Assembly: GCF_000143415.4 (NCBI RefSeq)
Contig: NW_003314309.1
Span: 260,300-324,299 of the forward strand
Source: Selaginella moellendorffii
Lineage: Eukaryota > Plantae > Lycopodiophyta
DNA: 64,000 nucleotides
Direction: 5' to 3'
In this document: positions 1 through 64,000 of the stretch, one piece after another
Position numbering within the stretch: the first letter of the stretch is position 1
How the letters are laid out: each line of letters begins with the position of its first letter
Notes under the pieces: model-generated
Told to the model about the DNA's origin: nothing
The model's database searches: none
The model's input: only the letters and a program-made list of their open reading frames with translations
Translations under genes and position numbers: made by a program

Positions 1-340
1 CCAGAGTTAGTGAAGTTGGTCTCTTGTGATCCCGCATCTGATTGTGATGTCCCTTTGCAGTGTCGATGGAAAAGTCAATGCACACCAAACTGTAGAATCT
101 TGGAGCAAAATAACGGTCGGATCTATGGCAAATGCCACTGAAACATTGTAAGGCTCGTGTGGTCTCATGTGGTGTCCGATCGAGATGCTTCTTTGCAGGG
201 TCATCAAGAAGAACATTGTATACCATTCTTTATTTAGCTGAACATCTGGCATTTTTGGAAATACAAGATGCTTTGGAATATCCAATCATGCATGGTATAA
301 ATATAGCGAGGGTATTAAATGATATCCCAATCATGATCTT

Positions 341-690
341 TCTTTTGGATTTCGCGTGCATGCAGTCCGAGGAATGATGACGTTGCGGATTTCTTTTGGA
401 TTTCACGTGCATGCATGCGCGCGGCGATCCAGAAATTAATGGTGGCGCCCAAGTCCGAGGAATGATGACGTGGCGGGATTACCAACCGTCGTGACATTTC
501 GCGCGTGTGAGGTTAGGTTTTGCATTGTACTCGCGCTCGCACACTCGCGCTCGCATCTCGCTCCCACTCGCGATCACGCTCACATTCGTGCTCATCTACC
601 TTCTCTACAGGTTTCTCGTGTGCATCGGCGTCCACTCGCGCTTGCATCACACTCGCGCTCGCATCGCGCTCGTGTGCATCGGCGTCCACT
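341..690. promoter_or_regulatory. CpG-rich upstream region with direct repeats, RY/G-box-like motifs and an E2F-like site
   Basis: TCTTTTGGATTTCrCGTGCATGCA at 341 and ~392; AGTCCGAGGAATGATGACGT at 364 and 452; CACGTG 404-409 next to CATGCATG; TTTCGCGC 497-504; CACTCGCGCTCGCA repeats across 528-670. Confidence 0.45.
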
Positions 691-898
691 TCAAGACACA
701 CCCAGTTTGTAACTTCGCCGCCAACTCCGCCGCCCACTCCACCACCCACACGCAGCCCACTTGGCGTCCCGGGAGATTTCAGCACCACTCTCCAACTGTA
801 AGTGGCAGAGTAGCCTTACTGCTACGATCCGCTGCACACACAGTGCACATTCGCCAGCGAGTCCGGCCTCGATTGTCACCGCCTCCATTCGGCTTCAA

Positions 899-3800
899 AT
901 GGTAAGTCTTTTAGACGAAGTAGAAAATGGCATGAGGCCACATGCCATTCAGTAGCAACATTGGCATGCACCGATTGGGCTCTCGAGTGCAGTCCGGTTA
1001 CAGATGGCGTGTAGCCTCATGCCATCTTAGGATGCAGCCTCAAGACATCTGATGCAGTGGTGAATGGCGTGTGGCCTCACGTTATTTCCAGCTGCTAGCT
1101 TTTCATCTGTCAGCTCTAATTGTTGTGCATTTTTGAACAGGCGAGGAATTGCGTTCTTCTTCCAGCCACTGTCAATGTGGATGCAGAGAAGGGGGAGGAG
1201 CTCACCAGTTGGACTTTCGGGATGGAAGGCGAGGATCTGATGCTGTACAACACAGATGGTGGGAGAAAAGAATGCATGGGGATCCTCATCCAAGTGACAG
1301 ACACTCCATGCAGTTCCATGCAAGAATATGGACTGGCACTTGTGGTAGAGACAGCGTCCGCCTTCAAGATCCACCTTGCACATCCTAGCGGCTTCCCGGA
1401 GGGGGGCAGCGGCTATGAGGAATTCCTAGAGGGAGCTAGGGAGAGGTTGTCCAGGAGGCCCACAATTTCAAAGACGCTGCGGGTCTATGAAGATCACATG
1501 GAATCCACGGACCTCACCTACGGCGATGTTCAAAAACTATATTCCAACATTGAGCCGTTGAGAGTGCCTCCAGTTTGCGAAGCGAAGGGGAAGGGGGTCG
1601 ATCTGGAAACTACCCCGAAGCAGAAAAGGGTGGTCAAGCTTAAGCCGACGTCCGACTCTGCTGCTCCAAAAAAGAAGCTACTCGGTGATGCCATTGCCTC
1701 GGGTTCGAACACTACACCCACCAAAAAGAAGAGCCGCAAAGAGCAGAAAGAGCAAGAAGAGGCAGCAAAAATCGTCGCAGATAATAGTACTTGTTACTAT
1801 TCCAACAAAGTATATACAATCGACGTGAGCCGTTTCGAGATCCAAAGCAAATACAACCACAGGCTAGTATCTGATGAGTGGGTGGAGAAACTGAAGCAGA
1901 AGATGCTGGCAAGTCCAGTAACACCCGACATCGCAGACGTGATCCCCTACTACCGAACAATGAAGGGCGAGACGAGGTTTCCAGACTTGATCAATAGGAA
2001 GGTGTTGGACGATCAGAACATCCGGTTCTATGCCGTCTCCGGGCAGCATTCTAGCTTGGCGATGCAACAGATAGTTGTGGATATTATGGTGGGCGAGGAG
2101 GTGAAGAAAGTCTTCAAGACAAGAGTTGTCCGCCTGATAAAAGGCAACTCGCCCCTCCGATCTATCATATACATCTCCCACGCGCAGAATGTCAAGCAAG
2201 AAACGTGCTACAAATCGGGTCTGCACGAGACATTGGCACGAACACGGAAGCTCTGGGTTCAACTGAAGAAGCCACAAAAACCAGGACAAGGACGTGCACT
2301 AGCAACTAGCGCCTGGCAGGTAAGCCTCGTTGCATGTGGCATAGCATGTGGCCTCACGCCATTTCCATTGCAGGAATTCTCGAGTCTTCTCTCGAAAACA
2401 CTGGGGGTCAATGACACACTCAGCATCCATAACATTCTACTCGCGACAAAAGTTGTTTTTGACAAATGGGTAGATGTGCTAAGGAGGTACCATGACGGGG
2501 AGTTGCTAAACTCAATGGGTGTGGAGGACGGCCGGAAGCCCAATGATTTGAAGCTCAACGCCTTGCGTTTCTCGCGGTCTCTAGACGACGACGACCTTTT
2601 GACAGTGGCTAATGCTCTTCTACGTGGTGAGGTAGTCTTCAACAAGACCAAAATGACTCCCGGCCATATTGTGACATACGAGGACTTGTGCACGACTCTG
2701 AGAGCTCGTGCGCTATTGAAGGATTGGATCTTCGAGCAAGTGGCCGTGGCGAGGGTGAGCATCGACACCACGCAAGAGATGATGGAAGAGCTGGACTTGT
2801 CAAATGAAGACATCGACGAGTACGTGAAGGGGGCCCCCAAGTTCATCGATCTGCTGCGGGATGCCACGAAAAGTAAAGCTGAGAAGTTGGATCAGTATCC
2901 AAATTTCATTAAGAGGGATGTCGACCGCCGGCTTCAGAAACAGCTCGACCCCGCAGCAGAGGCCTATCGAGAACCTTACCGGGTATACGTGAATTCGGAT
3001 GAGGATCAAAGGTGGAGGAGCATCATTTCCCGCGGAGATGAGCAGGTCAAGAACATCTTTTGTGTGATGGACTTCACAAACGAGGAGATCACTCATGCAG
3101 ACGAAGTCAGCTCCATCATTGACTTAATGGTGGGACTTGCGGAGGTGGAATCTTCAGTCCACTATATGATCTACGACTCCGAATCCTATCACAAGTTCTG
3201 GAAGGCCTTGAACGAGGTGAAGGCTCGGTTGAAAGGCAAGGAGATGCGGGAGATCCATGGGATAATGGCTAAGAAGAAGATACCGACAAATGTCCGCATC
3301 TTCACAGTCGCCCTTGTTATTGGTCCTGCAGCAGAGTGGGACTGGAGTGACTTCCCAGCTTCGTTCAACAAAGCCGATCGAATTGATCTGAGGGAGGTCA
3401 ATTTACCCGTGCCTGAGGAACTGAAGACGGCTATGGAGCTTTCGAATCCAAAGAAAGCTCCAGGTGCAGCATGGGAAATGCTCAGCTGGGTCTTCAACGC
3501 AATAGCGGGTGACTCCAAGGGCAAATGCGTTGTCGAGTACAACTGCGGTGGACTATTCTTTCGAGCCGCACTACTCAAGGGTGTCCCGTGTGTTGCGGTG
3601 ACAAACTCCATTGAAGAGGTGACTTCAATGGAGCATATAATTACAGTTGCCAAAGAAAAACAGTATCTTCTCTACGAACCTGGTGAGTACGCACTTTAAG
3701 TTTAAATGTTATCTCACAAGCTCTGTATGCAGGAGCGTGGCCACCCCCAGATGCTGAAACGGCGTTAACAGCTACTGATGTTAGGCCGAGGTCACAACCT

Positions 3801-6489
3801 GCACAAGGTAAGGTCACGTGAGGCCTCACGCCATTTTGATTATAGATCGTTGTGAATATTCAGACACGAGGATTGAAAAGCGCACTGGTGGCGCGTCGAA
3901 GAAGGACAAACAGACAAGCAATAGGAAAAAAGGAGGTACAAATTATATTTGCAATGGCGTGTGGTCTCATGCCATTCCTTGCAGGAGACACTTCTTCAAA
4001 GGCAAAACAGGCAAGCACCAGCCAAGCTCAAACTGACAGTGGTCATAAAAAGCGAAAGCACGTTGGACAGTCGTCGGGATCAGAGGCGTTTGATTCGAAA
4101 AGGAAGAAGGGCAACGAAAAGATGATAGGTAATGCCTCGCGGTTATGGCGTGTGTGCTCATGCCATTCATTGCAGATCAAGGGCTGAGTGAAAGGAGCCA
4201 GTCACCACCTTCTGACTCAGATTCCTATGGCGGACTCCCCTTCCCCAATCTCAATGGAGAGGTACAATGGATGAGGGATGCTTTTCAAGTCAGGGCCACG
4301 TTTTTCTCATCTCGTCGTCTTCGAAGGGTGCAAGAACGTGCAGAAACCATGTTAAGACAGTCGGGTGAGGATACGGTCCTAGGTCACGCACTAAAACAGG
4401 CTATGGATGTCTTGTATTTTGAGATGGAGACTCGGCCAGATGATTTTTCCAAGATGGTCCTGGAAAAACAAGCAATCCAGCCTGAGCAGCCTATGGAAGA
4501 AATGCAAGAGGGGGATGAGGAGCCAGAGAAAGATAATGAGCAGGAAGAGCAGAAGGACGAAGAGGAGGACGAAGAAGAGGAGGACGAAGAAGAGGAGGAC
4601 GAAGAGGACTTGGATGGTCCTCACAATGGTGACGATCACAATAACGACGATGACGATGATGACGATGATGGCCAGCCTGAGGTGGCCAAAGAGCAGCGGA
4701 GGAAGGTCATACAAGACAAACCATCAGGTAAATAATAGTACATCCATTCCTAACCTTTTACCATTTCTAACATTGTCCATGTAGGTCGCAGAAGAAATGG
4801 TAAGTAGAGATTATTCAGTTGAATTAAGATACAAACTCTAGCCTTTAGTGTCGAGGAAGGATAGTGCCAAGCAAGGGTCGAAACGTATGTCCAATCCTTC
4901 AGAATCAGCAGTGCGCCCAAGTGATATCGGTCCTAGTTCCTCAATAGCAGTTGATGGTAAATACAGTATAGTCGATTCAATGTGCTAATGAGTTTGTTTT
5001 TAGTAGCACGGGAGGATACCATCTCAATCGAAGGGAGATATTTGGACATGCATATGGATCCGCCAGTGGACTCTACTTGCCTGCAAGAGTCATCAGAGCT
5101 GGTGGAGGCTACTATCCATATCAACGCCAAGCAAGCTGACCACGCTCCACTTGATGCTGCCCATACCACTGAGTCAATCTTGTCCACGTATCCAACTGAC
5201 GGTGACCAGGCGCCATTGGACCCGCATGAGGCCGCCCCAGCCGCCGAGCCGGTCGTATCCTCATTTCCAACGTGTGCCCAATCGTCTGACTACGCGCCGT
5301 TGGAACCTCCCTACACCGCCCCTGCTGCCTGTTCGGTCATGTCCACTTTGCCAACGGAGGCACCAGCTGAAATGGCGTGTGATCACACGCCATCGGAACC
5401 ACCCCATGCCACTGTTGAGCCAGTTGTACCAGAGTCTACAGCTGAAATGGCATGTGCCCACACGCCATCGGATGCGATTGACCCCACATTGCAGAGGAGA
5501 GTATTTCCGCCCTTCACGTTTCCTCGACCAAAACCCTCTGAACGACCATCGGGAGCACCATTCGCTAATATTGTAGATGGTAAAATTGACTTGTACCATT
5601 TTTTATGCTAACGCATTTCATTTCAGAGTCACGGCGAAAGTACTGTATCGTTTTTGATCTGAACGGTGTCCTTTTCTCCCATGAGCGTGGCTCGTCCTCG
5701 AATGTCACTGCACCCTCCAAAGCCTGCGGTCGCAAGTTGGTCAAAAGAGACAGATTCACATTAATCACACGGGAGAAACTGCGGGATCTAATAATGACCA
5801 TGCGACACTTAAAACAGAGGGCCGGGTTCAATTTGCAATTGGGAGTTTGGACATCCATGATGCGCCACAATGCATTAACGTTGCTACAGATGATGCACGA
5901 TCAGACGCGAGTAATATTACCATTTGACTTTCTCCTAACGCAGGAGGATTGCTTGACTATGGTCCATGTGAGGGGTAGCAAGCCCATCTTCGTCAAGGCA
6001 GAGGCTGTAGTGATGAACCGGACTGCTAGGTCAAGTGAAATCCTCATCATCGATGACTCGCCGATTAAAACTGCAGCGAACACGCACACATATGCAGTGC
6101 ACCCCATCTCTTGCAGTATGGAAACTAGGGAGAAGAAACCGTATGTTCTGGGGGACCTTGCAAAACGGCTTGAAGCGATGGTGATAGAGAACCGGCCAGT
6201 CCAGGAGGTGGCTGCAGAAATCAACCAAATGGCAGATGGAACGGTATATCAGAAGCCATTTGATCGGACAGACACCAGTCATCATTTATGGCATGTATAT
6301 TGTCTAGCCAAGCACTATCCGCATCTCCATAATCTGCTCAACCGGATGGGTTCTTCAACCACTGAACATGAGCGTGGACGTATTAGAGAAGAGATGGCAT
6401 TACTATTGGGTTTAAATCCTGATAGTGTGGAGAGTGATGAAATTCCAAGATTATTGTATAGGCGTTGGAGGCAAAAAATAACAGTCTGA
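899..6489 (+). CDS. Multi-exon gene: ParB/Srx-like domain + degenerate N6/N4-MTase-like fold + acidic/Pro-rich linker + FCP1/SCP-like HAD phosphatase (~1637 aa)
   Basis: Manual GT-AG model: exons 899-901, 1141-2319, 2374-3682, 3733-3807, 3846-3935, 3985-4128, 4176-4727, 4785-4799, 4849-4956, 5004-5579, 5627-6489, giving 4914 nt with no internal stop. It links ORFs 1120..3699, 4145..4735, 4982..5611 and 5605..6489. Motifs: NHRLVSDEWVEKLKQKM...FYAVSGQHS (ParB-like); CVVEYNCGGLFFRAALLKGVPCVAV (MTase motif-I-like); IVFDLNGVL, GVWTS, LTQEDC, ILIIDDSPIK (FCP1/NIF HAD). Confidence 0.7.
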
Positions 6490-6838
6490 GATGGCATGTA
6501 TTTATTTAAAAATGTAACTTATTATGGCATGGGGTTCCATGCCATTGTATTAATATTAAAAGACAATTCTTTGAGAGGATTTGCATTATACTAGAAGTGT
6601 TACAGCATGTTATTGGAAGTCTACGAAGTTGTTTTATTAATAAGGGGAAAGTAAAGATTGAATGGGGACTTGGGCTCCACCTAGACTCGGAGCAACTGAG
6701 CCAATATTAAAAGGATGGAAAGAAATTGGACGACAATGACAAGGAGAAGAGAGAGGTGAAGCAGTGGCAGGGGGAGGAGAAGTGATTGAGTAGACATTTC
6801 CTTGTTTAAAATAAAATGGCATGTGCCTCAATGCAATT
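926..6838. repeat. Dispersed ~24-bp palindrome ATGGCRTG-N6-CAYGCCAT (about 12 copies)
   Basis: Copies at 926-949, 1003-1026, 1063-1086, 2341-2363, 3813-3835, 3953-3976, 4145-4167, 5371-5394, 5446-5469, 6524-6546, with degenerate copies at 6815-6838 and ~153-172. The spacer is constant at 6 bp and is usually TGGCCT-like. Confidence 0.9.
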
Positions 6839-9800
6839 GAATTTTGTTATATTTATATACTATATAAAGGTTTGGAAACCTTATTTTACAAGTGGGATAA
6901 TGACAATTCCCACTTTAACGAAATAGAGCTTTTGTGCTTTGGAACTTTTAATTCTGACTTTCTTGAAGTCAATTTCCTAGGTGTCTCCGACACCTTGCAT
7001 TGCACATATTGTGCAAATCTACTTCCTCATCCTAGGAAGTTCTCCATTTGAGGGCACCATCATCCTCCGTTCGATTTCATGCCACCTTTGGGCACTGAGT
7101 TCCAGTTATCATATTTTGTGCTAGGGCTGTCCACGGCCCTATCATTTGGCTACTTTGCCGCTCCCTCACTTGGAGCTTTTACTTCGCTAAATTGGAGCAC
7201 TTAGGAATCCATCCTGGGAAGTCCACTTCCTTTCCCACAAGCCGTTAGCATCAAACACATTAGTGTTCCTTGGCTAACTTTGCCATTTGGATCCCTTCCA
7301 TTAAATTCCATGGCCCAAACTTGGCCACTAGTCCTTTGCTCCTATCCTTGATTGTTGCACCCAGCAACATAGGATTGCTACCTCCATTTTTGAGGTATCC
7401 TTTCGGTTCCATAGCAAAGACTCTTCTTTGCTAAGTCCAAAAGATGTTCACCCTTAGTATGTCTCTTTAGCATCTTCTGCTATGGGCTCTATCCACGGCC
7501 CAACTTCGTGACCCTCCCATGGGTCTCTTATAGAAACTACCTTCCTCGGACTCACTATGCCATCGCACGGACACAGTTTATTTCCCTTAGGTGCTCTTCC
7601 CACTTGGTCATCATAACCAAGCCACACCACCTTAAACAGTTCAATTTCAACATTTTGAACCAGGAACTTCATTCCTTGGCCAACCAAGGACCTTGTCCTT
7701 ATTTGGCCATACGATCACCTAGTGATCTCACATTGGCATCTTAACAGAGTTGCCAAGATGTACTTGGTCTTCTAGACCTTCAAATTGTTGACTATAACCC
7801 CAGGGGCATCCCCCACACTTGGCGATGCACCCAAGCCAGCCCTTACGGCCAAGGGTTCATAGCAACTGAGATTAGGTGTCCCCATCTCACTCACCACGTC
7901 CTTGGTGCCCCTTGCACCAAAGCATTCAAGTTAGATATGCCAAGCTTTCACACTAAGCAATCTAACCGTGCATCACGACTCCGAGGCATCCCTCGCTTGG
8001 CAGTGTGCCCAAACCAGTCTCCACACTGAGAGTCCATGACCACCAAAATATGAGTGTCCTCATATTCCAAACCATCACCATGCCTTAGTGATTTGGGATT
8101 CGAACCCAAGCACTAGAGGGTTGGGACTCGAACCCAACCTCCGTATATGCATCTACGGACGGCATCACACCGGATGCCTGGCGTGACTCCCCACGCCGGT
8201 GCACCAACTTATATTTAAAGCGCACCACAGATCACAGCTTAGGAACCTAGTTCCTCCACACTGCCAAGTCCTCTCACTTGACATGTCTGTGATCATGCAT
8301 GGACTCCTCCATGCTTGGCCCCATGGGCCACCCTTTTTGAAGTTAGCACCTTCAACTAGGGTATTTGTTCCCTTCGACTTGCCAATCTCACTTAGCAAGT
8401 CATCCGGCCACCGTAACATGGTTCATGCATAAGCGTGAAAGTCCTTAACCATCGACTTTCGTTCAAAGCCCTCTCTTTGAACACTCGGGAACTACTTCCC
8501 CAACCTTGATAGCCTCACCTCATGGCAAGCTTCAAGACCACGCTTCTGCTGCACCACTCTGATTTCGTGCGTTCTATGAACCATTTACACTTGGCTTTCT
8601 AGGTATCCAATTACCTAGAATTGTCTTTGGGAACCTTTCGAAGGAACTCTGTCCCTTTAGCTTGCTAAAACCTCTCCTTTCGCAAGCTTTTCAATTGCCA
8701 TATAGTCTAACATGGACAATCCCATGTTTTAGACTCTCCATGGCATCCCAGTCGCTAGTAACAACATGCTTGAGCGCCCACTTGATTCTCCACTCCCTAC
8801 TTGCTTAACCACCCTTGGTCATGCCTGTCAATTCCTATGGTTTGGTTCTATCCCTTTATTACTTGCCTTTTGGCCTCATACATTTCCTTCGATCATTCTC
8901 CTCCAAACTAGGAAGATAGCTTTGCACTTTCTACCATGCTTTGGCAAGTATTCATAGGAATGAACCTACCCGACAGCCTAGGAGTGGTTCCTCAATCCGG
9001 GTTTGCTCACCTTGTAATCCCATACCCTAGGATTACCGTTGCTACTTGTGGGCCTTTATATGCCCATCCCTAACCTTGCCAAAATCCCCTTTGGCTTTGT
9101 CCAATTTGGGTAGACGAACTTCTCCTGTCTCCACAACCTTGGACATTTGGATAGCACCTTCTATCCTTCATTCGCTAGGGACTTTGTCCCTTGGGCATTA
9201 TCCATTGCCCTCATGACACCAAACACCACCTTCTGGTGTTCTAGAGTGCTGGGTGTCCTAATGATGGCATCTTTGGCAATGAGCATTCCCTTTACGACAT
9301 TGACTTACTATCTCGCAGCATAAGCAATTTATCCCTCATAAGGGTACATCTAACTTCTTTACCCCAATAAAAGGTCTTAGGTAGATACGTTCTACCAGTT
9401 TAACCAATTACTTTGCACTTTTTGCTTAGTTGCCTCATAGTTGTCAAGTCCTCCAACTCATTGCTGGTGCTTCCGCACCCCCATCATTATCTAGGTCACC
9501 ACACTCTAACCGCATGCCTTCTAGCTTAGGCTATACCATTCCCATTTCCATTGGGATTCCTTTGGACGGGGTTCTCATGAACCCGCCAACTTGACCTCAA
9601 GGTAGCATGCCTTGGCACCTTCGGTGTCTCCACACCATCGGCTCCACGAGCCTACCTTTATGACACTTCTTACTTGTGTCTAGGTCTTTTTGCCATGACC
9701 AGTATGGTTACCTCTTATGCCAATTATCCATTAGCATTGCACCATAGAGTTTATGCATAACTTTGTGTCAAAGTTGTTTTCCTCCGGGAAACTCTTTCCC

Positions 9801-10666
9801 ACAACTTTATCATGGCACCTTCTGCTATCAATGAGATACCTATTGTTCTCATACTTGGATCTTAAGCTCCTACCCATCCTTCATGGGGTACCACACACCT
9901 CAGTCCAAATGTTTCCATCAATCCCTTTGGATTATTCCTTGACTCTATTGGAGTCATTTAACTTTTTGGACTTTGCTAATCCGATGACCGATGAGGTCCT
10001 ACTTGTGAGGTGCTAGCTCATTGGAATACAACTCCTTGTATTCATGTCCTACTCACAAGGACCATCTTTGCAAGTGTTACTCCGACACTTGATTTGTTCT
10101 CTAGAGGCAACCTTTTACCCCTTAGGACCACCTGTCCATGTGATGAGAATACCAACTCATCCACTTAGTACACCCCCAACTCCTTGGGTTGTTCTAGCAT
10201 TTATTAGAGGTAGCCTCGGCTACCATTTCAAGGACTCGTGTCCTCATCCATGCTTGACCTCTCACGGTCACCCATTCCGGTCTCACCTTCATGAGCACCA
10301 GCCTCAACTATGTAAGGATAATCTTGTGACTCCTTTATTGTTTTTGGAGTCTCTATCTTCCCCGTGATCCCAACTATAGTTGTTTACCACAACTATATTA
10401 GCCAGTTTGCTGAGTCAAACGCTCATCTAGATCACCCCCTCAACTAAATGAGGAAAACCTTGCACTGTTCCCAAGATCCCAAAGTCATTCCATTATTGGC
10501 CCTTTTCTATCCACCACCTTGTCTACAAGTTCACACATGAACTATAATGGAGAACCATGTCTTCCCGACCTGCTACTCCTCAAGGATAGGCCCACTCCTC
10601 AGACCTTCCGTTGCCAACACCAGTGGTGATATGCTTGAGCACCAATAAAAGTTGGACTAAGGAACA

Positions 10667-10678
10667 GCTCTGATACCA
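10667..10678 (-). other. Primer binding site (tRNA-iMet)
   Basis: The minus strand reads ...CTTACA ATT TGGTATCAGAGC. Confidence 0.9.
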
Positions 10679-11689
10679 AATTGTAAGCGACTAATTTTTT
10701 TCATTTTACTTTAGTCACTTAACCACACCTCTGACCACTTGGAGGAGTCTCATTCACAACCTCCATAAGTCCCAGTTAGGACTTGGGGCATGCTAGCCCC
10801 GAGAATGGCATCCATGCCACTCAACCTTTGCACTTAGTCCAAGTGCTCCACGTGTCCAATCCCATGACCGACACCCCAAGGTACCCCCGACATATTGGCC
10901 CGTTACGCTAAGGCCATGCCTATTCACCTTGGTCACACCTTTGGTCTAACGCCACCGACATCATAGTCCCGTCTCTCAAAGACTGGGCCATCCGTCCGTG
11001 AGTGATCATCCCAGATCCACTCCTTAGCATCCCTGGGATGCCTGCAGATATGGGGAATAGCCTTCCCCGACATCTCTTTTTCAGTCCCCACCAAGTCCCT
11101 TCTCGTCCATGGCCGTGTTCGCCAACACTGCCACTGGATCAAGGCCCGCAGGCCCGACCACTAAGTCCCACTATCCTTTGGGACTTCCTCACCATATGAC
11201 CGTATCCTTGGTCACTGCATTAGAGGCCTACTCCTCTTCCCTTTCACCATTTGGGACTTTGGGACAACATTTCGGAACACCATGGCCCTACGCGGGCCTC
11301 ATGGGTACTCTCCCCGCCTTTCGCCTTTAGGTGCTCTAGCCATAGGCTTAGAGCGAGGTTCCGTTGAGCCACGACAGGTATCCAAGTAGGTAGTGCCACC
11401 CACACTTGGACTGGGAGCATCGGCCAGTCGATCTCCCGGGGGAACTAGAGCCGGCTCTTGAACACTTCACCAAGCTACCCCGCTTGTCAGTCCATGTTCA
11501 CTCTAGTCTTGGACTTCCCGGTGGGCAGCTCATCACCCAGCACTGGGTCCGGCCTTCCTGGGCCAAACTAGCCTTTCCTGGCCAAACTGGCTCCACTGCA
11601 ATCCTCCCCCTACTATACTTTTGGAGCTCACCAAACCCCCCAGGGTCTGGGAGACGAACGCTTTGGGCTTTCACCCTCTCAAACTTGAA

Positions 11690-12066
11690 CTCAGACTTGG
11701 ACTCAGACTCGGACTCGGACTCGGACTCGGACTTGGACTCGGACTCGGGCTCGGGCTTGGTCTCGGCCTCGGTCTCAGTCTTGGTCCCGATCTCGGTCTC
11801 GGTCTCGGTCTCGGTCCCGGTCTCGGTCTCGACTTCGGACTCCATCTCGGACTCCATCTCGGGTCCATCTCGGACTCCATCTCGGACTCCATCTCGGACT
11901 CCATCTCGGGTCCATCTCAGACTCCATCTCGGGTCCATCTCGGACTCCATCTCGGACTCCATCTCGAGTCCATCTCGGACTCCATCTCGGACTCCATCTT
12001 GGGTCCATCTTGGGTCCACTTCGGACTCCACTTCGGACTCCACTTCGGACTCCACCTTGGACTCTT
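11690..12066. repeat. Compound 6-/12-bp tandem repeat array inside the LTR
   Basis: (GGACTC)n grades into (GGTCTC)n, then (CTCCATCTCGGA)n, then (CTCCACTTCGGA)n. Confidence 0.95.
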
Positions 12067-12316
12067 CCACGTGTCATGTGTTAGTCCTTTTTGGGTCCCT
12101 TTTTGGAGCCTGGCTTATGGCTCGCTTCGTGCTCATTCCTCAAGGACTTTGTTAGGGGTTCCATTCCCACTCTCGACCTTTCGAGGCGGAGCTTTTAGTC
12201 CAAACGTGTTACGCTCGTTTGGCTTTCGCTTTGGCCACTACCACGTGGCGCCCCTCCGGCTCCACTTTGGGGCCTAGGGATTTTGTGTCTCACACATGGG
12301 AGGTCAAATACAAAAG

Positions 12317-13890
12317 AGGACACAAGTCCTTGAAATGGTAGCTGGGGCTACCTTTAGTAAATGCTGGAACAACCCAAGGAGTTGGGGGTGTATTTAGAGA
12401 TGAGTTGGTATTTTCATCACATGGACAAGTAGTCATAAGGGGCAAAGGTTAGCCCCTAGAGAACAAAATCAAGTATAAGAGTAACACTTGCAAAATAGTC
12501 CTGGTGAGTAGGACATGAATACAAGAAGTTGTATTCCAATGAGTTAGCACCTCAAAAGTAACACCTTATAGGTCAAGGGATTAGCAAAGTCCAAAATGCT
12601 GGATGACTCAAGTGGAGTCAGGGAATGGTCCTAAAAGATTGGTAGAAGCATTTGGACTGAGGTGTATGGTGCCCCATGAGGTATGGGGAGGATCATAAGA
12701 TCCAAGTATAAGAACAAGAGATATCTCATTGATGGCAGAATGTGCCATACTAAAGTTGTGGGAAAGATGTTCCTAGAAGAAAGCAACTTTGGCCTAAAGT
12801 TGGGGGCAAACACTATGGTGCGGTGCTAATGGATAGTTAGCATGAGGCCCAACTATATTGGTCTTGGCAAAGACCTAGACACTAATAAGTAGTGTCAAAA
12901 GGATAGGCTCGTGGGGCCAATAGTGTGGAGACACCAAATGTGCCAAGGTGTGATACATTGAGGTTATGTTGGGGGGTTCATAAGAACCCCTTGCCAAGAG
13001 AATCCCAACGAAAATGGAAATGGCATAGCCTAAGCTGGAAAGCATGTGGTAGAGTGTGGTGACCAAAACAATGATGGAGGTGTGGAAGCACCAACAATGA
13101 GTTGTAGGACTTGACAACTATAAAGCAACTAAGCAAAAGGTGCAAGATAATTGGTTAAACTGGTAGAAGGTAGCTACTCTAGACTTCTTAATGGCATAAG
13201 GAAGTTAGATATACCCTTACGAGGGATAAATTGTTTATGTTGCGATATAGTAAGTCAATGTTATAAAAGGGAATGTTCATTGTCGAACAGGCCATCATTT
13301 AGGACACCAAAACACTCTAGGACACCAGGAGGTGGTGTTTGATGTTGCGAGGGCAATAGATAAGGCCCAAAGGACTAGCTTCAAGACCATGCTTTTGCTG
13401 CGCCACTTTGGTTTCGCGCGTTCCATGAACCATTTACACTTGGCCTTTCTAGGTACTAAACTACCTAGAATCGTCTTTGGGAACCTTGAAGGAACTTTGT
13501 CCCTTAGCTTGCTAAGGCCTCCTTTTTCGCAAGCTTTCTAGTTGCCATATAGTCTAGTATGGACAATTCCATATTTTAGACTCTCCATGGCATCACGGTT
13601 GCTAGTAACAACACCCTCGAGCCCCCACTTGATTCTCCACTCCCAACTAGCATAACCACCCTTGGTTATGCCTTTCGATTTCTATAGTTTGGTTCTATCC
13701 CTTTACTACTTGCTTTTGGCTTCACACCTTTCCTTCGGTCATTCTCCTCCAGATTAGGAGGATAGCTTAATGGCATAAGGAAGTTAGATATACCCTTACG
13801 AAGGATAAATTGCTTATGTTGTGATATAGTAAGTCAATGTCATAAAAGGGAATGCTCATTGTCGAACAGGCCATCATTTGGGACACCAAA
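12317..13890. mobile_element. Rearranged fragments of the same retroelement internal region
   Basis: 12317-13375 is an inverted, diverged copy of ~9186-10245. 13378-13768 is a direct copy of ~8529-8922. 13767-13890 nearly duplicates ~13188-13312. Confidence 0.85.
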
Positions 13891-14899
13891 AAGTCTAAAA
13901 TGTGTGTGTGTATTTGTGTGTGTGTGTAGTGGCTTCCAAGTGTATTGCATATATGGCTACAATATCATATACTAATATTAGCATAATGGTATAAGGTAAA
14001 TTTTCTAAGCTAATTAATATGCATATTTTTATATTTCACCGTTGATGGTTGTTATACTTAATATTCAATGTCCATAAAGTGTGGAGTAAGACTTACCTTT
14101 TTTTTATGAAGTTCTTTTGATGAAGTAGAGATGGTGTGCTATTAGCCACCAGATGACCTTATGACAATGCAAAGAGAGGTTGAAGAATTAATAAGATCTT
14201 TATTAACTCTTTCATTGAAAGATTTACTCTTGATCATGTTGCCACTCCGCAAAATCCCTTCAAAAAAGCATGTGGCAAGGATTTTCATGGGTGGACAATA
14301 CCTAATGATTATGTGGAAAGCATTAATGGATGTTAGAGAGCATCTAACAAGGTATGAGGCATGGATCATAGAGGAGATTATTTGGAGTCTTGCCATAGAG
14401 AAATGAAGTCTAGAGTTTTATTTCCTCCTTTGCTAACACTATATTTTCACAAGTGCTTATCATCCATAAACAAATGGCTTGGTAGAATGGCTTATTTGGA
14501 TCTTCAAAAAGATGATTATGAAGTATGTAAATTTTTATCATTCAGATTGGGATGGTTATTTGCCATTTCTTTAGTATACATATGTCACTAATGTATGGTT
14601 TACCTTCATAATTGCCACAAATTGCCGATGTTAAGTTTTAATATTAATATTTAACAACAATTCTTTCACTTATTTAAGCAAAGTCTACTAAACACTTGGG
14701 CCACATATAAGTGGGATAACAATGGTATTACAACTGCCATTATTATTCACCTAGGGAGTACATGGTGGATTTCTTGGTGTTAATCCATTTTCCCAATCTT
14801 ATAGTTTGTTTAAAAGGTGTTTTGTTCAAGAGAAGGGTGTAGCACATATAATTATAGTATGAGATTTGGATATACTATCATCGTAGATCCTTAGAACTT

Positions 14900-15550
14900 T
14901 AGAGGATAAATAGGGATAAAATAGCCACTCATCAAGCAATTCCCTTTTTTTAGTTAGTTTAAGGGGAGAGACATAAAGTGCACTACATGTAGTATCGAAG
15001 CAAATGGCACAGGTTCAATTTTTATTGATTAATAGCTACTTAAAAATATAATATATCTTTGAATAAGGTATATTTCTACCCCTAAATTTGAAATCATACG
15101 TATTAGGCATCCATACATACTTTCTTCCTTTTGGTGGAGCATCCATGGACGATAGGATTGCAGTATGGGTGGATGATTAGTTGCTTTACATGGAATATTT
15201 AATTTACACAATAGAAGGATTGATAGATTCAATGTGGAAATGGAAGTGTTAATTCCCCTTGGCTCAATAGGGGTTGTTAGTCAATAGTCAATAAGAACAT
15301 TAACATCTCTAAAGGAGGGGTGAGTGTAACGCATGTGATCATACCTTAAGGGATAAATAAGGATAAAATAGTTGTTAAGGGTTTTTTTTATCAAGCAATT
15401 ACCCCTTTTTTAGTTGATTTAAGGGGAGAGAGTGTAACACATATGATTATACCTTGAGGGATAAATGGGGATAAAATAGCCACTAAAAGTTCTCTCATCA
15501 AACAATTGCCCTTTTTTTAGTTGATTTAAAGAGAAAGAGATAAAATGCAT
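14900..15550. repeat. Three copies of a ~75-108-bp AT-rich unit
   Basis: GGATAAATrrGGATAAAATAG...ATCAArCAATT.CCCTTTTTT.AGTT..TTTAA at ~14904, ~15350 and ~15458. Confidence 0.8.
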
Positions 15551-17803
15551 TATAAAGGGATGTTATAACATAATGGACCACAAGTCTATTAAGTTTAGCA
15601 TGATGTTTAATAGGCAAATCCCCCAAAAATTATGCATATGCAACAACTAAAATGGTTCTTACAAAGGGATCAGAAACAATTGACACCACTTCACTATTTA
15701 AGAAGAGATCAAATAATTTATTAGAGCTATAAATAAAGTATTATATTAGGTTTTTCCAACATTTATATAACTTTTGCAAAGTTATAAGAATTGATTAGAG
15801 CTAAAGAAAAAGATGTAAGAAAACCATTAATGTCAAAGTGTTTAAACTATTAGGAGCTTGTCATCAAGTCAAGGGAAGATGACAAAATTATTAATAAAAT
15901 ATTAAAACAATAAAGAAGAAAAGATGGATTTATGTTGAACAGTTTAAATACAAAATCCTCAAAAATTTACTTTTAGAAATTAATTTGGTTTAACACAACT
16001 ATATTGGAACTTCAAAATGCTTCAATTGAAATAGAAAAGTTTTACATGTACTTTTAGAGCCATGAAGGTTTTTATCAAATAGCCTAAGCTTAGCTCTCCA
16101 AACCTTAAAAACTCTAAATAACATGAGTGAAGAAGGAAAGGACCAAGTTTGTGAATTTAAGATCCTTGGAAAAAGTCCCAGCTTTGAGGAAAAATCATGA
16201 ATGCAAAAACCCCAAACTTGATCCATGTCCTAAACTTTGAACTCCTAGATTTCACTCTTGAGCTATTGGATTTGCATAAGGTGTGTTTTCTTTGGGTGTC
16301 TCTAACTTCTCAATGTTGCAACTTGTCGGGAATAAGGGGGAGGATCACGGAATTAGAGTCCCATGTCTAACAAAAAGTTTAAGCATTCATTAATTTACAA
16401 CTTTCAACAATAGTTTACAAATATGGCCAACCAACCAAGACCTAAGGAGAATATTCACCAACAAATTAATGAAGTCTTCATGAAATGTATATGCCAATAA
16501 TTTTCTAATTAGAGAGGCTTAGGAAAATGCTTGTCAAGGTTTAAATGTGGGTACACTCTAAGAATGGTTATGAGAGAGGACCACACCGTGACAGCTGTAG
16601 AGGTAAAATTCTATTACGTGGGCATGCCAGGAGATTTTGAAAACTCATTGCACATACAAGCTGTGAGTGAAAGCTAAATCACACACATAGTTTGATCCTC
16701 AAGTCATATCTGGTAAAATTAAAAGTAGAAGACTAAGCCATCTCAGCAAAAAAAGTGACGTCATTCAATGTATAGTGGACCTAAACATTCTTCTGTGCAA
16801 TTTCCACTGTTGTGTTACACTAGATAGCCAATCCCTGCCAAAAGATCTTTCTCTGTGATGCTTGGTTTCAACACCCAATCTGCTTTAGCATTGAGATCAG
16901 GTGCCATGAAACAGTAGCTACAATGTGACAAAAACTTCCATTAGTTTTTGCTGGAGCAAAGTACTTGCTCCCTCTATATTCTAACAGCAGCAATGAAAAT
17001 GGTGTGAGCTCTTGCCGTTGGCTTGCACTTGCAAGGCCTATTAGAGAAGAGTGAGAGAGGAGGAAAATATATTACATGTGTTCATGGATGTGTCAAGTGC
17101 ACATACACACGGATCACACACACAAGCATTCACTGTAAGTTTCACGAATTTGAGGCAAACTTTGAGATGTTTGGGACAGAATCTGCTCAAGAACTTAGCA
17201 GCAGCAACGTTTATGAGCGGGTAGTCGTGGGTGAGTTTGAGAGGGAGCTTCTTGAGCTTCTCAGGATGAACGTAGAAAAGAGAAAAGAGGGAGAGTGAGA
17301 GAAAACAGTCAGGAGAGAGAGAAGAAAAAAAGCAACTACACATAATAAGGGCTCAATGACAAAGTCGTGGGCATTTGGATTTCAAGTGAAGTTAATTGTG
17401 TGGCAAGACGCAAGCATCTTGGAAATCACGTTGAAAAGAAGTTCCAACTTGCCTCAGTGCTGCCCTGGATTCCAAGGTAAGGAGGTGCACTCTTTTATTG
17501 ATTTTAGATTTAAGGTTGCTCCTAAAAGAATCTAAAGACATTGCTAAAGTTTTTCTTCATTATTTAAAAATGTGTGCGCATTGCCCATTAGCTAGGCAGA
17601 TTACTAATCCCACATATATAACAATATATATTAAGACATGCTAGGCCAATCACCTACAACATTATCATATGTATATATATGAAACGCATTATGTTGATTT
17701 GTTAAGTGTACAATAAATTCCTTTGCAAGAAGAAATTTTTTGAATGGAATTACCACCTGGGAAGCAAATTAGATTGGCTAGTCCGTGAGCCTATAGCAAT
17801 ACC

Positions 17804-18983
17804 TTATGCCAGAGGATCCAGCAAACCACGACGTTGTAGTTTTGTACAAGTGGGACAGTACCACTTGGCCTTAAATCTCGTCTCGGAGCTCAAGCCAACG
17901 CACTGATAATGGAACCATTCCCCTCCTGTGCACTGAAAGAAAACCAGCAATTCTAAGTTATGATCGCGGGATCATGTCATCCGTAAGTTATGTCACGTTA
18001 CGATCACAAGATCGAGGGATGGGAAACTTACGTTCTCGTTATCGCAAGCGATCATGTCCCCAAACGAAACCTGCGAGGAAGAACACCAAACATATGGACA
18101 GGAAAAAAATGAAAACAATACCTGACCACAGATACAATACGTTTCTTCGTTGGGATCCACGGGTTGATCCAAGTCGGGAGCTGGAAGGCTTCTCTTCCTG
18201 TAGTTGCCAGGAGGTGGCATGAGCTCGGTGTCCCGATCGCGTTCCCAGTCCTTGAGTTCTAGTCTCTTTCCTGGCGGGACAAAGAAGCTAGACTTCCTTT
18301 TCTCGTCGCGCAATGGCAGCATTGGAAGGATCGCAGGCTCGTCTGGTGATATCTTCCCCTCTATAAGAAAAGCAAAGCTTAAGAACAGAAAGAACAACGA
18401 AAAGGAGAAAATTTCTCATACCAAGCTTGAGATCCTCCGCGAACTGGTTTAAATCCTCGTCTAGTCTCTTCATCTGGCTATCGATCTGACCAAATCATGC
18501 TCGTAAGAGAGAACAAAACAGGGAATCTTAGCAGTAGAAGTTTGAAGCTACTTACTTACCAAGTCGTAAGCTTGCTGTGCTAGCAAAACTTTCTCCGTGC
18601 AAAGGCTCCGGATATTGTCGTGGTTTGCTTCGATCTCCTTCTTTAGCCTCTCGAATTCTTCCTGCTCTGGCGATGGCTTCTTGATCTGCTGCGTGGGAAG
18701 GAACAGGCAAGTCTTCGTGTCCTCGCGTGTTTGTAGCATCATATCTGTGAATCACGCATCATAAGCCGAGAACAAGAACGATCAAGCACTTAACTGTGTG
18801 CTCGCACATCGAGCTCCGTCATTGTGGAGAGATGGCGCTGGACTTCGGCGTGGAGAGAGCTCGAATCTGTGGATCCATCCAATGCCATCTGCCGGCGATG
18901 AGCTCCGCTGCTATAGGCGATAGAGATTCCAACTTACATTCTAGATAATCGTCCACAAAGACGCCGGTCCTGGCGATCGCCAT
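17804..18983 (-). CDS. ING2: PHD finger protein ING2-like
   Basis: N-terminus [16 protein letters not shown]; ING domain [15 protein letters not shown]; [29 protein letters not shown]...[10 protein letters not shown]...WYCPTC; multi-exon. Confidence 0.93.
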
Positions 18984-19057
18984 AGCTGTCTCCTCTGTTT
19001 GAAGAGCCCTAAAAACTTGGCAGGGGTTTTATTTCGCATTTCTATTTCATAGGGCAA

Positions 19058-20415
19058 ATGGCGCTCTCGGCGCATTCTCTGGCGCTCGGCGCTCCATCCA
19101 GAATGCTCGAAGTTCGATCGAGAATCCATGCTCTTCCGAGGTAAATTTCCTCCTAGCCGTTGTTTTTCTCCCACATGTTCTTCCCGGATGGCCTTTAGCT
19201 CGATATATTTCAAAAGAACAAAGCTTTCGAGGCTTGCGACGTGCAATGCTGCCGATATGTCTGCGGGATTTGGATCGGGCGCCGAGGAGAATCCTTACGA
19301 GGTACTTGGCTGCGATTGTGAAAAATCGGTCACAGTTTTCCTTCTTCCAGGTTCTTGGCGTAAATCCGCTCGAGAGTTTTGATAAGATCAAAGTGCTTTA
19401 CTCGAGGAAGCACAAGGACGCTGAAAAAAGTGGCAATGAGGCTGCCGCTGCTCGAGTACGTCCTGCCATTCTACACTTTTTTGCTTGATCTTTTTGCGTT
19501 CTTCGCACAGTTGGAGAGAGCGTATGATAAGATTATGATGTCTCAACTCTCCAAGAGAAAGAAGGGATTGACGTTTGGAGCCGTCGAGGTATGTCGTTGT
19601 TTGTTCTTCTCGTTTAAAAATCCTTTCAAAAGGTCTCGAAGAACATCAAATATGCAGACAAGCAACCGCTACTTCCATGGGGTCCAAAGTATTCGCATCA
19701 GCCTTTCACTTGTTTCCGTGTGCTAGTCTAACGCAGATCATGAATTTGATAGAAAAGCTCGCTCCATCAAGAGAGATATCATGATCAACGTTGGCATTTC
19801 AGTAGCAATGGTGAGTTTGTGGCTGTATTTCCTAGTCTCTTTCAAAGTTTTGACATAAGCTTCTTTGCGCAGTCTGTTTGGGTTGTGATATCAGAGGGTA
19901 TGGCTGACTGGAAACCTTTGCAAGTGCTTATCTTTGGCTACGTCTTTCAGTTGTTCAATAAGCTCAAGCAGTACGAACCTCCTGATGTCACAGTCTATGT
20001 AAGTGATGGTTTTCGAGCTTTACTACTTTACAAGTATGATAACCAAACACAAACAATCTGTTTCAGGATGAAGAGGATCACAACAAAAACGTTGCAAAGA
20101 GTGGAAAGAGACTCCTTCGCACGTTTGGCCTTGTTTTCGGGTGCGTCACTGTTGCCTCATTGGTAAGTCATGCTTTTTCCTTCTTTCGTTTCTCGTTTCA
20201 TGAACGTCGTACCACTGGATCATCAGGTGTTTACTGGTATTCTGAATGGCATCGAGATTATAGGAGCTTCCATTCCTCGGGCCCTGTACAATAGCCAGGT
20301 AAGACTTCTTTCACAGTGGTTTCTTGAGAGATACTTTCCTCTTTTTGTCCAGGAAACATTCGTGACCATCGTCTCGGCTGTCCTTATGTTCTTCGTGGGA
20401 TCATTCTACAGGTAG
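19058..20415 (+). CDS. CJD1: Chloroplast J-like domain protein (CJD1/CPP1 family, DUF3353)
   Basis: Transit-peptide-like start, then ENPYEVLGVNPLESFDKIK...LERAYDKIMMSQL...KYADKQPLLPWGP; C-terminal TM segments ending GSFYR*. Confidence 0.85.
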
Positions 20416-21711
20416 CATCTAGACAAAGACATGTTTGATTCTGCCGGTTTGAGTGATCGATGGGGTGTTACTGCCAAAATCATTTTTGTGGAATGCCCAG
20501 CAAGGAAGAAAGTGTGCTCGCTTTGCCGAGAGTGCTTTGGTGAACTGGAGATTCCAATAGTGGGATAGAAATCGAAGCTTTGGTGTTTGGAGGAGCACCA
20601 AACAATGCGATATTCGTTCGCCTTTGGGCTGACATAAAGTGAGACGATCATTGTGAAGCCCCACTTACCATTTTTCTAGATAATCCTTTGTGTCGCATTT
20701 ACCGTGAAGATCTAACGTCGACCAATGCGGTATAGATTAATTTCGTGGCCTTTCGAGGACGCTAGATGTGGTGGTCAAAGTGATAGAGATTCCATTCGGG
20801 AAGTCGATTCGCCCCACAAGAAGCTCGATTGCGATCAATTTACAAAGAAAAACAAAGGTGGTGGTGGCACATTATAGATTCCCCAAATATTCCAGTCCCA
20901 TGATCATGGCCGCTCCCACTAACTCAAAGCACGCGCTTTTTGCCGCTGAAACACGAAAGAATGAGAACGATAAAAGAATCAATAAAAAGAGGAAGGGTAT
21001 CATGTTTAAAAGTTTTTAAGGGCTCCGCATTCTTTCTCCTCTGGCGTGGAAGAGAGAGCGCGCCTTGACGCAGGCACGAAATATTTCGATCCGGACGGCA
21101 CGTCGATCGCGATGCTGCGGCGGAGCTGATCGATCGATCCATTCCGGTAAGCGCGCTTGTCCAATCCCATCCGGTTTCGTCTCTTGATTTCATGTCCATC
21201 GACGCGATCGTTGCATTGCCCTGCCTTCCCTCGCGTCGTCTTGTTCTTCCGGTCGATCCACGGACGCAATGCTGCTTTCTTCTCTTCTTCCTCGAGCGTT
21301 ACCCTAATTGTAGCTTTCGTTTCCCTCTTTTCGGTTGTTTTTGATTCCCTGAGTAAGGAATGCCGTGCCCGGATTTCTTGTCCGTGGCCGAGAGATGCAT
21401 GACTTACGGAGTGGACATTCTTGGTACAAGATAGCTCCACTGATGGATCGTTTGCTCGTGTACGCCATTCTCTTTGGTACTACACACGGTAGTACAGCCA
21501 GCTTGTCTCTAGAGACTTTATGCACGAGCGCTTGTGCTTCCTGGTTTAATGCAGCGGTTTCTTTTCTTTCCTTCTCTGCCAGAATTCTGAAACTTACAAC
21601 AAAGAAGAGATAGAGTCTGATGCCACAAGTTTTCAAGTTCCTGCGTTCTAGATATCTTCCACCCGGGTTTTATGATCGGCTCCAGCAGCAGTGTCTAGCT
21701 CCAGGCATGAT

Positions 21712-24700
21712 ATGGCAGTCCTGGAGGTCCGGAATTTGCAGAATGGGAACTGCTCGGCTTCTAGCAAGCAAAGCAAATCTAAGCTTCTGCTCATGTCTAT
21801 GTTGCCTCGTTACCCTTCCATGCCGACTTATCCCCCCTCTCCACCTCGAAGGGACATCGATGCTTCAGAGGTTCGTGATGTTACATTCAAGGTGGAGGGT
21901 ATGGAATGTGCTGCTTGTGCAGGCTCGATTGAAAAGGCAATCAAACGCCTTCCCGGGATAAAAAATGCAGCTGTTGCTGCTCTCCATGCAAGAGCACAGG
22001 TCATCTATCATCCGGCCTTCGTTGCTGTAAGTTGTCCACTTCTTGCTTGTTGATGTTTGAACCGTGGCTGACAAAAGCTGTGCTTCTGCAGGAAGAAGCT
22101 ATTCGTGAAGCTATCCAGGATGCTGGATTTCAGGCTTCGGTCATCGAAGACCATAGCCACCAGAATGAGAGCAACATTTGCCGGGTTCGCATCAAAGGCA
22201 TGACGTGCACAGCATGCTCCACTTCTATCGAGTCTGCTCTTCGGAAGATGGCGGGGGTTAAGAGGGCCGTGGTTGCTCTTGCAACGGAAGAGTCGGAGAT
22301 ACACTACGATCCCAAAGTTGTGAGTCACGGGCTGCTGATGGCAGCCATTGACGACGCCGGGTTCGAAACAGAACTGATTAGTGCGGGAGAGGACAGGAAC
22401 AGAGTTTACTTGCGTCTTCAAGGGGTTCACTCACAGGAAGCTCTGAAGGTTATCGAGATCTCTCTCATGGCTCTACCAGGCGTGAAGTCAGTTGAATTCA
22501 ACGCCATTGAGGAGCGCTTGATGATTTCGTATGATCCCGACTTAACCGGTCCAAGGTGCTTCATTGAGGTAATCGAGCAGACTAGTCCGACTCCGAACTT
22601 ATACCGAGCGTCATTGTACATGAATCCGGGGGAAGGATGCCCAGACAGAGTCGAAGAAGTCAGACGGTACCAGAAACTTTTCTTGTGGAGCAGTATATTC
22701 AGCGTGCCGGTCTTTTTCCTCTCGATGGTCTTCATGTACATTCCAGTTATCAAAAAGTGGCTGGACATGAAGCTGGTGATGGTGCTGACTGTTGGAGAAG
22801 TTTTGAGGTGGGCATTATCAACGCCAGTCCAGTTTGTTATAGGCTGGAGGTTCTACGTCGGTGCTTACAAGGCTTTACAGCATGGATCAGCTAACATGGA
22901 CGTTCTGGTCGCCATGGGGACAAACTCGGCTTACTTCTATTCGGTCTATACAGTCGTGCGTGCCGCGACTTGCCAACACTTTCGGGGGACAGATTTCTTC
23001 GAGACAAGTGCCATGCTTATTTCATTTATTCTACTCGGGAAGTACCTGGAGGTTCTCGCCAAAGGAAAGATGTCCGAGGCTATAGCGAAGCTCATGAACC
23101 TGGCACCTGATGTTGCTGTGCTGCTTTCGGTTGACAGCAATGGGAACGTCGTTTCGGAACGCGAAATCAGCACCCAGCTCATACAACGTAACGACATCAT
23201 CAAAGTCGGGCCCGGTTCCAAAGTTCCTACAGATGGTGTGGTCGTGTGGGGACAGAGCCACGTCAATGAAAGCATGATCACCGGTGAAGCTCGGCCTGTG
23301 ACAAAACGTTTGGATGACAAACTTATAGGTGGCACTATGAACGAAAACGGTGCTCTACGGATGCGTGCAACTCACGTCGGCTCGGAGACTGCACTTTCTC
23401 AGATTGTGAGGCTTGTCAAAGCTGCTCAGATGGCGAAAGCGCCAGTGCAGAAATTCGCCGACAAAATCTCTCAGTTCTTTGTTCCGATGGTAAGTATTTA
23501 CTTTTCCTATCTTGCTCGCGCTTACCTAAATTTTGCCTTTGCAGGTGGTAGTAACAGCTTTCTCGACTTGGATGGTATGGTATACCGCTGGCAGAGCTCG
23601 AACTTATCCAAGGTCTTGGATTCCGTCGTCCATGGACGAGTTTGAGCTGGCACTCCAGTTTGGAATATCGGTACTGGTGATTGCTTGCCCCTGTGCTCTG
23701 GGCTTAGCTACTCCTACTGCTGTTATGGTCGCCACTGGAAAAGGTGCAGCCCAAGGTGTTCTAATCAAAGGTGGCAATGCATTAGAGAGTGCACAGAAGG
23801 TGGTTATTCACAGACATTCTTTCTTCTTTCGAGGGAATAACTGAAACCACAGGCTAGTAATTCACATTGCTGGGTTTTCTTCTTTGTTTTTCCTCTTGCT
23901 TCTTCTTTTTACGTTTTCTTTTTCTCTCTGCACTTTGCTTGAAATTAAGACTAATACTTGTTTGTGATGCTTCAGGTGAAGTACATCGTCTTTGACAAGA
24001 CCGGAACACTCACCAGCGGAGAGCCTGTCGTGGTTGGCACCAAGCTTTTCCAAAACGTGGCTCTCAAGGTCTTTTTTGATTTGGTAGCTTCCGCCGAGGT
24101 ACTCTTATCATACTTTCTTATATCTCTCACGTATATATCTCGTTACAAAACAGGTGAACAGCGAGCATCCTCTTGCGAAAGCCATCATCGAGTACGCTAA
24201 GTCGCTGCAAGGCACGGGCTGCAAAGACCTCCTTTGGCTTCCAGAAGTGAAGGACTTCAAATCCATTGCGGGACAAGGAGTAACGGCAGAAGTGTCCGGG
24301 AAGCGCATCTGCGTGGGAAACACGAGGTTGATGGCCGAAAACGGGATCATGGTCTCTATAGACGTGGCCGAGCAGCTCAAAGAGACAGAAGTCATGGCAA
24401 GAACGGGAGTCCTGGGAGCTATAGGCGGAGAAATCGTCGGACTCATCGCCATCGCGGATCCAGTAAAGCCAGAGGCAGCAGCAGTCATCTCCTACTTGAA
24501 GTCGATGGGAATCCACAGCTTGATGGTCACTGGCGACAACTGGGGGACCGCCAGAGCCATCGCTCGCGAGATTGGGATCGACAACGTGATCGCTGAAGCA
24601 CAGCCCAGCGTCAAAGCCGAGAAGATCAAAGAGCTCCAGGTAAAAGTTCTTTGCGTTTTTGGAGAACAAACTCTGGATCTCTTGCTCGTTCCAGGCGACA

Positions 24701-25081
24701 GGGATGGCAGTAGCGATGGTGGGCGATGGTATCAACGATTCCCCGGCGCTGGTGGCCGCGGACGTGGGCATGGCGATTGGAGCCGGGACCGACATCGCGG
24801 TGGAAGCGGCGGACATCGTTTTGATGAAGAACAACCTCGAGGACGTGGTGACCGCCATCGATCTCTCGCGGAAGACCTTCACGAGGATCCGGCTGAATTA
24901 CCTGTGGGCTCTCGGCTACAACGTCTTGGGGATTCCCATCGCCGCGGGAGTGCTCTTCCCGTGGACGGGGTTTCGCCTCCCTCCATGGATCGCCGGCGCC
25001 GCCATGGCCGCTTCCTCGGTCAGCGTCGTGTGCTCGTCGCTGCTACTCAAGAACTACAAGCGCCCAAGAAAGCTTGGCTGA
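21712..25081 (+). CDS. HMA5: Copper-transporting P1B-type ATPase (HMA5-like)
   Basis: HMA domains GMECAAC and GMTCTAC; [29 protein letters not shown] and GDGINDSP motifs; YN and MAASS Cu-type TM motifs. The start codon is uncertain. Confidence 0.92.
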
Positions 25082-25191
25082 CTTAAAAGAAATTTTTAAA
25101 TTGCCGAATATTCTTATATACCTTTTTCTCTAGAATCTTTTATGCTTTGAATCATTTTTTGGGCAAATATTTCTAGGGTTCTTCGTCCACC

Positions 25192-27441
25192 ATGGACGTG
25201 GCGAGCAGCAATGCCGCGCTCATGCGGCGGATCGTGCAGCTAGAGAGTGGTAATCTCTTGTAATTTCACACGCGCTGGCTTTCTTCTGATGGATTGAGCG
25301 TAGAGCGCGATGAGCTGCGGCGGGATGTGGAGGCCCTGTGCATGCAGCAATCTGGAGAGCGCTCCGGCGGTGATTTTATGTCTCGGTTGCAAGCTCGCAG
25401 GTCTGATTTCCTCTTCTTGTTGTCTCTCTCATTCAATTGATCCCTGAGATTTTTTCTGGGTAGGCTTGCTGGATTGGAGCAGGAATTGGAAGCTTACAAG
25501 AACAAAGTGTCGGCGTACAAGCGAGAGAATGAGAATTTGCAAGAAGAGCTCTCCGAGCTTTACAAGATAAAGGTTTATCGATTTTTTTTGTCTGGATTTT
25601 GTGTACGGCTTTTTGAGACTTTCGTTCTTTTGATTCTTCCGTAGAGTCAAGTGTCGGAGCTTTACAAGAACGAAAGCGAAAAGGTAAATGTTTTGGAATT
25701 TTGTTGGTAAATGACACCAATGTTCGTTGGCAGCACAAGAAGCTGGAGCAAGAAATAAAGTTTTTCCAAAACAACATGGCTTCCTCAATTAGTGAAAGGG
25801 ACAAGCTTCTTCTTGAGGTATGTGCTGAATTTTTATGGTTATGCATTAGGAAACTATTGACGCAGATAGAAAGAATTCAAAATCACGGACAATCACTTGA
25901 AGAAGATCTTAAAGTTTTTCGCCGCAGGCAAGTCTCCTGGTTCTTTTCGTCTTCTTCATGCACCGTTGTTTTCCAGGCAGAAGGAAATGTTGCAGGAAAA
26001 CGAATTAAAAAGCGCCCGTTTGGAAGAAATGGACGAAAACATGGAGAAACTGAATGCTCAACTGCACGTCTATCACCAGGTTCAGCATGGTGAAAGTGTT
26101 GTCTTTGTGACGTAAAGAAGCACTTGACTGCTGAGTTAACTAACAGGTTGTCCACAAATTCTGGCGCCTCCGATCTTCAAGTGAGATGGCGGAAGACACA
26201 GACGCGCTTGAGCAGGCGAAATCTCTCGTATCGGATGTAGACGGATCGTGGAGTTTTGGTGAAGTCGCTGAACTGGAAAAGCAACTACGGCACAAAGTTG
26301 AAAGCCTTGAAACCACCAATGTAAGCTTTTACCTTGTCTACTTAACGTCTCAGACTAACGTTTCAACTGTCAGGTCTCGCTGGAAAAAGATTTAGCCTCT
26401 GTAAAAGCTGAAGCTGACCACTTACGAGATGCTAAAGAAAAGGCGGAGTCCTCCGTTGTCGATCTTGAGATGCGCCTGGTAAAAATGGATGTCGTGATCA
26501 CCTCAGGGATTTAACTTTGATTTTCCAGTTGAAATTTGGAGTATACCTTGGTAGCGCGATGCAAGAGCTTTACATGTGTCATAGAAGGTTGAAGAATGAT
26601 GTTTCTACTATGTTTAAGGCCGAAAAGACCTTCCTCGAGGCTACTTTGACTTCTTTCCAAGAGATTGCAGATAAAATCAAGACAGCTGAGACCAGTTGTT
26701 CTACAACAGGAAGCCGAATCACGTCGGATACGAGCGACACGGGAACAAGCAGTGAGGTGAAACGAGTTTCTGTTTTTATTTTTCTTTTCAAGCAGAGAGA
26801 TTCATTGCAGGTTCAAGAAAACAAAAGTGCGCAACCGGTTGTTAGCCAGGACGCTTTTTTGCAAGCATTACAGGACAAGGTATATAGTTCATCGTTTTTT
26901 TTTACTGCCACATAAACGCCTGATAAAATCGTGAACTTTGCTTTAGGTGTCAGCCTTAATGTTGCTCTCGCAGGAAGAAGAGAGGCGTCACCTGGAATGC
27001 AAGACAACGGGAGCCTTGGAATATCAGATAGAACAGCTCAACGAGACATTATCCCAGGTTCGAGCTCTATACTCAATTCTCCAGCCTATGACTAACTTGT
27101 TTAAACATGTAGGTGACACTGGAAAAAGTGGACGCTTTGATGCAAGTCGCGCGGCTTAAGTACGAGTGCGACGAGTTGAAAGATCGCGAAAGGTTTATCC
27201 TGTTTTTTTTTTCACTCCATTAAAAAAACTGCTCTTTTTCTCTTGCAGGGATTTATTGAAACGTCTTGAGAAGCCGTCTAGCTCAAACACCGGTGGGAGA
27301 TTACTACCAGCTAGCTGGGCTGCAACCACAGAGCCTATAGACGTCGTCGAGGAGGAGATTACACAAGAAAAAAAGCAGCCATCGACGACATCGACGAGTT
27401 ATCTCAAGTCCTGGTTGAGGGGTGGCGGCGGCGGAGAGTAG
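25192..27441 (+). CDS. Coiled-coil myosin-heavy-chain-related protein (MEE13-like)
   Basis: Spliced N-terminus MDVASSNAALMRRIVQLESERDELRRDVEALCMQQ...LEQEIKFFQ...SERDKLLLE, and KVSALMLLSQEEERRHLE. Many short introns; the 3' end is approximate. Confidence 0.75.
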
Positions 27442-27580
27442 AACCACACTTTGTCAAATTTTCTTGTACGCATGGAGTTCTCCAGGTAGAGTTTCTTTTT
27501 TAAGATCGTATTGTTCTTCACAGGTAGCTAAGAATGTATGTTTCTTTCCAGCGTTTGTGGGAAAAAGTTAAGAATTTCGT

Positions 27581-29525
27581 TTACTCCCACTCGACAGTAG
27601 CGGGAGGTTTCGAAGTGAAATCATAAGCCACACGATTGACTCCTCTAACAGTGTTGCAAATCTTTCCAGTGACGTCTTTCACAAACTTGTTCTTGAATTC
27701 ATACCTGCAGCCACCAACAAAAGAATCGTGAGTTTCAGAGTCTACTGATCGATCAAAGCTTTCGGCTTACGTGTCAGCAGTCATGCCATCTTCGCTCGTT
27801 ATGGCTCTCAAGATGACGGGATAGGCATGCGTCCTCCTGTCTCCTTGGACTCCCACGGTCTTGACGGGAATCAGAACAGCGAAAGCTTGCCAGATCTCGT
27901 CGTAAAGACCGGCCTCTTTTATACTGTTCACGAAGATCTCGTCCGCCTAAATCTCAAAACGTCAAGGCCTCGCTCGAGGGAATACATTTCTTTTACCTGT
28001 CTCAGCATCTCCAAGTGGCTTTCCGTGACTTCTCCAAGGATACGCACAGCCAAGCCGGGGCCAGGAAAAGGATGCCTCTTTAGAAAGCTCTCTGGAACTC
28101 CAAGTAGTTTTCCAAGCTTCCTCACCTGGAAGAGTAGCAAGTGCTAAGAAATGGAATAGAAAAAAAAAACCAAACCTCGTCCTTGAAGAGCCATTTTAGC
28201 GGCTCCAAGAGCTTCAACTTCATCACTGCAGGGAGGCCTCCAACGTTATGGTGACTTTTGATCGTGTGCGAGTGACCCTTTCCACTTCCAGGCGGCGGAC
28301 ACGACTCGATCACGTCGGGGTAGAGCGTTCCCTGGACCAAAAAGGTTGCCGTCTTGCCGAGTTCTTCCTCGAGGTGGCAAGCAAACTTGTCAAACACGGA
28401 GATAAACTGTGCTCCGATGATCTTGCGCTTCTGCTCTGGATCGGTGACGCCACGCAGACGTGAAAGAAAATCCGTGCTTGCGTCCACGCAGACAACAGGG
28501 AGGTGTAACTCACGCTTGAAGGTTTCCATTACTCGCTCTTGCTCTTTATATCTGCAGTGACATCACTTTAGACAATCTTTTGCCATTAGAAAACTTTTAA
28601 CTTACCTGAGAAGGCCATTGTCCACGAAGACGCAGTGGAGGCGATCTCCAAGAGCTTTGTGTACGAGCGTCGCTGCGACGGTGGAATCCACCCCTCCGGA
28701 CAGAGCACAGATTGCGTGCTCGTTGGGTCCTACTGCCGATTTGATCAGCTCGATCTGTTCTTCCAAAAGGTCCTGGAGTTTCCAGTCGTCCACCACGCCA
28801 CCAATGTCGAAGAGAATGCGTCGTAGAGTCTGGATTCCCTTGGGTGTATGAGTAACCTGGATCAAACAAAAACAATGTAAGTAGAAAAACCAAAGAGAGA
28901 ACGTATCCAAAGAGAAAAAAAACTAGTTCTATCCATCAAGAAACAAAAGAGAGAACAAGTACTCTACCTCGGGATGATACTGCAATCCAAAAATTCCCAG
29001 ATCGGTGTTTTCGATCGCCGTGATAGTTCCCTGGACACTCTTTGCCACCACGTTAAATCCCGGAGGAAGCGTCACAGCTTCGTCACCATGGCTCATCCAC
29101 ACCGCCTGCGTCATCATCTCTGGATCGTCCCCGTAGAGCTTAGATCCCAGACTAGCACGAATTTCCGTGCTCCCATACTCCTGGCTATCGGCGGGCTTGA
29201 CCACTCCCCCGAGTTCCTTGACGATCAGCTGGAGCCCATAGCAAATCCCCAGCACCAAGACCTTCTTCTCCCTCACGTAATCAAAGAATCCATCGGGCAC
29301 GGTGGGAGCGCCTGGCTCGTGGACGGAATGCGGTCCACCGGAGAGGATTACGATCGAGGGCGTGAGCTTGGCGATGGCGTCGAGCGATGCGCCGGCGGAG
29401 AGGCAGAAGGAGCACACACCTAGCTGGCGGACGCGGCGCGTGATGAGATGCGTGTACTGCGATCCAAAATCCATCACCAGCACCACATTGTGCCGCGACG
29501 CCTCCTCCTCCATCGCCATTGCCAT
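27581..29525 (-). CDS. guaA: GMP synthase (glutamine-hydrolyzing)
   Basis: [64 protein letters not shown]; ends [10 protein letters not shown]. Confidence 0.97.
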
Positions 29526-30503
29526 CGCGCCGCGAAAGAAAGAATGCCCGAGGGTTTAGGGCTTTAGAGTAGATTATAGCCGTCAGATTTCTCCAAGCCA
29601 GTTCATGGCCGTCCGATTTTACACGTCATGCACCACTCGCCATGTCCGATTTCCGTGCCACGTCACGTCACGTAAAAACACGACATGTGGCGTTCTGTTG
29701 CCACGCAAGCGCAACGTCGCGATGGTTGGGCCGTCGGATCACTGACGTGGCGAATCGAACGGTCACCGCAGCGTTTCGCGCCGGAATGGTTTTTAACTTA
29801 TTCTTGCCGCGCATTCTACTCTCATAGCGCGATGGCTCGCCCGAGAAGCACGCGGACTCCTCCCTCTCTTATGCGAAGGCGCCGCAGGCATAGAAGAGGA
29901 GTAAGTGATCGATCGATCGACCGCAACTTCTAATTCCTCTCTTCTTTCTCTTTTGTGATCGCAGAAACGCAGAAGAAGAAGAAGCCACCGAAGAAGATCC
30001 GCGGCCACCAATCCCGACACCAATCTCCTCGACGACTAAGCCGATCGATCGAATGCCTCTCCTTAGAATCCAAAATCTTGTGACAACACCCATCCATCTC
30101 CGGATGCAACTGTGAATAAAAATTTCCCCCCCATTTGATTGCACATTTTAGGGTTTATGGGGTTTTGCGAGCGATGGCTATGGCGCACCTCGCCAAGAAA
30201 GTGCCATTCCTCTGCCGGCAGTCAAGAAGGGCATTTTTCACGGCTTTCAAAGATTTTGCAAGGGACACAGGCTATCGCTTCCGGATTTGCGCTCTTCCAG
30301 GTCTGTTTCTAGAGTTCAGCGATCAAGATCAACCATGGTGTAAGTTCTTGCGGGACGCTTCGATCGCGTCTTTCTAGAATTTTATTTTTTCTTCTCAGAC
30401 ATTTTCGCGGCTTTTCAGGTGTTTTCGAGTTCGATCGGACAATTTCTTGGAGGAAGTTGCTCTTCATGCAAGTTCTTCGAGGAGCATTTGGAGCGATCTT
30501 TCT

Positions 30504-31492
30504 CTAGAACTGTGCGCCGGTCGTGAAGGTTTGTCCGAATTTCCAATTTCGCGGCACTACGTCGAGAGCTATCCTGCTCTCGCCATCGCTGGTACTCACA
30601 ACGAAAGACAGGCCTTGCTCTAGCATCGACCGGTTGGAAATATGCCAGTTCTGGCCCCAAGCGCGAGTCGCCGGCGTCCAAGATCTTGATCCTTTGACAA
30701 CCACGCTCCGGACATCTCCCGCTCCACCAACGTTGGAGATCATCACCAAGATGAACCATTTGTTGCCACGCATCGTGAAACGAATGCCACCCTGCCTCTT
30801 GCACTCGACTCTACACAAGATCATCGTAAGTCAGTGTGATTTCATGACTTATGGTGTGCTACCTTGTGTAGATGACTGGAATGATTCCTGCGGTCCTGTT
30901 CGCGAGGTGAACGAAGGCCGGCATGGAAAGATCGAAGTGTTGCTGTGGGTAGTTGCACCATCCTCCTCGGTAGCTCTTGCGAGCGGGATTTGGAGGGCAG
31001 AAGTTCGTGGCGGTGACGGTGATGGAGAGATTGCCGGGACGGCACCACTTTGGATCCTGATGGCACTTGAGCTCGTAGCAAGCTCCACAGGAAGCTCCGT
31101 TCTGGAACAAGACGGTGCTCAGAGCGGTGGTCTCCACTCCAAAGCCTTCGTGGTACATGTTGCCATAGCCGCAAGCTCCTCCTGCGAGAGAAGATCGAGC
31201 CAAGAAGACACACGCAAAACAAGCACATCACGGTCAGTTCTTCTCTTCGCTCTCCTTTGTTTTCGTTCTTTCTTTCCCAGAGATCTTGTGGAGGAAGTCT
31301 TTACGAATCGATGGCTCTTTGGCAGGAAAGACGAAGCGAAACTTTACCCATTGTTCCCGACGCGTCCGAGCCGCCATAGTACGTTGCGTGAGCTAAAGTC
31401 CAGCCCTCTGGAGTAGCTTGCTTCTCGCGTTCTTGAGCTGCCGCGAGAGAGAGGAAGAAGAGAGGAAGAAGAACACAAGAAGCCATCTCCAT
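30504..31492 (-). CDS. EXPA: Alpha-expansin
   Basis: Signal peptide; [61 protein letters not shown]; two introns. Confidence 0.96.
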
Positions 31493-31733
31493 CTCTAAAA
31501 CTCTTGCAAGAAACTCAAATAGAAAGATTAACGGGTAGAAATCTATAACGGTTTTCATATACTTTAAAATATTATGGTTTAGTACTAAACCTAAATTATC
31601 AAATCAAGAATTAGCATGCTTATATTTAGTGGAAATTAATTTTGATTGTTGCTTTTATTTTTTAGTAAACTTAAATTTAAGCAGGAATTCTCACTATATA
31701 AACAGGGTTAGTTGGATGATATTTTAAAAAAAA

Positions 31734-32025
31734 ATGGGTTTAGAGAAAAAGTTTTTTGTGTTTCTGCTAGTGATAATTTTGATTGTTAATACGCATTGTG
31801 CTAGTCCTGCTCCCTCAAATCCAGATGCTCCTCACGTGGTTAAATTGACAGATGAAGATTCACGTAAGTATAATGCCAAAAAAATATAATTTTTTTCTAA
31901 CTTTTTAATTTTTCTTTTTCTCAGACAATGTGAAATGTTGGAGGAGGTGTATTGAGAAACCAAAGCACTGGTGCTGGTATTGGGGATGTTGTTATATTCC
32001 ACCTGCATCTCCCTCACCCTCTTAA
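31734..32025 (+). CDS. Small secreted Cys/Trp-rich peptide (76 aa, two exons)
   Basis: TATATAAA at 31695; exons 31734-31863 and 31925-32025 around a GTAAGT...CTCAG intron. Protein: MGLEKKFFVFLLVIILIVNTHCASPAPSNPDAPHVVKLTDEDSHNVKCWRRCIEKPKHWCWYWGCCYIPPASPSPS*. Confidence 0.7.
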
Positions 32026-32263
32026 AAAGAAGATTTACCATATTCTAATCTAATTTTTCACACCAACACCTCAAATTTACTGTATTGTGAATTCTTACCA
32101 TCATCCTGATATTCACCTCTTTGTTAAACATTTGACGTTGTTCAATTAAAAAACACTCACACTTGGAATCTTCCCTCTGTCGCGAAAATTTTAAAAATCT
32201 CTTTTTGGAGCATTTTGGGGCATATTCGTCTACTTCCTAGACTTTAGGGCTCATCCATCCGCA

Positions 32264-34799
32264 ATGAATCGGTCCTTTGCGGGAATGGGCGAGGAGTGGA
32301 GGATGAATTTGGGGTTGTCGAGGCTCATTGGCGAGGCCATGGCGGTTCCAGCGTGGGAGTATGCCATTCTCTCCACTCTCATTGCGATTGTGCTCCTCTA
32401 CCATGTCCTGGATTTCCATTTCGTCGGCGACCTCCTCACGGGGCTCAGGGGCGATAAGGTGGAGCTCGTTTATAGCCCTTTCTCTCGAATTGCGGGGCAA
32501 ATTCTCGCCAAATCCCAGTTCTTCAATCGCAGGTTTGTGAGTGATTTCTTTCGTGTCGATTTGGATGTGAAAACTTTTGTGGTTTCTTCGATTTGTTAGA
32601 TATTGGCCAACGCCATGGCTTTGTAGTCCACACCTCCAAACAGCGTTTGTGCATTTCCATGGACGGCCACCAAAGGTGACTTACAGGAGGTGAGACATCA
32701 TTCTCCCATCTCTTTCGCGTTTTTTCACAAGGATGTATCAGAGAGCTTTTCGTCGCGCCAGACGGAGGCACGACTGCTCTCGACTGGCTCGATCCAGGTT
32801 CGTCAAAAACTAAAAGAAAATCTATATTAGCTTGACTAATATCGTGTCCTTTGCTAGAGTCATCTGGAGATATCTCTATACAAGAGACTCCTATAGTGAT
32901 CATCGTGCCGGGACTAAGCAGTGAATCGAGCAACGCTGTAAGTTTTCTAGACGTGAAATGTTTCCACGGTTGAAGAACTGGACTTTCTCTTCATGCAGTA
33001 TATGAAGCATTTGGCCCATGGAATGGTAAATCAAGGCTGGAGAGCCGTCGTCATAAACCACAGAGGCCTCGGAGGCGTGACTCTCACCGTAAGCTTTGCG
33101 TGAAGAGCTTTATCTTCCTTCCATTTCTTTTCTTACTCTATTGTTTAGTCGGAGCGATTCTATCACGCAGGATGGACGAGCGATTTGAGATGGTTCATCC
33201 AGGATTTACACAAGCAATTTCCTAAGGCACTTCTTCTAGCAGTTGGCACCAGCCTCGGTGCTAATATCCTGGTACCTTAAGATCTGTGTTTTCTAGTTCT
33301 TTTAACGTTGTCATTGGGATTTTAGGTGAAGTATCTAGGTGAAGAAGGCGAGAACACTTTACTTGGTGGTGCAGTCTCTATCTGTAATCCCTGGGATCTT
33401 GTGGTGCGTCTGTGTGGAAAAACTTTATTTCTCATTCTTTCTTCTTTTTTCTTTTTACTTTGCAGGTTTGCGACAGATTTATAGCTCGAAAACCTGTCCA
33501 AAAGCTCTATGATAAAGCAGTAGCAACGGGACTTACTGACTTTGTGCACAGGTAAGTTGTTGCTTTCGATGCTGTGGATTTTGGTTACAACTTGGTTTTC
33601 CTTTGTGTGAGCAGGCATTCGACCGTGCTGTCAAGTATGGACAACTGGAACTTTATCAGGAAGGTAAACACTTGACGGCTTTCTGATTTTTCATGTTTTT
33701 TTTTTTTTCTTCTCTCCTGCAGTCACGCTCTATACGAACTTTCGATCATCTTTTCACGATAACTGTCGGCAAGTTTGAGGTAAAACACATCTTACTTCTC
33801 TCGAACGATTTTCATGAAACTGCATGAAATTCTCTCGTTTGCAGACAGTGGATGATTACTATCGACGGTCCAGCAGTGCTCACCTCGTTGGCTCTGTCGC
33901 CGTGCCCCTCCTTGCTGTTAACTCTCGCGACGATCCTTTGTGCACAAAAGAAGCTATTCCATGGGACGAATGCAGGTAAATCGTCGTCCATATTTTCCAC
34001 CAAACGTTTAATTTGATGGCAACTCCTTTTCAGGCTCAATCCTAATGTCCTACTTGCAGTGACACAACACGGTGGCCACCTTGCGTACTTTGAAGGCTTG
34101 ACTGCCAAAAGCATTTGGTAAAATCCGTTTTTTTCGTAGACTTGTTTCTTGATTTATTCTTCTCTATGCGTTCCAGGTGGGTTCGTGCTATTGAGGAGTT
34201 TTTCCAAGTTATAGTTTCGAGTTCTCCGGTGCAAGTTTCAGAGGTTTGAAAAACGAGAAAAGTTTCATTATAACTTAACGCAAGTTTTTTGTTTGAGCGC
34301 TGTAGGATCCTAGTCCCCAGCCAGTCTCAGAACCTTTGCCAGTAGCAGCAGCAGCGGAAGAGCCCTCCACCTCTTCTACAACTGTGGAGCCGGACGTTGC
34401 TGAAACGATGGTGCTGAACGAGGAAGAGATCTTTTCCGAGGAATCTAATCGAGAATTCGAGTTCCAGCCTCGAACGGCTGCTGCAGAGCTAGAATCCTCC
34501 ATTTCGATGGACGGAGAGGGCCTCAGCATCCACTTGTGCTTGAAGACTCGCCAGGAGATGCTTGCGCTCCAGCGTGCCTTGTCCAGTATCCTTGAAGAGG
34601 TAACGTTTTCTTTCTTTCGGTTCCTTACTTGATCTTGGGTGTTTTACAGCCTACGAGTAAGAAGCAGCAAAAACTCGAAGCTTCGACAATTGGAACCAAG
34701 CAAGCACTGTTGCTGCTAGCTGTTCCTCTTGTTGGTTCAGCTGTTGCGCTCGGCTTGCGACGAAAATACTTCGAAAAGCTGCTAAGGAGGATCATATAA
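32264..34799 (+). CDS. Alpha/beta hydrolase, ABHD1-3/EMB8-like, with C-terminal hydrophobic anchor
   Basis: YWPTPWLCSPHLQT, DGGTTALDW, NHRGLGG, GTSLGANIL (nucleophile), DDPL, HGGHLAYFEG. The start Met is uncertain (32264/32285/32339). Confidence 0.88.
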
Positions 34800-34899
34800 A
34801 CGCAATATGATAGAATAATCGTAATAATCCACAACTATTGAACCATAGAAAGTATGACACATTCGAATCCTTAAAGATTTAAAGAACTTGAATCGTAGT

Positions 34900-36600
34900 T
34901 TACGAAGTTTGTACACTTGTGCGCAACATGGTTGAAAGAAGAATGTACAGTTTGGAAGAATCCACATCTAACCTGCAACGAAACCTTTCAGGATTTTGGA
35001 GAAACTTTGCGTCCCCAGCACGAGCAAGGAGATCCTCCACACAAATCAAGAGCTCCGGTGTTGCTGAAATCTCGTAGTCTCCAGCCATGGCAAGGAAGAA
35101 CCTTAGGCCATCACAGACACGGCCCGAGTGATTGCAAGCAGAAATAATTGCTGCAAAGGAAACATGGTCAGGAATCACACCTTCCATAGCCATTCTTTGG
35201 AACATCTCAAAGGAAAACGTAGAAGTTTGGGCTCGAGCGCCACAGATTATGATGGAAGTCCACGAAATAGCATCCCTATCGGGCATTGATTCAAACAAAT
35301 GCTCAGCTCGTTCTACAAGCCCGGACTGGGAATACGCAGAAAGCATGGCATTGCAAGCTTCCAAGCTTTTAAATGGCATATTCTCCAGCATCTTTTCTGA
35401 CTGCTGGAGACAACCATGCTTCCACGATGCCGTGATGGCAATGGTCCACGATGCCATGTCGAGATATGGCATCTTTTCAAGCAGAGCGTACAGTTGTGAA
35501 AGATGCCCGGCTCGGGCATATGCTTCAAGCATCTTGTTCCAGGAAACGATGCTTCTCACTGGCATAGAATCAAAAAGATGCTCGGCCTGGTCAAGGTGGC
35601 CATAGAGAGAGTACGTGGAGATCATGGCCGTCCACGACACAACACTACATTCTGGAATATTCTCAAAAATCTCCCGGGCTGCTTCTAACTTACCCGCTTG
35701 TGCATGGCAGGCAAGTAAGGTGTTCCACGATACCGTACACCATTGTGGCATTCTTCGAAAGAGCATATCCGTGTCGTACACATGCCCAGAGTTAGCAAAT
35801 GCCACTAGCATGGCATTGTACGTCACAATATTTCGTAGAGGCATATTCTCAAACACGCCCCACGCATTTACAGCGTCTCCGTGTTGTCCATACACCGCTA
35901 GGAGCGTGGTATCCGTCACAAGATCCCTCTCGGGGAGCTCTCCGTACAGTAGCTTCGTGCTGTGGAGATGCCCTCCCTGGGCATATGCCGCAAGCATAGC
36001 ATTAAAGGAGACTATGGTCCACTGGGGGAACAAAGAGAAGAACCACTCCACTTTTGACACGTGGGCAGAGTGTGTATAGGCAGTGAGCATCGCGGTCCAG
36101 GACACAATGTCTTTCTCTGGCATTGAATGGAAAAGATTCTCGGCTTCGGCAATATTCCCAGACTGGGAATATTCCTGAAGCATCAGGTTCCACGAGAGGA
36201 GGGTGTGTGCTGGCATGGAATCAAAGAGGATCTTGGCTTGTTCGCGGAATCCATGCTCGCTATACATTTTGATAAGAGTGTTCCATGTCACGGGCGATTT
36301 GTCCTCCATCCCATCAAAGATGTTTTTTGCTTGATCGAACTTGCCATTGCGAGCATAGGCCTGGATGAGAATGTTGCAAGAGAAGAGATTGGGCGCCTCT
36401 AAGGCTTGGAATGCGCGCTGGGCTCCCTCCAAATCGCCAGTCTTCCCATACATCTCGATCAGGAGATTGACGAGGTATTTGTTCTTCCGCAATCCATGGC
36501 TCCCCAAAACTAGTTTGCGAGTGTGATTTGTCTCAGAGCCACACTGTTTGATGAGTGTCGCCACAGATCCAATCTCCTCACCAGCGGCAACCACGGGCAT
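34900..36600 (-). CDS. PLS-class pentatricopeptide repeat protein
   Basis: Single 566-aa ORF with ~31-aa repeats such as (I/V)VSWTAMLxAYxxxG...FxxMP, and the PDHVSFAAIISACNHSG motif. The C-terminus may be truncated (no DYW). Confidence 0.93.
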   Translation of the reverse strand: MPVVAAGEEIGSVATLIKQCGSETNHTRKLVLGSHGLRKNKYLVNLLIEMYGKTGDLEGAQRAFQALEAPNLFSCNILIQAYARNGKFDQAKNIFDGMEDKSPVTWNTLIKMYSEHGFREQAKILFDSMPAHTLLSWNLMLQEYSQSGNIAEAENLFHSMPEKDIVSWTAMLTAYTHSAHVSKVEWFFSLFPQWTIVSFNAMLAAYAQGGHLHSTKLLYGELPERDLVTDTTLLAVYGQHGDAVNAWGVFENMPLRNIVTYNAMLVAFANSGHVYDTDMLFRRMPQWCTVSWNTLLACHAQAGKLEAAREIFENIPECSVVSWTAMISTYSLYGHLDQAEHLFDSMPVRSIVSWNKMLEAYARAGHLSQLYALLEKMPYLDMASWTIAITASWKHGCLQQSEKMLENMPFKSLEACNAMLSAYSQSGLVERAEHLFESMPDRDAISWTSIIICGARAQTSTFSFEMFQRMAMEGVIPDHVSFAAIISACNHSGRVCDGLRFFLAMAGDYEISATPELLICVEDLLARAGDAKFLQNPERFRCRLDVDSSKLYILLSTMLRTSVQTS

Positions 36601-36620
36601 TTCAAAAGAAATTTAACAAA

Positions 36621-36676
36621 TGCTTTCAGTGAGGTTCGAACTCACGACCTCTCACTTACGAAACCATTATGCTATG
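36621..36676 (-). pseudogene. Defective tRNA-Thr(CGT)-like sequence
   Basis: Minus strand: ATAGCATAATGGT-TTCGTAAGTGAGAGGTCGTGAGTTCGAACCTCACTGAAAGCA. The T-arm and 3' acceptor strand are intact with a CGT anticodon. The 3' D-arm and 5' anticodon stem are missing and the 5' acceptor strand does not pair. Confidence 0.7.
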
Positions 36677-36811
36677 GTTGAAATAGGCAAAAGATGCATT
36701 GTATTGGTGGCAAAATGTGACAATACAATACTTGAGAAAAATACTGTCAGCATTCATCTCATCAGTCAAGAAGAAGCTTGATTCCTTTCAAACCGAAACA
36801 TCTTTCAAAAA

Positions 36812-39222
36812 CTAGTGCCTTCTCATTCCCCTATCCAAGGACGATAGCAAAAGTGTGGGGAACTCTGGTGGTACCTCTTTTCGACTAGTAACCCAGTTCC
36901 CATTATCCTCCAACCTGTGAATGGTCCAAGCTTGCATGTCCGGTAGATAATTCACGTACCAACAACTGATGCCGGCAAAGCCACTCTGAACCTTCACAAT
37001 CTCCGTTCCATCCTCCTGTACCTCCGTGAGCAGCGTCAGCTCTTTTATCACGGTTTTCGCACCCGTCGGATCACCTTCACCGACCCAGAAAAACAAGTAG
37101 CTCATTTCACAACGGTGAAGCCGCCCGTAATAGGCACACCGCTTCAAGTGGTCCTGCACAGCCTCCCTTGTCTCGCTGGAACTGGCCCCAACCTGGACTT
37201 CCATTCCCTGCTTGGGAGCATCCGAGCTCTCCATGAAGCCGTCCATCCTCTTCATCCTCCTTCCATTCTCGTCGCTCTCCTTGACCTCTACAAACACATG
37301 GTACTTGTGAGGAGTGTACAAGCTCTGCTCCATTATAAACATCAATCCCCGGAAGAACTGCGACTGCATGATGTACTCGGACGGCTGGCCAGACGCATTC
37401 AACACCTTGGGCCGCATGAACACCTTCGGATTCATGAAGGCTATCGCAGTCTCATAAACCTCCACAAGAGACTCTGTCGGGGCAGGCAAGGCTTGCAACG
37501 GTGCGAACTTGCAGCTTTCTAGTAGCGTGGACAAGAGCAACGGCGAGCTCAACTGAACCTTCCGAGTACCAGCCACCTCCAACACACCGTCGTCAATGGC
37601 TTCCAGAACCGTGTCCAAGTGATCGACGCCCGCAGATCCGTCAACGCTGTCGATGCACTGGAGTATCACGTCTTTGACGCGGTCAGGATAAGCAGCTACC
37701 ACTCGAACCATTTTCCCAAACACGGTATCGTTGAACGCATGGGATCTCACACGTCCCTGTTCAACCAGCTGACGCCAATGCTCAAAAGAACGCACAGCCG
37801 GACCCTGCTCACGACCAGTCCCTTGCAGAAGGTCGCAGCACCAACCAACAAGGCCAGCGTGCCCGGACGTGATGTCCATTATGCTTTTCGAAATTCCTGA
37901 GATTGCTTGGCGATGGTGTTCTTCATCTTCATCACCATCGAATGTTGTCTTGCAAAACAAGAAACGGTCCCGGAAGTAATCATCTAGCATCTTTGCAACC
38001 TGCTGCTGGCCCAGCCTCCATCTTTGCCTGTCAAGTTGCTTGGAGAGAGGGGATGACCAGCCGGAAAGATACGGGCGAAGTGGATCGTGGCAATGCCGAG
38101 GACTCGATGGCACGTAAGATTCTCGACGGCTCCTGGCGTCCCCGATGAGGTAGGCAAGTCTTGGCAGGCCGCACAGACAGAAGCTGTGAAGCCGGTACTT
38201 TCCAAGTTTGTTCCTCGTCACAGATTCTCGTTTTGCGATCCTTAAACTTGAGAGAAGGTTGCGAACCGCATAGCCAGTCTGGTGATGCATTTGATTGAGT
38301 AGCTGCGCTTCGTCCAGTAACCAGATGACAGGCTTGACATCCTTGCGAGCTGTAAACACGTCAATTACTTCGCTAGACTTTTCCGGTGGCTCGAGCTCGC
38401 TCTGGTCGCACACCTTTTCAATCAAACGCTTGTAAAAGTCCTCAGCAGCCTCCCACTCTTGCTTAGTCTTGTCGTTAGCCAGAGCGACCATCTTATCGTC
38501 CATGGTGGTGAGCTCCACCAAGTAGCCTTTGGCCCGGAGCTCCAACCCGAGCGCCGTCAGCAGCGTCGACTTGCCCGATTGCCATGGCGCCGTGAGCAGC
38601 AGCCAATTTCCGCTCTCCATCTCAGCCACAATCGAGTCCCGGTCCGGCCAAGGACAGTAGTAGAAACTGTCCAGGTCCACGATTGCGTCGCCAGAAAAAA
38701 AGCTGCGCGGAAGCAGACGCTTGCGGGGGCGCAGATGCCTGTCAAGGTCGACATGGATTCCCTCCCGCTTCTTGTTCAAAGCCTGACGCAGCGTCGTGAT
38801 ACCACTAGTGCTTGCACCAGCGGTAGCAGTGCCAGTGATGATGATGGGAGCCTGCTCCGAGAGCCCATCCCCAAGGCCAGCAGAAGCAGAGACTTGCCTG
38901 ATTTGGTTCATGTCCATGGCTGAACAAAACAAAGTTAAAAAGAACATCAAGGGTCTATAGCATAAAGCTTACCATTGAAGGATTTCAATAGGAGAAGCTT
39001 CTCCTCGCGCAGCTGCCTCTTCTCCTCGCGCAGCTCCCACTTCTCCTCGCGCAGCTGCCTCTTCTCCTCGCGCAGCTGCCTCTTCTCCTCGGGATCATTT
39101 GTTTGCTGGAGTTGCCCGTCCACAGCACTAATTTGGCCCTCAAGCACAGCAATCTGCTGCTCAACTTCCCGGATTTGCCCGGACAAGCCAGAAGCCGGAT
39201 CACCTTCCGCCTCCACGTCCAT
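36812..39222 (-). CDS. Crinkler/RHS-like protein: coiled-coil header + P-loop NTPase + PD-(D/E)XK-like nuclease (~785 aa)
   Basis: Exons 39222-38973 and 38919-36812 (53-nt GT-AG intron, frame preserved). Header with (LREEKRQ)n; Walker A LLTAPWQSGKSTLL; Walker B IWLLDEAQ; DITSGHAG; C-terminal PSEYIMQSQF...VEVK...RMDGF...GMEVQ. Confidence 0.72.
38996..39090. repeat. 21-bp coding tandem repeat (~4.5 copies)
   Basis: AGCTGCCTCTTCTCCTCGCGC units, encoding EEKRQLR on the minus strand. Confidence 0.95.
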
Positions 39223-40379
39223 GGCCAAACCTAGGTTAAAGGTTGAAGGTTGGTTTTTTTAAAGAACCAACCTCCTCATATTGAAAAGATGAAGACCGAA
39301 CCAGTTGATCCTGAGGAGGAAAAGCAAATTCAAAGATATGAAATATGCAATGGTTAAGCTTGAGTTGGCTTGAGGAGTCTGGAGTGGAGAAATCCAGATT
39401 ATAGTTTGTGTAAGAACATATGGGGTCATGACTATTCGTTTTGGCCAAAGGCCCGGCTTGTAACATTTTGAAAGACAGTTTTGAATGAAGAGTTTAGATT
39501 AGAAAACACCCATTGCGACGAAGCTTGAGATTTCGGCTTAAGAAATGGAAGACAATGCAAGTGACAAAGCGGACTGCTAGAATTTCCACAGGAGGGAAGT
39601 GCCTTCCCGGGATTACAGTAGAATGTATCACTCTCCAGGGAGAGTGAGCCCCTATGGTCTTAGATCTAAGGGGAAAGAAGAATCCAAGGAAAGTTATAAC
39701 CCATCATCTAAAGAGGAGCCATTCACTGTTTGTGGTGCTCATATTGCGAGAAGGGATCATTCCATTTCACTGATCAGACCCAACTTAGTCATGTTTGGTG
39801 GAGACTCCAAAAGGCGTTTGCTCAATAACAAATGGATTTCACACAGGGCTTGGCAGATTTTCCATGGTTGGGTATTATGTTGTAACATTTGAAGAGATAT
39901 GCGGAAGCTAAGATGGACAAGGATGACTCTATCACTCTGATATATCAATCACTGTGTATATACATGATCAACAATCGTGACTATCAACAGTCGTGACTAT
40001 CCTACACCTGGATCAGTGATGTTGCAACTCATGCCATGTAAACTCTCATGTCATGGAGAGAGTATATCTCCAACACATTATATTTGGGAATTGGAACATT
40101 GTTAGAGATGAATTACAATGTATTATCTGGTTGTTGGATTGGCATAATTAGATCGTGGCTGTCTCTTGCAATGCATGTTTGAAATAAGGGTTAAAGAGTT
40201 TGCAAGAGGCAGGGCATTATCATACACTAATAATGGTAATAATAATATATAGCAACGTAGCCATACACCTGGACCTCACAAGTCGAACTACATTGGAAAG
40301 AATAAAATATAATCAGCAAAAGTATCGTTTTTCACCATACAGTGAAAGTGCTCTAGATCTGGAGTCCCCAACGATCAGC

Positions 40380-40900
40380 TCATTGCCTGGATTGCTGTCT
40401 CGAACAAGCCAGCATGGCTACACACACTGAGGATAATCCCGTCTGGTTTAAGCCTTCCAGAACAAAGCCACCGTCTTCAAGTGAGCATAGCTCAGCAGTT
40501 CTTCACGGTACTAACCAGTGCTACCCCCGCTTTGACTTGGCCACGAACGCAATGACTTCGGCTCTATATCTGGAGATAGTCGAGTGAATTGCCTCAGATT
40601 CCAGCCTTCAGTTCTGCCACGAAAGTTTACCAGCATTCGTTGAAACAGCTCGTCTGGTTCGTTGTGCTGAGCATAGCCGGCAATCAATGTTGCTTCTGGG
40701 GTTTAAAAACCTCGTTTAAAAACTTGACGAGAGATCGTCGTAACGAATATAACCTTTGCAGCTTGGAAATAGATAGACAAAACTCTTTGTGTCTTCTTCA
40801 CTCCAAACAGGCCTTCAACGCAGAAGCAACCGTTTGAGCATCCGGATCACAGCCTTGGTACTTCACCAGAGTAACCAGCTCCAAGGCATCGTCAGTTGGT
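40380..40900 (-). pseudogene. Decayed PPR gene fragments
   Basis: Minus-strand peptides ALELVTLVKYQGCDPDAQTVASALKAC, TLIAGYAQHNEPDELFQRM and (K)PDGIILSVCSHAGLFE, interrupted by stops and frameshifts. Confidence 0.6.
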
Positions 40901-41667
40901 GCCGAGTGCATATCAAAGCACACTAATCCCGCCGCTTAAACCTCTCAAGCACACTCCTGGTAGCACCGTACCTTCACAAGCTCATAGTCAGAGAATCGTC
41001 CACCGCAACTGCCAGAGGATTCGTCACTTCGATCCGCCACCTGGGCTTCTGAAAGATCGCATTCCCGCACTGTTTCCTTCGAGATAACATCCATCGCACG
41101 AGCAAAAAGCACGCGAGCAGCACCAAGATAGCCCAGAGAAGAAGCTGGAGAAGTGACCACGGCGTCCTCCTAGCCACCACCATCACCATGTGGCCACTGC
41201 TGTGTCGTGACCGTCGCGACGATGGTGGTGGTGGTGGTGGCGGTGGCGTCCTCCATGATGGTGACCATGGTGATGGTGGTGGACAACCAGACGAGCTCCA
41301 TGATGGTACACTGTTGCTGCTGGAGCTGGATCGTGGTGGCGAGCATGATCAAGGAGAGCAGGCACTGAATAGCATGGCAAGGTTTTCTCACTGTGTGTGA
41401 CGAGCATGAACGAAAGCAGCTGGAGCTGGAGCTGGAGCTGGAGCTGGAGCTGGAACTGGAGCGTCACCTTGAAGAACTGGAGCTAAAGCTGGCGGTGGCT
41501 CGTGGCCTCGGCCGTTGGAGGCCCATGATCGCGAGAGATCATAGCTTCTTGATGGAGAGAAGCATCCACGACATCTCGAATAGAAAAATCCAAGCGAGAA
41601 AGTATAACCTAGGATAATACTACTTTTGCCTTTGTGAAAAAAGAGAACTATACACGAGAGCTGGTTT

Positions 41668-43171
41668 TTACGCTGTGGATTGCACGGAGCTGCAAGTTGG
41701 ATCCTCCCCAAAGTCATCGTCGTCGATGGACGCGTCCTGGTACTGCTGGTACTCGGTCACCAGATCGTTGAGATTGCTCTCCGCCTCGGAGAACTCGAGC
41801 TCGTCCATCCCCTCGCCGGTGTACCAGTGGAGAAACGCCTTGCGCCGGAACATGAGTGTGAACTGGTCGCTCACTCGCTTGAACATCTCCTGGATCGACG
41901 TCGAGTTCCCGATGAACGTCGACGACATCTTGAGTCCCTTGGGCGGGATGTCGCATACGCTCGACTTGACGTTGTTTGGGATCCATTCCACGAAGAAGGA
42001 CGAGTTCTTGTTCTGGACGTTGACGATCTGTTCTTCCACCTCCTTGGTGCTGATGCGGCCCCGGAACATTGCCGAGGCGGTGAGGTAGCGGCCGTGGCGA
42101 GGGTCCGCCGCGCACATCATGTTCTTGGCGTCCCACATCTGCTGCGTCAGCTCCGGGACGTTGAGCGCTCGGTATGGCTGCGAGCCGCGCGAGGTGAGCG
42201 GTGCGAAGCCGACCATGAAGAAGTGGAGGCGCGGGAAGGGGATGAGGTTGACGGCGAGCTTGCGGAGGTCGGCGTTGAGCTGGCCGGGGAAGCGGAGGCA
42301 GCACGTCACGCCGCTCATCGTTGCTGATATCAAATGGTTGAGATCGCCAACTGCAAGAAAGAGTTGGTGTAAGCCAAAGTTGAACTTGCTACTTCAAACT
42401 ATTGAAGTCTAGAAAACTGGAAAAGGAGAGAGAGTTTTCGGAGAACTTACAGGTGGGAGTTGTGAGCCGGAGAGTTCTGAAACATATGTCGTAGAGGGCC
42501 TCGTTGTCCAGAACCATGCACTCGTCGGCGTTCTCGACGAGCTGGTGCACGGACAGCGTCGCGTTATAAGGCTCCACGACTGTGTCCGAGACCTTGGGCG
42601 ACGGGAACACGGAGAAGGTGAGCATCATCCTGTCCGGGTACTCCTCTCGGAGCTTCGATATCAGCAGAGTTCCCATCCCTGAGCCCGTTCCCCCGCCGAG
42701 AGACTGGCTCACTTGGAATCCTGCATAGAAGAGAAGTAGATTAAGAGACTTGTCGTTCTTGAGAATCGCATCGGTACCTTGCAGGCAATCAGCGCCTTCA
42801 CACTCCTTGCGCACCACGTCCAGCACGGAGTCGATAAGCTCGGCTCCCTCGGTGTAGTGGCCTTTGGCCCAGTTGTTCCCGGCTCCCGTCTGGCCGAAGA
42901 CGAAGTTATCAGGCCGGAATATCTGTCCATACGGCCCCGACCGAACGCTGTCCATTGTCCCAGGCTCCAAGTCCATGAGAATCGCTCGAGGCACGTAACG
43001 TCCGGCACTGGCTTCGTTGAAGTAGACGTTCACTCGCTCCAGTTGGAGGTCGGACTCTCCGTGATAAAATCCCGTGGGCTCGATCCCATGCTCGTCACAT
43101 ATCACTTCCCAGAACTTGGCGCCAATCTGGTTACCACACTGGCCTCCCTGTACGTGGACAATCTCTCTCAT
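41668..43171 (-). CDS. TUB: Beta-tubulin (divergent)
   Basis: [42 protein letters not shown]; two introns at the usual plant positions. Confidence 0.97.
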
Positions 43172-43359
43172 TTCTTCTGTTTGCTTCGATCCAGCTGAAG
43201 GACCTGACGACACTGCGGTAGTTCAGCTGTTGGTCTATACCGTTAATGTCGTTGTCACCAGAGAAAAACTACCCCGAGTAACAGTTTTCTCTTATTGCCT
43301 TAACTGTTTTATTTGCGTATAACCAACCTGTATGTAACCATGTGAGAAAGTGAGGTGAT

Positions 43360-45825
43360 TTAAATCGAGCGAACCTTTAAAACGATAAGCTGAGAGTAGG
43401 CTCCTCGCCTGGCTACGAGCTCCGAGTGCCTTCCCTGCTCCACAATCTCACCGTCATGCAGCACGGCAATCTGGTCGGCACTGCAAATCGTAGATAGCCT
43501 GTGTGCCACAACCACTGTCGTTCTCTCCTCCATCAGCCCCTCAAGAGCTTCCTGGACAATTCCCTCGAACTCGGCGTCTAGAGCACTCGTGGCTTCGGCC
43601 ATAAGACGTTGGTGCGATCCGGTTTCCACAAACCTTCCATTTTGAAGCACAGCAATGGAATCTGTGCCTTTGACAGTACACAACCTGTGTGCTATAATAA
43701 CTGTCGTTCTTGCCACCATGATTTTGTGAGTGCGTTTTGTACCACATTCTCGGACTCAGCATCTAAAGCACTGGTTGCCTCATCCAACAACAGTATCGCT
43801 GGATTTCTGACCAATGCTCTAGCTATGGCTATCCTCTGCTTTTGGCCTCCAGAAAGTTGTACGCCTCTTGAACCAACCTGCAATGTACTTGAGCAGTTCA
43901 GACACTGAAAAAATAGTGTCTAGGCACCTGTGTTTCGTAGTCTTGAGGAAGCTGATTTATAAAATCGTGCGCATTTGAAGTCCTGGCAGCCAGCTTTATC
44001 TCCTCCATGTTCGCATCATCTTTGCCGTAAAGTACGTTTTGCGCGATGGTGGTAGCGAACAAAGCTGGTTCTTGGTTAACGAGACCAATCTGTGACAGGA
44101 GCCATTTTAATTGTAGAGATTTGGTGTTGTAACCATCCAAGAGAATTTCTCCTGTAGAAGTATAAAACTCAGAAAAGAAATATAAGCAAAGAAGCAATTC
44201 ACCTGAAGTTGGGTCGTAAAACCTTTCAATGAGAGATATAATCGTGCTCTTCCCAGAACCACTGGGGCCAACAATGGCTATCGATTTCCAGGCGGTATCC
44301 TGAGGCTCAGGTCGTGAAGAACACGAGCATCTGGCCTGGAGGAATAGTTGGAAGTAACTTTATACAGCTCAAGCACTCCATGGACGTGTTGAAGACGAAA
44401 TTCCGTTGACTCTTCACAGTTAGTGATCGTATTCTTGTTGTCTAAAGTTTCCAGAATTTTGAACGCAGCGGCTCTTGCATTCGATATAGCAGCAATGGTC
44501 GGAGCAGTCTGTCCGAGAGCACTATGAGAAAAACGTTCAGCATCAGAACTCAAAACATAATCAATAACAGTAACTTACAAGGCACCTAAGAGCACGCAAA
44601 ATATTGTAGATAGAGCTTTTCCACCGTTTGTCGTGCGGTTTCTTACGAGAATGCCACCGTACCACATCAGTAAGGCCCAAGAACACAAGGGCAATGCATA
44701 CATTGCTCCCATTCCAATCCCTTTGACANNNNNNNNNNNNNNNNNNNNNNNNNNNNNNNNNNNNNNNNNNNNNNNNNNNNNNNNNNNNNNNNNNNNNNNN
44801 NNNNNNNNNNNNNNNNNNNNNNNNNNNNCAACAAACGAATAGACTGTCCGAATTTGAGAAATTGCCTGCAAGTCAGTCTGGAGTAAGAAATTTAGTCTGG
44901 AAGTCTACGTACTTACTCCTTCAACGATGTTTCCCGCTTTGTCGTATTCCTTCTGGGTCTTCGATGAAACGCCAGTGATGACATGAGCGTAGAGACCTCC
45001 AGCTAGAATGACCACCGGTACGGTTGCCAGCGTCAAAAGTCCGAGCTGCCACACAGTTGCAAATCCCAATGCGATGCCTCCAAAAAACGTGGAAACGTGA
45101 TGGATGAGGACTCCCATCTACGAAAGAGCAAAAGAGAGAGGGAAGAAACATCACATCTACAAACTATTGAATGAAAGCGAAAGAGATAAAAAAGAAAGGC
45201 TATTAAAGTACTCACTTTCTCGCTTATAGCCTGCTGGATGAGCAAAGTGTTGGAGGAAATGCTGCTAACGAGCTCCCCAGTCCTCGCGTCGTCGCGATCG
45301 AAGAACGAGATATCGTGCCGCAGGATTGCCTCCAAGTAGCTGATCCTGATCTTCCTGCATTGCCGCTCTCCGGTCTGGATCCAGCACGCAACCTCTGCAA
45401 CATCAGAGCTAGGAATTCCTCCCATTCTTTCAAGAACAAAATCCCTCTACCTAGCCAAGACGCGCCAAAGAGGATCAATCCCAGATACAAGAAATCCAAT
45501 GCCACCTGATCGATCGCGAGCACGATCACGAGAGATCACAACGAAATATCCATACCTTGGACACGCTGTGATACATGTGCCGAAGATCCTTGTCCGATCC
45601 AAGAACATGAGCCAATCGTCCGAAGGAGAAGAAGAAAATCGGCAGCGCCAGGCCGTGCGCGATGGCGCCGAGCGATCCCAGCGCCATGAGCAAGTGGTCG
45701 CATCGATCGGCAAAGAAGAAGAGCTTGTGGAGCGGCGCCAAGGATGAGGGCGGTCCATCGCTATTGAGCCCTAAAGATTTGGAGCCACTGGCGTTGGCAT
45801 TTCCACTTACATTCCTTCTAGTCAT
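43360..45825 (-). pseudogene. Truncated, frameshifted ABCB (P-glycoprotein) paralog
   Basis: TMD1 and NBD1 exons parallel the adjacent ABCB. There are apparent 1-nt frameshifts at ~44285 and ~43725. The end of NBD1 joins directly to the EATSALD segment of NBD2, so TMD2 is deleted. It spans a 100-N gap. Confidence 0.8.
44729..44828. other. Assembly gap (100 N)
   Basis: Run of N bases. Confidence 1.
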
Positions 45826-46273
45826 TACAATGCGTATGGAACGATCAACTTTCCTCCACTGGAGGATCCCAGATAAAGAGCGTTCTAGCTCAAAGAAGAA
45901 GAACGATCGAGTAAGAGAGAGAGAGAACTCTCTTTCCAGGGAGGTGAAAACTAGAAAACAAAGAAATCTCTAAGCTTTTGCAAATTTGATTCTTCCAGCC
46001 AAGCTACACACAAAAAAGAAGAAGTGAAGATCACAGCTAAGTAGCGAGATCCCTCGCTAGTGTTTTTTTTCTTCTTCTCTTTCTTTGCGAGATTTGTCGG
46101 TTGTCTGCCCAGGATCCAGCATCTTCGACATGTGACGAGACTCGTTCATCGAACATGAGATCTTCAAAGCTCTTGACTTGGTATCAAAGAAACCAAAGAA
46201 AAACCAAGAACTTTGTCCGAGAAGTTGACAAAAAAATGGTTTTTTTTTTTTTTGTGTGTGTGTTCTTCATCAG

Positions 46274-49200
46274 CTAGCTCGGAGAACTGTGCTGCTGCTG
46301 CAATTTTATAAGATGCGAGTAAGCACCATCGGCTTTCGCGACGAGCTCCCAGTGACTTCCCTGCTCCACGATGGTTCCATCCTGGATCACCGCGATCTTG
46401 TCCGCGTTTCGTATCGTGGACAAGCGATGAGCAACCACGATGGTCGTCCGGCCTTTCATCAACCTGTCCAGCGCCTCCTGGACGATGTGCTCCGACTCGG
46501 CATCCAGCGCGCTGGTGGCCTCGTCCAGCAGGAGGATCGTCGGGTTCTTGAGCACTGCTCGAGCGATCGCCACCCTTTGCTTCTGTCCACCCGAGAGCTG
46601 CGCTCCTCGCTCGCCGACGCTGGTTTTGTAGCCATCCGGCAGCGCGCTGATGAAGTTGTGAGCGTTTGCTGCTGTTGCTGCCTCGATGATCTCGCTCTCC
46701 GTCGCGTCTTCCTTGCCGTAGCGGATGTTTTCCTGGATCGACGTCGCAAAGAGAGCCGGTTCTTGCTGGACGAGGCCGACGAAGCGCCTGTATGATCGTA
46801 AGTTGAGGAGCCTGATGTCCTTGCCATCCACCAAAACTTTCCCTGCCACTGGATCGTAGAACCTCTCGACTAGTGAGATGACCGAGCTCTTCCCGGACCC
46901 GCTAGCTCCAACTATCGCCAGGCTCTGGCCGATGTGAACCTTCAAGTTTAAGTTCTTGAAGATGGTAACTTCCGGCCTTGTTGGATAGTAAAAGTCCACG
47001 CTTCTAAGCTCGATCTCTCCCTTCATGTTCTTGACAGTCTCGGCACTCGGATCGTCCGGGTTAATCTCTGTTTTTCTGTCCAGAATCGCAAACACCGACT
47101 TGAGAGCCTGGCCACCTTTCACAATGTCTGGACTTAAGCCGAGTGACTCCCCTATACCGTTGGAGGTGATAACCAGCACGAGGAAGGCTTTGATGGCGTT
47201 GCCAAAGCTTGCTTTGCCATCTCGGACGACCAAACCGGCGTACCAGAGCCCGAGACCGAACGAGGCGAACAGGAAGAAGGAGCCGACACCATAGCCAATT
47301 CCCGCTATCTGTCCTCGAACGAAGCTACTCCTCTTCGGGACTTCGAGTTCGTCAGTAACTAGCTCGACCATCTTGGCCTCGGCGTTGAATGCTGCCACCG
47401 TTCGTATGTTGCTCACGGCCTCGCCGGTTAGCTTGGTAGCTCGCTCGTGAGCCTTTTCAATGTTCCCGGCAAAGCCTTTCAGGAACATTTGCTGGATAGT
47501 ACACAAAATTCAAGTTTAAAGAGCCGCGAAAGATGAAGCATCACGTAAACCACGTACCTCCGAGATGCCCGAGGCGACGAGTAGAGGCAGCGAAGCAGTG
47601 ACGACAAGTGCTATCCTCCATTCCACAATGAACGCTATAAGGAAAGCTGATACCAAGAGTGACGAGTTTTGGAGGATAATAGCAACTCTATCTCCCATGG
47701 TGGCTCTAACAAAACCCGCATTGGTCGATAGCTTGGAGGCAATCTGACTGCTGCCGTTCTCGTCACGATCGAACCAGCTCACCTCAAATCTTGTGACGGC
47801 TATAAGACGAAACAAAGAAAAACAAAACGTAAGAAAATCTGTGGATAAGTGAGAAAACTATAGTACCTGTGAACATGAGTTCTCGGATACGCTTTGTAAG
47901 GCTCTCTCCAGTTACTCCAAACGAGTAGTGCAAGAGGGAGTGTATCATCCCCACACTGACGCCTATGCAGACGAAGATGATGGAGTATTTTTGCACTTCG
48001 GACTTCATGTAGCTCTTGTCCGGATTGTAATAGATGCTTAAGACGCTGCTGATGATCATCGCAAACACCGGATTTACGAGCCCCGCCACAACCGCCGCTG
48101 CGCTTCCGAGAAGAAGAAATGGCCATTCTGCTGCGTTGAGCTTCAGGAGTCTAAAGAAGTAGGAGCCTTTTTTCTCGTGCGCTTCAAGCTCAACACCTTC
48201 GACCAGTCCGTCTGACTTTGTGCTTGACTGCCGGCTTATGAAGCTCCTGACTCTTGAAAAACTTATCAGGCCGCTATGCTCTGCACTGCTTCTTCTCATC
48301 GAGGTCGATCCAGCTTGAGACTTGAGAGATTGCCTGCAAGAACAGAGAGCAAAGTATAGTACGTTAAAAATCCAACATTTCTCAAACCTTTCGTCTCGAG
48401 CAACTTCTCTGGCCATGTTTTGGAGGTGTACTAACGTCGCGTATGCTCCCCCGTCACCTCTAGAGGACAGCTCGTCATGAGTCCCAAGCTCCACAATCTT
48501 TCCTTCTTGGACGACGGCGATAGTGTCGGCGTTTTGAACCGTGGAGAGACGATGCGCGATGATCACGGTCGTGTGTCCGTGCATGAGCTTGTCCAGAGCA
48601 TCCTGGACAACATGCTCGGACTCTGCGTCCAAAGCACTGGTTGCTTCGTCGAAGAGAAGAATGGAGGGATTCTTCAAGATGGCTCTCGCGATTGCTATAC
48701 GTTGTTTCTGACCGCCCGAGAGCTGGACACCTCTCTCTCCAGCCTGGAAGATCGAAGCAATGAAAAGAAGTATTTCTCCCTGCGAACTAATTCACAGCAT
48801 ACCTGAGTCTCATATCCGTCTGGAAGCTGTGAGATAAAGCTGTGAGCGTTTGCTGCTTTTGCGGCGTCCTCGATCTCTTCCCTGGTTGCTGATGGTTTAC
48901 CGTAAAGGATATTGTTTCGTATAGTCGTGGCAAACAAAGCAGGCTCCTGATTTACAAGCCCGATTTGAGATCTTAACCATTTGAGATCCAAAGTTCTGAT
49001 GTCGTGACCATCAACAAGAATTCTCCCTGATAAAAGAAAGTCAGATTAGTGAGTAATGTAATCATAAGACTGAACTGAAATATTACCTGAGCTCGGATCA
49101 TAAAAGCGCTCTATAAGCGACACAACCGTGCTTTTCCCTGAGCCACTACCGCCAACGATCGCAACACATTTTGCTGCCGGGATCGATAAAGAAAAGCCTT

Positions 49201-50748
49201 CAAAGACTTTTATATCCGGTCGTGAGGGATAGCTAAAGTGCACGTCCTGGAGGTCAACACGTCCTTCAACTATGGATAGTGTTTCGCCTTTCGAGCTGGT
49301 GTTGATAGTTGGCTTGTGATTGATCGCCTTTAAGATTGTCTGCGTCGCTGCTCTCGCTTTAGCGAGAGCACCAATACTCGGAGAGGCCTGTCCCAAGGAA
49401 CTGCAAGGAAAAAAACACGAAAAGAAAGCATTCTCTAAGTTTCACAGGAGCGATAAGTATTAAAGCATGATACTTACATACCACCGATAAGAACGGCGAA
49501 AATCGTCGACAAAACCGAGCCTCCGGTGGCATCTCCCTTCCTGACGAGGACTCCACCGTACCACAGGAGCAAGGCCCATGCACAGAACATGGTTCCATAC
49601 AGTCCTCCAACTCCAAAGCCTTTGGCAGCTCCACTTTTGTATCCCAGCTTCAATGATTTCTTGAGAGCATTTGTATAAGCAGCGAGGGCCTTCGTTTCAC
49701 CGACAAAGGAGTAAACTGTACGTATTTGAGCGGTCATCTGGAAATAAGAAAAGAATAAACTTTAACTCTCATACGTCAACTCTACAAGCTAAAGACTACG
49801 AAAGAAACACAAAAATACCTCTTCTACAATGTTTCCTGGCTCAGTATCAGCCTGGCCTTTTGACGCAATCCCTGTGATAGCTTTGGTATAGAATCCCCCT
49901 ACTACAGCAATCACGGGAAGAATGGCCAAAGTTACAAGGCCAAGCTGCCAAACGGTAGCAAAACCGACAACGAATCCGCCAATAAATGTACTGACAAAGT
50001 GTAGGAATCCTCCCATCTACACGAACAGTCTGTGTTAGCTAGCGGAAGAAACCCGGAAGAAAAACTCACCTTTTCACCAATTGCCTCTTGAATTGTTAAC
50101 ATGTTGCCCGAAAGATTGTCAACGATATCACCTGTTCGAGCCTCGAGATCGAAGTAAGAGATGTCTTGCTTGAGCATGGCTTCCAGGTAGACGATCCTCA
50201 TTCTGGAGACTTGACGCTCACCAGCTTGCATCCAAAGCGCTACCTCTGCAGTCAAGAAAAGCTTTTAGCTCCCCAAGATCGCAAAAGCCATATAGATTAC
50301 AAACCAGCCCAGGAGGCAAACAAGATAGCGATTCCCAGATACACGAAGTACAAAGAGTACTGGAAGAAGAACAGAGCTGTTTCAAGCAAGAGAGAAAGAG
50401 TCAAAGAAGTACCTGTGATACTTGGCGATACATTTCTTGTGGATCGCTGGCCAGACTTCCAAAACTATTGAGCAGCTTCCCGAAGAGGAGGAGGAAGATT
50501 GGGAGGGCAACTCCGTGAGCCACAGCTCCGATAGTTCCCCCAAACATGAAAGCACAGTCGACACCATCGGCAAACGCGAAGATCTTGAGCAAGGGGACGC
50601 TGGCCTGCTTCTCCTCCTCCATTTTCTTCTCGGAGGAGATGGAGTTGTCCTCCATCGTCCTGTCGAGCCTCTCCGATTTCTTGTCAAAAGCGGTCTTCTC
50701 GGATGCTACTTCTTTCCTGGAGTTGCCGCTAACTTCAATACCTTCCAT
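46274..50748 (-). CDS. ABCB: Full-size ABCB/MDR transporter
   Basis: Two TMDs and two NBDs (GGSGSGKST and GASGSGKSS; LSGGQKQR; DEATSALD; AHRLST); multi-exon. Confidence 0.94.
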
Positions 50749-51293
50749 GATCTCCTAAAAGTGAGAAAGGAGAGAAAGGTAACAATCAGCCGTTGGTACG
50801 AAGAGTTTTAAGTCAAACACTTGGCTCAGCTCTCACGAAACAAAGTCTTAGTAACCCACGTAAGCTCGGTAAGAATTTCCACAGCGTTTGCACGGAAGAG
50901 AATCCTTACCTGAGAGTCGATCCAAATGCGATGCCCGTGAATAGCGCAGCGAGAAAGAATCCGCGACAAAGCCAAATCAAACACGAATGGAACAATAACA
51001 ATAACAATCGATCCACTGGAGATTAAAAAATCACGCTCCACAGTGGCGCGATTTGGAAGCATTCGTGTCATTGCGCCTCGGCTTCTAGAAATCCCCCTTC
51101 TAAACCCTAAATCTGGGGTCCAGTCCACGTGGCAGGTTCTAAGAAGTCCACGTGGCACTTTATGGGCAGTCAGCGTGGCACAATGTCGAACGTTCTGGCA
51201 GACGATTTCCAGGTTAGCGTGGGAGCTGTCGTTCGTCAAAAGCTGGCACACGCAGAGAGAGAGGGATCGAGGAGCTAGGGTTTTGGATGGGCA

Positions 51294-52336
51294 ATGGAAG
51301 AGGAGGCAGTGACCGAGGAGGAGGCGCTCGCTCTCAAGCGATTCAAGGGCGTGATCCTGGCGCGGGGCTATCACTACCCGCAGCGCGGCGACGATCACAC
51401 GCTCCTGCGCTTCCTCCGCGCCAGGGCGCTCGACATCAGCAAGGCCGCCCAGATCTACGGGGACTACGTCAAGTGGCGCCGCGATAATCACATCGATTCC
51501 TTGCTCCAAGTGCGATCCAATCGATCGAGTCTTCCTTCCATGCATCGATTCATGCGCTGTGTGTTTTGTGACCTTCCAGACATTCACATTCCCGGAGCTG
51601 GATGCTGTCTTGGCAGCTTGGCCGCAAAACTGGCACAAGACTGATAGATTTGGCCGACCGATCAACATCCAGCTTCTCTCGAGGTACTTGAAAGCGTTTC
51701 TACTTTTGAGAGAGAGAAAAGAAAGAGAAGAGATGATCAATCACCATAGCTAAGATCTTTCTCTTCTTCTAGATTGAGAATCCAGGAGGTGTTCCACGCT
51801 ACCACCGAGGAGAGACTTTTGAAGAGAGCTCTTTGGGTGTGGGAAGAGCTCCACGAAGTGAAGCTACCGGCGTGTTCTAAAGCCGCTGGCCACCAAGTTG
51901 GCCGCGCTACAATCATCGTGGATCTCAAAGATATCGTAAGCACATAGATTGGTTATATATGATCGATCGATCGATACCTTTGCTTGCTGTGACACAGCCT
52001 TTGGGAACCATCACCAATGCTCATGGACGCCGGGTGCTGATCAAGATGGCTCAAATCTTCTCGCGCTACTATCCCGAGTACCTCGGCCGACTCATCATCG
52101 TCAATGCTCCGGCCGCTTTCAAGGTGCTGTGGGAGATCCTCTTGCCTTTCATCGATGTTCCAACGCAAAAGAGAATTGGGATCCACAGGGGGAACGGGCT
52201 GGCCGATTTGCTCAGCGTGGTCGCGCCAGAGAACCTCCCTTGCTTTCTCGGTGGCTCTTGCAAGTGTCCCCAAGGCTGCGAGAACTCTTTAACCGGACCA
52301 TGGAGCGACAAAGTTGACGCTCAACAGCGAATGTAA
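51294..52336 (+). CDS. Sec14/CRAL-TRIO lipid-binding protein
   Basis: DDHTLLRFLRARALD, HKTDRFGRPI, YYPEYLGRLIIVNAP, LPCFLGG...GPW. Confidence 0.92.
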
Positions 52337-52502
52337 ACAACGAGATGAAAAGATTTTTTTTGAGAAATCCGAGTTGCAAAGAAACTCACAGCAGGGCTTT
52401 TGCAATCATCCAGCCTCGGATCTTCACACCGCTCGTCTCGTCCTGTACGTTTAGTAGCGGCTGGAAGAACTCCAAATGTAACAACGCAAACCTTTGCTGT
52501 GA

Positions 52503-54581
52503 TCAAAGTAGCTCGTTGATGGGATTGACGGTGAGAAAGCCCGACATCGTCTTGCCGCTCGTCATGCGCAGGCCATCGATGATACAGCTCCAAGTCGAGC
52601 CCAACGCGCCAATGAAAAAGTCCGACTCGGCTGCCATGAGCAAGTTTACGAAGGCGTTGTCAAAGTTACGTCTCTTGCCCAGTTGAGCCATGTACGCGGC
52701 CATGCTTGTGCTCCCGGACTGCCTTGTGATGTTGGTGAAGTAGAAGTTCCAGTCCGTGTAGCTCCGGCTTTCCTCCACAACGTTCTGTCCAGCACAAACA
52801 CTACATTTAAGCTATATCAAACTATATGCATGTAAATTACCTCCATTTCTGTGGAGAGCCATATGCCTCGGACGTGAGGAAACGCCCGCTTGAGATGCTC
52901 TGCGAGTTTCATGTACTCCGGAAACGCAAATACTCGCATTTCCGAGCCTTTGTCTCCTTGTCTAACGTGCATGCTTACAAGAGGCCGCGGAATCCATGGT
53001 CCCAGACTACTCCACACCAGCTTTTCTATGGGTGTCCGCTCCGGCTGAGCGTACTGTACCTATATAGTAGAAAACGTTACGAGACGCGGTACTTGGCACA
53101 AAAAACAAACCTTTGGCCATTCTCGTGGAACTAAATCCAAAGCTATCTCGGCGGCTTTAACTCCAAATGCATCGTGGCGAGCACGGTTGAGTAAATTACA
53201 CAAGTTTTCGCTTGGAGACCGCATCAAGTATCGGAGAGCCTTCAGAGAAAACAAAAAAAAAAAAAACAGACAGAAGATCTGAAAACGACGTACAAAAAAT
53301 GATCAATAAATACCTGAGTCCTCCACCATCTTCGGTCTTGTGCTTTGTAACCCGACAAAAGACTACCATCGAGTTCGACTGTCCGTTGTATCGATTCCCA
53401 TGGTCTGCCCCAGGTGCTTCAAAAACGCAATAGGAAAATCAAAACGGGCTTTGAAAGACGAAAACAAAGATAGGTGAGAAAACTCACGTTGGAACCGGCA
53501 CTTCCTTCCAAACGATAAATGGGGGATAGTTCTTGCTGCTCGTAAGTATTCCTTCTCGCCACGCAGACTTTAGCATGGAAAGTTTTAATGCACGATCTAT
53601 GCATTCGTTTGAAGCTTCTGCTGCAAAGTAGCACGACCACCGCGAATGGCTTGACCCTGCCCAGATATCAGTTCTTTACATGACACAAGGCACAGTATAC
53701 GTACCAGTACATCCGCTGTGATTGGCTCCGTGGTAGTCTTTCGTTACTAAAACTCTTCCTTCTCGCAAGGCAACTGCCAGAAGTCCAGTCATAGCCACGA
53801 GCTCCGCACCAACACCAATTGAGCTCCTAGTCTTCTGGCTTTCCCAGTCTGCCAGGAGGAACTTTGCGCTGCTGCAATTTCGCGGATGTTGATTGAGCCA
53901 TATGTCGCGTTGTGCTCGTCGAGTTAAAGGAAGATTGTCCTCGTCACCACCTTGAATCTTCGAGATAGAGATCGACCTTTAGCTGGCTCCCAATCAAGAA
54001 AAAGTATAAGTAAGCTCTACTAACCCAAGGCGGGTACGGTCCTTGTAATCTGGCTTTGGTCGAGAGCATTTCTTCTCCATCGTCTTCAACAGATAAGCCC
54101 CCTCCCAGCTCTAGACCGAGCGCACCTTTCCAAAGTGTCCACAGGGGTCGCCTTCCATCGTGTTGGCGAGAGTCCAGCCTGGTGAAGTCTTCGCTGCTTT
54201 TCTTACAGTCCTGAAAGTGAGGCGCTGGTATATCCGATCCCGCGGCTCTAGCACCTTGATCCAAAGTCTTGCTCCAAAGATCTAGCAGAATTCTTACTCG
54301 ATTGTCGTCGCTATGGATTTCACTGGTAGCATTATCTGTTCCTGATCAAATGCAGAAACAAGTCAGTACCAGCTCGAGTAAAGGTAATTCAGCACAGAAA
54401 TACCAGCATAGATGACGGGAGCCAGAAATCCATAAGGAGCATACTTGTTCACGTTGTCAAACAAAATGATCATACACAGTAAGGTGATGATCATAAAGCA
54501 CCAAGGACCTTGAAGCTCAACCGGCGGCCGCCTGGAAACCATCCCCGGAGACCTTGTAATGAGATTGAAAAAGTGATGCAT
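52503..54581 (-). CDS. Type II membrane GT23/alpha-1,6-fucosyltransferase-like glycosyltransferase
   Basis: N-terminal TM segment; SMHVRQGDKGSEM, IWLSTEM, NLLMAAESDFFIGALGSTW motifs. The start is approximate. Confidence 0.78.
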
Positions 54582-55385
54582 CGATGAAGCCCTCCAAAGG
54601 GTTGAACCACTTCATGCTGAGTGAATCAGTCGTCGATCAAGCACCAGAATGCACGTAAAAGAAGACAACAGAAAGAAAACGCACAAGCTTCCTCAAATCT
54701 TGCCAAAATCTACGTTGCTTAAAACATAAGAAGTCCCAGCAGCATAAGGAACGGTCACGAGCAAACACATGGAACGTTGTTAGACCTCAGGCTCAAAAAA
54801 GTTACGTACCAGCCGTTTAATGCATGTTGTTGCAGCTCGCGACCTCTCCAAGCGAAAACTGTAAAACTTCCCAAGCAGACAAAAGAAATAAACAAATCGG
54901 GAAGTGCTACAAAACAACTGAACGTACCAAGGAGGTTTTGTGTCTCTAGGACTCTCCATCCCAAACCTGTCATAGCGCTCGCACCGACCTGGATAAGACC
55001 ATTCGTGGCGTTGGTGTTTGGACGCATTTAGTTGTGGCAGTCAACAGATGTCGTCTGAAGAAAACTCCAAGTTGCTGATATTCTATTTGAAATTGCGAGT
55101 GAAGTCTCACTCGATCCTCGTCAGTCATGTTATCAGCAGCTGCTTGCTTGAACTACACAAAACAGGAAACAAAAAAAAAACTCAAAAGTAAACAAAGAAA
55201 CGCGTTGATGTCTGGTGATTGAAATGAGCGCTACGTACCCACAATAAGGAGTACCAAAGATTCCCAGCTTTTCTGCTTTCTATGGAAATCAAATCGCGGA
55301 GGAAAGAAAAACTCGCACAAATCGAATCCATTTCATTGTCAAAGAAAAACCGGTAAGAACTGACAAAGAAAGTGCTGTGGAACAA

Positions 55386-56036
55386 TTACGTACCATAAGC
55401 CTTCAATGCATCGCCGGTGAGGCGACAAATCCTCCACTCGGGCAGCACGAGGGCCCCCATTTCCTGGTAAAACTTGATAGCATTCTCGTTCCAATCCAAA
55501 ACGCACCACTCCACTCGGCCAAGCCCGCGGTTGGCAGCTTCCTTGGCAACTGTCCGGAGAAGAATTCTTCCAAGTCCTTGCCTTCTATACGGCTCCCTGA
55601 CGAACAAGTCCTCGATGTAGAGACCCGGCTTGGCCAGGAAAGTGGAGTAATTCGGGAAGAACAGCACGAAGCCAGCCACGATCCTGCCGCTGTCGCTGGT
55701 GAAGAAATCCTTGTCTGGATCGGCTATTTCGGCGCCGATCTCCACTTCTGGAACAAAATTTCGATTGAATGCCTGAGGATATTTCGGCCAAAACCACGCA
55801 CCTTGAGAAGCCAGACAGTCCCCAGCAGCAGCATTGCTAGCGCTGGATCGCGAAATCTCAAGCAGCAGCACAGTGAGGCCCTGGAACGCCGGCGCGTTGA
55901 AGAGCGTCGACCGGTACTGCTCCTCGGTGCCAACGCAGGCGTCGGCCAGGCGCTCAAACTTCGCGAGCTGCGCGATCATGGACGCAATGTAGGGCACGTC
56001 CCGGGGCGACGCGATGCGCACAGACGCCGTGGCCAT
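55386..56036 (-). CDS. GNAT N-acetyltransferase (NATA/SSAT-like)
   Basis: GFVLFFPNYSTFLAKPGLYIEDLFVREPYRRQGLG, RVEWCVLDWNENAIKFY; intronless. Confidence 0.93.
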   Translation of the reverse strand: MATASVRIASPRDVPYIASMIAQLAKFERLADACVGTEEQYRSTLFNAPAFQGLTVLLLEISRSSASNAAAGDCLASQGAWFWPKYPQAFNRNFVPEVEIGAEIADPDKDFFTSDSGRIVAGFVLFFPNYSTFLAKPGLYIEDLFVREPYRRQGLGRILLRTVAKEAANRGLGRVEWCVLDWNENAIKFYQEMGALVLPEWRICRLTGDALKAYGT

Positions 56037-56213
56037 AGCTGAGCTCCACAAAATTTTAGGGCTCTTCGCAATTTTAGGGTTTCTCGTTTAAAACATCCCC
56101 TTTAAAAAGTATCTTACACTATAAAGTAGCGAAGAGAAAGAGAAAAAGATTTTGTTTACACAGGAGAGAGAAGAGTGTGTGTGTGTGTGTGTGTGTTCTT
56201 CGTTATCGTAGCG

Positions 56214-59200
56214 CTAGCGCCACTTCGTGTAACCTCTGTAAACATCCCACCCAGTCTCTGGCTCCTTCCTCTTGATCGCCGAGGCCTGATGAAACATTCG
56301 CATTTGCTCGTCCAGCGATGAAATCCCGTAGTTTTGCCGAGCTTGATCCGGATGATGATCGCTCAAGTTCGCCGCCGCCGCCGCCGCCGCTGCTGCTGCC
56401 GCCGCCGCCGCCGCTACTGCTGGATCCGGCCCAGTGTTTAGATCCAAGCTCCTCCTTCCCCAAGCTCCAGCCGAGCCAGACGAGGCGTCCACTGCTCCTC
56501 CTCCGGCGTGATCTCCCGGCATGAAGTAAGGTGGCGGCCGTCCAAAAGCTCCCGAGTTTGAGGTGATCGTCGAGAGCGATGGAGCTGGGATGGACGAGGA
56601 CGCGACGTAAGGTGACGGAGCCACGAACGTCGCCGCCGCCGCGGAGAATGGGAAGCTCGAGTTGAAAGAGAAGCCTGGATACGAGTAGAGCGCCGCTGCT
56701 GCCGCCGCTGCCGCTGCCGCTTGAGGATTTTGCTGGTAGCTTCCGAGAGCCGAGGATGATGGAACGCCGGCACCACCGCCACCACCTCCGGCTGCTGCTG
56801 CCGCTGCCGCCGCTGCTGCTCGATACAAGTCCGTCGAGAAGGAGCCTCCATTCACGAAAGGATGCTGCTGCTGCTGCTGCTGCTGGGTGGAGTAAGAAGC
56901 GCTTTGCTGATCGGTTCTTCCGGTGGTGGTGGCGCCACCGCCACTGGAAACTCCTGGATAGCCTGGAATCCCAGCTCCCGGAACTGAGGAGAACCACGAG
57001 ACGTTGAGAAGCTCACCGCCTCCACCGTTGGCATTCATCACCGGGTTGCTGCTGCTGCTAGCTTTCGGCTTGGTGGTGAGGTTCCTGAAGAACATTTCCT
57101 CGCCGCCGGCACCAACGCCAGCAGCGGCGGGATGATCTTCAAAGGCCGGACCGTCGTTTAAGTCGAAGTTTCTCAGCGTTGATGTGCTTGAGCTTGCTCC
57201 TCCCGGGGGCCTCAGGCGTAAAGAGCCGCCTTCTTCGCTCTCCTGGTTGAGATCCAAGGCCGCTGCCGCCGCCACCTTCTTCTCGGCTCCACCGGCGGAG
57301 GAAGTGTTGGGAAAGCCGGAGAGGAAGCTCCGGGCAGCAGCGGGAGCTGCATCCATCTCCGCCACCATCCCGAAACCCGAGTCATCGCCTTCGGCTACGT
57401 TGAGATCGATGTCGAGGAAAGCTTTTCCTTTCTTTTCCGCTGGACGGAACGCGCTCGTTGCTGCCGAGCCTTTCCATCCGGCCGCGTCCTTACTGGCCTT
57501 CAAAGAGCTGGGAGGAATGAAAGTCCTCGTGGAAGCCATCACTGCTATAGGTGCCGATAGAGAGCTGAAAGGTGGTGGCGCCGGAAGAGGATTGGTCGGA
57601 AGTGGAGTAAACATCTGTCCTGAGGCTATTGCTGGTGGTGGAGAATCCTCCGCCGGGAAGCCTTCGTTTAAGTCGAACAAAGGCCTAGCACCCCCACCAC
57701 CACTTTCGCCTCCTCCGTTATCATCTTCGCCTAGAGCTTCCTCCATTGGAGTATCCTGTGCTGCTGCTGGTTGGAGTTCTTGCTGGTTCTCATCCGAGGT
57801 GATCATCGGCTCAGCAGTAGAAACTTCAGCTCCAGGCTGTGAGGCTGCCTGTTCTTCCGAAGCTCGCTGTTGCTGGCTCTCTTCCACCGCGTCGGTATCA
57901 GCACCGGCGCGTGGCTTTGCACCGCCATAGCCCTCCTCGATCTCTTTCGCCACCATCCTCGCCACCTCGAGAGGATCCTCCTCGGAACTCGGGCTCTCTC
58001 CAGCCTTAGCAGCAGCGTCCGACTTTGCAGTATCCAGGGGCTTCTCGGCCGCGGGCTTCACTTCCACAGCATTCCTCTCAGCGCCACGTCTCGCTTCGTC
58101 CGCCGAAACATCATCCGATGTCCGTGAGCTCTGCCGCCTCAAGTTGTCCGTTTTCACTGGCTCTTGAGCTCCGCCATCCTTGACGTCACCGTTCTCCGGA
58201 GCGCTGGGTTTCTGTTGCTGCTCCGGCTTCTCGGCAGGACACGCAGCCGACGTCGTTGCTCCTAAGTTGTCGTGCTCCACGTTGATCTCCTCGGTGACTA
58301 CGCTCCGTGCTGTCGACACTGTGACGCAGCTTCCATCACACTTTAGCATCTCATCGGCGGCCACAGTAGCCAGCAAGCTCATACCTCCGTCGACCACATT
58401 AGATGCGTTGTTCTCTCGAGCTGCTTTCTCCGAAGAAGCTTTCCTGGCCTCGGTTCGCTCGGTTTTCTCAGCCGCAGACTTGTCACCACCCCCTCCTCCA
58501 CCTTTTGATTCGCTTCTGTGCCGCTTGTCCGAGCTGATCTCGTGGTGTTTGCTGGCCTTCCCATGACCGCCGCCACCCTCTCCTAAACCGGAAGAGCTAC
58601 TCCTGTCCAGCACCTTGGGTGAAGATACCTTGGCGATTACCTGAGAGTCACCATTTGCTCGAGCTGGACTTCTGCCAGGATTTGAAAACCTCAGTATCAA
58701 ACGCGGGGGCGTATCAGTGTCGCCAGGGGACTTCTCCGATCCAGCAGGCCTCTCGGCTGAGTTCGCGTTGGTCCTGCTCCACATCACAGACTTCCCCGAA
58801 CCATTTTCCTTTTGAGCGGCAGCCGCGGAAGTATCAACTTTGGACGAGCGGGTCAACTTCGCTTTCACTTCCTCCTTGCAAGCCGATGTCACTGGAGCGC
58901 TCGACCACGCAGGACCGTAGTTCTGCGCATGGCTAGCACAGCTCTTCTCCTCCTTCAAGGATAGACCCTGGATCTCGTTAGAACCGCTGTTGTTAGGCGA
59001 ATTCTCCTTGGAGCTTGCAGTTGTACCAGACTTTGAAGTTGCGGAGCCAACTGATTTGGCCGGCGCCTCCGTGTTGGGCCCGTTCGACGAGGCAAACTTT
59101 GTCGAGCTCTTGGCATCCTTCGCGACCGGCTGGAGTGGATCATTCGCCGGGGCCTGCTTGCTCCCCATCTTCTCCCCGGATTGCTTCACCTCCGCCCCGA

Positions 59201-60629
59201 CCCGCTTCTTCCACGTCTCCACCAACTTTCGTGCCTTCTTCTGGATCTCCACCATCCGGTGGCTCTTGAGATTGTTCACAGACTTCCCGACGTGACACGA
59301 CTTGAGAGCGTCGAGATCCACGGGCAACTTCTGAAGCGCTCGCAGCAAAGTCAGGAGCAACTCGTCGAGCACCTTGTCCAGCTCCGCCGGGTGTCCGCAG
59401 TCGCTCCCACTCTTGCCTTTGTGAGCCTCCTGGAGCCAGTCGTCGAGCACGGCCAGGCCACCGAGCTGGACGAGACGGTCGCGGCACTCCTGCTTATCAG
59501 TGGAAGCCACGACACCAGCTAGCATGATTCGTCGCGAAGCCACTTCCATCGGCTTCCGGGTGCCGTCATTTCGATCTTGCTGCATCAAGCTCACAAGTTT
59601 CTCCACTCCTGCCACGCTGCAGAGCCCACCATCCTTGTCAATAATGGAAGCGATCTCCTCCGGCTTTGTCGAGCTCTTGACGAAGCTCGACTCGGAGTCG
59701 TCGGCCTTGGCACGCTTGGGGGTGGCAGCGGCAGCGGCGTTGGTGTTGGCGGTGTTGCTACTGGGCTCGTGACCGGAATCACTCCTCTCCCTCTTTTTGC
59801 CTTTGGAGCCGCCGACTGGAGTTTGCGGATGCTCCGAGTGAGAGAGAGCCAGTGCTCTTGGCGATCGAGCACCCGGCTGTTGTATAGCAGCTTGCATCTC
59901 CAATTTGGTCCTATTAAGTAACTGATCTACTTCTTCCTGATGCTCCTGGAAAAAAAAGAGAAACGAGAAGAGATCAGTAGTGACAAAGAAAAATCCAAAC
60001 TTTGGAAAGGAAAACACCACTCACATCTGTGTAGTCTCGATCCGTTAGCCACCATAAGCGCTTGTGTGAGGTATCATAAACTCGGCGGCAAACGAACGAC
60101 GAAACTCCAGAGGGCAGCTCCACACCCTTGCGCAGGAAAGCAACTCGGCACGGATGAAGCAGCGATGCCGCCGGTGTATCATCCTTGTGGAACGAGTAGA
60201 AGATCTCGTTGGGCGCCGCGTCGATGGGAACTCCTCTAGCTAGCTTGATGTCCGCTGGACGGTAGAGCCAATTCACTTTAAGCCTTACAGTCGTATCCTT
60301 GTCTATCGTCACTTTGCGAAGGATCCCAATGAAAGGGGGCGCGTTCCCGGCCTGGAAGAGAGCGCACTCGCCAACTTCGATCTTTCGCCCGTCCTATAGA
60401 ACCAAGAAAAAAATTTAAAACAAGCCATGAGATCGGTGAGCACGAATGATAGAGAGGAAGAACAAAAATCTTGGAAGGAAAGAGCTACCTTCGTACAGTA
60501 GGAAGAAGATTTGTAGCTGGGGGAATCGATAGCAGCACTTCGAGGCGAGGAAGAAATCTTTCCTGGCAGAGGAGAGAATTTTTCCTTGCTATCGGCTGGC
60601 TGCCCATTTGCAACATGTTGCCCATGCAT
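56214..60629 (-). CDS. SUO: BAH + TFIIS-N domain protein with multiple DLN/EAR motifs (SUO-like)
   Basis: BAH (VGECALF...APFIGI, VNWLYRPADI, SLLHPCRVAFL, FVCRRVYD..LWWL); TFIIS-N (LDDWLQEAH...LPVDL...EIQKKARKLVETWKKRV); FDLNEGF, LDIDLN, LDLNQ, FDLNDGP, LDLNTGP. Confidence 0.88.
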
Positions 60630-62438
60630 ATCATTGCCTACTACCACCGCAAATTCCAAGAAACCAGATCCGGAGGATTGGCATAGCACAACGATCAAGC
60701 ACGCGACTAAAAACTAGCGAGATTCAGAGAGATTTCGCCTAGATCTGTACAAGACTCGGGAAAATCGATCTACTTTAGAAGGGATTCGTGAAGGAAAACA
60801 CGCAGCCGCGACCGCTATGTCAAAAATGCGGAGCTGCGACAAAACCCTGGACAGGAACCACGATTTCTCCCCGAAATCCGATCGATTCGCCCTCGCCGTA
60901 GCGATTGGGAGCCTTAGAGTGACCAGATCTTGCTCGCGCCAGTCGATGAGCGGCGATTTTTCTCACGACGCCATACCGCCATAGCCACACACTATTACTC
61001 TCATCATCACAGAACTAAAAGCCCTTGCCATCCCGGCGCGGCTCCGCCGTTGGATTTCACCCATCCTGGCCGCCGGATACGCGGTCAGCTCGGGTTACTC
61101 CGCGGGCAGGTCGGACCGGTAGCTTCCCGGCAGCGGCGCAACGCCGGACTCCAAAGCTCGCGTCCAAGCCAATTAAGTCCGGAGAATTGTGGCCACATGG
61201 CCATCCCACAAGGAAGCCACGATTTGGCCATCACTTTTGTCCACCACATATGAGCCAATCAATATTTAATTTAATTTTCATCAACACATAGAACAATGCT
61301 GCTGCCGATCCATGGATCAATCGATTTTCTATCATTTTTGTTTTTCCCAACGGTACAAAAGACCATGGGATCCGTACGGGAGGCTATCATCGCCGCGATC
61401 CAACGGCTCCGCCGCGAGATACGGTGTTCAAGGCGCGTTCGCGCGTAAAAAATTTCGTGACGTATGGAATAAATCCCGACGATGTTAACATAAATTGAAT
61501 TACGGCGCGCTGGGGCCCAGTGGTTTTCAAACCATCTATGTCGACATAGGGGCGAAACGCGCCAGGAGATGAGCGGTCAGGATCGCGCCAGGATTCCAGC
61601 GTTATCCAGAGAACGGACGGCCAGGATGTCGCCCGCATTCTGCCCACAAATCGACAAGCAAAATTTGGAGTGATAGTGAGATCCCAATTCCCCCATCGCG
61701 AGTCGCAGCAGCAGTTTTTGATGGATCCATTCCATTAATTACGAGAGGCGCGCTGAGAAATAGCTGTGATGCGATGCGATGCGCACTTGCATTTAGGGGG
61801 ATGGAGCTTAAATTTAGGGTTCTAAGAAATTGCGCGAGGCCGGGCGGCGGGCCAGCGAAGCCCAGGAGTGTTTTAAATGAAATCTGTTAGACATGGCTTT
61901 ATTTGCCATCGATCGCTCCAGAAAATTGTTCGTGACAGATCATCGGTTGCTCTACCCAAATCTTCGATCGTATCAGAATATGGGTGTTCTCTATTCATCC
62001 ATCCACGGATCGCTCGAAAACAATGCACCTGTGTTGTGATCCCTCTCGATCCAGTTCTAGGGTTCTTTATGGAAATAATGGTTCTTCTCTCGTGAACACG
62101 CTTTGTTTCCACTGATTAGCGACAAGGTTGAGAAAAAAAAAACGAGCGATAAAACTACGAGGAAAAAAATCAAACACCGTACCATGAAAATCAATCCCAT
62201 CGGTGGGCATCCATTTGCCAGTGTAGCAGTGACTGATGCCCAGCCCACTCACAAAGATATATATTCTTCTCTCCAGAAGCATAATGGAGGAATCAGCCTT
62301 AGCCTGCAAGACAGAATAACCAAAAGCTGTGATAGATCCCAAGAAAACCAACCATGAACAACAACAAAGAGAAAACAAAAGGAACGCGAGAGAGCTGACA
62401 ATCTTACCTGGTGCCTCGAAGATCACAGCCTCCTCGTT

Positions 62439-63073
62439 TCACTTCTTGGCGAGATTTGCCTCGAGCTTGCTGGAGTCGACGAGATAGGCGAATCCATAGG
62501 ACAAGTTCTTGATGGTCGAGTCGTGGAGGTCTTGCTCCTCGGTGGCGGTGGCGTCGGTGGAGAAGAAAACCCGGAATCCACGAACGAAAGCGTCACGGGC
62601 GGTGGTCTCGCAGCACAGATTCGTCATCACTCCCGTGACGATCACCTCCTTTCGACCGGACTTCCTGAGAAAATCTTCCAGATCGGTGTTGTAGAAGCCG
62701 CTATAGGTGCGCTTGTGGACAATCTTATCGCCATCCAGTCGATCCACCTAAAGATCCACACCAATTGTGACTATTAGCTCCTCCCCCAGAATATTTCCTA
62801 CTAGCGATCGATCCAGACCTCGGGAAGAAGCTCCGCCCCGGCAGTGCCATCTAGAATGTTGCGATCCCACCACTCCCCCAGCATTCCATAATCCGAGGGA
62901 TCCTTGTGCGAGTGGCGAGTGTGGACAACCGGGATCCCTGCCGCCCTAGCCGCGGCGATTGATCGATTCAGCGCCGGAAGGATCGGTTCCGCCATGCCGC
63001 GAAAGTACTCCTGGACATCGATCACAAGCAGCGCCGCTTGGGCTGGATCCGGCATTCTCGATCGCAAGCCCAT
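62439..63073 (-). CDS. NIC2: Nicotinamidase 2 / isochorismatase-family hydrolase
   Basis: [39 protein letters not shown]; one intron. Confidence 0.88.
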
Positions 63074-63598
63074 CTCCGATAAACCCTAAAATTTGACAAA
63101 CCAAATCTTCTGGTAGGTCCCAGGTTCGATTCCCGAGAGAAACGCCCTCTGTGGGGACTTTGTTTTAGCGCGCTGTCTGTCACGTCTCGCGTAAGCCCGA
63201 GAGAGAAAAGAGAGGAGCGAAGAAACAATAAAAAAACTTCACGGGAAGATCGATCCACGGATCCAAACAAGCGAACGAGGAGGCGATCACAAAAAAACAG
63301 CTACCTTGACGACGCCAAAAAGGAAGGAAAGATGCCACATTTGTCTCCCTCACTCTCCGTGTTGTCCATGATCTCATGCTTTTCAAGGTTCCACTCGGAG
63401 AAACTTTGGGACAAAGTGGCGCGTAAGTACTCCCGGAATCCTTGACACGCACGGCTCTGTTTTCACTTCTCCTTTTTCTTCGCTTTCGTTTTTTTTTTCT
63501 TCGTCCCGCCTTTGGCAACTTGCTAGCTGGAAACCACTGCTTAGGCGGCTTAGAAACTAGAAAACAATGCAAAAACAAAACGCTTACCAGCTGCAACG

Positions 63599-64000
63599 TC
63601 ACTTGAGAAGATTCACCAGCCGGCTTAGAGCGAACAAAGTCGTGCAGAGGCTGAGAAGGAACCCGGCGATGAGAATCCAATCCAGGGAGTAAAGTCTGGT
63701 GGCACGACTCGATGACTTTCCGGCCGCCGTGACAACCAAGGTCGATCTTTTGTCCTCAAATCTGTGTCTTAGTCCTCCGTTTTCTTGCGTGCTCCTGTAC
63801 TCTTCCTCCTCTCGGTCATCTCCGGCGTGAGATTTGCACGAACAGTCATCGCAGCACGGAGCTGTTCGTGTCGTTGTTACAGCATCGCAATCACTTTGAC
63901 AAGCGCTCGCACAAACTTGCTCGCCACGGCCAGCTCGGATATCGCGATCGAAGGACGAGCCTTCTTCAGGAGCACGGCTGTGGTGATCACCATCGCACAG
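63599..64000 (-). CDS. 3' end of an unknown gene with a Cys-rich segment and a C-terminal TM anchor (partial)
   Basis: Open frame from the window edge: ...CASACQSDCD...CCDDCSCK...GLRHR...LDWILIAGFLLSLCTTLFALSRLVNLLK*. Confidence 0.55.
   Translation of the reverse strand: MCDGDHHSRAPEEGSSFDRDIRAGRGEQVCASACQSDCDAVTTTRTAPCCDDCSCKSHAGDDREEEEYRSTQENGGLRHRFEDKRSTLVVTAAGKSSSRATRLYSLDWILIAGFLLSLCTTLFALSRLVNLLK

Follow-up and report, generated by a model that had tools for sequence, protein, structure and literature searches.

Self-recognition of a transposon by a ParB-type helper protein has so far been proposed for algae only. In Ectocarpus, the element Sola1-1_Ec32 encodes an accessory protein with ParB-like and N4C/N6A methyltransferase domains that, as has been proposed, binds and modifies the transposon encoding it (PMC12477816, accessible part), and PAG3 of Bostrychia Plavaka elements has a ParB-like N-terminal domain, with adjacent inverted repeats proposed as its sites (10.1101/2025.02.11.637652, accessible part). 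In land plants, VANC of the Arabidopsis VANDAL elements binds element-specific noncoding motifs, and anti-silencing was shown for it (PMC10398659, accessible part). In fungi, DUF3723 (PF12520) is a conserved cargo gene of Starships (PMC9156397, accessible part).

In the window, the 64-kb stretch of Selaginella moellendorffii DNA analysed here, we observe a spliced ParB-methyltransferase-NIF gene with palindromes in its introns and 3' flank. We lean slightly towards the reading that it serves a DNA transposon as an accessory gene and that its product binds these 22-bp palindromes. That it is an accessory (non-transposase) gene of a transposon seems quite probable; granted this, binding of the palindromes by its product is fairly likely, and granted both, anti-silencing as the purpose is an even call.

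Gene structure and the ParB-like region

As the first-pass annotation had stated, a stop-free frame can be spliced through GT-AG introns on the plus strand, from ATG 899 to TGA 6489. With donors chosen by eye, 800 GT-AG combinations contain no stop, those listed yielding 1614-1659 aa, including the previously suggested length of 1637 aa; hence the junctions are not fixed by the frame alone. The best model has 11 exons, 10 introns and 1631 aa. Thus, the frame of the earlier model stands, while intron 2320-2373 was probably overlooked in it.

899-901, 1141-2319, 2374-3682, 3733-3807, 3864-3935, 3985-4128 (+): exons 1-6 of the spliced gene, predicted junctions
4176-4727, 4785-4799, 4849-4956, 5004-5579, 5627-6489 (+): exons 7-11, predicted junctions
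902-1140, 2320-2373, 3683-3732, 3808-3863 (alternative end 3845), 3936-3984 (+): introns 1-5, best model
4129-4175, 4728-4784, 4800-4848, 4957-5003, 5580-5626 (+): introns 6-10, best model

Nine of the ten introns are 47-57 nt long. Eight of the ten have the motif CT[A/C]A[C/T] at a distance of 14-23 nt between the branch A and the AG, compared to 1 of 107 exonic YAG controls, the acceptors having been chosen by eye and the distance window set after the first look at the data; at the junction 5579/5627, CTAAC is situated 16 nt upstream of the acceptor. The in-frame intron 2320-2373 (54 nt) is supported by homologs, as 4 of 12 in the homolog alignment end at W-K-V there, and the Selaginella RefSeq model P0019, like the spliced window, has WQEF at this place. 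In three raw RNA runs (approximately 12% of each), where the locus is nearly readless, we saw no splice joint at any junction.

All motifs quoted in the first-pass annotation were found in the model (SGQHS at aa 301, MDFTN at 626, VEYNCGG at 781, DLNGV at 1355). The three domain calls made there are supported, and a conserved domain at the N-terminus, alignable in homologs and having an invariant Trp, had been missed; it has no Pfam match, and its Atlas scores are all below 0.9.

1141..1600 (+): N-terminal domain, no known family
1792..2205 (+): ParB/Srx-fold N-terminal domain, by predicted structure; family motif F-x-A-[IV]-S-G-Q-H-S
2206..2700 (+): helical region where ParB has its DNA-binding domain, split by intron 2320-2373

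The predicted model of the second domain (local pLDDT mostly 75-94) has the ParB/Srx N-terminal fold, in agreement with the earlier call. In VIA comparisons it matches Caulobacter ParB 7bm8 (Z 10.8, rmsd 2.3, 98 aligned residues), PadC (6ryk, Z 9.6) and KorB (Z 9.0); the top Foldseek rows are Noc and ParB, and a phage ParB is matched with E 2.8e-4. The proposed ParB motif was also retained: GQH is invariant in all 13 rows, the next residue being S in 12 and T in one, and never Arg. The arginine patch GERRxRA, by which ParB CTPase clamps are defined (PMC7333895, accessible part), is absent from the window protein and from all 13 aligned rows, and hence CTP clamping is doubtful. The ParB part probably extends further than had been recognized, through a helical region of putative DNA-binding type: the two-domain model aligns with ParB-parS 6t1f_B over 181 of 190 residues (Z 8.9, rmsd 5.3, 14% identity) and with Noc 7nfu_B over 178 of 213. 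The helical region folded alone from 2374 yields no HTH structure match (best Z 5.2).

In Atlas, the ParB domain falls into eukaryotic clusters, with DUF3723 at 0.95 (184 shared features) and ParB_N at 0.92. The DUF3723 link is a lead from Atlas features, without an alignment; Pfam DUF3723 (PF12520) matches 0 of 21 homologs at E up to 1.

Palindromes, copies and flanks

The first reading of the gene had not noticed an array of palindromes in the gene and its 3' flank.

927..1085 (unstranded): three palindromes in intron 1 (927, 1004, 1064)
2341..2362 (unstranded): palindrome in intron 2, the right half being a branch-site-like CTCAC
3813..3834 (unstranded): palindrome in intron 4, 3 mismatches
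3954..3975 (unstranded): palindrome in intron 5, its right half placed as a branch site would be
4145..4166 (unstranded): palindrome in intron 6, its right half likewise placed as a branch site would be
5372..5468 (unstranded): two palindromes in exon 10 (5372, perfect, and 5447)
6524..6837 (unstranded): two palindromes 3' of the stop codon (6524, 6816)
3733..5579 (+): acidic and Pro/Ser-rich low-complexity linker spanning seven short exons; its 75-bp-period repeat holds two palindromes

The 22-bp palindrome ATGGCRTG-N6-CAYGCCAT occurs in 10 copies at no more than 2 mismatches and nowhere else in the 64 kb, and none of 100 shuffles reached 10. At up to 3 mismatches, the stretch 927-6837 holds 11 copies, and a further site with 3 mismatches is situated at 8178. 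Seven of the nine in-gene sites are intronic, introns making up 12.4% of the span (P 1.3e-5, the sites not being independent). The half-sites vary independently (3 G.T and 2 A.C among 10 sites), and thus recognition as double-stranded DNA fits better than an RNA hairpin.

Given the ParB-like domains and the 11 palindromes, mostly intronic, the gene is likely the element's helper for recognition of its own DNA. Its product would bind as a dimer to the palindromes in the introns and the 3' flank and, when bound, would mark the DNA of the element, probably countering host silencing.

If the gene is transposon cargo, the palindromes could still be either sites of an unseen transposase or copies of a spreading small intron unit that supplies branch sites. 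The right half-site of introns 2, 5 and 6 is 16-18 nt away from the acceptor, a position taken by CTAAC or CTAAT in other introns; hence the palindrome supplies a branch-site-like motif in three introns, and an explanation by splicing is possible. Over the palindrome and acceptor, introns 5 and 6 agree to 90%, consistent with a spreading unit, while binding of element motifs by Spm TnpA and the AtMu1 transposase, described in the accessible parts of the sources, is consistent with transposase sites. However, six of the 11 positions do not fit a branch site (two far upstream in intron 1, two exonic, two past the stop), conservation extends to the left half-site, which a branch site does not require, and the modelled protein has a fold of the parS-binding type. 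We consider this alternative rather unlikely, and retain binding of the palindromes by the gene's own product as the preferred reading.

61..229 (+): last part of a spliced frame from further upstream, with exons 61-147 and 199-229 around intron 148-198; putative gene
795..834 (+): 40-nt stretch also present in a highly abundant RNA, 65 nt before the ATG
6932..14600 (unstranded): decayed LTR-retrotransposon-like DNA, adjoining the element and separate from the gene finding

The upstream frame, with a partial palindrome in its intron 148-198 and no Pfam match on 28 aa, is possibly another gene of the element. It is interrupted by a junction near 226-229. Contigs belonging to other copies depart from the window there (226/229) on both sides, and this junction differs between copies. 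At the other end, such contigs cease to match at 6931. In the adjoining decayed DNA, we take 10667-10678 to be a primer-binding-site-like word and the sequence near 14400 an integrase-like remnant.

The locus looks multicopy, although two haplotypes could account for a part of the variation. In the run X4 (2.84 Mb of contigs), all 30 bins are covered at depth 47-218, contig depth not being equivalent to copy number, and 89 contigs have 90-100% identity to the locus. Among the 34 in-gene differences listed, 9 are synonymous, 20 non-synonymous and none is a stop, which fits neutrality (P 0.37); the exonic indels listed for X4, three in number, all keep the frame (15, 12 and 9 nt). The locus is almost silent in the three RNA runs: nearly all reads (190, 118, 252) match only 795..834 and continue into other sequence. 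This stretch has no Rfam match, and the abundant RNA is presumably the 3' part of the large-subunit rRNA. No transposase, terminal repeat or target-site duplication was found within the 64-kb window, beyond which the left end of the element would lie. The copy-like contigs, the 226/229 junction, the neutral differences, the near-silence and the spread of seven Riccia proteins over at least five scaffolds make a mobile element, already guessed in the first-pass annotation, the best reading.

A domesticated low-copy host gene, that is, a chromatin factor kept for the benefit of the plant, would account for the intact frame with ten ordinary introns, for the in-frame X4 exonic indels and for a shorter relative being annotated as the Selaginella gene LOC9650508. 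It is nevertheless improbable, as the differences between copies look neutral, almost no reads come from the three RNA runs, the depth in the 2.84-Mb contig set is high, and many truncated paralogs are present in Riccia.

Methyltransferase and NIF domains and their homologs

2968..3675 (+): fold of the beta-class N6A/N4C methyltransferases, by predicted structure; motifs IV (MDFTN) and I (VEYNCGG) altered
5641..6087 (+): HAD domain, NIF/FCP1-like; DLNGV as motif I, with Asn for the second Asp; WTS, K and IDDSP kept

The predicted structure supports the methyltransferase fold suggested earlier: for residues 417-652, the top VIA rows are beta-class enzymes (Z 8.4-10.6), the best being M1.HpyAVI (10.6), CcrM (10.4) and MboIIa (10.2), and motif IV precedes motif I, as in the beta-permuted order. 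The Pfam search of this part of the window gave no match; the Riccia homolog P0034 reaches PF01555 with E 5.8e-4, below the cut-off. The degeneracy of the motifs, also suggested earlier, is borne out. Catalytic [DNS]PP[YF] is replaced by MDFTN in the window, and PP is absent from all eight homolog rows with letters there, the homolog variants being DFTN, DLTHP, DAAHG, DLRRC, DSANG and DATTD, all without PPY. In place of the SAM-binding motif I DPFxGxG the window has VEYNCGG, Riccia LDFFSGG being nearer, and the Adiantum proteins do not have the motif I half. Judging from these motifs, the domain is likely catalytically dead and may serve in DNA or SAM binding. Could it still be active through a non-canonical motif, writing 4mC or 6mA on the DNA of the element, in the way proposed for the algal proteins? 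The fold is complete, the motif IV Asp is invariant in the homolog alignment, Riccia versions retain LDFFSGG and an HP..KR motif, and Marchantia possesses beta-class 4mC enzymes that are active and carry TSPPY. Yet with PPY missing from all aligned homologs, VEYNCGG as the window motif I and no motif I half in the Adiantum proteins, activity seems very unlikely.

The last exon matches Pfam PF03031 (NIF) with E 4.4e-6 (26.9 bits against the cut-off of 21.8), as had been called. The FCP1/SCP catalytic motif is DxDx(T/V), and the window NIF has DLNGV instead. Thus, of the FCP1-phosphatase assignment the family stands, while the second catalytic aspartate is missing. The domain may be a weak or pseudo-phosphatase acting on chromatin or on an RNA polymerase II substrate. 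The scaffold function put forward in the first-pass annotation, by which a phosphatase-like module would be carried to chromatin, is a conjecture.

If the NIF exon were a separate small gene starting from an ATG near 5608 and merely adjoining the ParB gene, this would agree with the in-frame ATG just upstream of the acceptor in the last ORF, with the lack of RNA joints, with the weak similarity of the window NIF to homolog NIFs (E 0.0094 vs 500 shuffles), and with the fact that the homolog fusions are gene predictions. On the contrary, the donor GTAAAA, the CTAAC branch site and TTTCAG at the acceptor define an intron of 47 nt that resembles the others, and the same ParB-to-NIF layout is found in annotated Riccia (liverwort) and Adiantum (fern) proteins. 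Four predicted Riccia proteins and one predicted Adiantum protein combine the ParB motif with NIF in a single chain, and Adiantum P0018 passes from its helical and methyltransferase parts directly into NIF. We regard a separate gene as highly improbable.

The Riccia homologs comprise seven proteins on at least five scaffolds, besides the many truncated paralogs. The named homologs are all from land plants, the top Atlas clusters are eukaryotic, and neither IMG/VR nor a tblastn search of phages yielded a confirmed relative. ParB and beta-methyltransferase folds being typical of phages and bacteria, the gene could be a recent transfer from a prokaryote or the remains of an endogenous giant DNA virus, but this has hardly any likelihood given this distribution, the ten spliceosomal introns and the lack of a recognizable viral gene among the nearby long ORFs.

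Comparison with known systems

The domain content is like that of the Sola1-1_Ec32 protein, with ParB-like and prokaryote-type amino-methyltransferase parts in one eukaryotic gene. The Selaginella gene differs in its land-plant host, altered methyltransferase motifs, mapped palindromes and the lack of a transposase in the window, and its product is longer (1631 vs 1104 aa), with the N-terminal domain, acidic linker and NIF/FCP1 added. ParB-methyltransferase accessory genes are already published for algal transposons (PMC12477816; 10.1101/2025.02.11.637652; accessible parts). New relative to these are the land plant, the intact gene, the motif-dead methylase, the NIF fusion, which we did not find in the literature searched, and the intronic candidate sites.

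With an intact copy, near-identical relatives and 11 copies of a candidate site, the proposal is directly testable. If true, it would provide a second family-specific anti-silencing route in land plants, unrelated to VANC and TnpA, and a bacterial partition protein at work on plant chromatin, and would hint at the role of Starship DUF3723. A broader scheme is speculative, and on balance we doubt it: land-plant transposons would run ParB/parS-like self-recognition, a ParB dimer loading on intronic 22-bp sites that double as branch sites and delivering a dead methylase and an FCP1-like module, which rewire family-specific silencing or Pol II activity; the module, a distant relative of Starship DUF3723, would have persisted in liverworts, ferns and Selaginella.

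The best HHpred match of PAG3, 7BNR, is also among our top VIA rows. Unlike the Selaginella gene, PAG3 carries a 2OG-oxygenase, the methylase being in a separate gene, and the PAG2/PAG3 repeats form tandem arrays beside the gene, whereas our palindromes are dispersed and mostly intronic (PAG data from the accessible part of the report). The predicted N-terminal and helical layout and the palindromes in cis resemble bacterial ParB/Noc with parS/NBS (6t1f, 7nfu, 7bm8). Bacterial ParB/Noc sites are 16 bp long; the differences here are 22-bp sites, no GERRxRA, no ParA, extra domains and a spliced eukaryotic gene. Starship DUF3723 is the nearest named family by Atlas language-model features and is likewise cargo of mobile elements. 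As in FCP1/SCP (PF03031), the nucleophile Asp, Thr/Ser, Lys and DD motifs are kept, but motif I is DLNGV here, DLNGL in Adiantum and DVEGL in Riccia, and the domain is fused to a predicted DNA-binding protein. VANC, an accessory protein with noncoding element motifs, is the functional model, by analogy with which anti-silencing would be expected here; unlike the Selaginella gene, it targets tandem repeats, and no ParB fold is reported for it in the accessible part of that source.

Gene model and domain composition

The gene at 899..6489 (forward strand) is real and intact. As the first-pass annotation had it, the seemingly separate open reading frames can be joined into one stop-free frame from the ATG at 899 to the TGA at 6489; yet, with the donors fixed by eye, 800 stop-free joinings are possible, hence the open frame by itself is weak support. 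In the preferred model, 10 introns, of which nine measure 47–57 nt, are removed to yield a protein of 1631 aa. The motif CT[A/C]A[C/T], with the branch A 14–23 nt upstream of the acceptor, is found in 8 of the 10 introns versus 1 of 107 exonic YAG sites (P 3e-15, overstated, as the acceptors were set by eye and the distance window was fixed post hoc). The in-frame intron at 2320–2373 is backed by homologs: four unspliced homologous ORFs stop at W-K-V there, and a Selaginella RefSeq model reads WQEF through the junction.

The exonic indels listed for other copies of the locus in sequencing run X4 are 15, 12 and 9 nt long, the copies in runs X2 and X3 are 3 nt longer near 5006, and a single contig (depth 2.4) has one nucleotide inserted at 1667. 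The 29 coding differences listed, out of a larger number, are 9 synonymous and 20 non-synonymous, with no stops, versus 27% synonymous expected at random. The junctions, whose check by RNA was proposed in the first pass, are not confirmed by RNA: about 12% of each of three raw RNA runs from one study contained no splice joints. The reads matched to the window (190, 118 and 252 in the three runs) nearly all match partially, to 795–834. This stretch of 40 nt runs in the sense direction, begins to recur in the other-copy contigs as well, and ends 65 nt ahead of the ATG; its sequence is almost that of an RNA of very high abundance, which we take to be the 3' region of large-subunit rRNA.

The Pfam profile search retrieved NIF alone, on the last exon, where an FCP1-type C-terminal domain had been proposed. 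For the part encoded at 1720–3681, an AlphaFold2 model was built from 21 sequences (pLDDT 70.4, pTM 0.58). Its top Foldseek rows are Noc and ParB, none in PDB below E 0.001; a phage ParB in BFVD matches at E 2.8e-4. In structural alignments (VIA), residues 25–162 fall on the ParB N-terminal fold (Z 9.0–10.8), residues 31–327 align to 181 of the 190 residues of parS-bound Caulobacter ParB (Z 8.9, rmsd 5.3), and residues 417–652 match the beta-class amino-methyltransferases M1.HpyAVI (Z 10.6, rmsd 3.7, 161 aligned), CcrM (Z 10.4) and MboIIa (Z 10.2); the predicted structure supports both folds expected from sequence. The helical part, folded separately (pLDDT 83.6), has no structural match, which we do not take as evidence of a new fold; its assignment as an HTH domain is tentative. 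Among language-model feature clusters of protein families (Atlas), those nearest to the ParB region (1783–2319) are unnamed sponge and mollusc clusters (0.95–0.96), DUF3723 (0.95) and ParB_N (0.92); the sponge and mollusc clusters suggest a wide eukaryotic ParB-like family including DUF3723. Sequence searches of PDB returned nothing relevant, and no ParB or DGQHR family is among the NCBIfam and PHROGs matches listed.

The ParB arginine patch is GERRxRA (PMC7333895). The proposed ParB motif, SGQHS, does lie on the predicted ParB fold, but it stands where this patch is expected, replacing it. All 13 aligned rows share the G, Q and H, as well as an Asn further downstream and two Arg, which suggests that a nucleotide pocket is retained, probably of another kind. 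In the methyltransferase, motif IV keeps the Asp alone and motif I is VEYNCGG, in line with the degenerate fold called earlier; judging from these residues, the methylase is most likely inactive. In the loop just upstream of motif I, at 3510, the window lacks 15 nt present in other copies. Motif I of NIF is DLNGV. Given these altered motifs, all three domains are atypical.

Relatives of the protein

A phmmer search of 1.84 billion proteins gave 18 matches, of which 15 are true relatives (23–34% identity); P0002, P0005 and P0015 were dropped as repeat artefacts. The named homologs belong to Selaginella moellendorffii, Calypogeia fissa, Riccia sorocarpa (7 proteins) and Adiantum nelumboides (2). 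In five of these proteins (four from Riccia, one from Adiantum) a single annotated chain holds both the ParB motif and NIF; these are gene predictions rather than transcripts, but they make it unlikely that the fusion of the FCP1-type exon, claimed in the first pass, is a reading error. In the alignment of 21 homologs, NIF is matched in 5 of 21 members and N6_N4_Mtase, weakly, in 5 of 21.

Selaginella LOC9650508 and close entries comprise the helical and methyltransferase part only. This shorter annotated gene (P0001 and P0019–P0021; LOC9650508, LOC9646204), which lacks both NIF and the ParB N-terminal domain and whose methyltransferase part is presumably dead too, is possibly a domesticated or regulatory derivative.

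Word-index searches with 1783–3681 or the 21-member alignment gave no homologs, being insensitive, since phmmer found 18. No related locus was confirmed in viral contigs (0/11 pattern matches) or metagenome contigs (0/66 in each of two tries); tblastn gave no match in phages and three chance rows in plasmids (E 2–3).

Palindromic sites and the probably repeated locus

The palindrome ATGGCRTG-N6-CAYGCCAT has 10 sites with at most 2 mismatches, all in the gene and its 3' flank and none elsewhere in the 64 kb (0 of 100 shuffles came near). With looser settings the count within 927–6837 rises to 11: five introns hold seven of the sites, exon 10 another two, and the sequence after the stop the last two; a further, weak site lies at 8178. 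Changes at R are not coupled to those at Y, since G.T as well as A.C combinations occur, and hence the site fits one read as double-stranded DNA. An RNA-hairpin reading was set aside in view of the A.C mismatches and the intron folding z-scores (+0.45 to -2.53); an Rfam search of 1–16000 found nothing real.

The main alternative is that the palindromes are sites for the transposase or for splicing; their right half falls at the branch-site position in introns 2, 5 and 6. The simplest account is that of a transposon accessory protein, which would bind the palindromes of its own family via a putative ParB-type dimer and act locally on chromatin; by gaining such sites within introns, the element would leave the protein unharmed. 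Anti-silencing would be the purpose by analogy with VANC (PMC10398659) and TnpA (10.64898/2026.08.24.746577).

The locus is likely multicopy, judging from contig coverage: in run X4 (contigs totalling 2.84 Mb) 89 contigs fall on the region and together reach all 30 bins, at depth 47–218, and run X3 has 475 records on 1–8000, a range including retrotransposon DNA. At 226/229 the other-copy contigs part from the window sequence in both directions, pointing to an internal deletion in the window copy. At 61–229 there is the tail of a same-strand upstream spliced frame, whose intron carries a partial copy of the palindrome; the frame continues past 229 in other copies and could be a transposase or another accessory gene. 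The other-copy contigs cease matching at 6931; no continuation of the element was found past the retrotransposon debris, which includes:

6932–14600, nested decayed LTR-retrotransposon-like DNA
9186–10264 versus 12297–13375, inverted 1.08-kb duplication within it
near 11680–12060, tract of 12-bp-type repeats within it
near 14400, integrase-like remnant with stops

Two short hairpin-like inverted repeats at 6866–6916, just before the other copies diverge, may mark the element end; at this place one contig enters the window from another sequence that also bears a palindrome. Genes lie densely along the window, which is plant DNA, with PPR and heavy-metal ATPase genes (Pfam) and ORFs that by eye are presumably beta-tubulin, ABC transporter and GMP synthase. 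The shortness of the introns, together with the closest homolog that has a name, would fit a Selaginella-like genome. An uninterrupted 718-codon ORF at 36812–38968 (reverse strand), with a weak AAA_22 P-loop match (E 0.0026) and a C-terminal region nuclease-like by eye, is no obvious standard plant gene.

Comparison with known systems

Literature searches for ParB with a methyltransferase in Selaginella transposons, and for ParB in land plants or liverworts or with FCP1, returned nothing relevant, and none of the papers listed for bryophytes or ferns mentions ParB, a weak absence given that these searches missed both algal papers discussed below; those linking DUF3723 with ParB found none, and those on KDZ and Selaginella found Replitron papers only. 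For the green-algal cases, the source cited is Iyer et al. 2011. In chlorophytes and chytrids the fusion partner of ParB-HTH is another methylase, of the Dam type (PMC4738411). Marchantia DN4MT1, in the available text on which ParB is nowhere mentioned, has TSPPY. DUF3723 is conserved Starship cargo of unknown function (PMC9156397).

The closest parallels come from algal transposons. An Ectocarpus Sola element carries a 1104-aa ParB and N4C/N6A methyltransferase gene, and it was suggested that such accessory proteins may form a new class (PMC12477816); Bostrychia PAG3 is ParB-like, with inverted repeats adjacent (10.1101/2025.02.11.637652). These elements lend weight to the initial guess of mobile-element cargo, although no transposase is visible in the window. 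Land-plant versions and the NIF domain are not mentioned for the Ectocarpus or Bostrychia proteins in the passages of these two papers considered here; their supplements may list land-plant homologs. The window gene is intact, a probable variant of this recently proposed accessory-protein class, and a good test case.
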